In this document: piece by piece, positions 1-64,000 of the stretch
How the letters are laid out: the number at the start of each line of letters is the position of its first letter
Position numbering within the stretch: the first letter of the stretch is position 1
Program-made: the position numbers and the translations under genes
NCBI GenBank assembly: GCA_963849325.1
Contig: CAWKHF010000007.1
Location: 192,001-256,000, forward strand
From: an uncultured Planctomycetota bacterium
Lineage (GTDB): Bacteria > Planctomycetota > Planctomycetia > Gemmatales > Gemmataceae
Direction of reading: 5' to 3'
Length of the DNA stretch: 64,000 nt
Notes under the pieces: model-generated
Database searches by the model: none
What the model was told of the DNA's origin: nothing
Seen by the model: the letters and a program-made list of their open reading frames with translations, nothing else

Positions 1-329
1 CAGGAAGCCCTGGCCGGTCACAACCAGCGGCGAGAAGATCTGCTCCAGGACGTAGCCGTTGTTCTTCACCAGCAGGCGCAGGTACTTGCCCAGGTCGTGG
101 CTGACCAGCTCGACCTCCACCCCGGCCAGGTCCAGCTTCCGCTCTACTGTCTGGTCAGGAAGATCCAGACCAACGACATCCCGTAGCGGTAACAGGTGCG
201 CCCGCGCAAATCCACGTCGCTGTCGGGTGACGGGAAGCCGTAGAGGTGAGCGCCGCTGACGGTCACGAACAACGGTCGATACTGCTGCCCCTCGACAAGC
301 TGTCGCAACGCCACCATGTCAAGCATCAA
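1..329 (-). CDS. RlaP/Nuc-transf (PF10127-like) nucleotidyltransferase, runs off the left edge; frameshift near 200
   Basis: VSGAHLYGFPSPDSDVDLRG pol-beta motif. It continues in another frame as HLLPLRDVVGL...SHDLGKYLRLLVKNNGYVLEQIFSP. Confidence 0.8.
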
Positions 330-1295
330 CCATCCTCCTCCGCGCCCCGATCAGGAACTCGTCCACCCGTCGATAGTCGGGCTGCTCGGGCAGCATCGTC
401 CCTCGATACGCCTCCTGGAACTGGCGGTCCAACTCCAACGCCCGATCCCTCGCCTGCTCGAACGATAGCCCCCCAGCCTTGATGGCCAGCAACTCGTCGC
501 GGTGTTCGCCGACGTCGATGCGGATCATGCCCGAGCGCAGGGCCTCGATGCCCGAGTACAGCAGGCGGATCAGGTGCATCGCGTGCTTCGCCTTGTACTT
601 GCCGGTCTTCGCATAGGCGTTGGCCATGCGCCGGAACTGGCTGAGGACATAGCCGGAGTACGTCTTGTACAGGTAGCGTGTCAGGAAGACCTCGCGCATC
701 TCACGCAACCGCTGGGCCACCTCGTCGGCGTGCAACACCAGCGGCGTCCACAGCGTCTCCAGCACGTTCGGGTTCGCCTTGAGCGCCAGCTTCAAGAACT
801 TCTCCAGATCCCAGTAGACCTCGTCCCTGCCCTCGGCGTTGAACTCCAGCTGCTCGGGCAGTTTGAACAGCGACCAGTGCAGCCGGGCCGGCGGTAGGTA
901 GACGCCTCGCATGTCGTCGTCGGAATCCTCACCGGCCAGGCCGAAGGCGTGCGAGCCGACCCGGCAGCGGTAGACGACCCAGGGCGCAAGTCTTCATCTG
1001 TCAGGGCGAGCTGATCCTCGACCTCCTTGCGGCGGATGGCCAGCTCGCGGAAGCGCGCCTTGACCGTCTGGCCGTCGGCGAAGCGCAGCGTGTAGGCGTG
1101 CGCGTTGTCGGCCGGGCTTTCGGCGACGACGGCCACGCTGCCCCGCTGCCGCACCGTGCCGTCCGGCAGCGGCTTGTCCACCTTGAGAACGACTTGCGTG
1201 CCGGTCGAGATGATGAACGTCGGCAGCAGGTGCCGGAACGAGTGCTCTTCCAGGGCCATCAGGGTGTCCTCCGCGAGGGTGGTGATCCCTTCCAT
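319..1295 (-). CDS. RlaP/Nuc-transf nucleotidyltransferase with small N-terminal beta (SH3-like) domain; frameshift near 980
   Basis: ORFs 792..1295 and 319..912 join through VGSHAFGLAGEDSDDDMRGVY. Downstream motifs KANPNVLETLW and KHAMHLIRLL. Start could be 1259. Confidence 0.8.
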
Positions 1296-1536
1296 CCTTG
1301 CAGGAGAGGGACGACGACGACAACACCTTGGTTCACGGATCGGCGGGCATACGGGATGTTAGGCCGTGGCGTGAGACAGGGAACGGATTATCATAACCGG
1401 AAGATTCTCCAGGGAGGTCGCCGATGACGAAGAGACGAGGGCTCGGCTGGCTGCTGGTCGTGGCCGCCCTCCTCAGCCCGTTCGCCCTCTGGGCGCTGGG
1501 AGTCCGAGGCGTCGAGGTCATGGCCTGGCCTCCGGC

Positions 1537-2058
1537 GTGCAAGGCGCGTCCACCGTGGGCCGGGTTCGTGTCACTCACCTTTACGGCTGGAGGGACGACC
1601 CTTTCGAGCTGAGCCGCTTCGTCCGCGCGCAGCAGGATGACTTCGAGCGCGCCCTCGCGGAAATCCAGAGTGGCAAGAAACACACCCACTGGATGTGGTA
1701 TATCTTCCCGCAGCTCGACGGGCTGGCTTTCAGCGCCACCTCGAAATTCTACGCGATCAAGAGCCTCGACGAGGCCAGGGCGTACCTGGAACACCCCGTC
1801 CTCGGACCCCGACTATACCAGTGTGCCGAGGCGGCCCTCGGCGTCGAGGGCCGATCCGCGACGGAGATTTTCGGCTCCCCCGACGACTGGAAGCTCCGGT
1901 CGTGTGTGACCCTGTTTGCCTGCGCTTCGCCACCCGACTCCGTATTCCACCGCCTGCTCGCCAAATACTACGGCGGCCAGCGGGACGGCAAAACGCTCCG
2001 GCTGCTGGGTCTGGACCCGGAAGCCGGGCAGATCCTCGGCCGGGCTCGGGACGAGTAA
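1537..2058 (+). CDS. DUF1810 family protein (start uncertain)
   Basis: DPFELSRFVRAQ...GKKHTHWMWYIFPQ...EIFGSPDDWKLRSCVTLF signature. Confidence 0.8.
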   Translation: MQGASTVGRVRVTHLYGWRDDPFELSRFVRAQQDDFERALAEIQSGKKHTHWMWYIFPQLDGLAFSATSKFYAIKSLDEARAYLEHPVLGPRLYQCAEAALGVEGRSATEIFGSPDDWKLRSCVTLFACASPPDSVFHRLLAKYYGGQRDGKTLRLLGLDPEAGQILGRARDE

Positions 2059-2642
2059 GGCAGAGGCGGCGGCGGCGTGCCACAGCTCTCAAGATGTCGG
2101 CATCCGTGTCGGCGACGGTTAGGGGACGAGGTTTTCGGCCAGGGATGGCTCCCTCCTCCTCGATCCGAGCAAGGGCCTATCCCCATCGTAGCCGTTACCG
2201 CCAATTTGTTGCATTACTTCTGTCCAGGACCACTAGCGCGATCTACCGCCGTTATTTCCTTACAAAATCGTAATGTTGTTGCGACAGATTTGAAATCGAC
2301 ATTACGATTCTATCGAGCGATTCCACAAAAACTTGAAGAAAAACGCGAAAAAAAGCATGGGGTGCTAGATTTTCACAGGAAGCACCGTATTCAATTCAGG
2401 CTTCTGGTTTTCTATCTCTCCGTTCAACCTGAGGTGGAGAACCCAGGCCGAGGAAAAATGAGGATTACCGGGCTTTGCCACGCATTAGCAGGAAATGGCA
2501 AGATAGCGAACGTAGGTCGGCATCCATCTTCCCTACCTTGCCATTTTTGACAATGCGTGGCAAAGCCGTTTACCAGATGGGCTCCTCATCATACGGTGAT
2601 TCAGTGCGCGACCTGAAAGGAAACCAGCGAGCGAAAAACTCT

Positions 2643-3761
2643 ATGAAAGTCTCACCGATCCTGGCCATCATCCTGGTGCTGATTTTCCTCTTCCTACCTG
2701 CTTGCCAGATGCACAAGGAGCAGCCTCAGCAGGAGCACCATAAGATCGTGGTCACCAGCCCTCAGGGAAAGTACGTCACCATCACCCAGCAATATGTCTG
2801 CCAGATCCACTCGCAGCGCCACATAAATGTCCGTGCCTTGCAGGACGGGTATCTCGACGAAATCCTGGTCAAAGAAGGCCAGTCGGTGAAAGAGGGCGAT
2901 GTACTGTTCAGAATCTTACCCACTCTTTACAAGGCAGAGTACGACGCAGAGTTGGCCGAGGCCCAGCTCGCGCAACTGGAGTTCAATAACACCAAGAAGT
3001 TGTGCGAGGAAAAAGTGGTCTCCATTCAGGAGGTGATGCTGCACCAGGTCAAACTGAATAAGGCCCTGGCCAAGGCGGAGCTGGCGAAGGCCAAATTGAA
3101 CTTTACCATCGTCAAAGCACGTTTCGACGGCATCGTCGATCGCCTGCACGAGCAGGTGGGCAGCTTGATCAAGGAACGGGACATCCTCACGACCTTGTCC
3201 GATAACAGCATGATGTGGGTTTATTTCAACGTACCCGAGAAGCGCTACCTCGAATACATGGCCGGCCTGGGTCAGGATAAAGAGGATCCGAAAATCGAAC
3301 TCGTGCTGGCCAACGGCAGCAAGTTCCCGAAGACCGGCAAGATCGGTGCGATCGAGGCCAAGTTCAACAACGAGACCGGGAACATCCCCTTCCGCGCGGA
3401 TTTTGAGAACCCGTTCCTTGCTGGGAGCATCAAGGAGGATCGCCTGCTGCGTCACGGTCAGACCGGCAACGTGTTGATCCACCGGACATTGAATAACGCC
3501 ATCGTCATCCCTCAGCGGGCGGTTTTCGAAACTCTCGAGAAGCGGTACGTTTATGTCGTCGGCCAAGATGACGTGGTGCATCAGCGCGAGATCGCCATCC
3601 AGAACGAACTGGAGGACATCTTCGTCATCAAGAAGGGACTTGATGTGAACGAACGGATCGTTCTCGAGGGGGTCCGGCAGGTTCGCGACAGCGAGAAGGT
3701 GGAATACGAGTTTCGTCCCCCGGAAGAGGCGATGGCAAACCAAAAGAACCATGCGGAATAG
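2643..3761 (+). CDS. RND efflux periplasmic adaptor (MFP), lipoprotein
   Basis: Lipobox LFLPAC, lipoyl-like VKEGQSVKEGDVLF, upstream of an RND permease. Confidence 0.9.
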   Translation: MKVSPILAIILVLIFLFLPACQMHKEQPQQEHHKIVVTSPQGKYVTITQQYVCQIHSQRHINVRALQDGYLDEILVKEGQSVKEGDVLFRILPTLYKAEYDAELAEAQLAQLEFNNTKKLCEEKVVSIQEVMLHQVKLNKALAKAELAKAKLNFTIVKARFDGIVDRLHEQVGSLIKERDILTTLSDNSMMWVYFNVPEKRYLEYMAGLGQDKEDPKIELVLANGSKFPKTGKIGAIEAKFNNETGNIPFRADFENPFLAGSIKEDRLLRHGQTGNVLIHRTLNNAIVIPQRAVFETLEKRYVYVVGQDDVVHQREIAIQNELEDIFVIKKGLDVNERIVLEGVRQVRDSEKVEYEFRPPEEAMANQKNHAE

Positions 3762-3806
3762 CAACCGCTCCCCGGTACGGAAACCCCATAGGATCATCTC
3801 CAAACC

Positions 3807-6800
3807 ATGTTCTCAAACATCCTCTATCGACCGGCATTGGCGATCGTTATCTCGATTATCCTCTTGTTCCTGGGAGGGTTGGCAATCAACACCCTGCCGG
3901 AATCTCAGTTTCCCTCCATCGCGCCGCCGACCGTGCAGGTCTTCATTGCTTATCCGGGCGCCAGTGCCAATGTTTTGGTGGACTCGACTCTGATTATTTT
4001 GGAGCGAGCCATCAACGGCGTACAGGACATGCGTTACATGGCCTCCGCGGCCACCAGTGCCGGCGAGGCAACGATCATGATCTACTTCGAGCCAGGCACG
4101 GACCCGAACATAGCGGTCGTGAACGTGCAAAACCGGATCGCCATCGTGAAGAACCTGCTTCCTCCCTTGGTGCAGCTGGAGGGGATCGTCGTTAATCAGG
4201 TCATGCCGAGCATGCTGATGTACGTGAACGTCTACAGTACGGATCCAAACGTCGATCAGAAGTTCCTTTACAACTACACCACCGTCAACGTCCTGCAGGT
4301 GATCCGGCGGGTCCGGGGTATCGGGTAGCGCCACGATTCTCGGCAGCCGCGAGTATGCAATGCGGATCTGGCTGAATCCCGACCGCCTGTGCGCCTATAA
4401 CATGTCTACCGAGGACGTCATGAAGGCGGTGGGGGAACAGAGCATTATTGGTTCGCCCGGACGACTCGGCCAGGCCACGGGCAAGACGTCGCAATCCATC
4501 GAGTACGTCCTGACCTATAAGGGACGCTACAACCAGCCGGAGGAGTATGAAAACATTATTCTGAAGGAAAATCCCGAGGGTGAGATCCTGCGGCTCAAGG
4601 ACGTCGCCCGGGTCGAGCTGGGCCCTCGGTTCTTCGACATTTACTCGGACATCGATGGCCAGCCCTCTGCTGCCATCGTTATCAAGCAAACCCCCGGCTC
4701 CAACGCCAAATCCGTCATTGAAGAGGTCAAGAAGCAGCTCGAGGAGATCAAGAAGGAGTCGTTCCCTCCCGGCATGGACTATGAGGTCACCTACGACGTT
4801 TCCAAATTCCTGGACGCCTCCATCGAAAAGGTGCTCCACACGCTGTTGGAGGCCTTCGTGTTGGTGTCTCTGGTGGTCTACCTGTTCCTCGGGGATTTGC
4901 GTTCCACGCTGATCCCAACCCTGGCGGTCCCGGTATCCCTGATCGGAACCTTCTTTTTCCTGCAGTTGTTCGGTCTCTCAATCAACCTGATCACGCTCTT
5001 TGCAATGGTACTGGCGATTGGGGTCGTGGTGGACGACGCGATTGTGGTGGTCGAAGCGGTGCATGCCAAGATGCACGAGAAGCACCTTTCGCCCTATCGG
5101 GCGACCCGGGAGGTTATTCAGGAGATCAGCGGCGCGATCATCGCCATCACCCTGGTGATGACAGCTGTCTTCGTTCCGGTGACTTTCATGACCGGGCCGG
5201 TCGGCGCCTTCTACCGTCAGTTCGGCATCACCATGGCCACGTCCATCGTTCTCTCCGGCGTGGTGGCCCTGACGCTCACGCCGGTTCTCTGTGCGATGAT
5301 TCTCAAGCCCCACACGAACCAAGTGAAAAGGCGCGGGCCGCTGGGCCTATTGCTGCATCTTTTTGACCGTGGCGTCGAGAAGGTCACGGGCGGTTATGCC
5401 GTGATCCTGCGCCGGATCGTAACGCTTCGCGCGCCGACCTTGCTCGTCATCCTGGCCTTTGGCGCCGGCATTTTCTATGTGAACACGCTGCTTCCGTCTG
5501 GCTTTATCCCGGGCGAGGATCAGGGCATTATCTATGGGATCATCCAGACGCCTCCAGGCTCGACGCTCGAGTACACGAACGCCAAGTCCCACGAGCTGCA
5601 GGCCTTCGCCAAAGAGATCGACGGAGTCACCTCGGTCTCCTCGTTGGCCGGTTACGAGGTCCTGACCGAGGGCCGAGGCTCCAACGCGGGAACCTGTCTC
5701 ATCAATTTGAAGGACTGGTCCGACCGCAAGCTGACCGCGCGCAGATCATCGAGGAGCTTGAGGAAAAATGCCGTAACATATCCAATGCGAAGATCGAGTT
5801 CTTTGAGCCGCCCGCGGTTCCGGGTTTTGGCGCGGCTGGGGGGTTCTCCCTACGTTTGCTCGACAAGAACGACACGACCGACTACAACCGGCTCGGAGAA
5901 GTGACCGGCAAGTTCATGGACGCCTTGTCCAAACGCAAGGAGCTGAATAACCTGTTCACCTTCTTTGCCAGCAACTACCCGCAGTATGAACTGGTCATCA
6001 ACAACGACGCGGTCATGCAGAAGGGTTTGTCGATCAAAAAGGCGATGGACAATCTCAACATCCTCATCGGTAGCACCTACGAGCAAGGCTTCATTCGCTT
6101 CGGCCAGTTCTACAAGGTCTATGTCCAGGCCTCGCCGGAGTTCCGGCGGTTCCCCGAGGATTTGGACAATCTGTTCGTCAAAAACGATCACGGGGACATG
6201 GTCCCCTACTCCGCGTTCATGACGATCAAGAAGCAGCAGGGCTTGAACGAGATCAACCGCTATAACCTGTATCCCTCCGCCGCCATTCAAGGTGCCCCGG
6301 CTTCCGGCTACAGCAGCGGTGAGGCCATCAAGGCGATCCAAGAGGTCGCCGCCGAGACGCTGCCGCACGGTTACGGCCTCGGCTGGGAAGGTCTCTCTTA
6401 TGACGAGGCGCGAAAGGGGAACCTGGCTCTTTACATCTTCATCATCGTCGTCGTCTTCGTCTATCTGGTACTGGTTGGGCAATACGAGAGTTTTATGCTG
6501 CCGCTGGCCGTGATCCTGTCGCTGCCGATTGGGATCTTCGGTTCCTTCCTGTTCCTGCAGGCAATGGGGTTGTCCAACGACGTTTACGCCCAGATTGGCC
6601 TGGTCATGCTGGTCGGTTTGCTCGGTAAGAACGCGATCTTGATCGTCGAATTCGCGGTACAACGGCGCCGGGAGGGCGTGCCCCTCCAGCAGGCAGCCAT
6701 CGAAGGAGGAAAATTGCGCTTCCGGCCCATTCAGATGACCTCCTTCGCCTTCATCGCGGGTCTGATTCCGTTGGTCCGTGCCACCGGCGCCGGGGCGATC

Positions 6801-6998
6801 GGAAACCGCACCATTGGCACGACCGCGGTCGGCGGGATGCTCGTGGGCACCTTGATAGGAGTCTTGGTAATTCCCGGCCTTTATTACTTGTTCGGCAGGA
6901 TTGCCGACGGGCGAAAGCTCCTCCGGGACGAGGTGGATAAACCTCTCAGTGAGACTCTCGAACACACAAATCATACCGGCGTCGCTCGAGCCGATTAG
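3807..6998 (+). CDS. RND efflux permease (AcrB/HAE1 family); frameshifts near 4325 and 5740
   Basis: LAIGVVVDDAIVVVE, GLLGKNAILIVEFA and RFRPIQMTS motifs across ORFs 3807, 4360 and 5856. Confidence 0.93.
6882..6966 (+). repeat. Copy 1 of an 85-bp diverged direct repeat (3' end of the RND gene)
   Basis: Matches 7762-7846 at 73/85 nt by manual alignment. Confidence 0.9.
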
Positions 6999-7129
6999 GT
7001 CTCGGCGGGAGGGCAAGGTCTAGCTCGGTGCTTTGCACCAGGACAGCGTTGCGCCGCCCGAACGGTCATTTGGTCTTGCTCAGTCGTGCCCAGTTGCTAT
7101 CCTCACGCTCATTCCAGGGGGATGGAGAG

Positions 7130-7521
7130 ATGGCCTTTCGGGCAATCCGTGTTGCTTTGCTGCTCTCGAGCCTGCCCATCGCAGGATGCGGGACCGTTGC
7201 AAACCTGGCCAAGTTGACTCCCGAGCAGGGTGGGAAGATCCCTTTTGGCGGGGTGAGACAAGATGTGTGCTGTATTAAGAAGGCGGAAAATGGAGAATTG
7301 GTGCTCCCAAGTCGGAGTCGGAGCAACATCCCCAGGTGGCGCGAATGCTATTCTACGCCGCAGACCTGCCGTTCAGTCTTATCGGTGATGTCGTGACGTG
7401 GCCTTATACGGCGACGTATACCTACATTAATCAGCCAATCCCTACCCCACCTGTCACACTGGCCCCTACCTATCCTGTGATACAGGCAACGGCCGACGAT
7501 CGGCCTCAGACCTCTCCGTAA
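7130..7521 (+). CDS. YceK/YidQ-like lipoprotein; frameshift near 7310
   Basis: IAGCGTVAN lipobox, PFGGVRQD, then DLPFSLIGDVVTWPY in the second frame. Confidence 0.7.
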
Positions 7522-7585
7522 GTGCTTGCGAAAGCCGTTCCACTCCTATCCGACACTCACCCCCTATCGGCACCGCCTGCACTGG

Positions 7586-7619
7586 CTGGAGTTCCGGTAA
7601 CTGACTGGAGTTCCGGTAA
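7586..7619. repeat. 15-bp direct repeat CTGGAGTTCCGGTAA x2 (19-bp period)
   Basis: Exact copies at 7586-7600 and 7605-7619. Confidence 0.85.
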
Positions 7620-7761
7620 ATGTTGGAACGCTTGTCGCGGAGTCAAGGTCGGTCTCGGCGATAATCAGGGAAGATCCGCACCTGGAAGAATTGCTGTTGC
7701 GGGGGAAGACCCCGGACGCTATCAATGCCGACAAACAGGATCGCCACACACTGTTCCGACG

Positions 7762-7846
7762 TATTACTCGTTCGGCAGGATTGCCGACAGGCGCAAACTC
7801 CCCAAGGACGAGGCCGATGAACCTCTCCGTGAGATTCTCGAACACA
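7762..7846 (+). repeat. Copy 2 of the 85-bp repeat; carries the OMF start codon
   Basis: Encodes YYSFGRIADRRKLPKDEADEPL versus YYLFGRIADGRKLLRDEVDKPL in copy 1; ATG at 7817. Confidence 0.9.
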
Positions 7847-9589
7847 AAGCAAGTGCAGCACGTGGTTGCGAGAGCGGTCGTTTGCAGCATGCTGTTGCTG
7901 GTTCTGCCGTCCTGTGGAATCCCCGACCTCCGTCAGGCGCAGCCGGGACCAATCCTGTCGGCAAATTACACGGCAGGCTACAAGGGAGCCGCCAGCCTGG
8001 AAAACTCCTCTCAGGTCCCGATCGAAGATTTTTTCAATGATCCGATGCTTACGCGCTTGATCTGCCAGGCACTGGCCGGCAACATGGACCTGAAGATGAT
8101 GTATGAGGACGTCCAGATCGCTCGCAACGAGGTCCTGGGGCGGTCAGGGGCATACCTTCCCTCCATCAGTCTCGGGGCCGTCGCGGGGCTGGAAAAATTC
8201 AGCCAATTCACGCCTTTGGGGGCCGCCGAGAAAGACCTCCAATATCTCCCCGGCAAGAACTTTCCCGAACCGTCGGGAATTTTCCTGTTGACCGCCAACG
8301 TCTCCTGGCAGGTGGACATCTGGAGGCAGCTGCATAATGCCAAGGACGCGGCCGTGCTGCGCTTCCTCGCCACCAATGAGGGGCGGAACTACTCCATGAC
8401 TCGTCTGGTCGCGGAGATTGCCGAGAATTATTACATGCTGATGGCGCTCGACAAACGGCTGGAGAATCTGGATAACATCATCAAGCTTCAGGAGGAAAGC
8501 CTGAAGATGGCCGAGGCCAAGATGAAATTCGCCCGCGGCACCGCGCTGGGTGTCCAGCGTTTCCTGGCCGAGGTCCGCCGGAACCAGAGCCAAAAGCTGA
8601 TCGTTAAGCAGGACATCATCGAGGTCGAGAACCGTATCAACTTCCTCGTCGGTCGCTACCCGCAGCCTGTCGAACGCATGTCGGGGAATTTCATTGATCT
8701 GAACTTACACGCACTGAGCGTGGGAGTGCCCGCGCAGCTGCTTCAGAACCGACCCGACATCCGCCAAGCCGAGCGCGAGCTGGCGGCTGCCGGGCTCGAC
8801 GTGAAGGTCGCCCGGGCCCAGTTCTTTCCCCGGCTGGACATCGCCGGTCCCGAAGGCCCAACGGGGCCGGCTGGCCCCGTTGGCTTCCAGGCCTTCAACC
8901 CCAAATATCTGTTCTGGACTCCGGAATCCTTGATTGCCAATGTCGCTGGTAACCTGATCACGCCGTTGATCAACAAGAGAGCGATCAAGGCCGACTACAA
9001 ATCCGCGAACGCCAGGCAATTGCAGAGCGTCTACAACTACCAGCGCGTAATCCTCAACGCCTTCACCGAGGTTGTCAACCGCGTGTCCAAGGTGCAGAAC
9101 TACAGCAAGAGCATCGAGATCAAGAAGCAGCAGGTGCAATCGCTCGAGACCTCCGTCGATATCTCCAGCAAAATTTTCAAGCTGCCTACGGCGGCGGTTC
9201 CATCCGATTACATGAACGTGCTATTCACCCAGCGTGACCTCATGGATGCGAGAATGATCTTGATCGAAACCAAACAGCAGCAGCTGTCCGCCATCGTAAA
9301 CGTCTATCAAGCCCTCGGCGGCGGTTTGTTGGGGTGCAGTCGCGCTGATCCAAGACTCCCTCAACCCGGTCCCAGCCTCGACCAATCCCAGCAAGGAGGA
9401 AGCGATCCGTCCGGGACGGAACAACTCCCTGCCCCCCGCAAACAGCCTGAGCAGCCCCTGCCCCCCGGCAAACAGCCTGAGCAGCTCTCCAGCCCTAGCC
9501 CCGCCCAGCCCGGTCGGCTCCCCGAACCCCAGCAAGCTCCCGACGTAACTCCCTCCTCCGGACGCGACGCTGGAGTAGAAAAGCGGTGA
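7817..9589 (+). CDS. Outer-membrane factor (TolC/NodT family) lipoprotein with Pro/Gln-rich tail
   Basis: VLPSC lipobox, WQVDIWRQL, LLQNRPDIRQAE, YQALGGG. Confidence 0.9.
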   Translation: MNLSVRFSNTKQVQHVVARAVVCSMLLLVLPSCGIPDLRQAQPGPILSANYTAGYKGAASLENSSQVPIEDFFNDPMLTRLICQALAGNMDLKMMYEDVQIARNEVLGRSGAYLPSISLGAVAGLEKFSQFTPLGAAEKDLQYLPGKNFPEPSGIFLLTANVSWQVDIWRQLHNAKDAAVLRFLATNEGRNYSMTRLVAEIAENYYMLMALDKRLENLDNIIKLQEESLKMAEAKMKFARGTALGVQRFLAEVRRNQSQKLIVKQDIIEVENRINFLVGRYPQPVERMSGNFIDLNLHALSVGVPAQLLQNRPDIRQAERELAAAGLDVKVARAQFFPRLDIAGPEGPTGPAGPVGFQAFNPKYLFWTPESLIANVAGNLITPLINKRAIKADYKSANARQLQSVYNYQRVILNAFTEVVNRVSKVQNYSKSIEIKKQQVQSLETSVDISSKIFKLPTAAVPSDYMNVLFTQRDLMDARMILIETKQQQLSAIVNVYQALGGGLLGCSRADPRLPQPGPSLDQSQQGGSDPSGTEQLPAPRKQPEQPLPPGKQPEQLSSPSPAQPGRLPEPQQAPDVTPSSGRDAGVEKR

Positions 9590-9689
9590 TCGTGATGGGG
9601 CCTTGCTATGCAATTGAAGACCGCAAGAAAACGCCGTGCAATGCAATAGAACGTGGCAGCTTGCAAGGAAACGGGGGCCGGGAGACGAG

Positions 9690-10109
9690 TTATTTGCCGA
9701 GCTTGACGCGGCGGAGGATGAGGTAATACTGCCCGTCGCCGGAATGGAAGGACGTGGGACGTTGCTTGCCGACCGGGCGAAAGCATATTTCGAGATGGTC
9801 GCGTTCCTGCCGGTAGATGCCGTGGATTCTGGTGTCGGGCACGTTACACCAGCCGCGCAGCCGACTATTGCCCTCGTCGATGATTTCGCAGAGGCAGATG
9901 AGTGTTCCCGACCGCGTACATGCCTTCCCCCGAACGCCGAGCAGTAGGTTCCACATTGCGTGTCCGTTGAAGATTTTCACTTCTCCGCCCACGCACCAGA
10001 GTCCCTCCCACTCCCCACGCAGGTCTAGCCCCCGCTCCGTCTCTGCGGAAACCCACTCCGGCCCACTCGCCGTCACCGTCGCCAGGACCATCGCCAGAAC
10101 CGAAGACAT
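9690..10109 (-). CDS. Planctomycete TIGR03067-like secreted protein
   Basis: Signal peptide, LRGEW, GIYRQERDHLEICF...RPTSF...LILRRVK. Confidence 0.65.
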   Translation of the reverse strand: MSSVLAMVLATVTASGPEWVSAETERGLDLRGEWEGLWCVGGEVKIFNGHAMWNLLLGVRGKACTRSGTLICLCEIIDEGNSRLRGWCNVPDTRIHGIYRQERDHLEICFRPVGKQRPTSFHSGDGQYYLILRRVKLGK

Positions 10110-10199
10110 TGCATCCGCCCTCCGTGCGTAATTCCCCGATTCGACCCGACACGCCCGGTAGTCTACCCATGCCGCCCGGCAGCACGCCAGCGGATCTGG

Positions 10200-10490
10200 G
10201 TGCCGAATGCTCCTCCTGCTGACCTCCCCTCCCCGCTTGCTGAGCATTCCATTCCCCTCACGGCCCGCTCTCCCTCCCACCGGCTGGGCGAGTTGATTGT
10301 CACCATGCTGCGCGAGAGCACTGGCCCGTTGACGGGACGGCAGCTGCTTGAAGAAGCGCAGCGGCGTGGCTATCAGTCCAAGAGCCACGATCCCCTCAAG
10401 GCGATGGAGAACCGGCTCCAGGTCTTGAAGAGCAAGCGTGTCATTCGCCGCGCCGCGGGCCAGTACGGCTTCCTCGTCCCGAAACGGTGA
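10200..10490 (+). CDS. Small winged-helix-like protein (possibly a fragment)
   Basis: LGELIVTMLRESTGPLTGRQLLEEAQRRGY...LKSKRVIRR pattern; start uncertain. Confidence 0.4.
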   Translation: MPNAPPADLPSPLAEHSIPLTARSPSHRLGELIVTMLRESTGPLTGRQLLEEAQRRGYQSKSHDPLKAMENRLQVLKSKRVIRRAAGQYGFLVPKR

Positions 10491-11660
10491 GCTTCTCGCC
10501 TTCTCCTTCCGCGATGAAATCCGGCTGTGGGATTTCCGCGCCGAGAAGCTGCTTCGCCGGTTGACCGATCACCACAATTCCTCGTCGCGGGGTGCACACG
10601 GCCTGATGTTCTCGCCGGACGGTAAGCGATTGGCGGCGGTGATGGGCGACAAGGCCGTTCACGTCTGGGATACGGCGAGCGGCCGTCGCCTGCTCGATTA
10701 CCCGGAGACCCATCGGACGGTGCTTGACTCGGTGGCCTACTCTCCCGATGGCGGGCAAGCCGCGACGGGTGACCGGGATGGGATTGTGCGTTTGTGGGAC
10801 GTGGCGACCGCCAAGGAAGTGGGCCGTCTTCATTTCAGTGACGCCCCCACTTCCGGTGTCGAAGCCGTCGCGTTCTCCGCCGATGGACGAACGCTTGCGG
10901 CCGGTGGTTATGTGTTATCGGAACGAAAATCGCCCGGTTTGCTCAAGCTGTGGGACCGCAAGAGCGTCGTAGAATTGTGGTCGCGGAAGGCGGAGAGCCG
11001 GGTGAGCGCGCGTAACTTTCTCCCCCGATGGGCGAACCGTGGCAATGGCCAGCGGCGATCTCCCCAATGAAGGTCGACGGCGCGGCGTCAACCAGAATGC
11101 GATCCGCATCCACGAGCGGGACACGGGCAAAACGTGCGCGGAGCTGACGGGGCTGACAGGCCGCGTTCGCTCTCTGGTTTATTCTCCCGATGGAAAGTCC
11201 CTGCGTTCCTTGGGGGAGGATCGGACCCTGCGTGTCTGGGACTTCTCCTCGAAAAAAATGCAGACGCAACCTCTTGTGGATGGCGAGCGTCGCTTTCTTG
11301 ATTCGATGGCTTTTTCTCCGGATGGCAAGCTGCTGGCAACGAGTGTGATCTTCACCGATACGGTCCAGTTATGGGGCGCGATTGCTGGCACGAAGTTGAG
11401 CACAATCCGGGTGGACAAGAGCATGGGCAGCATCCTCGCTTTCTCACCGGACGGGAGAATACTGGCGACCGGCTCGATTGGCCTCACCAATGTCGATAAG
11501 CCATTCGATTATAACCTTCATCTCTGGGATTTGCTGACGGAGCATGAGATCCGCGCGTGGCATCCCGGCAGTACCACGGTGCATGCCCTGGCATTTTCGC
11601 CGGATGGGCGAGAACTTCTGGCGGGCATGGACAACGGTACGGGTTTGATTTGGAGCGTTA
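10470..11660 (+). pseudogene. WD40-repeat protein slice lacking its N-terminus; frameshift near 11015
   Basis: Multiple FSPDG..L / VxLWD repeats in ORFs 10438..11070 and 11039..11782. Confidence 0.75.
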
Positions 11661-11835
11661 CCGTGGAAGCCCGCAACTCATGGCACTCGGGCGTCTCCAG
11701 CAGCTGCTTCATGCAATCCCACCGCAGCGGATCGGTGCAGCCCTCGTTGAGCTGCGGATCAAACTCGAACGCGGCGCCGTGAAAATCGGCAACGGCCTGG
11801 GCCTGGCGCTCCTCGTCACCCAGGCCGGCGAGACG
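11660..11835 (-). pseudogene. Internal slice of a larger gene (resembles the N-terminal region of planctomycete VWA/ViaA-like proteins)
   Basis: RLAGLGDEERQAQAVADFHGAAFEFDPQLNEGCTDPLRWDCMKQLLETPECHELRAST with no own start or stop; family call is from recollection. Confidence 0.4.
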
Positions 11836-12262
11836 TAGTCGCCGACCAGCCGGGCCATGCTCTCCGTCGCCGCCAAGCGCAGAGCTTGACAGATGGCCTC
11901 CCAGCCGGCGTCGGCCGGCAAGCCCAGCGCCTTTCGCGCTTCCTCCAGGCCCATCTTCGCGCTGAACGCCCGCTGCCACTCGGCGGTACTGCCGTGCCCG
12001 GTGCTGGTGTCGTAGGTCTTGTAGCCGTCTAGAAAGCCTTTCTTCATTGCCTGATCCTTCTCGATCTCGAAGGGTTTCTCGCAGCCGGGCAGGCCAAGGC
12101 GTTCCAGGTGCTTACATTGGCATCTTGTCCGCCATGCTGGGCAACTGCACCCCCAGAAGCGCTTGGTCGCATGCTGGCTGACGACGTAGATTCGGTCGCT
12201 CGTCTCTGAGCGGATCTCGGTTCGGTTGATCCAGGTGTTCTCCTTGCTCAGTAGGACTCCTT
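11835..12262 (-). pseudogene. SWIM zinc-finger protein remnant with J-domain-like start of the C-terminal part
   Basis: WGCSCPAWRTRCQCKHL (CxC..CxH) is in frame with MKKGFLDGYKTY...EEARKALGL. There is an in-frame TGA upstream and the 3' end is truncated. Confidence 0.55.
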
Positions 12263-12551
12263 CTCAAGTAGAATGGCCGTTGTCGAACGAGGGATTTACC
12301 GTGCCGGTCTTGACCGAGTTCGCAGGGCGGCAAGGAGCGTGGACTTGGCTTTGAGAGTCGTCAGCAGAGACCCGAAACAGAACCGGCTCTTCCCTTTGCC
12401 GGTACAGCGAGCAATGTCCCCTGCTACGCCTCCTCCTTGAGGAGCGTGGGTGAGAAGGTGGAAGCCGGCCCAGAAGTGACCGTCCGAGTATTCGATGGGC
12501 GATGTGCAGCGGCCTTCGGCCCCCAACGATGAGCGACAAGAGAGCGCGTCG

Positions 12552-13190
12552 ATGAACGAGCGTCAGTGGCTGGCATGCAACGATCCGGGGAGGATGTTGA
12601 GGGAAATCGGCCACCTGGGCGTGAGCTATCGAAAGTGCCGCCTGTTCTGCTGTGGGTACTGTCGCTGCTTCTTTTGGGATCATCTACCCAATGGCATCAG
12701 GGACGCCATCGAAGTAGCGGAGGCTTACGCGGACGAGGCCGCAAGTAAATACAGGCTGCGGAAAGCCCAGAAAGCCTTCGGTTCCGTGGAGGAACTGACG
12801 AACGCCCAATGGCGGGCAAACCTGGTCGCCCAAGTTGCCGTTTCTCCCGTCAGCCCCTTCGCCTCGGCTTGCCTGCTGCTGGAGAACCGGAACACTCTGC
12901 CTTGGAGGGGCGGCAAGAAGGCTGTCGCCCGACTCATCAGGGAGATCTTCGGTTACCCATTCGGCCCTGCCATCGTCGTCGCGGACCCCGTCCTCACCTG
13001 GAACGACGGCACCATCCAACAACTGGCGCGAGCGATCTATGACAGGCGATCCTTTGACCACTTGCCCGTCCTGGCAGATGCCCTTGAAGAAGCGGGTTGT
13101 ACCAACCAAAGCCTGCTCAACCACTACCGGAGTGGTGAGGAGCATGTGCGCGGTTGCTGGGCGGTAGACGCGATACTTGGAACGGAGTGA
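12552..13190 (+). CDS. Gemmataceae expanded-family hypothetical protein
   Basis: MNERQWLACNDP...REIFGYPF...LPVLADALEEAGC...HVRGCWAVDAIL signature. Confidence 0.75.
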   Translation: MNERQWLACNDPGRMLREIGHLGVSYRKCRLFCCGYCRCFFWDHLPNGIRDAIEVAEAYADEAASKYRLRKAQKAFGSVEELTNAQWRANLVAQVAVSPVSPFASACLLLENRNTLPWRGGKKAVARLIREIFGYPFGPAIVVADPVLTWNDGTIQQLARAIYDRRSFDHLPVLADALEEAGCTNQSLLNHYRSGEEHVRGCWAVDAILGTE

Positions 13191-13249
13191 TCCCTCAACT
13201 CCTTCTTGGACCTTCACGGTGGGGCGTCCATGCCCCGGTATCGTTCTCC

Positions 13250-13510
13250 CTGAAATGGCCTCGATGCTGGCCAGCTTGATCCGCTTGATCTGGCTCTGGA
13301 CGTAGTCCTTCGCCTTGGCCACGCGGCCGTCGCCGCCCTTGAGCGTGTTCAACTTCTTGAAGATCTCCTGGAGCTTGCCGGCGGCACTGGCGGCCTGGGC
13401 CAGTTGCTTGACATCGGTGGCGGCGAGGATCTGCTCCACTTCCAGCAGGAGACTATTCACGCGCATGCCGGTCGGGTTGGCGATGCGAGCGACGATGCCG
13501 ACCACCTTTA
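13250..13510 (-). pseudogene. C-terminal slice, likely of a MoxR/RavA-like AAA ATPase
   Basis: KVVGIVARIANPTGMRVNSLLLEVEQIL...IKRIKLASIEAI with strong GC3 bias and no N-terminus; family call is from recollection. Confidence 0.45.
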
Positions 13511-13690
13511 CTTCGTGTTGCCGAAGTCGTACTCCTCCAGCGTGATGCCCGCCGCCTCGAAGGCGTTGACGAGCCGCTTGCAGGCCGGACACGGCACCGC
13601 CGTGCTCTCGACACGAAGCAGAAACTGGCGCTGCCGATCCACTTCACGCAGCCGTACCTTGGGTGTCTGGAGGATTGCCCGGTTGGTCAT
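13508..13690 (-). CDS. Small CxxC hypothetical protein (probably truncated)
   Basis: AAAGGAG RBS, ATG, VPCPACK. Confidence 0.45.
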   Translation of the reverse strand: MTNRAILQTPKVRLREVDRQRQFLLRVESTAVPCPACKRLVNAFEAAGITLEEYDFGNTK

Positions 13691-13711
13691 GGGTTCTCCT
13701 TTCTGCTGGAA

Positions 13712-13975
13712 TCAGCAACCCTTGCCGGCGAGGGCCGGGAAGCCAGCCAGAAGATCGGCGAGGGCGTCGGCGGCGCATGCCTGTGTGCCCCGCTCACGCA
13801 CCTGGACGTAACAGGACCAGCAGCCGAGCGGGCGGCCACTCTCCTTATCGTTGGCCGGCTGGTAGCTCACCTAGAGCCGCGTCCGGCCGTTCTCGAAGGC
13901 GAGCAGATCCGTCAGGCGCGACAGCACGGCGTCGATGAATGCACGGCTGCCGGTGATGCGGGTGTTGGCGCTGGC
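13712..13975 (-). pseudogene. Hypothetical gene remnant with an internal TAG
   Basis: RITGSRAFIDAVLSRLTDLLAFENGRTRL*VSYQPANDK...CYVQVRERG...GKGC*. Confidence 0.5.
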
Positions 13976-13989
13976 CGTGAAGACGCCGC

Positions 13990-14134
13990 CGGCGGGTAGA
14001 AGGGGTACAGCCGGTTGGCGTGTGGGGGCCAGCGGCGGAACTGGCGGTCGTGCCGCGCGGATGGGCTGGATCGGCCCCCACGCCTCCTGCGGCGGGATGA
14101 CGGCCAGGACGGTATGGTGCGTCTTGCTCGACAT
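13990..14134 (-). pseudogene. N-terminal slice of a 2'-5' RNA ligase/2H phosphoesterase-family gene
   Basis: MSSKTHHTVLAVIPPQEAWGPIQPIR, then after a shift RHDRQFRRWPPHANRLYPF (first 2H motif region). Confidence 0.6.
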
Positions 14135-14405
14135 ACTCGACGGTTCCCAGAACGAATCGCTCCGCAACAGAAACCATGCAGGATTTCTTGCCGCGCTGAG
14201 TCTCGCGCCCACCATCCGTTCCTTCAAGCTCGATGCCGAGGTTGACCAGAAGCTGGAAACCGATCTGTGCTCCGCCACCCGGACACGCTGTCCGACACGA
14301 TGGCCCTGTTGTCGATGCCGTGAAGGTCCAGGGAGGATGGCTGGATCAGAAGGGACTATGACAGGCGATGATCCGAGCGTAGACAGGATCGGCACCAGTC
14401 GAAGG

Positions 14406-15074
14406 CTACGAGACAAGTCGCTGGCAGACCCGGTTCAGAAGTTCGGCCATGCTCTCCTGATACAGTTCGACCTGGAACGATTCGGCAACGCACTCGAACG
14501 TCGTATCGTGGAACCAGAAGACGTAATGGTTCAAGCCACGCCACCGGGTAGGATCGTAGCAGTGGTGGACCTTGTTGATCGCCTCCAGTTCCGCCAGCCA
14601 GCGAGAGTTCACGATCTTCTGGGCGGTGTAACCGTCAAGTCCTCGCCCGCTCAGGGGGTGGCCCTCGAATACTTCGTCGTTCGGCGTTCCCAGCTTGGCC
14701 GAGGCACAGCCAAAGAACTCGACCAGTGCCAAGTGTGCCATCTTCGAGTCGGCTGGATTCCTGACGCGGACGTAGCTGCCGTCCCAATTCGGGTCGCTTT
14801 CTCGGACGTAGAACGTCACGAAGGTCTTGAGATCGTTGCGGAAGAGATGGGGCAAGGGGGCACCAGCATCCCATTTCACCGGGAAATCAAGCGGGACAGC
14901 GTACTCCTCACCTCTCGCCGCGGCGAGTTCACGTTCCAGTTCCAGAACGGCGTAGTAGGCTGACCAGTATTCCTCCCACTCCCCACCGTGATGCTTCGGG
15001 GCCAGGGCTTTGCCTGCTCTGTCAAACCGTTCCACAGCGGCAGCCAGACGTTTTTCGATCGCTTGGATGGCCAA
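14406..15074 (-). CDS. Hypothetical protein (222 aa)
   Basis: Intact ORF with GTPNDEVFEGHPL...NSRWL...HYVFWFHDTTFECVA motif. Confidence 0.65.
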   Translation of the reverse strand: MAIQAIEKRLAAAVERFDRAGKALAPKHHGGEWEEYWSAYYAVLELERELAAARGEEYAVPLDFPVKWDAGAPLPHLFRNDLKTFVTFYVRESDPNWDGSYVRVRNPADSKMAHLALVEFFGCASAKLGTPNDEVFEGHPLSGRGLDGYTAQKIVNSRWLAELEAINKVHHCYDPTRWRGLNHYVFWFHDTTFECVAESFQVELYQESMAELLNRVCQRLVS

Positions 15075-15298
15075 TGGTACTCGGTCGATGTCAGTGTCTT
15101 GTTGCTCGGGGCAGCACGTTTCCCGCTGCGTTCATTCTATCGAGCGGGAGTTCAGTCGAATTGCGGGCGATCTCGCCTCGTGCGGACGCACGCCATCTGG
15201 CTCCCAGAAGCCTTTCAGCCGTTCCAATAAAAGCCAGATGGCAGCGAATAACCTGTCAGGCAGGAGAGCGAGGATCACCTTCCACGAAAGGGACCAAC

Positions 15299-15517
15299 AT
15301 GCAAGAGCAGGCTCAACAATACGCCATCGGCTGGGGTACACTTTCCCTCATCAACGCTGGCCTGGCACAGTCGAAGGGGCGAAGCGGTCTGTTGTGGTGG
15401 TTGGCTTCGCTGTTCTTTGGCCCGCTGGCTACTTTCCTCATCGTCGTGCTGCCCGCGGTCGAGCTTCACCCTTCCGTTCGAGACGAAGAGAGGAGATCGC
15501 TGACTTCCGCGAGATAA
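15299..15517 (+). CDS. Small two-TM membrane protein
   Basis: GWGTLSLINAGLAQSKGRSGLLWWLASLFFGPLATFLIVV; AAAGGG RBS. Confidence 0.65.
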   Translation: MQEQAQQYAIGWGTLSLINAGLAQSKGRSGLLWWLASLFFGPLATFLIVVLPAVELHPSVRDEERRSLTSAR

Positions 15518-15682
15518 CTGAAAAACGACGGACGCAGCACCCGTTTGTTTATGCCTTCTTCTTTGCCAGACTTTCAATCTGCCCGAGGTCCAGCTCGCCC
15601 TTGGCTCCCCACCGCTTTTGCCGGACGGAATCTCGGGGCGGAACGCCTCGTACAGCGAATAGGCTTCCTCAGCAAGCTCCCT

Positions 15683-15724
15683 CCTTCACAGGGTCGCATG
15701 CTCGCCGGTTACACCACAAACACC
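15683..15724 (-). pseudogene. 5' half of tRNA-His(GUG), truncated after position 40
   Basis: Minus strand G-GTGTTTG-TG-GTGT-AACCGGCGA-GCAT-G-CGACC-CTGTGAA-GG. Shows G-1, U8, A14, G18G19, A21, C32U33, GUG anticodon and A37. No T-arm follows. Confidence 0.7.
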
Positions 15725-15740
15725 ATCACTACCGGAGCAG

Positions 15741-15823
15741 TGACCAGGGAGGGACTTGAACCCTCACGCCACGGTGGGCACGGCCTTCTGAGGACGGCGT
15801 GTCTGCCCTTGCACCACCTGGCC
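15741..15823 (-). tRNA. tRNA-Leu(CAG), degenerate; CCA not encoded
   Basis: Acceptor GGCCAGG/CCTGGTC+A, loop CTCAGAA, long variable arm, T-arm GAGGG-TTCAAGT-CCCTC. C:C mismatch in the anticodon stem. Confidence 0.8.
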
Positions 15824-15877
15824 AGCCCATCGCGCTGCAAGTGCTGCTCGCCGGGCTGGTGACCAGGGCCACTCTCT

Positions 15878-16934
<1,057 letters not shown>

Positions 16935-16938
<4 letters not shown>

Positions 16939-17827
16939 CGCTTCTCTCCTCGCGTCCGTGTACGTCAGGGCTTCCGCGATCTCTCGGCGTTCGCGGTGTT
17001 CCAGCCAGGCCTTGGCCGCCAGCGTCACCAGGGCCAGCAGCGTCAGCACCGAGGCGACGGCGAACGAGCCGGGCGTGTTGTACTCCTGAAACAGCTTCTC
17101 CACGCGCAGCGGCATGGTGTCGGTGCGGCCGGCGATGTGGCCGGAGACGACGTAGACGGCGCCGAACTCGCCCATGGCGCGGGCGTTGCACAGGATGACG
17201 CCGTACAGCACGCCCCAGCGGATGTTCGGCCAGGTGACGCGCCAGAACATCTGCCAGCCGTTGGCCCCCAGGCTGACGGCGGCCACGTCCTCCTCCGGCC
17301 CGACCGCCTCCATCACCGGGATCAGCTCGCGGGCCACGAACGGCAGCGTCACGAACGCCGTCACCAGGATCAGCCCCGGCGTGGCGAAGAGGATCTTCAC
17401 GCCGTGTTCGCGCAGCCAGGGACCGAAGTAGCCCTGCAGGCCGAACAGCAGCACGAACATCAGCCCGGCCACGACCGGCGACACGGAGAACGGCAGGTCG
17501 ATCAGGGTCAGCAGCAGGGCGCGTCCGGGGAAGCGGAAGCGGGCGATGGCCCAGGCGCCGGCCACGCCGAAGACGAGGTTGGCGAACACCGCCGCCGGCG
17601 CCACCGTCAGCGTCAACAGAATGGCGTGCCGCGTGTTGGCGTCGCCGAACAGGTTGTGCGCAGTACACGGCCACACCCCGGCTGAGAGCCTGGCAGAAGA
17701 CGTTGACGACCGGCACGATCACCAGCACGGTGAGGACCAGGACGGCGGCGAGCGTCAGCCCGACGCGCACCGGCCAGGGATCGCGGTTGAGGGGGCGGCC
17801 CAGCACATTCGTTCGATCACGTTGCAC
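16935..17827 (-). CDS. cysW: Sulfate ABC permease; frameshift near 17670
   Basis: [32 protein letters not shown]. Confidence 0.9.
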
Positions 17828-18643
17828 GATTCTTGCTCCATCGCTCCAGCAGGTTGATGGCGCCCAGCAGGACGAACGACAGCAGCAGCAGCACGACGGC
17901 CAGCGCCGTCGCCTCGCCGTAGGCGAACTCCTCCAGGCGGGCGACGATCAGCACCGGGGCGATCTCGGTGTGGAACGGCTTGTTGCCCGAGACGAAGACC
18001 ACCGAGCCGTACTCTCCCAGAGCACGCGGCGAAGGCCAGGGCGAAGCCGGTCAGCAGCGGCGGCAACAGCGGCGGCCACAGCACCCGACGAAACGTCTGC
18101 CAGCGGTTGGCCCCCAGCGTGGACGCCGCCTCCTCCAGCTCCGGCTCCAGTCCCTCCAGCACCGGCTGCACGGTCCGCACCACGAACGGGAAGCCGGTGA
18201 AGATCAGCACCAGCACGATGCCCAGCCGCGAGTACGCTCCCTCGATGCCCAGCGGCACGAGATACCGTCCCAGCCAGCCGCTGGGCACGTAGAGGCTGGA
18301 GTACACCAGTCCCGCCACCGCCGTCGGCAGGGCGAACGGCAGATCGACCAGGGCGTCGAAGAGCCGCTTGAGCGGGAAGGCGTAGCGCACCAGCACCCAG
18401 GCGACGAGCAGGCCGAGCACGGCGTTGACCGCCGCCGCCGTCAGCGAGGCGCCGAAGGTCAGGGCGTAGGCCGACCGCGTGCGTTCGTTCCAGACGGCGT
18501 CCCAGAACTGCGCCGGACTCAGCGAGGCCGCCTGGAGAAAACAGGCCCCCAGCGGGATCAGCACGAGCAGGCTGAGATAGACACACCGCGTAGCCCAGGC
18601 TCAGCGAGAACCCCGGCAGTACGCGCCGGCTCACCACAGACAT
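17817..18643 (-). CDS. cysT: Sulfate ABC permease; frameshifts near 18580 and 18025
   Basis: [35 protein letters not shown]. Confidence 0.9.
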
Positions 18644-18819
18644 GGACCGTCCTCCTCATACCGATGGAGTACGTCGCGCAGCTCGCGCCACAACTCCAAC
18701 TCCACATCGATAAACGGTCCCTTGAGACCGTGCCGCAGGGCCACGCCATACGCGGTTGCCGTCAACTCGGCCAGCAAGTCCTCGGCAACGGACACCGACT
18801 CTCCGTCCGCGGTTGTCAT
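18631..18819 (-). CDS. Small 62-aa hypothetical protein inside the sulfate operon
   Basis: [39 protein letters not shown]; overlaps the cysT start. Confidence 0.6.
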
Positions 18820-18840
18820 GATTCGCCTCCCTTCCCCCAA

Positions 18841-19865
18841 TTAACGACTCGGTTGGTAGATTGCGTCGAAGACCCCGCCGTTGGCGAAGAACTTCTGCTG
18901 GGCGTCCTCCCAACTCGCGGCGACGGACGGTGACTGGGAACAGCTTCAGCTCCGGCAGCTGCGCCGAGTACTGGCGCCGCACGTCCTCGTTGATCGGCCG
19001 ATAGTGGTGATGCGCCAGGATGTGCTGGGCCTCGTCGGTGTAGAGGAAGCGCAGGTACGCCTCGGCGACGGCCCGCGTGCCTTTGCGATCGACGTTGGCG
19101 TCCACCACGGCCACGAACGGCTCGGCCCGGATGCTCCGCGACGGATAGACGATCTCCAGCTCGCCCGGCGTCTCGGCCACCTCCAGATACGCCTCGTTCT
19201 CCCAGGTGAGGTGGACGTCGCCGATCTTCTTCTGGGCGAAGGTCGTGGTCGAGCCGCGCGCCCCGTTGTCGAGGACCGGCGTGTGCTGATACAGTTGCGT
19301 CACGAAATCGCGGGCCTCCTCCTCCGAACCGCCGCGCTTGCCGCACCGCGCCCCAGGCCGCCAGGAAGCTGAGCCGGCCGTTGCCGGACGTCTTCGGGTT
19401 GGGCGTGACGACCTCGACGCCCGGCTTGACCAGGTCGGGCCAGTCCTGGATGTCCTTGGGATTGCCCTTGCGGACCACGAAGACGATGGTCGAGAAGTAC
19501 GGCAGCGAATGCTCCGGCAGGCGCTCCTCCCAGCCGTCGCGGATCAGCCCTTGCTTGCGCAGCGCGTCGGTGTCGGACCACAGGGCCAGGGTAACCACGT
19601 CGGCTTCCAGGCCGTCGATGACCGCCCGCGCCTGGCTGCCGGAGCTGCCGTGCGACTGCCGGATCAGCACCGCTTGCCCCGTTCGTTGCTCATATTGCGG
19701 AATGAACTTCGCGTTCAGGTCTCGCCACAGCTCGCGCGTCGGATCGTAGGAGACATTCAGCAGCTCAACCTGGTCCGTATCTCTCCTCCCGCAACCCATT
19801 CCGAGGGCGGGAATCGACCCCAGGATGAGTGTTAAAGCCAACGCCAGTCGCGTCTTCCGTCTCAT
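18841..19865 (-). CDS. sbp: Sulfate-binding protein; frameshifts near 19340 and 18925
   Basis: [36 protein letters not shown]. Confidence 0.92.
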
Positions 19866-19891
19866 AAGCGTTCTCCTCGAACGAAAGAGTT

Positions 19892-19917
19892 CCCGCTCCC
19901 TAACGGTCGCGGCTCGG
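19892..19917. repeat. Single REP-like arm in the sbp leader
   Basis: CCCGCTCCCTAACGGTCGCG matches the arm at 31624-31643 with 1 mismatch. Confidence 0.6.
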
Positions 19918-19938
19918 TCGAATTGGTAACGAAAAACT

Positions 19939-19974
19939 ATGTTTATCATATTAGTCATGTTTATCATGTTAGTG
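19939..19974. promoter_or_regulatory. 18-bp tandem repeat (9-bp sub-period), candidate operator of the sulfate operon
   Basis: ATGTTTATCATATTAGTC / ATGTTTATCATGTTAGTG in an AT-rich region upstream of sbp. Confidence 0.55.
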
Positions 19975-20238
19975 ATTATCGGTTTTTCTCTGCTAAAGTC
20001 AAGCAGAAAAACAGAGCGAAAAAGCGAAGGCAAGTTCTGATCGAGAATTCGAACTCGCAAGTCCTTCTATGATAAGAGCTAATGGAAAAGACTTGGTGAA
20101 GCACCAAGAGGAAGTGGAATCGAGAATGGCTGCATTGTCGGCAGATCCCGATCCGATTTGAAGGCAGGAGACCATTTTTCCGGCATCACGTCCCGAGGCG
20201 CGATGCCTGGAAAGTCGAAGCACCCCGGAGGCCAGTTG

Positions 20239-21001
20239 ATGCCGCGGACCATCCCCGTCGCCCTGTTCGCCCTGTTGGCGGTGACGTCACTGGGACGCGC
20301 AGGCGGAGATAGCCTGGGCTGCAAGCTGCGCTGCGTGGTGCCGCCGCCGCCGCCGCCCTGCCCCGATTGCTCCACCGGCCCCTGCGATCGCCGATTGGTA
20401 TGCACTCTGTTTCCTCCGTCGCACGCCCGCAACCTCGTCTCGGAGTTGGCGTGTGAGGACTCCTGCAAGCGGGTCGGCGTGGTCCGCAAGCTGGGCTGCC
20501 GCCTGCACGCCGATGTCTGCCGAGAGCACCTATGTGCTGGATGCCTTGCTCCGCGCCTTGCAGTGCGATCCTTGTTGGGAGGTACGGCGGCAGGCCGCCT
20601 GGTCCCTGATGCTCCAGAACGCACGCACGGAACCGACCGTGCTGGCCCTGTATCTGTCGGCCCGGATCGATCCGCACTACATGGTCCGCATCCGCGCCGC
20701 CGAGGCGTTGGACATCCTCACGCTCGGCAAGGAAGAGTGCTACAAGGAGTTGTACAAGGCCGCCGATCCGCTCCTAGTGGTTCTGCGGAGCAAGGGCTAT
20801 CAGCCCGGCCGAGACTGCTGTCTGATCACCGCCGCCACGTCCTGCTCGCCCGGAGGGGGATTATCGGTATCGACAACGCTGCCGGAGACGCCCGAGGAGA
20901 AGCGCGGCGAAGAAGAAACGCCTTCCGAGCCGGAGAAAGTCCCCATCGAGAAACTGCCGCTGCCCAAAAAGCCTGAAAAACTGCCCAAGCCCAAGGAGTG
21001 A
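20239..21001 (+). CDS. Secreted Cys-rich HEAT-repeat protein; frameshift near 20525
   Basis: Signal peptide, many Cys, DPCWEVRRQAAWSL, DPHYMVRIRAAEAL. Confidence 0.65.
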
Positions 21002-21052
21002 ACGCCTCGCCGTCCGCCTGACGTTTGACGGCGGCACGCGCGGCTTCCCCGT

Positions 21053-22506
21053 CTACGCCAACGGCAACGGCGTCGCGGGGACGGACGGCAACACCTCATC
21101 CGGGCGCGTGCAATCGGGCAGCCGAACCGTGAACGTCGTACCCTGGCCGAGCGTGCTGGCGACCTTGATGGTCCCGCCATGAGCGGCGACCACGGCCTGG
21201 CAGATGCTCAAGCCTAATCCCAGTCCCCGCGAGGGGTCCGCGCGCTGACGGGCCTTGTCGCCCTGGTAGAAACGCTCGAAGACGTGCGGTAAATCGTGTG
21301 GGGCGATGCCGGCCCCGCTGTCCGTCACTTCGAGGACACACTGATGCTGGTCGTCGTCGAGGAAGAAAGCGAGAGAGACTCGACCGTGCGCAGGCGTGAA
21401 CTTGATGGCGTTGTCGAGCAGATTGTTGACGACTTGCCACAGTCGGTTGCCGTCGCCGTGGATCAGGGCGGGTTCGAGACGGCGGGCAGCCAGCTCCACC
21501 TCGGCCGCCTCCGCCACCACCTGAAACATCTCCAGCGAGCTGGCGACAATCTGGTCCAGGCGCAACGCTTGCGAATGCAGGCGCAGTCGGCCGGCATCTC
21601 CTTCGGCCAACAGAAGCAGTTGATTGACCAGGACGCGCATCTGTCCGCACTCTTCCAGCAGGACCGACAGCACCTCCTTGTACTCCTCGGCGCTGCGATC
21701 GGCGTTGAGGGCGATCTCCAGCGAACTTTGCAGGGCGGTGAGCGGCGAGCGCAGCTCGTGGGCGGCGTTGGCGGTGAAGTCGCGGCTCTGCCGTAAATAG
21801 GCGGCAATGCGGTCGAGGAAACGGTTGATCGTCTGCGACAGTTGATCCAGTTCATCGCGGCTGCCGCGCAACGGCAAGCGTTCGTCGAGGTGCGCCGGAT
21901 CGAGCCGTGCCGTCGTGTCGATGATGTGGCCGATGGGACGGGTGGCGCGTCCGGCGAGCAGATAACCGCCGATCGGGGCGGCCAGCAGCAAGAGCATCGC
22001 CACGCCCAGCATCATGCGGGTGAAACGGCCCATCTCCAGATGGGCCTGCGCCAAAGAGCAGCCGACGCGCACGATCCGGGTCTCGCGGCCGGGGAGGAGT
22101 ACCTGCCGGCAGACGACGCGATGATCGCCCACCGTTGCCGGCACGCGAAACGACAGGGCGCGGGCGTGAGAAGATCGGCAGGAGGAGATTGCTCGCTGGA
22201 CCATTCGAGCGTTCCTTGTTTGTCCAGGAGCTGGACGAACAGGCGGCGGCGAGGGTGCCCGGTCGCCTGCCGGTCGAACCGCGCGTGCAGTCGATCCGGT
22301 TGCTCGGCCAGCCGGTGGAAGTCCTGGACGGCGGAGTACAGTTCTTCCGTGAGAAACTCGTCCACCATTTGAAAGCGCGTCAAGCGCAGTCCTTCGTGGA
22401 CGGCCACCAGGTTTACCAGCAGAACGGCCAGGACGACGGCGGTGTTCCACAGCGTCAAGCGGAACCGTAAGGTCTGACAGAAATTCCTAACCCGTTCGAA
22501 TCGCAT
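21053..22506 (-). CDS. Sensor histidine kinase (HAMP-HisKA-HATPase, CusS/CzcS-like); frameshift near 22160
   Basis: AHELRSPL, NLLDNAIKF, DSGAGI, GLGLGL. Confidence 0.88.
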
Positions 22507-23159
22507 AACCGCGCCCTCGGATGGTCTGGATGGCCGAGGCGTCGAAGCCGCGATCGAGTTTACCGCGAAGGCGATTGATGTGGACTTCGACGACGTTGGT
22601 CATACCTTCCCAGTCGGCGTACCACAGGTGTTCGCACAGCATTTTGCGGGTGACGACCTGGCCGGCGTGGCGCATCAGGTATTCGAGGAGACTGAATTCG
22701 GTCGGGCTGATGGTGATCTCGACCTCGCCGCGCGTGACGCGCCGCGAGGCCAGGTCCAGGCGCAGATCGCCGACTTGCAAGGTCGGGGAAGGGCGCGTCA
22801 TGGACCGCCGGCACACGCGCCTGGATACGGGCCAGCAGTTCCGGGAAGGCGAAGGGCTTGACGAGATAATCGTCGGCGCCGGTTGTCAATCCCGTCACGC
22901 GCTCCTCGACGGCCCCCAGGGCCGTCAACAGAAGCACGGGCGTCTGGATGCCGGCGTCGCGGATTTCGCGCAGGACGTCCAACCCATTGCGCTTGGGCAG
23001 CAGCAGGTCGAGGATGATCGCGTCGAATTGCTGCGTGCGGGCCAATTTCAGGCCTTTCTCTCCATCCCGCGCCCATTGGCAATCGAAGTTCGCCTCCGAG
23101 AACCCTTGTTGCAAGGCCCGCCCCACCACCGGATCGTCTTCGACAATCAAGAGCTGCAT
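22487..23159 (-). CDS. OmpR-family response regulator; frameshift near 22815
   Basis: LIVEDD, GADDYLVKPF, VEVHINRLRGKL, TIRGRGY. Confidence 0.92.
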
Positions 23160-23316
23160 TCCTGGTTCTCCTCAACTCTTCGTGCCGGCCGCGACCCTCT
23201 TTTCGGCCGCGCCGAGGTTCCCTTCGATGCCAAAAAGGGGGAGGTCCGACTTTTCTATCCATATTGTAATCCAAACGACCGGACGAGGGAAATAGTCAAG
23301 AGGTCGTCGGGTGCAT

Positions 23317-23449
23317 CTAACAGCTTTGTAAGACGAATCGCTATAGCTTTTTTCGGGGCGAGACTTAGATTAGAATCAATGATATGCGAAGGCGTAGCGC
23401 GTTGGCGTCCTAACAGGTTTGTAAGTCGAATTGCCGTGGCTTTTTTGGG
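23317..23449. promoter_or_regulatory. Two ~37-bp imperfect direct repeats, each containing TAACA-N4-TGTAA
   Basis: 23317-23353 versus 23410-23446, 31/37 identical; lies in the divergent promoter between the two-component system and RND operon. Confidence 0.6.
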
Positions 23450-23587
23450 ATGAAGACGTAAAATTGATAACGTAAAAGGCACTTTGTTGGGAGAAGATTA
23501 TCACTTGTCCTTGGTTCGCGTGAATTGCCACAACGTACCGGCGGGTTATATGCTAGGGACCGTGCCGTCCAGGGGATGCTGAGAATT

Positions 23588-23914
23588 ATGAAATCTCCGT
23601 TTTCGCAATGTCTGATTTCCGCTCTGGTCACGGTGGCGGTCGTGGCATCTCCGATTCTGTACGCCACGGTGCCTGGCGCACACCAACCCCACCACGCCGC
23701 TACTCACCTGCCGCGGAATCAACATCGAATTCCCCGCGTCGTCAAGATGCGCGTCGCCTTGGCGACTTCCGCCCGATCCTCCTCCCGGAGTGGTCCGGGG
23801 CCGAGGCCGTACGCCGCCAAACGACTTTCTTCCCTCTCCTCTCGCTCTTTCCCTCCTGGCCTCTCCCGGGGCAGCGTCGGCTTGCCTCGCGTGTTTCGTC
23901 CCTTACGCTGCTAA
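23588..23914 (+). CDS. Small basic hypothetical protein with N-terminal TM/signal, ending RPLRC
   Basis: ORF between the promoter and RND gene; HQPHHAATH. Confidence 0.4.
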   Translation: MKSPFSQCLISALVTVAVVASPILYATVPGAHQPHHAATHLPRNQHRIPRVVKMRVALATSARSSSRSGPGPRPYAAKRLSSLSSRSFPPGLSRGSVGLPRVFRPLRC

Positions 23915-24165
23915 CGCATGACTTGGCCTTCACCCCCGCGCGCCGAGGCCGCACCAGCGGTCAGGCGCACCATCCCGTCACAATCGCCGAGATGAGCCGT
24001 CCTGACTGTACTGATAGGCGCAACGTCTGTTGCTCGATCGAGTCGCACGGCTCAACTCCGGCATGGATCGGGAGCAGATTCCATACTTTCCGTCCGAACC
24101 AAAATACGGCCGCGTCGGAGCCTTGCGTGAGAGCGGGAGCAAGCCGGCCCAAGGAGCATTAGGTA

Positions 24166-27100
24166 ATGGCATCGGAATCAACCCATCAATCCAGGATCCG
24201 GGGCGAACCCGACCGTCTTCGCCATGCGGCACCCGATCACGACCTTGATGTTGGTCGTGGCCCTGATCAGCGGCGGCATCCTCGCCTACAGTCGAGATGC
24301 GGGTGGACATCTTCCCGCCCCTCAACACCCCGAAGATCTACGTTTTCCTCGATTACGTCGGCATGAGTCCCGACCAGGTCGAAGGCTTCATCGTCAACCA
24401 GCTCGAACTGTATTTCCAGTACGTCGATGGCATCCAGGACATCAATACACGCAACATCCAGCAGGTCGCCTTGTGCGAGTTGTCGTTCTTCCCCGGCACC
24501 GACATGGGGCAGGCCATGGCTCAGGTGGTGGCCATGTCCGACCGAGCCATGTCGTGGATGCCCAAGGGCACGCTGCCGCCCATGATTATGCGCATGGACG
24601 CCGGCAGCGTCCCCGTCGGCTACCTCGTCTTCGAGAGCGAGACCGTCTCGCTGGGCGACATGGGCGACCTGGCGCAGAACGTCGTCCGGCCGCTGGTGCA
24701 GAAATACGTCCCCGGCACCGTCGCCATCTCGCCGTTCGGACCCGAACATGCGTTCGATCGTCATCAACGTCGATCCGCACAAGCTCCGCAAATACAACCT
24801 GACGCCCCAGCAGGTCAGCGACGCCCTGGCCAAGGGCAACAACATCATTCCGGCGGGGAACATCTACCTCAAAGACTCGATGCCGGTGGTCGCCAACAAC
24901 GCCACGGTCGTGGACAAAAATCGCCTGGGCGACATCCCGCTCAAGCTGGGCGAGAACGTCTACATCCGCGACATGGCCACCATCGAGGACAACACCGACA
25001 TCACCTACGGCTATGCGCTGGTCAACGGCAAGAAATCGGTGCTATCTGCCGATCATCAAGAAGGACACCGGATCGACGCTGACCGTCGTGGCCGATACGT
25101 CCGCAAGTCGATGCAGATGTTCCGCGATGCCGTCAACAGCACCATCAAGGAACGCCGCGAGCTGCGTCGCAGCCAGTCGAAGAAGTCGTCCGGCGGCGCC
25201 GTCGCCAAGGACCAGGAAGACGAGAAGGAACCCGTGAAGGTCACCTTCGAGTTCGACGAGTCGCCGACGGTGGTGGCGGCGGTGGAGAGCGTGGCCACCG
25301 AAGGCGCCATCGGCGCGGGCTTGACCGGCCTGATGATCCTGCTGTTCCTCCGCGACCCGCGCAGCGTGATCGTGGTGGTGTCCAACATCCCGCTGGCCCT
25401 GCTGGGTTCGTTGTTCGGACTGTGGTTGACGGGCAACACCATCAACATCATGTCGCTGGGCGGCCTGGCTCTGGCCATCGGCATTCTCGTCGATGAGGCG
25501 ACCGTGACCATCGAGAACGTCCACGTGCAGATGGGCCACACGTCGAACCTGGCCACGGCCGTGCTGCGCGCCAGCAACGCCACGGCCGTGCCGCGTCTGT
25601 TGGCCTTGCTGTGCATCCTGTCGGTGTTCATCCCGGCGTTCATCATGGGCGACCCGCTGCGGGCGCTGTTCATGCCGCTGACGTTGGGCGTCGGCTTCGC
25701 CATGATCTCCTCGTACCTGCTCTCCAGCACGTTCGTGCCGATCCTGTGCGTGTACCTGCTCAAGCCCATGCACGGACATGCGGAGGAGAAGGGAGGACTG
25801 TTCGACCGCATGCTCAAGGTTTACGGCAAGGCCGTGAGCTGGTTCGTCCGCCTGCGTTGGGTGGTCGTTCCGGCCTACCTGGCGGGATGTCTGCTGATCC
25901 TGGGCGCGATGGGCTTGCAGGTCGGCACCGAGTTGTTCCCGCAGATCGATTCGGGACAATTCGTGCTGCGTTTCCGTCCGCCGCCCGGCTCCAACTACGA
26001 GCTAACGCGGCAGATGGGCGTCAAGTGCCTGGAGGAGATCGAGAAGGAGGCGGGGGCCGACAACATCGAGATCACCATGGGCTACGCCGGCCAGGTGGCG
26101 CCGAACTTCGGCATCGACAACATGGTGCTGTTCATGCGCGGGCCGGACGACGGCCAACTGCGCGTCGCCTTCCGCGAAAGCACCAAGATCCAGCTCGATG
26201 AGTTCCGCGAGCGGACTGCGCAAGGTTCTGCCCGAGCGAGTGGTGCCGTGGCTGGCCCAGCGGCTGGAGAAGGGCGGATTGTCCACGGTGGAAGCGCAGG
26301 TGGAAGCCAAGAAGGCCACCTTCGGCTTCGGGCCGGGCGACATCGTCACCAACGTCATGAGCTTCGGCTCCTCGACGCCGATCGGCGTTCGCATCGTCGG
26401 CACCGATCTGAAAATGGTCCGCCAGCACGGCGGAAAAGATCGCCGCCGAGATGAAACGCATCCCCTACCTGCGCGACGTCGATTTCGAGCAGCAGCTCGA
26501 CTATCCCACCGTCGAGGTCGATATCGACCGCGAGAAGGCGGGCTTGAGCGGCGCCACCGTCGAGGACGTGCGCAGGGCCATCGTCATGGGAGCCTGCTCG
26601 ACCCGTTTCGCCAACCTCAATTACTGGGTCGATGTGAAGACCGGCTTCGATTACCTGGTGCAGGTGCAGATGCCGCCGCTGGAATCGGGTGCCGCCCTGC
26701 AAAAACCGGAAGACATCGAGATTTTGCCGCTGGAGTCGGTCAATCCGCTGGTCAATCTGATGGTCCGCGACGTGGCGACGGTTCGCACAGGGCGTGCGTC
26801 CCGGCGAGCTGGACCGCGACATGTCGCAGCGCTACCTGACCCTGACCGCCAACGTCGAGGGCGAGGACATGGGCCGGGCCTCGCGCCAGGTCGCGACAGG
26901 CGATCACCGCCGCCGGCGAACCGCCCCGCGGCGTGCGCGTGGAGGAGATGGGCCAACTGCCGCCCATGATGGCCATGTTCCAGGCGCTGGGCATCGGCCT
27001 GGCGGTCGCCGTGTTCGTCATCCTCGTGCTCTTGACCGCCTATTTCCAGTCGCCGCGTCTGGCGATGATCTCGATCGGCGCCGTGCCGGGCGTCGCTGGC

Positions 27101-27766
27101 CGGCATCGCCGTCATCCTCTACTTCACCCACACCTCGCTGAACATCGAATCGTTCATGGGCTCGATCATGTGCCTGGGCGTCTCGGTGTCCAACTCGGTC
27201 ATGCTGGTGACGTTCATGAACGAGCACTGGAAGGGCGGCGCGCTCCTCGACCGAGGCGGCCATCGTCGGCGCGGGCGAACGTCTGCGTCCGATTTTGATG
27301 ACGGCCTGCGCCATGACGGTCGGCATGGTGCCGATGGCGTTGGCGTTGGAGAAGGGCAGCCAGATGCAGGCGCCGCTGGGTCTGGCGGTGATCGGCGGCC
27401 TGGTGATGTCCACCTTCGCCACCTTGCTGGTGCTGCCGTCGATCTTCGCCGTCGTGATCGGCCGGAGCGTGGCTCCGCTCGCCGTCGATCTACCCCGACG
27501 ATCCCGACAGCGCCCACTACGACCCGCACGCCTACGAGCACGTGGACGAAAAGGTCACGCCCCATGAGGTCGAGCAGGTGCCGTCGCACGCGCAACCCGG
27601 CGAACACGGCCGCCTCTTCGAGCAAGGAGAAGTCGTTCACGTCGAACAGGTGACGTCGCGCACGCAAACCGATAAGCCCGGCCACGCCTCCGGCGGCCAG
27701 GAGTCAAGGGACGCCACGAACGCGCCCCGGAGTTACCCCCCTTTCCAGGAGATCTGTAATGCGTAG
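24166..27766 (+). CDS. RND efflux permease, many frameshifts, His-rich C-terminal tail
   Basis: [53 protein letters not shown]; start 24166 or 24224. Confidence 0.88.
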
Positions 27767-29247
27767 AGCTTTTTGTTCCCGGGTTTGGAATCGTTGCGGC
27801 CGGCGTCGGCTGGCTGGCGTTGGGTCTGCTGGCCGCCCTGGCGCTGCCGGGTTGCGGCCATAAAGCCGAGGACAATGCCTCCAAGCGTCGCGGAGCCGCC
27901 CACCGTCCGCGTCATCAAGCCGGAGTACCGCAAGATCGTCCGCGTCGTCGGCCAGCCCAGCTTCGTCGAGGCCTACGAACGCACGTCGATCTATCCCAAG
28001 GTGACCGGCTATATCGAGAAGTGGAACGTGGACATCGGCGACAAGGTGAAGAAAGGCGACGTGCTCGCCACCTTGTTCGTGCCCGAGCTGGTCGAGGACT
28101 GCGAGACCAAGCACCGTACCGTCAAGCTCGACGAGGAACGGGTCGAGTTGGCCCTGCAAGTCGTCGAGGTGGCCAAGGCCGACGTCCAGGCGGCGGAGGC
28201 ACGCCTGGAGGAAGCCAAGGCGATCGTCGAGAAGTACAAGTCCGACGACGATCGCTGGGAGTCGGAGGTCAAACGGCTGCGGCGCGAGGTGGATCGGGGC
28301 GTGGTCGATCCGCAAGTCCTCCTCGAATCGGAAAATCAGCTCCGCATGTCCGTCGCCTCCTGGAAAGCGGCCAAGGCCACCGTCTGGAAGGCGGAGGCGC
28401 AACTGCTCTCCGAAAAGGCCACGCTCGCCAAGGCCAAGGTCGATGTCGAGGTGGCCCGCCGCGACGTGGCCGTGGCCGAGAGCGATGCCAAGCGGATGGA
28501 TGCCTGGGTGGGCTACCTCAAGCTCATCGCACCCTACGACGGCGTCATCACGGCCCGCAATGCCAACACCTGGGACTTCGTCCTGCCCTCCACCGGCGAT
28601 CCCACGGCCGATCACCGGGCGCCCCACCTGTCTCCGGGCGGCAAGGCCGCGCCGATCTACGTGGTCGATCGCACCGACATCGTGCGCATCTTCGTCGATG
28701 TTCCCGAGGGAGACGCCAACTATGTCCAGATCGGCACGAAAGCGACCGTCCAGGTCAAGGGCTTCCGCGACCAGTGGATTCGCGGCACCGTGACGCGGAC
28801 CTCCTGGGCCCTCAACGTCAAGAGTCGTACCTTGCGCGCCGAGATCGACCTGAAAAACCCCGACAGTCAGATCCTGCCGGGGATGTACGCCTACGGCAAG
28901 GTCATCATCGAGCGACCCAACGTGCGGGCGTTGCCGGAGTCGGCCCTGGTCCGTAGCGGCGACCAGACCTTCTACTGGAGGTACGAGGACGGCCATGCGG
29001 TGCGAACCGAAGTGCAGACGGGCGTCAGCGATGGCGATTGGGTCGAAGTCACCAATCGTCAACAAGACGGCGAAAGTCGCCCGGCGACGATTCCTGGACG
29101 CCGATCGACGGCTCGGAGCAGGTGATCGTCGGCGACCTGTCGGTCCTCACCGAGGGCGGCGCCGTGCGACTCGCCGGCTCTCCGACCGCGAGCGAGGGGA
29201 AACTCGCTCGCACAACCGCGGACCATGCCGCGGGGAAGATTGACTAG
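27759..29247 (+). CDS. RND periplasmic adaptor (MFP); frameshifts near 27780-27880 and 29070
   Basis: LPGC lipobox, VDIGDKVKKGDVLA, IAPYDGVIT, LPGMYA. Confidence 0.88.
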
Positions 29248-29272
29248 TGCCCGAACAAGCGATCTTCTATCC

Positions 29273-29321
29273 GAGCCTGAAGCGTAAGCGAAGGGTTTTT
29301 CTTCGCTGACGCTTCAGGCTC
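29273..29321. repeat. REP-like palindrome, family A
   Basis: GAGCCTGAAGCGTAAGCGAAG...CTTCGCTGACGCTTCAGGCTC; related copies at 50376, 50761-50801 and 62106. Confidence 0.85.
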
Positions 29322-29350
29322 CGTAAGACGATCCCTGGCAAGGCCCTCCC

Positions 29351-30354
29351 ATGAATCCTTTCACGAACATCCTGGTTGGCGTCGATCTCGCCCGCTTCAA
29401 CCCCGTCGAGGTTTCCGGGCCGAACCCGGTTGCCCTGGAGCCGATTCACTGGGGCATCCAGCTGGCCAAGGCCAATTCGGCTCGCCTCTTGTTCTTTTCC
29501 GCCAGCGACATCGGCGAGGAGGCCTTGCTGCCGCTTGCCGAAGCGGACCGCGTCCAGGTGCGCGAGGCCATCCTCCAGGGTGGCGGCAAGGTACTCCAGG
29601 GTCTGGTGCAACAGGCCCAAACGCAAGGGGTCGAGGCCCAAAGCCAACTGGTGCCGGGCACGGGCTGGCTGGAGATCATCCGCCAGGTACTCCGCGGCAA
29701 GCACGACCTGGTCGTGGTCGGCACGCGCGACCTGACGAACCTTCACCACCGACTTTTCGGCAACACGGGCATGAAGCTCGTGCGCCGCTGTCCCTGCCCC
29801 GTTCTGGTCACCAAGCCCCTGACGTTCGCCAGTGGCGTCCTGGGGGCCGACGTGCGCCGCAGCCCCGGCACCAACGTCTCTCCCCTCAACATTCTCGTGG
29901 CCACCAGTTTGCAGCCTCCCTCGGAAGAGGCGCTGCGGCTGGGCATCGCCCTGGCCAAGCAGATGAACGCCTTCCTCCACGTCCTGCACGTCGTGGAGTA
30001 TCAGCTCGATGAGGTCTGCAATATCGGTTTGCCGGACGCCAAGCAGGACGAATACCGCCGCAAGGTTCGGACCCATGCCCGGGAGGCCTTGCATGCCCAG
30101 CTGGAAAAAACCGAATACCGGACGCTCGGCACGCGATCGAGGTCCACCTGGCCGGCGACGTGGGGCTTCCGGACGTCGCCATCCAGCACTTCATTCAAGC
30201 CCACGCCATTCACCTGCTGGTCATGGGCACCATCGCGCGGGGTGGCATTCGGGGCATCATGATCGGCAACACGGCGGAGCGATTGCTTCCCGAAGTCCAT
30301 TGTTCCGTCCTCGCCGTCAAACCGCCCGATTTTGTTTGTCCCGTCGAGGGATAA
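29351..30354 (+). CDS. Tandem-domain universal stress protein (UspE-like); frameshift near 30135
   Basis: NILVGVD, DLVVVGT, CPCPVLV, LLVMGT...GNTAERLL...CSVLAVKP. Confidence 0.88.
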
Positions 30355-30399
30355 GAATCGGACGGTATCGTCTGGCAATAACCATGAAGGAGGGCAACG

Positions 30400-31557
30400 A
30401 TGCTTACGAAGGTCCCGGACGTTCCGAACGTGATGGAACAAGCCTGCGCGCACGTCGAAGCCCGCGAAGGGCCGTCCAGCGCGGCGAACGGGCTGTGGAA
30501 CGAGGCACGGAAGTATCCGCGTGGTCTGGCGGCGGCGTTGGTATTGCTGTCTCTGCTGTTGGCGGCCGCCGTCGTGGGCGGCTGCCTGACAGTCTGGGCG
30601 ATACGGACGGAGGCGGGGGCGCGGACGGCCGGGCAACAAGCCGCGGAGGAACGCGACCGTGCGCGGAAAGAAGCAGAGGAAGCCAAGGGCCAGCGCAACC
30701 AGGCGGAGGCGGCGCGGCGAGTCCTGTCCGAGGAACGCGATCGGGCTGTGGCGGCAGCCCAGTCGGCGAAGCGTTCAGAGGAAGACACGAAGGCGGTGCT
30801 GGCTTTCTTCCGCAATAAGCTGTTGTCGGCCGGTCATCCGCGGGGCTGGGTGGGCGGCAACTGGGCCGGAGCCTCCAGCAAGGATGTGACCTTACGCCAG
30901 GCGGTGGACGCGGCCGAGGCGAAGGTCGCCGAGTCGTTCGCGGATCAGCCGTTGGCGGAAGCGTCGGTTCGAGAGACGCTCGGCTCGACCTACCTAGATT
31001 TGGGAGAAGCGGGGCGGGCGGTCCAACAGTACGAGCGGGCGTTGACGTTGCGGGAAGCGATGCTCGACTCCGACGATCTCCTCACCGTCGCCTGTCGCAA
31101 TCAGTTGGCCGTGGCGTACCGGCAAGCCAATCGTCCCGTCGAGGCCAGCCGCCTCTACGATCCGAGTCCCGATACGCCCTCCCACGCCGCGGCGCTGGCC
31201 CTGCACGGATCGACACTGCTCTCCCAAAAGAAACCCGTCGAGGCCGAGTTGAAGCTGCGCGAGTGCCTGGCCATCCGACAGAAGATACAGCCGAACGACT
31301 GGACCACGTTGGACGCCAAGTCGATGCTCGGCGAAGCGCTCATGGACCAGAAGAAATTCGCCGACGCCGAGCCGCTATTGCTGTCGGGCTACGAGGGTCT
31401 GAAACAACGCGAGGCCAAGCTCCCGCCCGAGGCCAAGGTCTCCCTCACCAAGGCGCTCGAACGCCTGGTGCGGTTCCACGAAGCCCGGGGCCACAAGGAC
31501 GAGGCGGCCCGGTGGCGGAAGGAGCTGGAAACTTCGGGGTCCACCAAGAAATCCTGA
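30400..31557 (+). CDS. Membrane-anchored TPR protein (resembles the post-kinase half of Ser/Thr kinase-TPR proteins)
   Basis: TM, coiled coil, FADQPLAEASVRETLG, AEPLLLSGYEGLKQR. Confidence 0.7.
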   Translation: MLTKVPDVPNVMEQACAHVEAREGPSSAANGLWNEARKYPRGLAAALVLLSLLLAAAVVGGCLTVWAIRTEAGARTAGQQAAEERDRARKEAEEAKGQRNQAEAARRVLSEERDRAVAAAQSAKRSEEDTKAVLAFFRNKLLSAGHPRGWVGGNWAGASSKDVTLRQAVDAAEAKVAESFADQPLAEASVRETLGSTYLDLGEAGRAVQQYERALTLREAMLDSDDLLTVACRNQLAVAYRQANRPVEASRLYDPSPDTPSHAAALALHGSTLLSQKKPVEAELKLRECLAIRQKIQPNDWTTLDAKSMLGEALMDQKKFADAEPLLLSGYEGLKQREAKLPPEAKVSLTKALERLVRFHEARGHKDEAARWRKELETSGSTKKS

Positions 31558-31590
31558 TGCTCCCTTATGGAGTCGCGCATCGTGACAGAT

Positions 31591-31655
31591 ACCAAGGCGC
31601 GACCGTTCGGGAGCGGGAAACACCCCGCTCCCGAACGGTCGCGCCTCGGTTTTTT
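31591..31655. terminator. REP-like GC hairpin followed by a T-run
   Basis: AGGCGCGACCGTTCGGGAGCGGG / CCCGCTCCCGAACGGTCGCGCCT then TTTTTT. Confidence 0.7.
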
Positions 31656-31674
31656 CCGTTAGAGGCACTAACCG

Positions 31675-31737
31675 AATGTGGCGGCACGTTTGTAACGTGC
31701 CGTACAATCCAACACGTTGAAAACGTGTTGCCACATT
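31675..31737. repeat. Imperfect palindromic repeat
   Basis: AATGTGGCGGCACGTTTGTAACGTG...CACGTTGAAAACGTGTTGCCACATT. Confidence 0.7.
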
Positions 31738-31757
31738 TTGTTAGAGCCTCTTAGGAA

Positions 31758-32877
31758 TTAATGGGCCGTGGCTGGACCGTCCTCCCGCAGCAGTACTCCC
31801 TGCGGGAGGGGTTTGCCCTCCAGCCACGGTTGCAGCACCTCTCGGCCCAACCGCCGCGAAAACGGAGCGGCGGCCCAGCGGACCATGTGGCAGTAGTCGG
31901 CGAAATCCTCGTCCGTCAACCAGTCGCGCATGTCGATAACGGGGAGTTGGTATTCTCGGGCCACCTGGCCGAGATGACGGCGGACCAGCTCTCGCGACGG
32001 CGGCGAATACCAGCCACGGCAGGCGCTGTGCTCCGGCATGAGCAACAGGGCCGTCGGAATGCCGTACTTCTTGCAGTCGTCGAGCAAGTCGTGCAAGGCT
32101 TGCTCACTGCCGGGGTGAATGCGCAGAGAATTGAGCAGCGGTTTGGCGGTGTCCTGACCGTGCTCGACCTCGCGGCGTTTCTCCTCGGGCGTGGCCGGAT
32201 GTTTCAGGACGGGTATCCAGCCACTGCCGTCGAGGGACAGCCAGTTATTCAGGTCGGTGGTCAGCTTGCGGGCCTGCTGGCGCGGTAACAGAAATCGGGC
32301 CGCCGCGTGGACCAGGCGCGAGCGGTAGGCCAGCCCGGGTGTCAGACCGACCCGCGCGCGCGGACGAGGAACGGACGATACCCCGGCAGACAGCGGTGCA
32401 GGACCGGCAGGTCCGTCCAGCGCAGATCATCTTGCAGCAAGATTTGCTTCTCGTCGAAGCTGCCGTCCTCCGGCCACATCGGCGGCCAGGTCTCCACCAG
32501 CAGCCGATCCGGTCGAACGCCGGCCGCCAGCAGGCGACGGAAGGTCATCAGCACGCGCACATTACCGGACCCCGAAAGGGCGAAATTATAGACGAGGGGC
32601 GCCGGCTCACCGGGCTGCGGGTGGATGCCCAGGGCTGCCGGCGCGATACCGTTCATGCGCGCGAGCTGCCCAGGATGAGCACCAGAGGCCGGCCGGGTTG
32701 CTCGGCCAGACGTTCCTGGAGTTGGCGGAAGCGACTGCCGTAGACCGGATCGGGCAACTCCGGATGGCGCCGGCGCAGGTACATCCCCAGCACCAGTTGG
32801 CCGCCGAGGAAGAGGAGCAGACACCACAGCACCGCCCTCTTGCCGGTGGGGGCGGCGAACAGGCAATAGCTCGGCAT
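31758..32877 (-). CDS. SGNH/DltD-AlgJ-like membrane-anchored protein, paralog 2; frameshifts near 32660 and 32340
   Basis: LILGSSR, VYNFALSG, DFADYCHM. Confidence 0.7.
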
Positions 32878-32909
32878 GGAAAAGCCGCCTCCTGATAGGG
32901 CGACGCGCC

Positions 32910-34016
32910 TCACGGTGCCGTGTCGCGGAAGAGGACGTTGCGGGTCGGCGCTTGGCTTTGCAACAGCGGTTGGATGATCTCGCGGCCGAAACGCTGCGAG
33001 AACGGGGCGGCGGCCTGCGGCATCATGTGACAGAAGTCCGCGAAATCCTTATCGGCCACCCATTCACGGGTATCGAAGATCGGAATATGGTACGCCCGGT
33101 CGAGTCCGGCGAGATAATCGCGGATCAGGGCGCGGGCCTGCGGCGTGTACCAACCGCGCGTCAGGCTGTGCTCCGGCATCAGGACCAGGCCGACCCGGAT
33201 GCCGCGCGCTCGGCATTCGTCGAGCAGTCCGCGCAGGGCGTCGTCGCTGCGCGGGTCGATGTGCAAGGGGTCCAGCAACGGTTTCAACTGCTCGTTCCCC
33301 TGTTCCAGGGCGATGCGCTTTTCCTCCGGCGTCTTGCGCTCCCACGGGAAGGGGAACCAGCCGCTGCGGTCGGCGGGATCCCAATCCTTCATGCCGAGGG
33401 CCAGTCTGCGCACCTGCGGGCGCGGCAGCAGGGACCGAACCGTGGAATGCAGCAGGCGGGTCCGGTAGGCGAGGAGGGGAACCAGGCACTTGCGCATCCC
33501 CCAGAGGTAAACTTCCGGTTCGCGGAGGAAATAGCGGTATACCAACGGCGCATCGCGCCAGTGCAACTCGTCTTCATGCCGCACCATCCGGGCCTCCTTG
33601 AAGTAGCCGGCCTCGGCCCACAGGGGCGGCCAGACCTCCAGGAGTAGCCAATCGGGATGAACGCCGTCGGCCAGCAGACGGCGGAAGTACATGCGTTCGC
33701 GGATGGTCCCCATGCCGTTGAGGCCGAAGTTGTAAATCACTGGCGGCGGGCCATCGTTGGACGTCACCTGCATAGCGGCCGGCCGGAGTCCGTACTTGAC
33801 GCGCGAACTGCCCAGGACGAGGACCAGCGGAGCGTTCGGCGAGTCGGATACCAGCGACTGCAGAGAGCGCAGGCGGACGCCGTAGAGCGGATCGCGCACC
33901 GCCACGTGCCGGCAGTCCAGGTACGCCCACAACGCCAACTGGACGGCGGCGAAACACAGCAGGGTCCAGAAGACGGCCCGTTTGCCCTTGGCGGCGTGTG
34001 TTAGGAAGTACGACAT
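32910..34016 (-). CDS. SGNH/DltD-AlgJ-like membrane-anchored protein, paralog 1
   Basis: LVLGSSR, IYNFGLNG, DFADFCHM (Ser...DxxH). Confidence 0.75.
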   Translation of the reverse strand: MSYFLTHAAKGKRAVFWTLLCFAAVQLALWAYLDCRHVAVRDPLYGVRLRSLQSLVSDSPNAPLVLVLGSSRVKYGLRPAAMQVTSNDGPPPVIYNFGLNGMGTIRERMYFRRLLADGVHPDWLLLEVWPPLWAEAGYFKEARMVRHEDELHWRDAPLVYRYFLREPEVYLWGMRKCLVPLLAYRTRLLHSTVRSLLPRPQVRRLALGMKDWDPADRSGWFPFPWERKTPEEKRIALEQGNEQLKPLLDPLHIDPRSDDALRGLLDECRARGIRVGLVLMPEHSLTRGWYTPQARALIRDYLAGLDRAYHIPIFDTREWVADKDFADFCHMMPQAAAPFSQRFGREIIQPLLQSQAPTRNVLFRDTAP

Positions 34017-34046
34017 GACCGATCTCGTTCTATGTTTAACCAAAAG

Positions 34047-34158
34047 CCTCACGCAAAGGCGCAAAGAACGCAAAGAAAGACAGGATAAAAAAGGGAAAGT
34101 TGGCGTTGGTTGTTCTTTTTTTCTTTTTCCTTTGCGTTCTTTGCGCCTTTGCGTGAGG
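34047..34158. repeat. Inverted repeat built of 9-mer units (CGCAAAG)
   Basis: CCTCACGCAAAGGCGCAAAGAACGCAAAG...CTTTGCGTTCTTTGCGCCTTTGCGTGAGG. Confidence 0.85.
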
Positions 34159-34175
34159 TTCTTTTTCTTCTGCGT

Positions 34176-35609
34176 TCAGAACTGGAAATAAATGAACGGT
34201 TTGCCGCCCTGCGGGGCCAGCACCAGCGCCAATCCCAGCAAAGTGGCATAACTGAAGCCCAGCATCGGCGCCGGCAGGCGCAGGGCCGGGCGAATCCACA
34301 CGCCGGTTTTGCCCAGCACGTGCGCCGCCAACATCACCGCCGCCGTCAGCCAGAAACCGAACTCGGGCACCGGCGTCGGCAGTCCATGCGGGACGGGGAC
34401 CAGCAGGCGCGTATACATCTGGAACGCATGTCCGAAGCTTGGCGCTCGGAAGACAACCAGGCTGACGCAGAAGCTCACGAACGTGAAGGCGATGCAGAAG
34501 GCCGTGCCCGCGTAGGATTGCAGGACGCGGTCCAGCCGGGGCCGGACCTTGCACCCGCGACGAAACGCACGCTGGATGATGAGCATGACTCCCTGGATAG
34601 CGCCGAAGCCGACGTAGGTCCACGCCGCTCCGTGCCACAGGCCGCACAGCGTCATGGTGATGAGCAGATTGCGGCACGTCTTCCGTTCGCCGCCGCGGCT
34701 GCCGCCCAGCGGGATGAAGAGATAATCGCGCAGCCAACTCGACAGCGACATGTGCCAGCGGTTCCAGAACTCGGCGATGTTCCGCGACAGGTACGGCATG
34801 TTGAAGTTCTCGGCCAGCTTGTAGCCGAGCATGTGAGCGGTGCCGATGGCCATGTCCGTGTAGCCGGAGAAGTCGCCGTAGACCTGCAGAGCATACGCGA
34901 ACATGGCGATCCAGGCGGCCGGCGTGCGGTACTCCAACGGATGATCGAAAACCGGGTCGGCGAACAGGGCCATGCGGTCGGCGATGGCCAGTTTCTTGAA
35001 CAGACCCATGAGGAAGTATTGCAGGCCCAGGTGCAGCCGCACCCAATCGCAGCGCTTGGGCCGCTTGATCTGCGGCAGAAAATCGCGGGCGCGGACGATC
35101 GGCCCGGCCACCAGATGCGGGAAGAACAGGATGAACAGCATGAAATCGCCGAGGTTGCGCTCGGCGGGGATGCGGCGGCGATAAACGTCCACCATGTAGT
35201 TGATGGCCTCGAAGGTGTAAAAGGAGATGCCGATGGGCAGGATGACCTGTAAGGTACGGAACCACATCGGCGAGCCGGCCGCGATCAACGCCTCGTCCAG
35301 CGACAGCAGGAAGAAGTTGGCGTACTTGAAGTAACCGAGCAGCCCCAGGTTGGCGATCAGGCTGATGCACAGCAGCAGCTTGCGCCGCCATGCCCCGCCC
35401 GGCTGTTCCATGCCCAGCGCGAGCAGGTAATCGAGCAGGGTGGAAAAGCAGATGATGATGGCGAGCCACTTATTCCAGCTGGCGTAAAAGCCGAAGCTGG
35501 CGATCAGCAACAGCCAGACGCGCGCCCGCCGCCAGGGGATCGACCAGTAGACGATCAGAAGCACGGCGAAGAAGACCATGAATTCGACGGAACAGAAGAG
35601 CATCGCCAT
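34176..35609 (-). CDS. MBOAT O-acyltransferase (AlgI/PatA/DltB family)
   Basis: LPIGISFYTF, DFSGYTDMAIG, FWNRWHMSLS, GLWHGA, FIYFQF. Confidence 0.93.
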   Translation of the reverse strand: MAMLFCSVEFMVFFAVLLIVYWSIPWRRARVWLLLIASFGFYASWNKWLAIIICFSTLLDYLLALGMEQPGGAWRRKLLLCISLIANLGLLGYFKYANFFLLSLDEALIAAGSPMWFRTLQVILPIGISFYTFEAINYMVDVYRRRIPAERNLGDFMLFILFFPHLVAGPIVRARDFLPQIKRPKRCDWVRLHLGLQYFLMGLFKKLAIADRMALFADPVFDHPLEYRTPAAWIAMFAYALQVYGDFSGYTDMAIGTAHMLGYKLAENFNMPYLSRNIAEFWNRWHMSLSSWLRDYLFIPLGGSRGGERKTCRNLLITMTLCGLWHGAAWTYVGFGAIQGVMLIIQRAFRRGCKVRPRLDRVLQSYAGTAFCIAFTFVSFCVSLVVFRAPSFGHAFQMYTRLLVPVPHGLPTPVPEFGFWLTAAVMLAAHVLGKTGVWIRPALRLPAPMLGFSYATLLGLALVLAPQGGKPFIYFQF

Positions 35610-35895
35610 CTCCTTCCGCGGACATCCATGCACGGGCGCCGCCGAGACGGAAGGCTGGCGGAGACGCCCGACATCCAACGACAGACCAGCGCGAGGGACG
35701 CGAGTTATACCCGAGGGAAATGTGGTGTCAAGAGCAGCCGCGCCGACCGGAGCGCGGATGCTCACGGCTCGTAACTACGTTGATTGACGCCTCTGTCCGG
35801 AGATTTTACAATGCCTTCCCTCCTTTCGGCGAACGACTGGCGCCAGCCGGCTGGTGAGTCCTGCCCGGAAGGATTGAGTTTTCAGGAGGCATGGC

Positions 35896-36528
35896 ATGGC
35901 TGATCCGGCTGTCCTGACCATTCATACCGATGGGGCCTCACGTGGCAATCCGGGTGCCGCCGCTTTCGCCTACGTCATCCGCGGCGAGGGGCCGACGCTC
36001 ATCGAGGAGGCCGATTGTCTCGGCCAGATGACCAACAACCAGGCCGAATACACCGCCCTTGTCCGCGCCCTCGAACATGCCCTCGAACTCGGGCCACATC
36101 ATCGCCTCCTCATCCACAGCGATAGCGAGCTGATGGTCAAGCAGATGAACGGCGAATACCGCGTCAAGAACGAGGAGCTGCGCGACCTCTATCAGCAGGC
36201 GTGTACCCTGCGCCGGCGCTTCGACGGGCCGGTGACGATCCGCCACGTCCGGCGGGAGCAGAACAAGCGCGCCGACGAGTTGTGCAATGAAGCCCTCGAC
36301 GGCAAGCGCTGCGCCATGCCGCGTCCGGTATCCGGGCCAGTCCAGAAAGCCGACCGTGCGCCGTCGCCGAGCCTGCGCGAGGAAGCGTTGGCGTGTCTGC
36401 GAGAGGCTGCATCCGCCTGGGCCGCCGGACCTTCGGGACCAACGCCGGAACACGTCTGGGGACGACTCGGGGAAATACTACAACGGCATGGACTGAGCCT
36501 ACCGGAGTCGGAACGCGGATCGACGTAA
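35896..36528 (+). CDS. rnhA: Ribonuclease HI family protein with C-terminal extension
   Basis: TDGASRGNPG, TNNQAEY, SDSEL, NKRADEL. Confidence 0.85.
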   Translation: MADPAVLTIHTDGASRGNPGAAAFAYVIRGEGPTLIEEADCLGQMTNNQAEYTALVRALEHALELGPHHRLLIHSDSELMVKQMNGEYRVKNEELRDLYQQACTLRRRFDGPVTIRHVRREQNKRADELCNEALDGKRCAMPRPVSGPVQKADRAPSPSLREEALACLREAASAWAAGPSGPTPEHVWGRLGEILQRHGLSLPESERGST

Positions 36529-36558
36529 TCGAAGAACCCGACGGAAAGGAGTCTCCCC

Positions 36559-37967
36559 ATGTCGCGCTATCTGTCTGTCCTCCTTCCTCTCCTTATTCTG
36601 CTTTTCTCCGTGAATGTCCCTCGCGCCGCGCCGGCGGATGAGGAATTGCAAGCCGGCTTTGGCGAGGCGGACATCACGCCAATCGTCAAAGACCGAACCG
36701 TCTACATGGCCGGCTTCGGCCACAACCGCAAGGCCACCGGCGTCCACGATCCTCTTCGGCGCGCGCCGTCGTCCTGCGACACGGCAAGGAGAAGATCGCC
36801 CTCGTCGCGGTCGATCTGGTCGGCTTCTTCCATCCGCACGTCGAGCGCGTCCGTCGCCGCTTGCCCGGCTTCGCCCATGTCGTTGTCTCCAGCACGCACA
36901 ACCACGAAGGACCGGACACGCTCGGTTTGTGGGGACCGACGCCGTTTCAGAGCGGCGTCGATGCCGACTATTTGGCGCACGTCGAGAAGCGGATCGTGGA
37001 GGCGGTGCAGGCGGCCGACGCCGGCCGCAAGGCCGTCACCGCCCGCATTGGCCGCACCCGCGCACCGGAGTTGCTCCACGACACGCGCGAACCCTATGTC
37101 AAGCACGATGAACTGGTCGCCCTGGAGTTCCGCGACTGGGAAGGCAAGACGGTTGGACTCGTCGTGCAATGGAACTGCCACCCCGAGACGCTCGGCGACA
37201 AAAACACGCAAATCAGCGCCGATTTCGTCGGTGCCGCCGTGAAGACATTGCAGGAGCGACAGCGTTGCCCCGTTGTCTATTTGACGGGCACAGTCGGCGG
37301 ACTGATGACCTCTCTGCGCGTCGAGGTCCAGAGCGCCGCGGGCAAGCCACTGGAGGATGGCACTTTTGAGAAGACGGAGCGTTACGGCGAACTGCTGGCG
37401 GAGACAGCCGGACGTGCCTTGAAGGCTGCTCGCCCCGTGAAACTGACGCCGCTGCAAGGGCGGCGGCGCACGCTGTTTCTGCCGCTGGACAACAAGTTGT
37501 TTCTACTGGCGCGGCAGCTCGGCGTTCTGAAGCGCGAGGCGTTCCACTGGAGCGGCGATCCGTACCGGGCGGAGCCGGCCGGCGACCTCAAGGATGGTAA
37601 GCCGCTGTGCCTGCGTACCGAGATCGCCTGGCTGCGGTTGGGCGAACTCGACATCGCCGCCATTCCGGGGGAGATTTATCCGGAATTGGTGCTCGACAAG
37701 GTACAAGACCCGGCGGACCCCGCAGCGGACTTCCCCGACGCGGTGGTCGAGCCGGCCATCTACAAGCAACTGCGCGGGCCGTACCGGATGCTGATCGGCC
37801 TGGCCGGGGACGAGATCGGCTACATCATCCCGAAGCGCCAATGGGACGCGAAAGCGCCCTACTGCTACGGGCGCAAGAAGGCCCAGTACGGCGAGGTCAA
37901 CAGCCTGGGGCCGGACACCGCGCCTTGGTTGTGCCGAGCGTTCCAGGAACTGCTGCAGAAAAATTAA
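36559..37967 (+). CDS. Secreted neutral/alkaline ceramidase-like protein; frameshift near 36755
   Basis: DITP, STHNHEGPD, NCHPE, IPGEIYPE. Confidence 0.7.
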
Positions 37968-38090
37968 CCACAGATGAACACAGATGAACACGGATAAGAC
38001 GTAATAAGGAAGCCAAGACAAAACAGCTGTCCTTTATCATTTGACCCTGTCTTATCCGTGTTCATCTGTGTTCATCTGTGGTTAATTTTT
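37959..38090. repeat. Perfect 42-bp inverted repeat of 10-mer units (CACAGATGAA), family B
   Basis: 37959-38000 is the exact reverse complement of 38049-38090; the left arm contains the upstream TAA. Confidence 0.9.
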
Positions 38091-38133
38091 TACTCCGTTT
38101 CTAAATCGTCAACGACGACTGCGAGAGGAGCTT

Positions 38134-38547
38134 TCAGCGGGGAAGGGCTGGGCCGCGTTCGGGATGGGCGCCGAGCGCCGCATCCGGGGCCGGTACGGCC
38201 GGCGGTCCCGCCGGCGTGCCGAGGATGGGCGGCAGAGTCGCCGGCGGCCCCACCGGCGCCGCCTGGCTCAGCGGAAACCCCGGCCCTGGCTGGACCATCA
38301 TGCCGGGCGGCTCACCCAGCAGCGGGCCGTCGCTCACAATCGGACCTCCGCCGCTGACGGGGACGCCTCCTCCACATCCACATCCCCCGCCGCACTCACA
38401 CGGACACGCCGTGCGCGGACGAAACAAGCTGAAGCGCTGCCACATGGAGCCGCCCGAGCCGCCGCAGCCGCCGCAGGGACTCGCGCACCCTGCCGCCAGC
38501 ACGGCGCCGGCCAGCGCCGCCGAAGTCGCCAAACGAAACCGTTTCAT
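38134..38547 (-). CDS. Cys/Gly/Pro-rich lipoprotein (end uncertain)
   Basis: MKRFRL...LAAGC lipobox, CGGCGG, CPCECGGGCGC. Confidence 0.55.
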   Translation of the reverse strand: MKRFRLATSAALAGAVLAAGCASPCGGCGGSGGSMWQRFSLFRPRTACPCECGGGCGCGGGVPVSGGGPIVSDGPLLGEPPGMMVQPGPGFPLSQAAPVGPPATLPPILGTPAGPPAVPAPDAALGAHPERGPALPR

Positions 38548-38859
38548 ATGCGGTCCCCTTGTCGGAATCTTCCCAGAACGGGAGCGAAAGACGGGTTTGG
38601 TGCGAACAGGTCCGCGTTCATCCCCACAGGGCCGCTGCCCGGCCGACTGTGATCCAGCTGTTCGCGTCCCAATCATGCGCCAGGAAGGGCGGATGGGCAA
38701 CCAGACAAGGGGCAGGAAAAAAGGCCCATGAGGCAAACCTCATGGGCCTGGTAAGCGTCACTGGATTTGTCGGTCAGCCAAGCATAGACGGACCAGCGAA
38801 TTTCCATCGGGCCGCTTGCGGCTTCGCGCGAAGCCGCAAGCGGCCTGGGCAACAGGCCC

Positions 38860-41464
38860 TCAACCCGCCTTCTTGTCGGCGGCCCGGCTGGCCATCTTGA
38901 TCTGGCCGCGCAGATAGTCCAGGGCCGCGTCGAGCTGCTTGTCCTGGAACTCCTTGGACGAGGACGGTTTGCCCTTGTGTTGGATGACCTCGGTGGAATG
39001 CAGGTGTTCGTCCAGGTCCACGCGCTCCTTGGCGCTGAGCTTGATGACCTTATTGGGCGATGACTCCCCATTCGTCCTCATCCTTGCCGGACGTGCTGGA
39101 CTTGTTGAGGTTCTTCTTGCTCGGCCGCCAGAAGGTCGCCGTCGTCAGCTTCAGCTCGCCGCCCTCGAACGGCAGGATGTGCTGTACACTGCCCTTGCCG
39201 TAGCTGCGCTCGCCGATGATGAAGGCCCGGCTGTGGTCCTGCAAAGCAGGCCGAGACGATCTCGCTGCCGCTGGCGCTGTAGCCGTTGACCAGGCACACC
39301 ATCGGGAAGTCGAGCAAGCTGCCGCGCGCCCGACCGCTGATCTCATTCTCCGGCTCGCCGCGCTCGCGGATGCTCACGATCACGCCGTCGTTGATGTACA
39401 GGTCGGAGATCTTGACGGCGCTGTCGAGCAGGCCGCCGGGATTGAAGCGCAGGTCGAGGATGAAGCCCTTGATGCCGCGCTCCGTCAGATTGGTCATGAC
39501 TCGATCCAGGTCGCGGTAGCTGTTGCGGGCGAACTGCGTCAGACGGATGTAGCCGATCTTGTTCTCCGCATCGATCAGGTAATCCCAGTCGTCGTTCTTC
39601 TTGCGGCGATAGCCGAGCACTGACTCGACCTCGACGTAGCCGCGCGTCAGATTGAACTCCAACGGCTTGTCCTCGCCCTCGCGCTGCACGGTCAACTTGA
39701 CCTTGGTGCCGGGCAGGCCGGTGATCTTCTTGACGGCCTTGGACAGCGGCAGCGCCCTTGGTGGAGATGACCTCCGGCGGGCTGAGCGGCTTGCCCTGGC
39801 TGTCCACCTCGCGGGTGACGGTCGTGATCAGGTCGCCGGCCTGGATGCCCGCCTTGTACGCCGGGCTGCCCTTGATCGGCGTCACCACCAGGAGCTGATC
39901 GGTGGCGCTGTCCTTGCGGATCTGGATGCCGACGCCGGGGAAGCGGCCGCCGATCTCCTGATCCATCTTCTTTTTCTGGTCCGGGTCGATGTAGGTCGTG
40001 TACGGATCGAGGTGCTTGAAGAGCATGCGTTGCAAGGTCAGGTCGATGTCCTTGTGGTTGTCCAGGTCCTCGCGCTTGCCCAGGGCTTGCCGGGCGTCGG
40101 CCAGCAGCGTGAGCAGCTCCGACTCCTTCAGGTCGCCAACATTTTTGAGCTGCGTTTCGATCTTCTCGGGGACCTTCTCGTCCACCTGCCGATACATGCC
40201 GCGAATGGCCCAGGCGACCAGGTCGATTGACCTTGACCTTCTTGACGTAGCCCTTGGCGATGATCTTGACCGCCTCCATGACCTTCTCGGCGAAGTCCAT
40301 GGCCTCGGCGCGCTTGAGCTTGGTGCCGGCGAGAATGCGGTCGCGTTCGGCGACGAACTTATCGAGGTCAATTTTGCCATCGAGCAGCGCCTGGTATTGC
40401 TTGCGCAGGTTGCGCTGCGCCTCCAGGCGCGGCATGTTTTCCAGCAGGGTTTTGCCCTCCTCGGCATATTCGGCGGGCACCTTGCCGTCCTTAACGAGCT
40501 GGGCGAACTTATCCAGCCGCTCTTTCACCTTGGCGGCGACGGCGGGGTTGGCCGTCAGCGCGAAGTGACTGCCCCGGCCGCCCAGAGCGATGAAATACTG
40601 CTCCCTCTCTTCCTTGCTCTTGCCGTGCGTCCGTACCAGCTCGCGCATCTCTTTTTCGAGGTATTCCGTCAGCTCATCGACGGTCACCAGGCCGTCCGGC
40701 TCATAGCCGTCCTTGTCGGCGGCACCTTGCAGTCCCTTGAGGACGGCCGAGGCGAAGACGCCGTGGTCCTTGAGGTCCAGCGACCGCTTCAGGCCGTTGG
40801 TCGCCAGGAACAGGACGCGGCCGGGCTTGGCGGACTCCTCCTCGGAGCCGTCATCGCCGAGTAATTCCTTGTAGGGATTGCTGCCCAGGGTCGGCTCGGC
40901 GACCTTCTTGTCGTTGGTGGTGAAGCCCTTGAAGTCCACGTCGAGGAAAACGCAAAAGCGCTGGCTCTTGAGCTTCTTGAGGGCATCGGAGACTTCCAGG
41001 TCGGCGACGGCGTTCTTGGAGCGGCCCTCGAAGGTCGAATCGGAGGCGAAGTAACAGCGGTGGTCGCCGACCGGGCCGCCCTCGCCGAAGAAGCCGAACA
41101 GGACGAGGTCGTTGCTCTTGGCGTTGTCGGCGACCCAGCGCAGCGCCTTGAGAATGTTGGCGCGGGTCGCCGGTTCACTGCCGGGCACCTTGGCGGAGTC
41201 GCCGAGAAGCAGCCGACTGTGCTCGGCATCGACGCCAAGGTACTTCTTGTCGGTGAAGAGCTGGTAAAGCGCCTTGGCGTCGTCCTCGGCGTGGGGGCGC
41301 GGTTTGATTTGCTTGTCGGCGTAATTGCTGATGCCGACCATCACCACGTAGGGTTGATGCGCCTTGGCGTCGGCAGCCTTGGGTTGTTCGGCGCACAGCG
41401 GCAGGGCCAGCAAGCCGAGGGTGAGCACGGCCCCCAGCCAACGAGACAACATCGCCCGGGTCAT
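38860..41464 (-). CDS. S41 C-terminal processing protease with N-terminal caspase-like domain and PDZ; frameshifts near 40225, 39750, 39245, 39070
   Basis: VGISNY...ATRANI (C14 fold); LDPYT, GVGIQI (PDZ), DLRFNPGGLL, SASGSEIV, YGKGSVQ. Confidence 0.85.
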
Positions 41465-41773
41465 GTAAATCAATCCTTTCGGAAGGATGCGCGGAGACGG
41501 AAGCGAACGGAAGGCTTCAACTCCCCTCCGGCAGACGGCAGCCCATTACTCCTCGGCGGAACCTCCGCGTGAGATGGCGGCGGCAGGACAGGATGTCATC
41601 ACAGAGAGCGCAGATCGTACAACCCTCACCATCGGACGAAACCGCCTATACCTATTGTGACCGACATTCCAAACCAGTCAACCCAAGTACGCGAGCCTTT
41701 ACCGTACAGAGGTTCAGATAGGACAGTTCGTACAATGGTTATGTCCCGTGGTCCCAAGTCAGAGAGGCCGCGC

Positions 41774-42220
41774 ATGAAACGGCTTCGCGTGGTGATTCTG
41801 CTCGCCGTTACCATAGCCCTGCTGGCCGGCGCGCTCTTCTGGTCGCGCCGCACGGCGAGGAGCCGAGCGGCCACGCCGACGGAATGTTTGGACCATTATT
41901 ATGAGTCATGCCGGAGCGGCGATATCGAGCAATACCGCAACTGCCTGGGCGAACCTTACCGCTCTCAGTCCGACGCGGGGGGCTTCGATGCCGCGCGACG
42001 CGACGTGAAGGACATCAAGAATTGGGTGCAGTGCGCGGAAACGGTCGCGGACGGCTCGTCGCTTGCGATAGACGTGGATGAAGTTCGCGTCGAAGGCGTC
42101 CGGCGTTTGCGCTTCCATCTACGGCAAGCCGACTCCGGCTGGGCCATCGTGGCCATCGATCCGCCGCGCACGCGTCCCACGCCCCTTCGCTACGGCACCC
42201 GCGTCGGCGACGAACCTTGA
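41774..42220 (+). CDS. Hypothetical protein with N-terminal TM (NTF2-like inferred)
   Basis: TM then TPTECLDHYY...GWAIVAI. Confidence 0.55.
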   Translation: MKRLRVVILLAVTIALLAGALFWSRRTARSRAATPTECLDHYYESCRSGDIEQYRNCLGEPYRSQSDAGGFDAARRDVKDIKNWVQCAETVADGSSLAIDVDEVRVEGVRRLRFHLRQADSGWAIVAIDPPRTRPTPLRYGTRVGDEP

Positions 42221-42234
42221 GCGAGAAACGGTTT

Positions 42235-42298
42235 CCAACCAGCCCGGAGCGCCAGCGACGGGTCTTTCTGCCCGTCGCTGGCGCTCCGGGCTGGTTGG
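42235..42298. repeat. Perfect 28-bp-arm REP-like palindrome between convergent genes
   Basis: CCAACCAGCCCGGAGCGCCAGCGACGGG / CCCGTCGCTGGCGCTCCGGGCTGGTTGG. Confidence 0.85.
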
Positions 42299-42308
42299 GA
42301 AAACGTTT

Positions 42309-45223
42309 CTACGGTTGATACGTGATCCACATCGGCGACGCCCAGGCCAGATTGCCGTCCGCCTGCTCGATGCGGACATAATAGTAACTGGTCTTGCCCG
42401 CCTGGGCCTCCATGTCGGTGAAACGCAGCTTGGCCTCGCGTTGCTTGGGTTCGGTGCTGTAGACGTACTTGTTGTCGCGGATGACGTGGACCTTGGCGAT
42501 GGGTGCGGTGCCCTGAACCTGGATCTCCAGCGCCGGCCGTTTCGCCGTGGTGAAACTGTCGCCCATGAGGTGCTCGCCGGAACGTACGTCGAGGACGATG
42601 TTATCGGTGGCGCCGTAACAGTGCCGCTTCTTGAAGGCGTCGATGATGCCCTGGCGCGATACGTCGTCGCTAAGCACCATCGCGTAGCTCATGTGCGTGC
42701 TGACGTGATCGCTGGAGGCCTGGAAGCCGAGGCGATAACCTTTCTCCAGGGCGTTCCAGACGAAGCCCTTGGGCTTGTAGCCGCCGATCTGCGTGTCGGC
42801 CGTCGCCGACCGGGGCATTCCGGAATTTTCGTAATTGTGCCGGTGGCCCTGGTAGATCTCGACGATCGGCTCGACGGTGGGATCGTTGTCGCGCCAGTCG
42901 GTGCCCATGTCGGTGGCGCTGGTGTGCGAGGCGCAGATGGCGCCGAAGTGCTTCAAATAAGCGTACAGCAGTTTGGTGTCCGGTGTGCCCTTCTCCGGCG
43001 TGCCGGCCAGTTCGGTGCGCGGCAGCGGACGGATGCCGGGCCGAGGGAAGATGACGTTGCGATGGCCATTGGGATAGACCACGCTGCGCTCATACACGTG
43101 CATGGCCACGAAACGCGGCGGGTTCTGGAACAACTCGGTGACTTTCTGGAAGTGCCACCACATATACTCGGAACCGAAGCCGTTGTCGTGATCGCCGTTG
43201 CCGATCCAATCCATGTCGGCGGCATCCAGACCGTAGCGCCAGGCGTCTTCGAGGCTGCCGTCCTGATCGTTGTGGGCACTGAATTCGGTATGGCGATGAA
43301 ATTCTCCTCGCAGCAGGTGCAGCTTTTTGCCGCCCGCCTCCAGGCGATACTGGCGCATGTGCGCGATGTCGGCGGTTTCGTCCTTATGGGCGGGCGGCAG
43401 GGTGGCGGCCGGCGCCGGCTCGTCGTCGGTGAGTTGCGGAACGGCGGTCGGTCCCGACGGGTTCAAGACAGCGGCGAACAGGTCGTCCTGATCGCGCATC
43501 TGCGTCCGCAAGCGGGCGTCGCCGCTGTAGACGGCGAGAACGCCGTCGCCCAACGGCGTCAGGGCGGGACGGTTGTCGAGCAGGTCGTCGGAGGACGCCA
43601 GGCGGCGCGTCGGCGACCATTGTCGGCCCTGGTAGCGCAGCGCGTAGCTGTTCCACACTTCGCCGGCGCCGCCCGGCAGAGGATGGTGCCGCAGCAATAG
43701 CCAGATACCGCCGGCCGCGTCCACGGCCAGGCGCGGCAGGCTCTTGTTGCGCTTCAGCGTACCCTCCAGCGCCTGTTGCAAATCGCCGGCCGGCCGCCGC
43801 AGTTTGCCATCCGCCAGGCATTTCACCTGGATCGTCCGATGAATGTACAGGGCGAAGCCGAGGTTTTTGGGTAGACCCTTCGCGACCGGCTGGGCGTTGG
43901 CGTAGTCCTTGCCCCATTGTTCGTCGCCGTCTTCATAAGCGATCCACAAGCGATCCTGTTTGTCGCAAGCGAGCTGCGGTCGGGCCTCGAAGCGCGGCGA
44001 GTTCGCCACGGCGACGATTTCGCCGAGTTGACCGCCCTTGTCCACGGTTCGGAGCAGGACGTCGTAGTTGCCCTTGTCGTAGCTGTCCCAGGCGACGAAG
44101 ACGCGGCCGCGCGAATCGGCGGCGATGGCCGGCGTCCAATCGTTGGCCGAGCTGTGCGAGATGGTCCGCGGCTCTTTCCAGGCATGGCCTTCGACCGGGG
44201 CGGCCAGCAGGATGTCGAAGTTGTCTTTGCGCCAGGCTTGCCAGGCCAGCCAGACCACGCCGGCGGCGTCGGTCGTCGCCACCACGTGAAAATCGGCGCC
44301 CGGCGCGCGCGTGAGGCGAACCGTCTCGGACCACTGGCCGGCTTGCCCGTCCTTGGCCGGCGGCGTGTAACGGCGATAAACGATCTCCCAATCGCCATCG
44401 ATCTGCTGGCTCCAGGCCACCCAGACATCGCCTTTGCCATCGACGGCTACCGTCGGACGCCACACGCGCAGGCCGCCATCGCTAACGTCCAGCGGCGGCG
44501 ACCAAACCTTGCCGTCGAAACGCATCAGCAAGACCTGATCGCCGTTGTCCTTCGGTTCCAGGGCCTCGAAGCCGCCGGCCTTGACGCGCTCCATGAGGAT
44601 CGGCTGTCCCGGCTGGTAGGCGACGTAGGCCAACCAGATGACGCCGTCCTTGCCCTTGGCCAGGACCGGATAATCGTCCTCCGTGTCCGGTTCGGTCAAG
44701 CGCACGGCGCCTTCCTCGCGCTGAACGGAAACCTGCTCTTCCAGAAAGCGCTTGGTGACGCCGATCGAGAGGTCGGCCAACTTGAAGTCGAACTTGCCCG
44801 CCGGGGTTGAAACGCGGACGGTGGCCGATTCGGCGCGTCCAGACGGACGTGCAACCGGGGCCGGACGATGACCGCACGCATCGCCTGTTTGCGGCTGACC
44901 GATCGAGCGCGGAAGCGACCGTCCTCGGTCCTGGTCCGCGAAGCGGGACGAACGACCTCGACCTCTACGACGCGCCCTTCGGAGACCTCGATGGTCCCGT
45001 CCCAGTCGGTGGGTTTGGTGTCTTTCAGCCCCGGAACGATTTCCAGGCTAATCATCCGCGCCGGCATGGCGACGGGCTTCCCGGCGGGCCGGCGTTTCTT
45101 GGCCGCCGGCTGCGCCGGCTTGTCCGCTTCTTTGGGGGCTTGACTGCCAGTGAGGGCGACGACCACGAAAACGACCACGGCGGCCACGGCCGCGAGAGAA
45201 CTCCACCGAACGGAGCGTGTCAT
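42309..45223 (-). CDS. Large secreted protein: beta-propeller plus PHP-like (DUF3604-like) metallohydrolase; frameshift near 44830
   Basis: GEFHRHTEFS, DHD, GHRN, SSDH, YYYVRIEQ...WASPMW. Confidence 0.75.
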
Positions 45224-45397
45224 GGCACAATCCTCCCAGGCGAGTTCGCCGTCCCAGAGATGGTCCTTGCGGTCGGCACGGCTCGGCGCGACCATGCCGG
45301 CCTGGATGCGAAACCTTTTCACGAATGAAACTATCGCTGACGGAGGAGAAATGCAAGGATTTCTTACCGGCCGCGGACGGCGATGGATGGCGAGCTG

Positions 45398-45417
45398 TCC
45401 GTTCCGGGCGATCCGGC
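45398..45417 (+). repeat. 20-bp direct repeat, left copy
   Basis: TCCGTTCCGGGCGATCCGGC identical at 48460-48479. Confidence 0.85.
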
Positions 45418-45431
45418 GGCGGCAGGCATAT

Positions 45432-46110
45432 TCACCAGTCATTGTCGGGCACTTCGCCGCCGTTGGGGGTGAGGGCGGACCACCAGGTTGATGGAGTCAT
45501 GCCGCCGGCCACGATGCGGACGCTGCCGTCACCCCACGACCAGCGTGTCCTGAGCGGTTTGCGCCACATAAGGAAGACAGGTGCCCAGGGGAGCCGTAGG
45601 TTTGATCTGGAACATCGTCGCGACGCCCACCCGGCCAGGCACCATGCCCGAGTCACTTAGGTTTGTCCGGTAGCCCATGCTCCCGGTCGTGTTGCCGTAG
45701 GCGATCATCGCCATGGGAGCCGCTCCATGGCTCGGCCAGCTGCCGACGGACCACTCGGTTTCTCCCTGTGGGCCGCCGTTTACGTCGGGATTCGCCTTGT
45801 CGTAACACAGGCGGGATTTTTCGGCAACCACGACTGTGTTCGATAGTCCATCGCGGATACGGGTGACAAGACTAGCGCCCGTTCCCTGGCAGTTAGGCGG
45901 AACGTCGCCCATCTCTGGGCTGCCGAACACCTGAAAATTCGCCGCATAGTTACCGAAACCGTATCCATACATAGTCTCCATCGTTTCGGAGGTAGTGTAG
46001 TCGGACGGGCACAGGTAGACCGAGATGGGTAGAGCGGGTCGGCAACGATACCCCTAACCCGTTGGCCTGGTTATACGCGGCGGTCCGCTCAACATACGGC
46101 AAGAGGTGGA
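45432..46110 (-). pseudogene. DUF1559-family remnant lacking its pilin-like N-terminus
   Basis: HLLPYVE, YLCPSD, NYAAN, IRDGLSNTVVVAE, DGSVR, ALTPNGGEV across frames. Confidence 0.75.
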
Positions 46111-46135
46111 AGGCAGGAAAAAAGGTGTCAGGAAC

Positions 46136-47641
46136 GAATGGCGTTCGGTTAAGCCGCATCTTCTTGTGGTGGTGACGTTTGATGCAACAATCTCTCGCGC
46201 AGCGCGGCTCGTGGTTGGTTCATCAAGTCGTAGGGTTTGGCCCGACGTTTCTTCACCCGCGGTTCCACGCGACCGGGACGACACGGTACTACCTGCAGCC
46301 GCGGCAATTCTTCGCCATGCCGCGCTTCCCGCAACCAACGCCACGCATCCGCGAAGCTAATACGTTCTGGTTCCACCTCTTGCTGTCGCGCCGCCTCCAC
46401 CATCACCCGACGCACCAGATTATACACCAGCACGAAGACCAACAGTTCCTTCCACACACCTTGCCACGTCTCACAACGCAGCACGTCCATGCGCAAGGTC
46501 TGTTTCAGGTGACGCAGATTGACTTCCACGCCCCAACGCTTCTCGTACAGCCGAGCCAACACCTCCGGCGGATAACGCCGTCGATCCAACAGCGTTGTCA
46601 CCAGGGTCAACTCCCGCACCCGGCAAGTCGGCGTCCGGATCGGCACACGCACCTCACGGACCACCAGCGACGACGGCAAGGATTCATACTCCTGGCTGTC
46701 CATCCAGGCCGGACACTCGGCTGGCTTAACGTACTCGACGAGTTGATCGTCGCGGCCCAGCCGACGCAGCCAGCGCGAGCGGGGCAAGCCCGCTTCTGCC
46801 TTGCGGGGCTGACGGTTCGGCGCTGACGTGCTTCCGCCGCGGCTTGAAGGAGATGATAAGACGCTGATGGGCACGAAAGAGGCTGAAAACGCCTCGTTGG
46901 TGTCGCATCGCCAGGTGAGCATAGGAGCAGAAAGCGCGATCGCCGGCCACCACGTCGCCAGCCCGCAGTCCGCGGTGGGTCCAGGTCAGGTCGGCCAGGT
47001 CGTGCGTCCGTAACGGTCCCGGCATGACGTTGATCAGATAGCCGGTGTAGGCATGAAACTGCACCAGCAGGTGGGCCGTGGGGAAGCCGCAGCCTTGGGC
47101 CTGCTGGCCACTCTGACCGAAGGCGGCATGCAAGTCGGGCGTGTCCGGCATGGAGAAACTGGAACCATCGAGGAAAAAGACGCGATGACCATGCCACAAG
47201 GCGCGTGGGTCGTTGTCGCTGGAGCGGCAGCGGTCGAGGACGGCGACGCCCAGTCGTTGGAAGAAGGGCACGGGCAGGCGTTGTCGGGCCTCGCAGTAGG
47301 ACGAGTCTGCGAAGGAAAGCTTGGCGAGGCGGCGGAGTTCGGAGACCGAGGTGTTCCCTTCGAGGATTTGGCGGATGAACAAGTGGGTGGTGACCAGGGG
47401 AGTCAGCCGACGCTGACGTCCGCCCAGACGGAGCGCTCGTGCGAGGGAATGGATGAGGGGGGCATCGATCCATTGGGCGGTAGCACCCTTGATGCGTTCG
47501 AGGGCTTGCGACATACTAAGCATGGCGGCCTCCTGAGATGATGAGGTCTGGACAACTCCATCATGGCAGGAGGCTGCCGCCTTTCCAAGATCGTCAGAAG
47601 TTCAAGCAGCGAAAGAGGCTACGCTTAACCGAACGCCATTC
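46136..47641 (-). mobile_element. IS4-family insertion sequence
   Basis: Perfect 19-bp IRs GAATGGCGTTCGGTTAAGC (46136-46154 / 47623-47641); 11-bp flanking DR GTGTCAGGAAC (46125-46135 / 47642-47652). Confidence 0.92.
46149..47523 (-). CDS. IS4-family DDE transposase; frameshift(s) near 46800-46870
   Basis: FLDGSSF, GDRAFCSY, LYEKRWGVEVNLRHLK (YREK), EPRVKKRR. Confidence 0.9.
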
Positions 47642-47765
47642 GTGTCAGGAACCTTTTTAATACTTTTACCGCCCAAAAAGATCCTGATACCTTGTTGCTC
47701 TCTCTGTCGCTAGCGCAACTCCGATCGCCCCGGAACCACCTCAACACGCCGAGCAGCGTAGGCGG

Positions 47766-48101
47766 TCATAGGGGCGATAAATCCACGTCTAGTTTCTGCC
47801 CGAGGGCTTCCGCCCATTTGTGCAGCGTTGCCAGCGTAGGGTTCAGCATCTTGCCCGTTTCCAAGCGCGACAGGGCCGACGGGTCGATCCCCATGCGCTC
47901 GGCCACCTCGGCCAGAGTCAGCCCCTGGCTTTCCCGTAGAGCTTTGAACCGCGCCAGCAGCCGCAAAATCGCCGCGAAACTCTGTGGATTGACGGCGCCG
48001 GCGGGCCGTTGGCGGATCGGGTTCGCCGCGTGCTGACGGCGAATGGCTTCTTCCTTGGCCCGCTGCTCGGCGGTGCGCTTGAGCTTAATCGTTGGCTTCA
48101 T
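47766..48101 (-). CDS. XRE HTH protein, putative antitoxin
   Basis: LRESQGLTLAEVAERMGIDPSALSRLETG. Confidence 0.85.
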   Translation of the reverse strand: MKPTIKLKRTAEQRAKEEAIRRQHAANPIRQRPAGAVNPQSFAAILRLLARFKALRESQGLTLAEVAERMGIDPSALSRLETGKMLNPTLATLHKWAEALGQKLDVDLSPL

Positions 48102-48105
48102 GGCT

Positions 48106-48387
48106 TTACTCCCTCGGTTCGGGGACGTCGTAGGCGGTAATCGGTCGGATAACGAGCGGATCGACCAGGTTCAGCACGTCGAATACCACAGCAATAAACC
48201 GGCCTGTATCCGTGCTGCCGGACGCGATGGGACGGCCGGACGAGTCGCTCAGATCGAACGTCGTTTTTTCGTCGTAGAGCACGGACTCAACCTCTTCCGG
48301 CGTCAGGCCATGTTCCGCGATGTAGGCCAGATTGCTGCCCGCGTCATCCGGTTCGTCCCAATCGATCACGGCATCGCGTAAGTCCAT
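48106..48387 (-). CDS. BrnT/RelE-superfamily-like putative toxin
   Basis: W..NLAYIAEHGLTPEEVE...GSTDTGRFIAVVF...PITAY directly upstream of the HTH gene. Confidence 0.65.
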   Translation of the reverse strand: MDLRDAVIDWDEPDDAGSNLAYIAEHGLTPEEVESVLYDEKTTFDLSDSSGRPIASGSTDTGRFIAVVFDVLNLVDPLVIRPITAYDVPEPRE

Positions 48388-48459
48388 GCCTCACCCCGCC
48401 TCCGCCTTGTATTGTAACACAATTGCATTATAACGCAAGATGGAGGAAGATGCGATCGA

Positions 48460-48479
48460 TCCGTTCCGGGCGATCCGGC
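48460..48479 (+). repeat. 20-bp direct repeat, right copy
   Basis: Identical to 45398-45417. Confidence 0.85.
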
Positions 48480-48873
48480 ACGAGCGGAATATCTCCCGCA
48501 GAGGGATGTGCATTATCCGGCCCCCTTGGTGGCTGTCTAGGGACGCTCTGAGGTAGGTTCCTTCCGCCTCGCCCGAGCCACTGGACCTCGGGCCGACCTG
48601 TCCGTCACCCGCTGCCCTCTGCCTTCCGGAATATCTATCTAACCTGTCGCTTTTTTCTTCCCCCGCGCTGTAACCTCGGCCATCGCGCGGCGTATCAGAG
48701 GCGGCGAAGGGACAAGACAACAACGACAACCCCTTCGCCCAACGCCGCCGGGTGGCGGCACGGTCGGGCGACGGTCGCCTGGCCGACTGTTTCGGCCACG
48801 CATCCCGACCGCCGCCGGACACAACGATCCCGGCACGGTGATGCCGCTTTCTCATCAAGGGAGGTTCGCTACC

Positions 48874-49377
48874 ATGGTTCGCATCAAGACTCGTCTGATC
48901 GCCGTGATGTCCTTGCTGGCCCTGCTCGGCGCCGGCGCCTTCAGCCAGGCCCAGTTCGGCGACATCCCCGCCGGCGGGGACTCCGAGCTGCAGCGCTCTC
49001 TGCAAGACCTCGGCTACCAGTACAAAGTCCTCGACGACGGCTCGATCGTCGTGCTGGTCCCGCGAGAGGACGGCCGTCTGACGCCGGCCCTGATCTCGCC
49101 GCGCAAGGCCACGCCCCAGGGGGCCAACTACCGCATCATCATGGTGCAGGTGGCCGAGTACGACGGCCAACCGCCGGCGGAGGTGACGGCCGGCGTGCAG
49201 CGCATCAACGAGGGGCTGACGATGGGTGTGGTCGGGACCGTGCAGGTCAACGGCAAGACGCTCCTCATCTACGGCACTCCGATGCCGGTCAATCCCTCGG
49301 CCTCGGCGCTGGGCCAGTTCCTGCGGAATGCCGTCCGTCAAGCGAGCCAGGTCAAGCGTACCCTCAACGTCGCCTGA
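48874..49377 (+). CDS. Secreted hypothetical protein (YbjN/T3S-chaperone-like fold inferred)
   Basis: GGAGG RBS, signal peptide ending SQA, LQDLGYQYKVLDDG. Confidence 0.65.
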   Translation: MVRIKTRLIAVMSLLALLGAGAFSQAQFGDIPAGGDSELQRSLQDLGYQYKVLDDGSIVVLVPREDGRLTPALISPRKATPQGANYRIIMVQVAEYDGQPPAEVTAGVQRINEGLTMGVVGTVQVNGKTLLIYGTPMPVNPSASALGQFLRNAVRQASQVKRTLNVA

Positions 49378-49403
49378 TCCGGTGCGACCGCATCGCCAGG
49401 AGA

Positions 49404-49448
49404 AAAGCCGGCCGACCGCCTCCATCCGCGAGGCAGTCGGCCGGCTTT
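49404..49448. terminator. Hairpin terminator
   Basis: AAAGCCGGCCGACCGCCTC / GAGGCAGTCGGCCGGCTTT. Confidence 0.6.
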
Positions 49449-49610
49449 CGTGCTTGAAAAGAGTAGGTCGGACCAAACGAAGGCAAAGGACGTGCCGAGA
49501 CCGTTGCCCCGCCGAAGGTGATCCGTTGGCGCGAGGACCGACACGGTATCCGATTTGCTCCTTTTGTAAGGTGAATCAAGCGGACCCTTAACTGGATGAG
49601 GAGGTCTGTC

Positions 49611-50351
49611 ATGCCTTTTTCCGACCAGAGTTACAACCTGCTCGTCGATGTGGACCTGAAACATTGTCGGCTGCCCGCCGCCGTGTGGAACAAGATGGAA
49701 CTATCCCTCTCGCCGCTGGGCGACATGGTGCGGCACTTCCCGGTATCGAAGCTGCACGTTCTCATCAGCTACCGGCACCGGACCACCGACTACACCGTCC
49801 GCACGAGCCTCGTCCTGCCGGGCGACACCCTCGTCAGCAGCGACCACCACCCGCAGGTCCACGCGGCCTTCGAGCACTGCATCGATAACCTCGTGCGCGA
49901 ACTGCGGCGCTACGAGGACCGGCTCGGCGACGTGACGGAGCAGGCCAAGCAAGCGGAGGGCACCCATCATCAGTTGCTTCCTACCATGCCCCCCGACCTG
50001 GAAGCCATCGATGCGGCTGTCCGTGAGGGCGACTACGCCGCCTTCCGCACCGCCCTGTCCGGCTACGACGAGCCGGTACGGGGCCAGCTGGGCCGCTGGG
50101 TCGAGCGCTACCCCGAGGTGGCCGCCCGCATTGGCAAGGGGCTACAGATCGGCGATCTCGTCGAAGACGTCTTCCTCAATGCCTTCGAGGAGTATGATGA
50201 ACGGCCGCGGGAGGTGCGCTTCGGAGACTGGCTGGGTCGTTACATCGACACGGCGATCAAGGCCATGGCCGGCCACCCGGAGCGCGAGATGGAGAACATC
50301 AACATGGTTCGCCTGGCCCGCGCGGCCGTGACTGGTCCCGGGAGCATCTGA
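49611..50351 (+). CDS. HPF/RaiA-like domain fused to a sigma-70 region-2-like domain
   Basis: N-half ...HAAFEHCIDNLVRELRRYEDRL; C-half GDYAAF...DLVEDVFLNAF...FGDWL. Confidence 0.6.
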   Translation: MPFSDQSYNLLVDVDLKHCRLPAAVWNKMELSLSPLGDMVRHFPVSKLHVLISYRHRTTDYTVRTSLVLPGDTLVSSDHHPQVHAAFEHCIDNLVRELRRYEDRLGDVTEQAKQAEGTHHQLLPTMPPDLEAIDAAVREGDYAAFRTALSGYDEPVRGQLGRWVERYPEVAARIGKGLQIGDLVEDVFLNAFEEYDERPREVRFGDWLGRYIDTAIKAMAGHPEREMENINMVRLARAAVTGPGSI

Positions 50352-50375
50352 CCTGCCGTCGATCCGTACTGCTCC

Positions 50376-50801
50376 GAGCCGGAAGCGTAAGCGAAGGAAT
50401 GGCATCCTCGTTTACGCTCTTTGAAGTTGCGCTGAACGCTCGTATGGTACGCCGTGAGTCAGGCCGGGCGACGCGGTTCCAATGGCACCGCGCGGTAGCG
50501 GCCCGCTGCCGGCCGTATTCGCGGTTGGAGTAGCTGCGCACGCCGGGCAGCCGCGTGCCGGTGACCGGCGCGATGAGCAGGCCGAAGTTAAAGCAATGGC
50601 AGGCATGGCGGTGCGCTTTCTTCTGCCTTCGCAGAGAGCTTCGGCCCCTGGGGATGGAGTTGTTGGCTACGGGTGACGTTATCACCCGCCCCAACCGGCG
50701 GAAAGCGGTCCCTTTTTCTCCACCAACAATACTCAACGAGCGTTCAGCGCAACTTCAAAGAGCGTAAGCGAGGGAATGCCCCTCGCTGACGCTGCGGGCT
50801 C
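50376..50801. mobile_element. REPIN/MITE-like element: long inverted arms around ~290 bp
   Basis: 50406-50443 versus 50736-50773 is a 38-bp IR with 1 mismatch, extended by family-A REP arms. Confidence 0.65.
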
Positions 50802-50894
50802 CGATGGAACCTCGTTTGCGTTGTCCCGGCCCGTCCTTTGGGTACAATCGCAATACCGCCGGAACGCCACCCGCGAAACCACCCGGAGCGACCC

Positions 50895-51996
50895 GTGAAA
50901 CATCTCGGCCTGTATGTCCTCCTCGGTTGCTGCCTGGCGCAAGCCATTCCGATCGCGCCGGCGGCGGACCCCTTCTCCCTCCTCGACGGCGACCGCGTCG
51001 TCCTCATCGGCAGTACCCTGATCGAACGCGAGCAGCGTTACGGGTACTGGGAGACGGCGCTGACGCGGCGCTATCCCGACAAGTCGATCACCTTTCGCAA
51101 CCTCGGCTGGAGCGGCGACACGGTTTTCGGCGATGCCCGTGCCGGCTTCGGTACGCAGCCTGACGGTTTCCGTCATTTGAAAGATCACGTCCTCGCCCTC
51201 AAGCCGACCGTACTCATCATCGGCTATGGCACGAACGAATCGTTCGAGGGGCCGAAGGGATTGCCGCGCTTCGTTAACGGGCTGGAGACGCTGCTGGATA
51301 CCTTCGCTCCGACCAAGGCGCGCGTTGTACTTCTGTCGCCGCTGAAGCAGGAGGATCTCGGCCGGCCGCTGCCTGACCCGACGGAGAACAACAAGAACCT
51401 GCATCTTTACGCCGATGCCATCCGCGCTGTGGCGAGGAAGCGCGGCCATCTCTTCGTCGATCTGTACACCTTGCTCGGCAACGAGAAGCACCCGTTGACG
51501 GACAACGGCGTTCATCTGACGGCTTGGGGTTACTGGCGCTCCGCCGCTATTCTGGAGCGTGCGCTGGGGTTGCCGGAAACAACTCCGCGCCGAAGAATGG
51601 AAGAAGGTAATCGAGGTGGGCGACCATTCACCGCGGATTCAGGCAACGCTTGTCAGACTGCCTTTTCCGCCACCGCCCAAGGAAGGCGCGCCGCCGGCTT
51701 TCCGCTGGCAAAGTCCACTCGTAACGGTGGAAGGAAGACGGCTGGGTCTCGACCTCGACGTTGCCCAAGCCGAGAAGCTGCGCCAGACCATCATCGCCAA
51801 GAACCGCCTCTATTTCTACCGCTGGCGGCCGGAAAACGAGACCTATCTCTTTGGCTTCCGCAAGCACGAACAGGGCCAGAACGCCCGTGAGATCCCGCAG
51901 TTCGATCCGCTCGTCGCCGCGAAAGAAAAAGAAATCGCCAAGCTGCGCGTGCCCGTGCCCCACACCTACGAACGGAAAACGGACAAGAAGAATTAA
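50895..51996 (+). CDS. SGNH/GDSL hydrolase; frameshift near 51590
   Basis: [26 protein letters not shown]. Confidence 0.85.
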
Positions 51997-52135
51997 CCAC
52001 AGATGAACACAGATAAACACGGATAAAGACAAGGAGAACGGGATGAACGATTGGCGCCGGCGCGGACGAGGCTTTGCTTGGCTCCCAAAGTTTTTTGGTC
52101 TTATCTGCGTTTATCTGTGTTCATCTGTGGTTAAT
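51992..52135. repeat. Family-B inverted repeat spanning the SGNH stop and the CxxCH start/signal peptide
   Basis: ATTAACCACAGATGAACACAGATAAACAC...GTTTATCTGTGTTCATCTGTGGTTAAT. Confidence 0.85.
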
Positions 52136-55100
52136 CCTCTCTTCGCCCAGCGCGATGCACGGGTGCCCGATCCCGATCCCGAGATCGAGCGCAAGGCGCT
52201 GCAAGTGGCCGACGGCTTCGAGGTCAGTCTCTTCGCCGCTGATCCGCTGCTGGCCAAGCCGATCCAGATGAATTTCGATTCGTCCGGCCGGCTGTGGGTG
52301 GCGTGCAGCGAAGCGTATCCGCAGATCAAGCCGGGACAGAAGGCCAACGACAAAATCATCGTCCTCGAAGACAGCAACGGCGACGGCAAGGCCGATAAAA
52401 CCACCGTCTTCGCCGACGGCCTGCTCATTCCGACCGGCCTGGAACCCGGCGATGGCGGCGTCTACGTCGGCGCCAGCACGGATCTCTTGCACCTGTCGCG
52501 GCCGGACGGCGACAAGGGACCGCTGCGCCGCCGCGTGGTCCTCTCGGGTTTCGGCACCGAGGACACGCATCACCTGGTCCATACGCTGCGCTGGGGCCAC
52601 GACGGTATGTTGTACTTCAACCAATCCATCTATATCCACAGTCACATTGAGACGCCGTATGGCCCACGGCGTCTGGGCGGCGGCGGCGTGTGGCAGTTTC
52701 GGCCGGAGACGCGCCGCCTGGAGGTGTTCGCGCGCGGCTGGTGGAATGCCTGGGGCCATCACTTCGATCGCTGGGGCCAATCGTTCGTCACCGACGGCGC
52801 CGGCACCGAGGGCGTCAACCCGGTAGTGGTCGGCGCCAGCTACACCGCCACGCCGCGAGCGTCGCGCGTCCTGCAAGGGCTGAACCCCGGTCATCCGAAA
52901 TACTGCGGCTGCGAGATCCTCAGCGGCCGACACCTGCCCGAGGCCTGGCGCGGCAGTCTCATTACCAACGACTTCCGCGGCCATCGTGTGTGCCGTTTCA
53001 CGCTGACGCCGGAAGGTTCCGGCTACACGGCCACACTGCAAGCGGACCTCATCAAGAGTAATCACCCCGCCTTCCGCCCGGTGGACGTGAAAATGGGGCC
53101 CGATGGTGCCATTTACATCGCCGACTGGTACAACCCGATTATCCAGCACGGAGAGGTCGATTTCCGCGACCCGCGCCGCGATGTCAGCCACGGCCGTATC
53201 TGGCGCATCACCGCCAAGGGCCGGCCGTTGGTGCCGCATCCGGACTTCAACGTCGCCACCGCCGACCTGTTCAACGCGCTGAAAATGCCGGAGGATTGGA
53301 CGCGCCATCACGCCCGCCGCGTCCTCAAGGAACGCGGGCCGTCCGTTCTGCCGGAGCTGAAGGCGTGGACGGCGAAACTCGACCCCCGCAACCCGGAACA
53401 GGAGCCGTTGCTGCTGGAAGCACTGTGGACGTATCAGTCTCTCGACGTGATGGAGCCGAAGCTGCTGACGATTCTGCTGTCGGCCAACGATTACCGCATT
53501 CGTGCCGCCGCTGTGCGCGTCGTCTCCGCCTGGCACGACCGCCTGCCCGATCCGCTCGACTTGCTGGCGCCGCGCGTGAGCGACGAGCATCCGCAGGTAC
53601 GGCTGGAATCCGTGCGGGCGCTGGGTCAGCTTCATAACGTCCGCGCCGCCGAGTTGGCCCTTCGTGTGCTGGAGAAGCCCATCGATAAGTATCTCGATTA
53701 CGGACTCTGGTTGACGATGCGAGAGTTGGAGTCCTCCTGGCTGCCGGCGTTGCAGGAAGGGCGTTTCATCGCGGGCGGCGATCCACGACGCCTGCTCTTT
53801 GCTTTGCAGTCGGCGGATTCGCGGGCGGTGCTAGGGCCGCTGCTCGGTCTCCTTCGCTCCGGCAAGGCCGGAGACGGCGAAACCGATGTCCTGGCGTTCA
53901 TCGCCACGTTGGGTGGGCCGTCAGAGCTGACTCTGCTGCTCGACCGCGTCGTGGCGGGATCGTCCCGGCCGGTCGCGCAGCGCGTTCGTCTGCTGGAAGC
54001 GCTGGAGCAGGCGACACGCCAGCGCAACGTCCGGCCGGTCGGCGACCTGGCCCGTGTCGTTCCGCTGTTGAAGGAGGATGACGAAACTCTGCGTGCGGTG
54101 GCCGCGCGCGTGGTGGGGCTGTGGGGCGTGGAAGCGGCGCGGCCGCAACTGTTGGAGTTGGCGCGGGCGGACAAGGTGAGTGATCCGCTGCGGCAGGCGG
54201 CCATCGATGGCCTGGCGGCGCTGGGCGGCAAGGCCGGCGTCGAGACTCTGGCACAGCTCGCCGGCGCGGAGGCGTCACCGGCGCGGCGGCGCATGGCCCT
54301 CATCGCCCTGGTACGGCTGGACACAAAAGCCGCCGCGGGGCGCACGGCGGACGTGCTGTCGGCGCTGCCGGGCGGCGAGGAAGCCGTCGGCGTCTTCGAG
54401 GCGTTCTTGCAGCGCAAGGGCGGAGCGGCCCTCCTGGCGGCGGCCCTGCGCCCGGCGAAACTGCCCGCCGACGTCGCCAAGGTCGGCGTCCGCACCGTGC
54501 GCACATCCGGCCGGCCCGATGGCGGACTCGTCGAGGCGTTGACCAAGGCCGGCGGCCTGACCTTCGGGGCACGCACGCTCACGCCGAAAGAGATGCAAGC
54601 GATGGTCGCCGACGTGGCTCGGCTCGGCGATCCGGCCCGCGGCGAGACCGTCTTTCGCCGCAAGGACCAGCTGTGCCTGAAGTGTCATGCCATCGGCGGC
54701 GCCGGCGGTCAGGTCGGTCCCGACCTCAGCAGCATCGGTGCCAGCGCCCCGGTCGATTACCTCATCGAGTCGCTCGTGCAGCCGAACAAGGCCGTCAAGG
54801 AGAATTATCACGCCCTGCTCGTCTCCACGATCAAGGGCCAGCAGTACACGGGCATCAAGGTGCGCGAGACGACGAGGGAACTGGTGCTGCGAACCGGCGA
54901 GGACCAGGAAATCGCCATCCCGGTCAAGGACATCGACGAGCGGACGCAAGGCGGCTCGCTGATGCCGGACGGCCTGACCGACACCCTGACGCGCGGCGAG
55001 TTCCTCGATCTGGTGCGTTTCCTGTCGGAGCTGGGCAAGGTCGGGCCTTACGCCGTCGGCCGACCGCGCCTGGTGCGCCGTTGGCAGGCGCTGGAAACCA

Positions 55101-55516
55101 CGCGCGAAGCCTGGAGCTTTCTCATCCTGGGCGGCGGCCTGACCACGCCGGCGAAGAACGAACGCGGCTTGCAGTGGGGTCCGTTGTACAGTACCGTGGC
55201 CGGCGTCCTGCCGATCGCCGACGCCCCATTGTTCCGACTCGGCCCGGAGAAACGCGGCGTCTCCCTGGTCCGCTGTCAAGTCGATGTCACCACGGCCGGC
55301 CCGGTGCTCGTGCGTCTCAACTCCGCGAAGGGGCTGAAGCTCTGGACCGATGACAATCCCTTGTCGGTGAAGGACGCGCTGGAACTGAACTTGCCGATCG
55401 GCTCCCACACGCTGACCTTTGTCATTGACCGCGACCTCCGCCACGAAGGGCTGCGCTGTGAGTTGGAGGACAAACCCGGCTCACCGGCGCGTGTGCGTGT
55501 CGTTGGTGGGAAATGA
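52043..55516 (+). CDS. PVC-type heme-binding CxxCH protein (GSDH-like propeller, HEAT, cytochrome c)
   Basis: GPDGAIYIADWYN, CLKCH, VGPDLS, SLMPDGL. Confidence 0.9.
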   Translation: MNDWRRRGRGFAWLPKFFGLICVYLCSSVVNPLFAQRDARVPDPDPEIERKALQVADGFEVSLFAADPLLAKPIQMNFDSSGRLWVACSEAYPQIKPGQKANDKIIVLEDSNGDGKADKTTVFADGLLIPTGLEPGDGGVYVGASTDLLHLSRPDGDKGPLRRRVVLSGFGTEDTHHLVHTLRWGHDGMLYFNQSIYIHSHIETPYGPRRLGGGGVWQFRPETRRLEVFARGWWNAWGHHFDRWGQSFVTDGAGTEGVNPVVVGASYTATPRASRVLQGLNPGHPKYCGCEILSGRHLPEAWRGSLITNDFRGHRVCRFTLTPEGSGYTATLQADLIKSNHPAFRPVDVKMGPDGAIYIADWYNPIIQHGEVDFRDPRRDVSHGRIWRITAKGRPLVPHPDFNVATADLFNALKMPEDWTRHHARRVLKERGPSVLPELKAWTAKLDPRNPEQEPLLLEALWTYQSLDVMEPKLLTILLSANDYRIRAAAVRVVSAWHDRLPDPLDLLAPRVSDEHPQVRLESVRALGQLHNVRAAELALRVLEKPIDKYLDYGLWLTMRELESSWLPALQEGRFIAGGDPRRLLFALQSADSRAVLGPLLGLLRSGKAGDGETDVLAFIATLGGPSELTLLLDRVVAGSSRPVAQRVRLLEALEQATRQRNVRPVGDLARVVPLLKEDDETLRAVAARVVGLWGVEAARPQLLELARADKVSDPLRQAAIDGLAALGGKAGVETLAQLAGAEASPARRRMALIALVRLDTKAAAGRTADVLSALPGGEEAVGVFEAFLQRKGGAALLAAALRPAKLPADVAKVGVRTVRTSGRPDGGLVEALTKAGGLTFGARTLTPKEMQAMVADVARLGDPARGETVFRRKDQLCLKCHAIGGAGGQVGPDLSSIGASAPVDYLIESLVQPNKAVKENYHALLVSTIKGQQYTGIKVRETTRELVLRTGEDQEIAIPVKDIDERTQGGSLMPDGLTDTLTRGEFLDLVRFLSELGKVGPYAVGRPRLVRRWQALETTREAWSFLILGGGLTTPAKNERGLQWGPLYSTVAGVLPIADAPLFRLGPEKRGVSLVRCQVDVTTAGPVLVRLNSAKGLKLWTDDNPLSVKDALELNLPIGSHTLTFVIDRDLRHEGLRCELEDKPGSPARVRVVGGK

Positions 55517-55527
55517 ATTCCTCGTCC

Positions 55528-55598
55528 GTTCTGAGTTCTGAGTGAGAAAAGCACGCTGCTTGTTCTTCACTCAGAACTCAGAACTCAGAACTCAGAAC
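55528..55598. repeat. Heptamer (CTCAGAA) tandem repeats in inverted arrangement
   Basis: GTTCTGAGTTCTGAGTGA...TCACTCAGAACTCAGAACTCAGAACTCAGAAC. Confidence 0.8.
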
Positions 55599-55642
55599 TT
55601 TTGATTGCAGTTCGCCCCGCGCCCGGATAGATTACAATATCC

Positions 55643-57097
55643 ATGGTGCCGAAGATTCCTCCCCTTCAACGATCGCCCTCGCCATCGCCGGGAAGGACGG
55701 ATGCGTCCCGGGTCGAGGGGGACAGTGCGCCGGCGGACATGATGGACAAGACCAACCCTGATCCCGCCCAGCCGCAGCTGGGCCTGCCGGGTGAGGCACT
55801 GCACGAAGTGCGCACCCTCGGCGAGTACCGCATCCTGCGCCGTCTCGGCGAGGGCGGCATGGGTGCCGTCTACCTCGGCTATCACGAGGGCAAGGACCAG
55901 CAGGTCGCCATCAAGGTGCTCGGCGAAAACCTGGCCAGCAACCAGGGGTACGTCGATCGCTTCTACCGCGAGGCCAAGAGCGGCGCCCTGCTCAACCATC
56001 CCAACATCGTCCGCACCCTCAACGTCGGCCAGGACCAGGCGACCGCCATGCACTACCTGGTGCTGGAGTTCGTGGACGGACCGACGGCGCAGGCACTGCT
56101 GGACCATCAAGGCCGGCTGGCCCTGGGCGACGCGGTCCACATCGCCCTGGACGTGGCCCGGGCCCTGGAGCACGCCCACTCGCGCAACATCGTCCACCGC
56201 GACATCAAGCCGGACAACATCCTCATCACGCGCTCGGGCGTCTCGAAGTTGGTCGATCTCGGCCTGGCTCGCCGCACCGACGAGACCAGCCATCTGACCG
56301 CCGCTCGCCAGGGCTTCGGCACCACCCACTACATGCCCTACGAGCAGGCCGTCAACGCCCGCTGCGCCGACGGCCGCAGCGACATCTACGCCCTGGGTGC
56401 GACCCTCTATCACCTGGTCACCGGGTCGGTGCCCTTTCCCGGCGACAATCACCTGGACGTCGTCGAGAAGAAGAACCACGGCGCCTTCACGCCGGCCAGC
56501 AAGCTCAACGCGGCCGTGCCGCCGGTGCTGGATCACATCCTGTCCCGCATGTTGGCCCGCGAGCCGCGCGACCGCTACCAGACGGCCAGCGAGCTGATCG
56601 TCGATCTGGAGCGCTCGCGCCTGGCCGCTCCCGTGCCGACCTTCGCCGATCCCAATCAGGCGCTGCAAGACCCGTGGGTGCAGCAGTGCCTGGCCTCGTC
56701 GGCCGAGCCGACGCGCCTGGACCCGGAGATGCCCGCGGCCGCCACGTCTTCCGCGTCGAAACCCGAGTCCAACGGCGTGTGGATCTTGCGCTACCGCAAT
56801 CCGGCCGGCAAGCTGTGCCGAGCGCGGGCGAGCACCGAGGAGATCGTCACCCGTCTGCGCCGCGGCCGACTGTCCGCCCGCGTCGAGGCTCGCCACGCCG
56901 ACAACGCGGACTATCACCCTCTGTCGTTCTACCCCGAATTCAAGGACGCCGCTCCGCCCTCTCGGCCGTCGCGCAAACGACCGAAGACGGACGAGGAAAA
57001 GAAGGCCGACGCCGCTGCCACCGAGTCGGCCGTTGAGCCGCAGCCACGGCTTTTGAAGGGTTTACGCGGTTGGGTGGTTCGGTGGCTGGGGGGTTAG
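55643..57097 (+). CDS. Hanks-type Ser/Thr protein kinase
   Basis: LGEGGMG, VAIK, HRDIKPDN, DLG, SDIYALG. Confidence 0.93.
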   Translation: MVPKIPPLQRSPSPSPGRTDASRVEGDSAPADMMDKTNPDPAQPQLGLPGEALHEVRTLGEYRILRRLGEGGMGAVYLGYHEGKDQQVAIKVLGENLASNQGYVDRFYREAKSGALLNHPNIVRTLNVGQDQATAMHYLVLEFVDGPTAQALLDHQGRLALGDAVHIALDVARALEHAHSRNIVHRDIKPDNILITRSGVSKLVDLGLARRTDETSHLTAARQGFGTTHYMPYEQAVNARCADGRSDIYALGATLYHLVTGSVPFPGDNHLDVVEKKNHGAFTPASKLNAAVPPVLDHILSRMLAREPRDRYQTASELIVDLERSRLAAPVPTFADPNQALQDPWVQQCLASSAEPTRLDPEMPAAATSSASKPESNGVWILRYRNPAGKLCRARASTEEIVTRLRRGRLSARVEARHADNADYHPLSFYPEFKDAAPPSRPSRKRPKTDEEKKADAAATESAVEPQPRLLKGLRGWVVRWLGG

Positions 57098-57346
57098 GTG
57101 CCTCGTTCCGCAATCGCTTCCTCACCATCCAACCGCGGAACCACCAGGGGAGACCGGGGTTGAATAGATCGGACCCGGATTCCCTCCTCGGGAATCCCGT
57201 GGCCCGCCGCCACGTCTCAAGAAGAGGCGCGCCCCTCCGTTCGCCGGGGGCCGGCGCGGCCGATTTGCCTGTTTTGGTCCGGTCTTGCATACTCGTCTTG
57301 TGGGACGCATCCAGCCACGCCCTCTGCAACGGGGAGACATTCGGCC

Positions 57347-58036
57347 ATGAAACGCTTTCTGGGACTTGTCGGCATTCTCCTATGTGCCACGGTGACTCGG
57401 GGCGCCGAGGTGGGCGACCTGGTCAAGCAACTCAAGGACGGCGACAACGACGCCCGCCGGGCGGCGGCCAAGGCGCTGGGCGAGGGCGGCGCCGAATCGA
57501 AGGCGGCCGTGCCGGCGCTGATCGCGGCGCTGAAAGACAAGGACTTGTTCGTTCGTCGCTTTTCGGCCCAGGCGCTGGGCGAGATCGGCTCCGACGCCCA
57601 CGCGGCGGTGCGGCCGCTGACGGCGGCCCTCAACGATCCCAAGAAGGAAGTGCAGATCGCCGCCGCTCGCGCCCTGGCCAAGCTGGGACCGTCCGGCGTC
57701 TCGACGCTGGTCGCCATCCTCAAGGACGACGACAAAGATCCGATGACTCGCCGTCAAGCCATCTCTTCGCTTAGCGATGCGGGCGCCGACGCCCGCTCGG
57801 CCGTGCCAGTGCTGACGGAGATCGTCAAGGAGAGGGTCGCCGGCAAGGGCAAGAAAAAGATGGCCCCCGAAGACCTGCGCATTGATGCCGCCACCGCTCT
57901 CGGCGTCCTCGCCCGACCCTCCGACAAGGAGACCATCGCAACGCTCGAAGCGCTGACCGAAAAGAAGGCGAAGACGCCGCGCGGACTCAAGCAGGCCGCC
58001 AACGCCGCGCTGAAGAAGATTCGTAGGAACAAGTAA
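57347..58036 (+). CDS. Secreted HEAT-repeat protein
   Basis: Signal peptide; repeated AVPALIAALKD..VRR.AA.ALG. Confidence 0.85.
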   Translation: MKRFLGLVGILLCATVTRGAEVGDLVKQLKDGDNDARRAAAKALGEGGAESKAAVPALIAALKDKDLFVRRFSAQALGEIGSDAHAAVRPLTAALNDPKKEVQIAAARALAKLGPSGVSTLVAILKDDDKDPMTRRQAISSLSDAGADARSAVPVLTEIVKERVAGKGKKKMAPEDLRIDAATALGVLARPSDKETIATLEALTEKKAKTPRGLKQAANAALKKIRRNK

Positions 58037-58113
58037 ACCATTGCAACGACTCCCCGGCCCGCCGCGCTGGCGCGGCGGGCTGGCCCTTTCTGTCGCCACA
58101 TGATTCCTCCATT

Positions 58114-58598
58114 GTGGATACGGGAGAGCTACTGACGCGCTGGAGTGTCCGCCTGGCCCTGGCCCTGTACGTCCTGGGCCTCGTCCTGCGGTGGGGTGCT
58201 CGCGGACGTCATCGCTGGCTCATTCGGGCACGCCTGGCCTGGACCGCTGGCTGCCTGGCCTTCCTCGTTCACGTGGCATGCGCCTTTCAGTTCTATCATG
58301 GTTGGAGCCATGCCGCCGCCTACGTCGAAACGGCACGGCGGACGGCGGCGGTGGTCGGCTGGGACTGGGGCGGCGGCCTGTACGCCAATTATGCCTTCAC
58401 CCTCGTATGGCTGGTGGACGCCCTCTGGTGGTGGCGCGGCCTGGAGGCGTATGAGAACGTCCCCGCGTCCTCGCCTGGAGCGTGCAAGGCTTTCTGGCAT
58501 TCATGGCCTTCAACGCCACGGTCGTCTTCGCGGAGGGAACGATTCGCTGGGTGAGTTTCGCGGTCTGTCTTGGGCTGTTGGTATGGCGGTGGAGTTGA
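58114..58598 (+). CDS. Hypothetical membrane protein; frameshift near 58465
   Basis: HVACAFQFYHGWSH, GLYANYAF, then FLAFMAFNATVVF. Confidence 0.6.
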
Positions 58599-58691
58599 CG
58601 GGGACGTTTGACGCCGGCCGCAGGCGCTGCGATAATTCGGCGCATCGGAGGCCATTCCCCGTTCGACACGTTCCGATAGGAGGATCCTCTC

Positions 58692-60180
58692 ATGGCTACC
58701 GCAACCAAGCCAAAGGCTCGCGCCGTCAAGCCGCCCAGGGTCAAGGACCAGTCGCTCTTCATCGGCGGCAAGTGGGTCGATAGTGTGTCGGGCAAGACGT
58801 TCCCGACGATCAATCCGGCCACCGGCGAAACGATCTGCCAGGTGGCCGAGGCCGACAAGGCCGACGTGGACCGCGCCGTCAAGGCCGCTCGCAAGGCGTT
58901 CGAGGACGGACCCTGGCCGAAGATGAGTGCCGCCGAGCGCGGTCGGCTGCTGCACAAGCTCGCCGACCTCCTCGAGTCCAACCAGGACGAATTGGCCGCT
59001 CTCGAATCGCTCGACAACGGCAAGCCGCTGCGCGACTCGCTCAACGCCGATCTGCCGCTGAGCATCAAGTGCTACCGCTATTACGCCGGCTGGGCCGATA
59101 AGAACCACGGCAAGACCATCCCCGTCGAAGGTCCGTACTTCTGCTATACCCGGCACGAACCGATCGGGGTCGTCGGCCAGATCATCCCGTGGAACTTCCC
59201 GCTCTTGATGCAGGCGTGGAAGTGGGGCCCGGCCCTGGCCAGCGGGTGTACCATCGTGCTCAAGCCCGCCGAGCAAACGCCGTTGACCGCCCTGCGCGTG
59301 GCGGCGCTGGCGCAGGAGGCCGGCTTTCCCGACGGCGTCATCAATGTCGTGCCCGGCTTTGGCCCGACCGCCGGCGCCGCCATCAGCGAACACATGGACA
59401 TCGACAAGGTCGCCTTCACCGGCGAGCACACGACCGGCCAAATCATCATGACCGCCGCCGCCAAGAGCAACCTCAAGCGCGTCAGCCTGGAGCTGGGCGG
59501 CAAAAGTCCCAACGTCGTCTTCGCCGACGCCGATCTCGACGCCGCCGTCGAGGGCGCCTACTTCGGCCTGTTCTTCAACCAGGGCCAGTGCTGCTGCGCC
59601 GGCAGCCGATTGTTCGTCGAGGAGAAAGTTCACGACCAATTTGTCGAGAAAGTGCTGCACAAGGCGAAGACGCGCAAGGTGGGCGATCCGTTCGACCCGG
59701 CCACCGAGCAGGGACCGCAGGTGTCGCGGGAGCAGTTCGACCGCATCATGGGCTACATCGACGCCGGCCAAAAAGAGGGGGCGAAGATGCTCTGCGGCGG
59801 CAGCCGAATCGGCGATCGCGGTTTCTTCATCGCGCCGACCGTGTTCGACGAAGTCCGGGATGACATGAAGATTGCCCGCGAGGAGATTTTCGGGCCGGTC
59901 ATGAATATCCTCAAGTTCAAGGATCTCGACGAAGTGGTCCGCCGCGGCAATCAGACGTTCTACGGTCTGGCCGCGGCGGTGTGGACGCGCGACATCACCA
60001 AGGCGCACCGCCTGGCCAATGGCCTGCGCCGGGACGGTGTGGATCAACTGCTACGACGTCTTCGACGCCGCCGCGCCGTTCGGCGGCTTCAAGATGAGCG
60101 GCTTCGGCCGCGAGCTGGGCGAGTACGCCCTGGAGCTGTACACCGAGGTCAAGACGGTTTACGTCCATCTCGGTGAATGA
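58692..60180 (+). CDS. NAD-dependent aldehyde dehydrogenase; frameshift near 60030
   Basis: [37 protein letters not shown]. Confidence 0.95.
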
Positions 60181-60189
60181 GTCAAGTTG

Positions 60190-60251
60190 GGCGAGCGGGG
60201 GGCGTTAGCCCCCTGTTGCATCCAACAGGGGGCTAACGCCCCCCGCTCGCC
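60190..60251. repeat. Perfect 29-bp-arm REP-like palindrome
   Basis: GGCGAGCGGGGGGCGTTAGCCCCCTGTTG / CAACAGGGGGCTAACGCCCCCCGCTCGCC. Confidence 0.85.
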
Positions 60252-60370
60252 TCACAAGCCGCACTTCGCGCCCGCGGCAGGCCATGCTATAAGCGCTGCA
60301 GATCGATTCGGTTCGCCGTCCCTCCCGCATGGGCGGCGGAGTCCGCGGCTCATACAGGAGGAGGAGACCT

Positions 60371-61168
60371 ATGCTTCGATACGGGTTGGTCCTGGCCGCC
60401 CTGTTGCTGGCGAGCCTGCCCGCCAGCGCCCAGCAAGCCCCCGCCACGCCGCCGGCGGCGCCGCCCGCCGACGACAAGGCGCTGGACGGCCATCTGCAAA
60501 ACTGGGAACGAGCCATGAAAGACGTGACGGCCCTGGCTGCCCAGCTTATCCGCATCGACAAGGACCGCACCTTCGAGCAGACCGTCAAGCTGGTCGGCGA
60601 AGCCTACTACATGAAGGACGGCACCGGACCCACCGCGCTCAACCTGGCGCAGCTGGAGATGCGCCTGGACGGCAAAAAAGAGATCAAGGAAAAGTTCATC
60701 TGCACCGGCACTTACCTGTACCAGTACCTGCCGGAACAGAAGGAAATTCGCGTCTACGAGTTGCCCAAGCCGAAGCCGGGACAGGTGGCCGAGGACAATC
60801 TGCTGTCGCTGCTGTTCGGCATGAAGGCCGCGGAGGCCAAGGGCCGGTACAACCTCAAGCTGGCCAAGGAAGATCAGTATTACATTTACGTGGACATCGC
60901 GCCGCGCTCGCCGGCCGACCGGGCCGACTTCCAGCGCGCCCGCCTGGTGCTGAACAAGACCAACTACCTGCCGCGCCAGCTGTGGTTCGAGCACGCCAAT
61001 GGCAACGAAGTCATGTGGGACATTCCCAACCTGCGCAGCGACGTTAAGCTGGATCGCCGCGCCTTCGATGCGCCCAAGCCGCCGGAGGGTTGGAAGCTGG
61101 TGCCCGTCACCCGCGAGGCGCAGTCGCAGCCGCGCATCGTTCGTCCCACCGGCCCCGGCAGCCCATGA
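60371..61168 (+). CDS. Planctomycete TIGR03009-like (LolA-like) secreted protein
   Basis: GGAGGAG RBS, signal peptide, LQNWE, EKFICTG, LPRQLWF, PEGWK. Confidence 0.7.
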   Translation: MLRYGLVLAALLLASLPASAQQAPATPPAAPPADDKALDGHLQNWERAMKDVTALAAQLIRIDKDRTFEQTVKLVGEAYYMKDGTGPTALNLAQLEMRLDGKKEIKEKFICTGTYLYQYLPEQKEIRVYELPKPKPGQVAEDNLLSLLFGMKAAEAKGRYNLKLAKEDQYYIYVDIAPRSPADRADFQRARLVLNKTNYLPRQLWFEHANGNEVMWDIPNLRSDVKLDRRAFDAPKPPEGWKLVPVTREAQSQPRIVRPTGPGSP

Positions 61169-61385
61169 CGCACCAGGGCCATCCGCTTGTGCGAGCATCG
61201 GGGTCCGGCGCGCACCGGCCGGACCACGATGCTTGCGCGCCTCCCGTCTCCATCTTTCGGGGAGAAAAAAGCCTCCTCTCCCGCTTCCAGGCTTTATAAT
61301 GACAGCACCCTGGGAAGGCCGCAACCGCCGGGTGGGGCGGTCCTTGCCTACGAACCGTGTCCCCTTTCTTCAAGGAGCTGTCCCG

Positions 61386-62100
61386 ATGCGTCCTCACGTG
61401 AAATGGCTGTTGACGGCGGCCCTCGTCGCCGTGGTGGCCGCGCCCGCCGCAGGCCAGCTCCTCCCGGGCGGCAGGATCCCCCTTTTGCAGAATGGCCTCG
61501 ATTCGTCGATCCTCCTGCTCAACTCCGGCGTCCAGAAAGAAATCAAGCTCAGCGACGAGCAGCGCGACAAGTTCCGCCAGATCGTCAAGGGGGTTCACGA
61601 CAAATATCAGCCGGAGCTGAACAAGGCCATCGCGGCCCGCGATCAGAAGCAGTGGCTCAAACTCATGGGTGAATCCACCCGCGGAGACGTCGGATCGCGT
61701 CCACAAAGCCCTCCCCGACCTTCTCCAGCCGGAACAGGCCAAGCGCCTCCAGCAGATCGAGTTGCAGGTCAACGGCTTCCTGTCTCTGAACAAGCCGGAC
61801 GTGCAGACACAGCTCAACCTCACCGAAAAACAACGCGACGAAATCAAGGAGATCAACGACGGCTTCAAGCAGGATCTCGCCGAGGCGGTGAAGGATGCGG
61901 CCGCTTCGGCACCGGAGAAACTCCTGGAAAAGGCACGTCAGGCCGTCGAGACGGCCCGCAAAATCAAGACCTTGGCGGACGCGGCCACCAAGAAGGCGTT
62001 CGGCACGCTGACCGACGAGCAGCGGAAAACGTGGAAAGAAATGACCGGGGAGAAGTTCGAGTTGAAGCTGGAGCTCCTGAACCGGCCGAGCAAACGCTAA
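61386..62100 (+). CDS. Secreted helical LTXXQ-repeat (Spy/CpxP-like) protein; frameshift near 61680
   Basis: VQKEIKLSDEQ, LQPEQAKRLQQI, LTDEQRKTWKEMTGEKF. Confidence 0.7.
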
Positions 62101-62105
62101 TAGCC

Positions 62106-62161
62106 ATCGGAGCCTGAAGCGTAAGCGAAGAGCCCTCTTCGCTTACGCTTCAGGCTCCGAT
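62106..62161. repeat. REP-like palindrome, family A
   Basis: ATCGGAGCCTGAAGCGTAAGCGAAGAG / CTCTTCGCTTACGCTTCAGGCTCCGAT. Confidence 0.85.
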
Positions 62162-62181
62162 AAAGATGCTGAGGATTTGTC

Positions 62182-63175
62182 GTGACCAACGGCGACCGTT
62201 CGCTGGCCATCTTCATCGACTTCGAGAACCTCGCCCTGGGTTTCCAGGGACGGCGCGATCGTTTCGACATCGAGCGCGTGCTCGAACGGTTGGTGGAGAA
62301 AGGCAAGATCGTCTGCAAGAAGGCGTATGCCGACTGGAGCCGCTTCGCCAGCTTCACCACTCAGCTGCACGAATCGGCCATCGAGCTGATCGAGATCCCG
62401 CGCCGTGCCCAGAGCGGCAAGAACTCGGCCGACATTCGCCTGTGCGTCGATGCCATGGACCTGGCTTATTCCAAGGACCACATCGACACCTTCGTCGTCG
62501 TCTCCGGCGACAGCGATTTTTCGCCGCTGGTGTCCAAGCTCAAGGAGTTGGGCAAGCACGTCATTGGCCTGGGCATGCAGGAATCGACGTCCGACCTGCT
62601 GCGCGACAACTGCGATGAGTTCATCTACTACGAGGACCTGGGTAAACAGCCGGCGCTGGTGCCGACGATGGAGGCGCACCTGCCCGAGGCCAAGCGCAAG
62701 GCGTTCGCCCTGCTGATGGAGTCGCTGTTGGCCCTGCGCCGCGAGAACAAGGAGGTGCTGTGGTCGTCGATGATTAAGGACACGATGAAGCGCAAAAAGC
62801 CGTCTTTCAACGAGTCGTATCACGGCTACCGCACCTTCAGCGAGCTTCTCGAAGACGCCCAGAAGGAAGGACTGGTCGAGCTGGAGACGGACAAGCGCAG
62901 CCGCACCTATGTCGTGACGCGCTTCGGCGAGGAGTTGAGCGTCCCCGCGGCGCCCGAGATGGCCCCGGCGAAGAAAAAGTCGCGGCGGCGGCGCGGCTCG
63001 TCCAAGCGGAAGACGAAGGCGACCGACGCCGCCGAAGCGGGGAACGGCTCCTCCGCCACGTCGGACAGCACGCCGGCCGAATCCGCGGCGTTGCCGGAGG
63101 CGCTCTCCCGAGTCGGACGCGGAATCCTCGCCATCGGTCGAGTCCGGGATCGAGGACCACGACATTCTGTTTTGA
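62182..63175 (+). CDS. NYN (LabA/DUF88) domain plus OST-HTH/LOTUS protein; frameshift near 63110
   Basis: FIDFEN, GKNSADI, SGDSDF, FNESYHGYRTFSELL; likely true end ...EDHDILF*. Confidence 0.85.
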
Positions 63176-63255
63176 CCCGTGCCGTGGCCGGCGGTCTTCC
63201 TTGTCGTGAGCTACACTTGCGCCAGACGTGTTGCTCTCCATCGAGGAACGCCATC

Positions 63256-64000
63256 ATGAATCGCATCCTGCCGCGATTGTTCATCTCCGCGTTCGCGCTG
63301 TGCGGCGGACTGTCGGCGCACGCCGTCGAGCCGGCCGCTCCCGAGTCGTTCGCCGACCTGCATCGGCTCATCAAGCCGACCGCTAAGGAAGACCGTTGGA
63401 ACCGCATCCCCTGGTTGACGAGCCTGTGGGAAGCACGGCGGCAGGCGGCGGCCAAGGGCAAGCCGATCCTGCTGTGGGAGATGGACGGTCATCCGCTTGG
63501 CTGCACCTGAAACAACGGAGTCGCGGGCCGTGCGCTCGCTTTCTCCGATACCGAAGTCATCCGCCTGGCCACGGAGGAATACATCGCCGTCAGCGGCGAC
63601 GAGTGGTATCAGCGTCGCCGCCGGGACGCCGAGGGCGACTTCCTCCGCCGCGTGGCCGAGCAGAACCCCAACAAGGGCGACGAGGGCCAGAGCCGTCAGG
63701 GTCTGTACTGCTTCACGGCCTCCGGCCAGCTGCTGGCCTGCAACAACCACCAGGACGCCGACGCCGTGCGCGATCTCCTGGAGCAGGGGCTGGCCGCGTG
63801 GAACCGTCTGCCCGACGACGAGCGCCGGCCCGGCGCCGTCACGGTGCCTGCTCTCCGCAAGACCGACGCGGAGTTCACGCGCCAGCCGCCGGCCGGCGGA
63901 CTGGTCCTCAACGTCTACACGCGCATTCTCGATCGAGAAGGGCGACGGCCGATACTGCCGCGGCAGTTGCGACTTCCCCGGCGGCGAGCGGTCCGCCCGC
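63256..64000 (+). CDS. Secreted thioredoxin-like candidate selenoprotein (in-frame TGA 63508-63510), runs off the right edge
   Basis: GAGGA RBS, signal peptide, IPW...AAAKGKPILLWEMDGHPLGCT*NNG; the frame stays open to 64000. Confidence 0.75.
63516..63547 (+). promoter_or_regulatory. SECIS-like hairpin
   Basis: CGGAG-tc-GCGGGC-cgtgc-GCTCGC-ttt-CTCCG, beginning 6 nt after the TGA. Confidence 0.5.

Follow-up and report, generated by a model that had tools for sequence, protein, structure and literature searches.

The downstream end of the window—the whole stretch of 64,000 nucleotides that was analysed—carries, on the forward strand, a NYN-domain gene followed by a putative selenoprotein gene. 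A table-11 open reading frame (ORF), 62182..63510, runs from the first gene into the second and stops at TGA 63508-63510. An earlier note on this DNA had described this fusion and had placed a separate ribosome-binding site and start codon at the head of the second gene; both observations stand, with GAGGAA at 63243-63248 and an ATG at 63256-63258 that opens the selenoprotein gene separately from the NYN gene. The features are as follows.

62182..63175, forward strand: upstream NYN-domain gene, outside the selenoprotein; true end at TGA 63173-63175, reached via a frameshift
63180..63195, forward strand: terminator-like hairpin 3′ of the NYN stop; weak consensus match
63243..63248, forward strand: Shine-Dalgarno-like GAGGAA, 7 nt 5′ of the ATG; read from the sequence
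63256..63324, forward strand: start codon and predicted signal peptide, residues 1-23, MNRILPRLFISAFALCGGLSAHA, with an AHA/V cleavage-type site; assigned by eye
63256..63935, forward strand: coding sequence, first frame; signal peptide, thioredoxin-fold domain (~residues 44-189), start of the linker and C-terminal domain
63502..63504, forward strand: TGC codon of Cys83, presumed partner of Sec85; invariant in 22 aligned orthologs
63508..63510, forward strand: TGA, predicted selenocysteine codon (U85) in C-T-U; from conservation across homologs
63516-63547, forward strand: predicted bacterial SECIS hairpin, two-tier, starting 6 nt after the UGA
63516-63520/63543-63547, forward strand: SECIS lower stem, CGGAG/CUCCG
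63523-63528/63534-63539, forward strand: SECIS upper stem, GCGGGC/GCUCGC
63529-63533, forward strand: SECIS apical loop, CGUGC, 18 nt after the UGA
63930..63944 (approximate), forward strand: one extra base relative to the same-genus ortholog, the first frameshift; from ortholog comparison
63936..64000, forward strand: coding sequence continued in the +1 frame (...EKGDGRYCRGSCDFPGGERSAR...); the gene exits the window, and its TAG ends at window-equivalent 64514

The same-genus ortholog of the NYN gene encodes 330 aa and ends ...STIDDRDIRF; its counterpart here lies in another frame and reads ...SGIEDHDILF, followed by TGA, with 94% identity between the two genes over 254 aa. The table-11 ORF overruns into the selenoprotein gene because the NYN gene is frameshifted in the assembly. 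The read-through product of the second gene begins with MNRILPRLFISAFALCGGLSAHA, followed by VEP, and is signal-peptide-like, in keeping with the exported protein that the earlier note had envisaged. This call was made by eye and from the modelled N-terminal helix (residues 2-17) of an ortholog; ortholog N-termini all consist of a basic stretch and then a hydrophobic one.

Reading through TGA 63508 gives a product of 248 residues up to the window end, in which no further stop occurs. The frame is open to that point, as had been claimed, but its last ~60 bases are in the wrong frame owing to the extra base: the true protein continues in the +1 frame, and a second +1 base, again by comparison with the same-genus ortholog, lies outside the window, at about window-equivalent 64257. 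The window holds the 5′ two-thirds of a gene of ~420 codons. With a protein spread over three frames and +1 bases near 63930-63944 and window-equivalent 64257, this particular copy could be a pseudogene, dead within a family that is itself a real selenoprotein family. Such a fate is unlikely for this copy: selA is also split over three frames in the same assembly, full-length selA matches in the order's other genomes are all single open frames, the neighbouring NYN gene is frameshifted too, assembly completeness is only 84.69% (14 contigs), and the three pieces of the gene are otherwise stop-free and well conserved. This pattern fits assembly indel errors, and the two +1 indels are probably of that kind.

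The TGA is conserved well beyond this copy. Homologous matches are present in 89 of the 151 genomes of the same order; among the 150 matches listed (23 further matches lie outside the listing), 146 contain exactly one in-frame TGA—one of these also contains a TAG—and four contain none. The TGA sits within KPILLWEMDGHPLGC[TVG]-U-NN in 28 of 30 fetched ortholog loci and at a common alignment column in 28 of 32 paralog pieces; two ortholog loci, L036 and L045, each with one TGA, were left out of later analyses. In the wider phylum the count is 94 of 301 genomes (G000 included) with a match at E<=1e-10, most rows having one TGA. The active-site motif of the window gene and its orthologs is G-C-[TVG]-U-N-N, whereas many paralogs have a Cys directly adjacent to Sec (C-U), and some read x-C-U-[ST]-A-G. 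The same codon is the normal C-terminal stop in 10 of 27 orthologs; TGA still means stop in genes of this family.

A profile search recovers 3363 cluster representatives at E<=1e-3. Among the best 150, 119 begin 3′ of the Sec column and 31 span it. Nine of the 31 spanning representatives have Cys at the column, five of them as C-T-C, so the comparison proposed by the earlier note, TGA or Cys at this position, turns up both. The other 22, which are full-length homologs of the non-Sec kind, carry a residue other than Cys or Sec there, and some are fused to kinases or anti-sigma factors, which suggests that the scaffold also works without redox chemistry.

Homologs in the databases mostly start right after the TGA, with second-half gene calls at GTG or ATG, and from this it follows that the gene is routinely split by annotation, as the earlier note had supposed; in public databases the family consists almost entirely of truncated halves labelled 'hypothetical protein'. 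Taken at face value, such gene calls would describe a true stop between two genes, one for a secreted peptide of 84 residues and the other for a protein of ~335 residues. This reading is scarcely credible: 146 of the 150 matches listed keep the two halves collinear and in one frame, sense codons, Cys among them, stand in place of the TGA in full-length relatives, and the second half alone would be without a signal peptide. The RNA covariation, the frozen codons immediately 3′ of the TGA and the position of the TGA within the fold, all given below, argue against it as well.

Bacterial SECIS elements are expected to have an apical loop of 3-9 nt with a G in loop positions 1-2, an upper stem of 4-16 bp, a spacing of 16-37 nt from the UGA and a minimum free energy (MFE) of <= -7.5 kcal/mol (PMC13188914). 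The two-tier hairpin that the earlier note had seen 6 nt after the TGA has the stems and loop described, at 63516-63547, and falls within all four published bacterial SECIS criteria: its loop is 5 nt long, with G second and then U, its upper stem is 6 bp, its spacing is 18 nt, and the MFE is -19.2 (63 nt from the UGA). The free energy of the hairpin is ordinary for this G+C-rich DNA (z = 0.21 versus shuffles), so the significance of the hairpin derives from conservation and covariation and not from free energy. Pairing in the upper stem reaches 98.8% in 27 distinct orthologs. When orthologs and paralogs are taken together (41 distinct sequences), 94.3% of cells pair, as against 34-53% with the partner slid; double changes occur in five of six pairs, and the covariation score of these 41 sequences was reached by 0 of 500 shuffles. 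Alignment A3 holds 24 of 28 ortholog rows; 4 of 28 Sec paralogs, which are without the CCG[TG]G loop motif, were left out, and other hairpins are present in these four.

Codon usage tells the same way. Among 41 invariant residues with four- or sixfold degeneracy, examined in 21 orthologs, a single codon is used only at the loop-encoding G91 (GGC, 21/21) and R92 (CGT, 21/21). A search of Rfam with 63400-63700 returned just sub-threshold matches, on the other strand.

The genome has the machinery that such a hairpin would call on, a point on which the earlier note had made its reading depend: selA, selB (313.7 bits), selD (386.9 bits) and a tRNA-Sec (72 bits, anticodon TCA) were all found, selA scoring over the cut-off. 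Of the order's 151 genomes, 139 gave a selA match; two of the 12 without a selA match, G083 (95% complete) and G089 (88%), have a TGA-bearing homolog.

The thioredoxin fold suggested by the earlier note is recovered in structure models. In an AF2 model of an ortholog, the thioredoxin domain reaches a pLDDT of 86.4, and the TGA interrupts the fold, with strand beta1 before it and helix alpha1 after it. The best structural matches extend over 118-120 residues, with VIA Z scores of 13.2 (3f9u_B), 11.5 (AGR3, 3ph9) and, for the third, 11.2; the Foldseek E-value is 2.9e-4. Further VIA matches are 3ira (Z 10.9), the UBXD7 UAS domain 2dlx (10.3), DsbH 2ju5 (10.1) and 7tkv (10.1), and lower down the UAS domain 2ec4 (8.9) and DsbD-gamma 1vrs (8.4). 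The N-terminal domain is, by its model, a thioredoxin fold of the Thioredoxin_7/DsbH/AGR/UAS type. An hhalign comparison places U85 on the first Cys of S-C-H-W-C in a Thioredoxin_7-type protein of the same genome, weakly (probability 32.9%), and in the model U85 lies four residues before the helix, in a low-confidence loop (residues 81-90, pLDDT ~60).

Sequence models do not reach this family. The Thioredoxin_7 HMM (PF13899), searched against the gene's own genome, did not match the selenoprotein gene at E<=10. Pfam gave only DUF3323 for the window protein, at E 0.043 and below the cut-off, and no family at E<=1 for the full-length ortholog; NCBIfam gave an irrelevant match at E 0.17 alone for the former and no family for the latter. 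Sequence searches of the PDB, with single sequences and with profiles, returned only chance matches (E>=0.63). The C-terminal beta-rich domain, folded alone, has a pLDDT of 86.7. Its best VIA scores, Z 6.3 for PagL-, NspA- and OmpW-type barrels and 5.3 for Rv2717c, are below a meaningful level, and Foldseek found nothing at E<=1e-3; the domain is assigned to no fold. As modelled, this domain of ~200 residues is novel, without a recognisable fold.

A SelN-like family, related to eukaryotic selenoprotein N (SELENON) as the earlier note had proposed, is not supported. Selenoprotein N is linked to UAS domains and carries the motif SCUG. A bacterial member of its family would account for a thioredoxin-fold domain with Sec next to Cys, for G-C-U-x-x-G-like motifs in paralogs and for the UAS domains among the structural matches (2dlx, Z 10.3; 2ec4, Z 8.9). 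Both proteins would have a Sec-containing, thioredoxin-like domain in an extracytoplasmic (in SELENON, luminal) setting, with a Cys next to or near Sec. The S-C-U-G motif is, however, absent from the window gene and its orthologs, neither the window protein nor the ortholog has an EF-hand or any other Pfam match, and no named selenoprotein N occurs among 101 sequence homologs. PMC10650576 describes SELENON as a glycoprotein of the ER membrane, of type II and bearing an EF-hand; the protein here has a predicted signal peptide in place of a type II anchor. Its domain order also differs, with the thioredoxin domain first and then the novel beta domain, and the C-terminal domain is unrelated. The SECIS of SELENON is of the eukaryotic 3′-UTR kind, whereas here a bacterial hairpin lies in the coding region, and bacterial Thioredoxin_7/DsbH-type proteins match structurally better. 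Membership of the SELENON family is very improbable, and on the models the resemblance is at most one of fold subgroup; anything beyond that is not supported.

With bacterial thioredoxin-fold selenoproteins the family shares an in-frame UGA at the redox site, a downstream hairpin of the bSECIS model, dependence on selA, selB, selC and selD, and homologs in Cys form. It differs from them in that their Pfam and NCBIfam models give no match here at E<=1, in that its partner Cys precedes Sec (C-x-U or C-U) instead of following it, and in having an extra beta domain of ~200 residues and up to 13 copies per genome. Members of the Thioredoxin_7/Thioredox_DsbH/DsbD-gamma/AGR2-AGR3-ERp18/UAS subgroup, which gives the best structural matches, are likewise extracytoplasmic or luminal; the protein here differs in having no CxxC, with Sec present instead. 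The VPGUxxT selenoproteins (NF041382/NF041383) are also thioredoxin-like, contain Sec and are known mainly from metagenomes, but their motif is another one, neither the window protein nor the full-length ortholog matches their models at E<=1, and the architecture here is two-domain. SELENOF (Sep15), a small eukaryotic thioredoxin-like selenoprotein, has C-x-U and resides in a secretory-pathway compartment, in a different domain context.

The protein fits none of the 119 prokaryotic selenoprotein families in the 2026 catalogue. Literature searches, which did not extend to supplementary files 13 and 14 of Kim et al. 2016, found no description; Table S9 of that paper lists one 'hypothetical' selenoprotein candidate, which may or may not belong to the same family. 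This is a large, mostly planctomycete selenoprotein family, absent from current catalogues.

TGA 63508 is almost certainly read as selenocysteine, to judge from the sequence, in the active site of what would be a secreted two-domain redox protein, and the C-T-U that the earlier note had picked out is borne out by homologs that keep the TGA at this column between collinear halves. An exported two-domain thioredoxin-fold selenoprotein, with Sec inserted at UGA85 through the SECIS hairpin, is a highly probable explanation of the locus as a whole. What the analysis shows is that the TGA is conserved, that a SECIS follows it, that the genome has Sec machinery, that homologs in Cys form exist and that the domain has a thioredoxin fold; from these we infer that Sec is in fact inserted, that the protein is exported and acts in redox chemistry, and what its C-terminal domain does. 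The hairpin would recruit SelB and Sec-tRNA(Sec), which would read UGA85 as selenocysteine, and the signal peptide would take the protein across the cytoplasmic membrane. In the thioredoxin-fold domain, Sec would occupy the usual site of the nucleophilic Cys of CxxC, with its redox partner Cys two residues upstream (C-x-U). The chemistry would most likely be a reversible selenylsulfide, that of an extracytoplasmic thiol/selenol oxidoreductase, and the beta-rich domain probably binds a substrate or partner. The function is presumably periplasmic and redox.

A second functional reading, possible though doubtful, makes the protein a periplasmic binding or sensing module in which Cys-Sec ligates a soft metal or chalcogen, or senses redox state, and the beta domain relays the signal or holds the ligand. 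It draws on the non-Sec two-domain homologs, which make up the extracytoplasmic portion of Ser/Thr kinases (P0107, P0108, P0117 and P0145), of an ECF sigma fusion (P0159) and of FecR-type anti-sigma factors (P0164 and P0166). Vicinal C-U, found in many paralogs, is present in metal and organometal proteins of the 2026 catalogue (MbdU, SaoL and HgcA), and paralogs that number as many as 13 in a single genome, with 7 in tandem, suit diversified ligand recognition. Sec at the position of the CxxC nucleophile, together with C-x-C relatives, is however a classical signature of redox catalysis, and no metal-handling neighbours were seen at 12 loci.

The gene neighbourhood (107 ORFs at 12 distant loci) has no consistent partner and none that points to a substrate. 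ORFs with a CarboxypepD_reg domain lie within 5 kb (<=5 kb) in four of the 12 loci and RND efflux genes in two; a downstream FAD-oxidoreductase-like gene is common to four close relatives only, and the upstream NYN gene is a neighbour in the same genus only.

The family is abundant. It occurs in about one-third of the sampled Planctomycetota genomes, and its recognition would correct thousands of gene models and enlarge planctomycete selenoproteomes, with 13 copies in one genome. The family would also account for the retention of the Sec machinery by nearly every genome of the order (selA in 139 of 151). The active site would be unusual in its geometry: Sec would take the place of the nucleophile, its partner Cys being either upstream or directly next to it. 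More speculatively, and with rather little confidence, the family may be among the largest single-family selenoprotein expansions in bacteria, a planctomycete-wide set of periplasmic Cys-Sec modules (C-x-U and C-U) with tandem arrays. Instead of housekeeping oxidoreductases, these would be modules that have diversified to sense or scavenge oxidants outside the cell, soft metals or chalcogen species. The two-domain scaffold, with Sec lost, would have been recruited repeatedly to serve Ser/Thr kinases and ECF anti-sigma factors as their sensor domain. In that case the Sec and signalling forms together would represent a receptor domain of a new extracytoplasmic class, for redox state or for ligands, built on a beta fold not seen before.

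The in-frame TGA at 63508-63510 is, on comparative sequence evidence, a real and conserved selenocysteine (Sec) codon in a probably exported thioredoxin-fold protein. Under translation table 11, a single open reading frame (ORF) spans 62182 to this TGA. The separate gene with a signal peptide that the earlier note had placed at 63256 is borne out by a GAGGAA box, an ATG and an encoded start that reads as a signal peptide. The frame is also open past the TGA, as had been claimed: the read-through translation reaches 248 residues at the window end, with U as residue 85 in the context GHPLGC-T-U-NNG.

Features of the candidate selenoprotein gene and its hairpin (window positions, forward strand)
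63243-63248: GAGGAA box upstream of the ATG, read from the sequence
63256: ATG, inside ORF 62182..63510; encoded start MNRILPRLFISAFALCGGLSAHA followed by VEP
63516-63520 with 63543-63547: lower stem
63523-63528 with 63534-63539: upper stem
63529-63533: apical loop CGUGC

In three orthologs (L038, L040 and L041), the N-terminus (K/N-R-(R/K)-R-F-F-G-W, then a hydrophobic stretch) looks more like a twin-arginine export signal than a signal peptide of the Sec type.

The fusion of this gene with the preceding NYN gene is an artefact. The NYN protein of a same-genus genome (G096) has 330 aa and ends in ...DDRDIRF; in the genome studied here (G000, where the window is C7:192001-256000), the matching C-terminus (...EDHDILF), followed by TGA 63173-63175, lies in a different frame from the start (window 62182-63175). 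The NYN gene is thus frameshifted in the assembly; by chance its first frame stays free of stops into the next gene, giving ORF 62182..63510. A terminator-like hairpin follows the true NYN stop. Upstream of the NYN gene, an ORF at 61669-62100 (143 aa) encodes a repetitive, charged, helical-looking protein (…LTEKQRDEIKEINDGFKQDL…LTDEQRKTWKEMTGEKF…).

Annotation does split the gene, as had been suspected: coverage in the 101 database homologs at E<=1e-3 is mostly restricted to the part after the TGA, and 8 of 14 fetched homologs have V/M-(A)GRALAF as their first residues, only a few codons past it, as a gene caller would leave them on meeting a stop. A six-frame search of 151 same-order genomes with the read-through protein found the family in 89; 146 of the 150 matches listed (23 further ones are unlisted) have a single TGA, one of them with an extra TAG, and 4 have none. 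The invariant context KPILLWEMDGHPLGC[TVG]-U-NN surrounds the TGA at 28 of the 30 loci fetched, the other two being set aside because of a parsing error; the orthologs are of about 415-440 aa with signal-like N-termini. Distant paralog pieces (n=32) have TGA at the same column in 28 cases, Arg (LGNCR[WL]SV) in three and a fragment in one; in many paralogs a vicinal C-U (e.g., G-x-C-U-[ST]-A-G) replaces C-x-U. A match at E<=1e-10, mostly with one TGA, was also found in 93 of 300 further genomes sampled from the phylum. TGA closes the normal C-terminus of 10 of 27 orthologs and is therefore not reassigned.

The hairpin described earlier is present downstream of the TGA. Its folding energy is ordinary for its composition (z 0.21), so that energy alone proves nothing. 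PMC13188914, a 2026 review, gives four bSECIS criteria: an apical loop of 3-9 nt, an upper stem of 4-16 bp, a G within the first two loop positions, and a distance from the UGA of 16-37 nt together with an MFE <= -7.5. Here, the loop is 5 nt (C-G-U-G-C), the upper stem 6 bp, the distance 18 nt and the MFE -19.2 kcal/mol (63 nt from the UGA), all within these bounds. The upper stem is 98.8% paired in 27 distinct orthologs, with one pair alternating between CG, UA and UG. A loop-anchored alignment combined 24 orthologs with 24 Sec paralogs, chosen from 28 because their loops carry the motif CCG[TG]G; the four lacking it were excluded. In this alignment, the 6-bp stem is 94.3% paired versus 34-53% with the partner slid by 1-3 columns; five of the six pairs show two-sided changes (38 cells), and none of 500 shuffles reached the covariation score. 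Covariation thus supports the SECIS structure. Synonymous codons provide a control independent of covariation: 21 orthologs share 41 invariant residues whose codons are 4- or 6-fold degenerate, and of these only G91 (GGC 21/21) and R92 (CGT 21/21) use a single codon; these two codons encode the SECIS loop. At each of the nine remaining invariant Arg residues CGT is a minor choice (0-5 of 21). Such a pattern reflects selection on the RNA and not on the protein.

The Sec machinery is complete for the components sought, with selB at 313.7 bits (cut-off 242), selD at 386.9 bits (cut-off 125), a tRNA-Sec at 72 bits (ARAGORN anticodon TCA) and selA above its cut-off, although across three adjoining frames. 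Within the order, selA was detected in 139 of 151 genomes; the 12 in which the search missed it comprise 10 that lack a family match and two (G083 and G089) that have one. The studied genome holds further candidate selenoprotein genes: G000:C2:849695-849916 (L086) and G000:C7:288515-288637, both Thioredoxin_7-type matches with one in-frame TGA each (the second weak, E 0.02), and G000:C7:475788-476324, a distant paralog of the family with one TGA.

This copy could possibly be a pseudogene, having one extra base at ~63930-63944 and another at window-equivalent ~64257 relative to the G096 ortholog (DNA identity 74.7%). However, both sites are short G or C runs, and selA is likewise split into three adjoining frames (G000:C12:1294158-1295519, L002-L004), whereas in the order's other genomes each full-length match is one open frame. 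This suggests that indel errors occur across the whole assembly (8.16 Mb, 14 contigs, completeness 84.69%); with selA and the NYN gene also shifted and completeness low, the extra bases are read as assembly indels. Directly after the gene's TAG stop, at positions 3013-3125 of its locus L001 (window-equivalent 64512-64624, past the window end), about five GGGTTTA heptamers, a ~45-nt spacer and the inverted series of CCCTAAA heptamers make up a long inverted repeat built of telomere-like units; it lies immediately upstream of the ATG of an FAD-oxidoreductase-like gene.

Modelled with AlphaFold2 from an alignment of 22 sequences (pLDDT 86.4, pTM 0.84), the 420-aa ortholog of the same genus has a thioredoxin fold at residues 44-189. 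The top structural match is 3f9u_B, an exported cytochrome c biogenesis-related domain (VIA Z 13.2, rmsd 2.7 over 120 residues, Foldseek E 2.9e-4), followed by AGR3 (Z 11.5), Thermus thioredoxin (11.2), 3ira (10.9), UAS domains (10.3 and 8.9), DsbH (10.1), 7tkv (10.1) and DsbD-gamma (8.4). Strand beta1 (residues 71-76) precedes the TGA position and helix alpha1 (from residue 89) follows it, which is the site of CxxC in thioredoxins; hhalign places U85 on the first Cys of S-C-H-W-C in a same-genome Thioredoxin_7-type protein, a weak match (probability 32.9%). Modelled alone, the C-terminal ~225 residues form long antiparallel strands (pLDDT 86.7) with no convincing structural relative (best Z 6.3, no Foldseek match at E<=1e-3). 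Neither half matched in Pfam, NCBIfam or PDB sequence searches, and a scan of 12 distant loci revealed no conserved neighbourhood.

When 1.84 billion cluster representatives were searched with a profile, 3363 matched at E<=1e-3, 540 of them at E<=1e-30. Among the best 150, 119 begin past the Sec column; the other 31 cover it and have there Cys (9, five as C-T-C), Ser (5), Asp (4), Ala (3), Gly (3), Arg (2) or one of five other residues once each; the Cys counterpart sought at this column thus exists. One genome (G122, 13 family matches in total) carries seven tandem paralogs on one contig, each with an in-frame TGA (L053, G122:C62:2800-14200). At L057 (G004:C8), L058 (G028:C267) and L056 (G005:C1), a Sec paralog adjoins or lies <=6 kb from a non-Sec paralog with Arg at the column (LGNCR[WL]SV), which looks like a conserved pair.

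Established are the conserved UGA, the covarying SECIS, the Sec machinery, the Sec/Cys pairs and the UGA-spanning thioredoxin fold. Sec would be inserted at residue 85 by a SelB-dependent route and the protein exported via its signal peptide, after which a C83-U85 selenylsulfide couple would act as an extracytoplasmic oxidoreductase while the beta domain may hold a substrate or partner. A serious rival is that the family scaffold serves binding or sensing, as it persists where no redox residue is present and recurs within signalling proteins: in several cases the non-Sec, full-length two-domain module forms the extracytoplasmic C-terminal portion of Ser/Thr protein kinases, an ECF sigma-factor fusion and FecR-type anti-sigma factors (P0107, P0108, P0117, P0145, P0159, P0164 and P0166).

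Membership of the SelN family, proposed earlier, is not supported; what the two have in common is a fold of the Thioredoxin_7/UAS type with a Cys alongside Sec. Table 1 of PMC13188914 covers 119 families of prokaryotic selenoproteins, nearly all of which carry a Pfam, NCBIfam or CDD identifier; this protein fits none of the families and matched none of their models. Literature searches found no description of the family, although one unnamed 'hypothetical' candidate listed by Kim et al. 2016 may be the same. The family is large, expanded and uncatalogued: a new selenoprotein family of a known kind.
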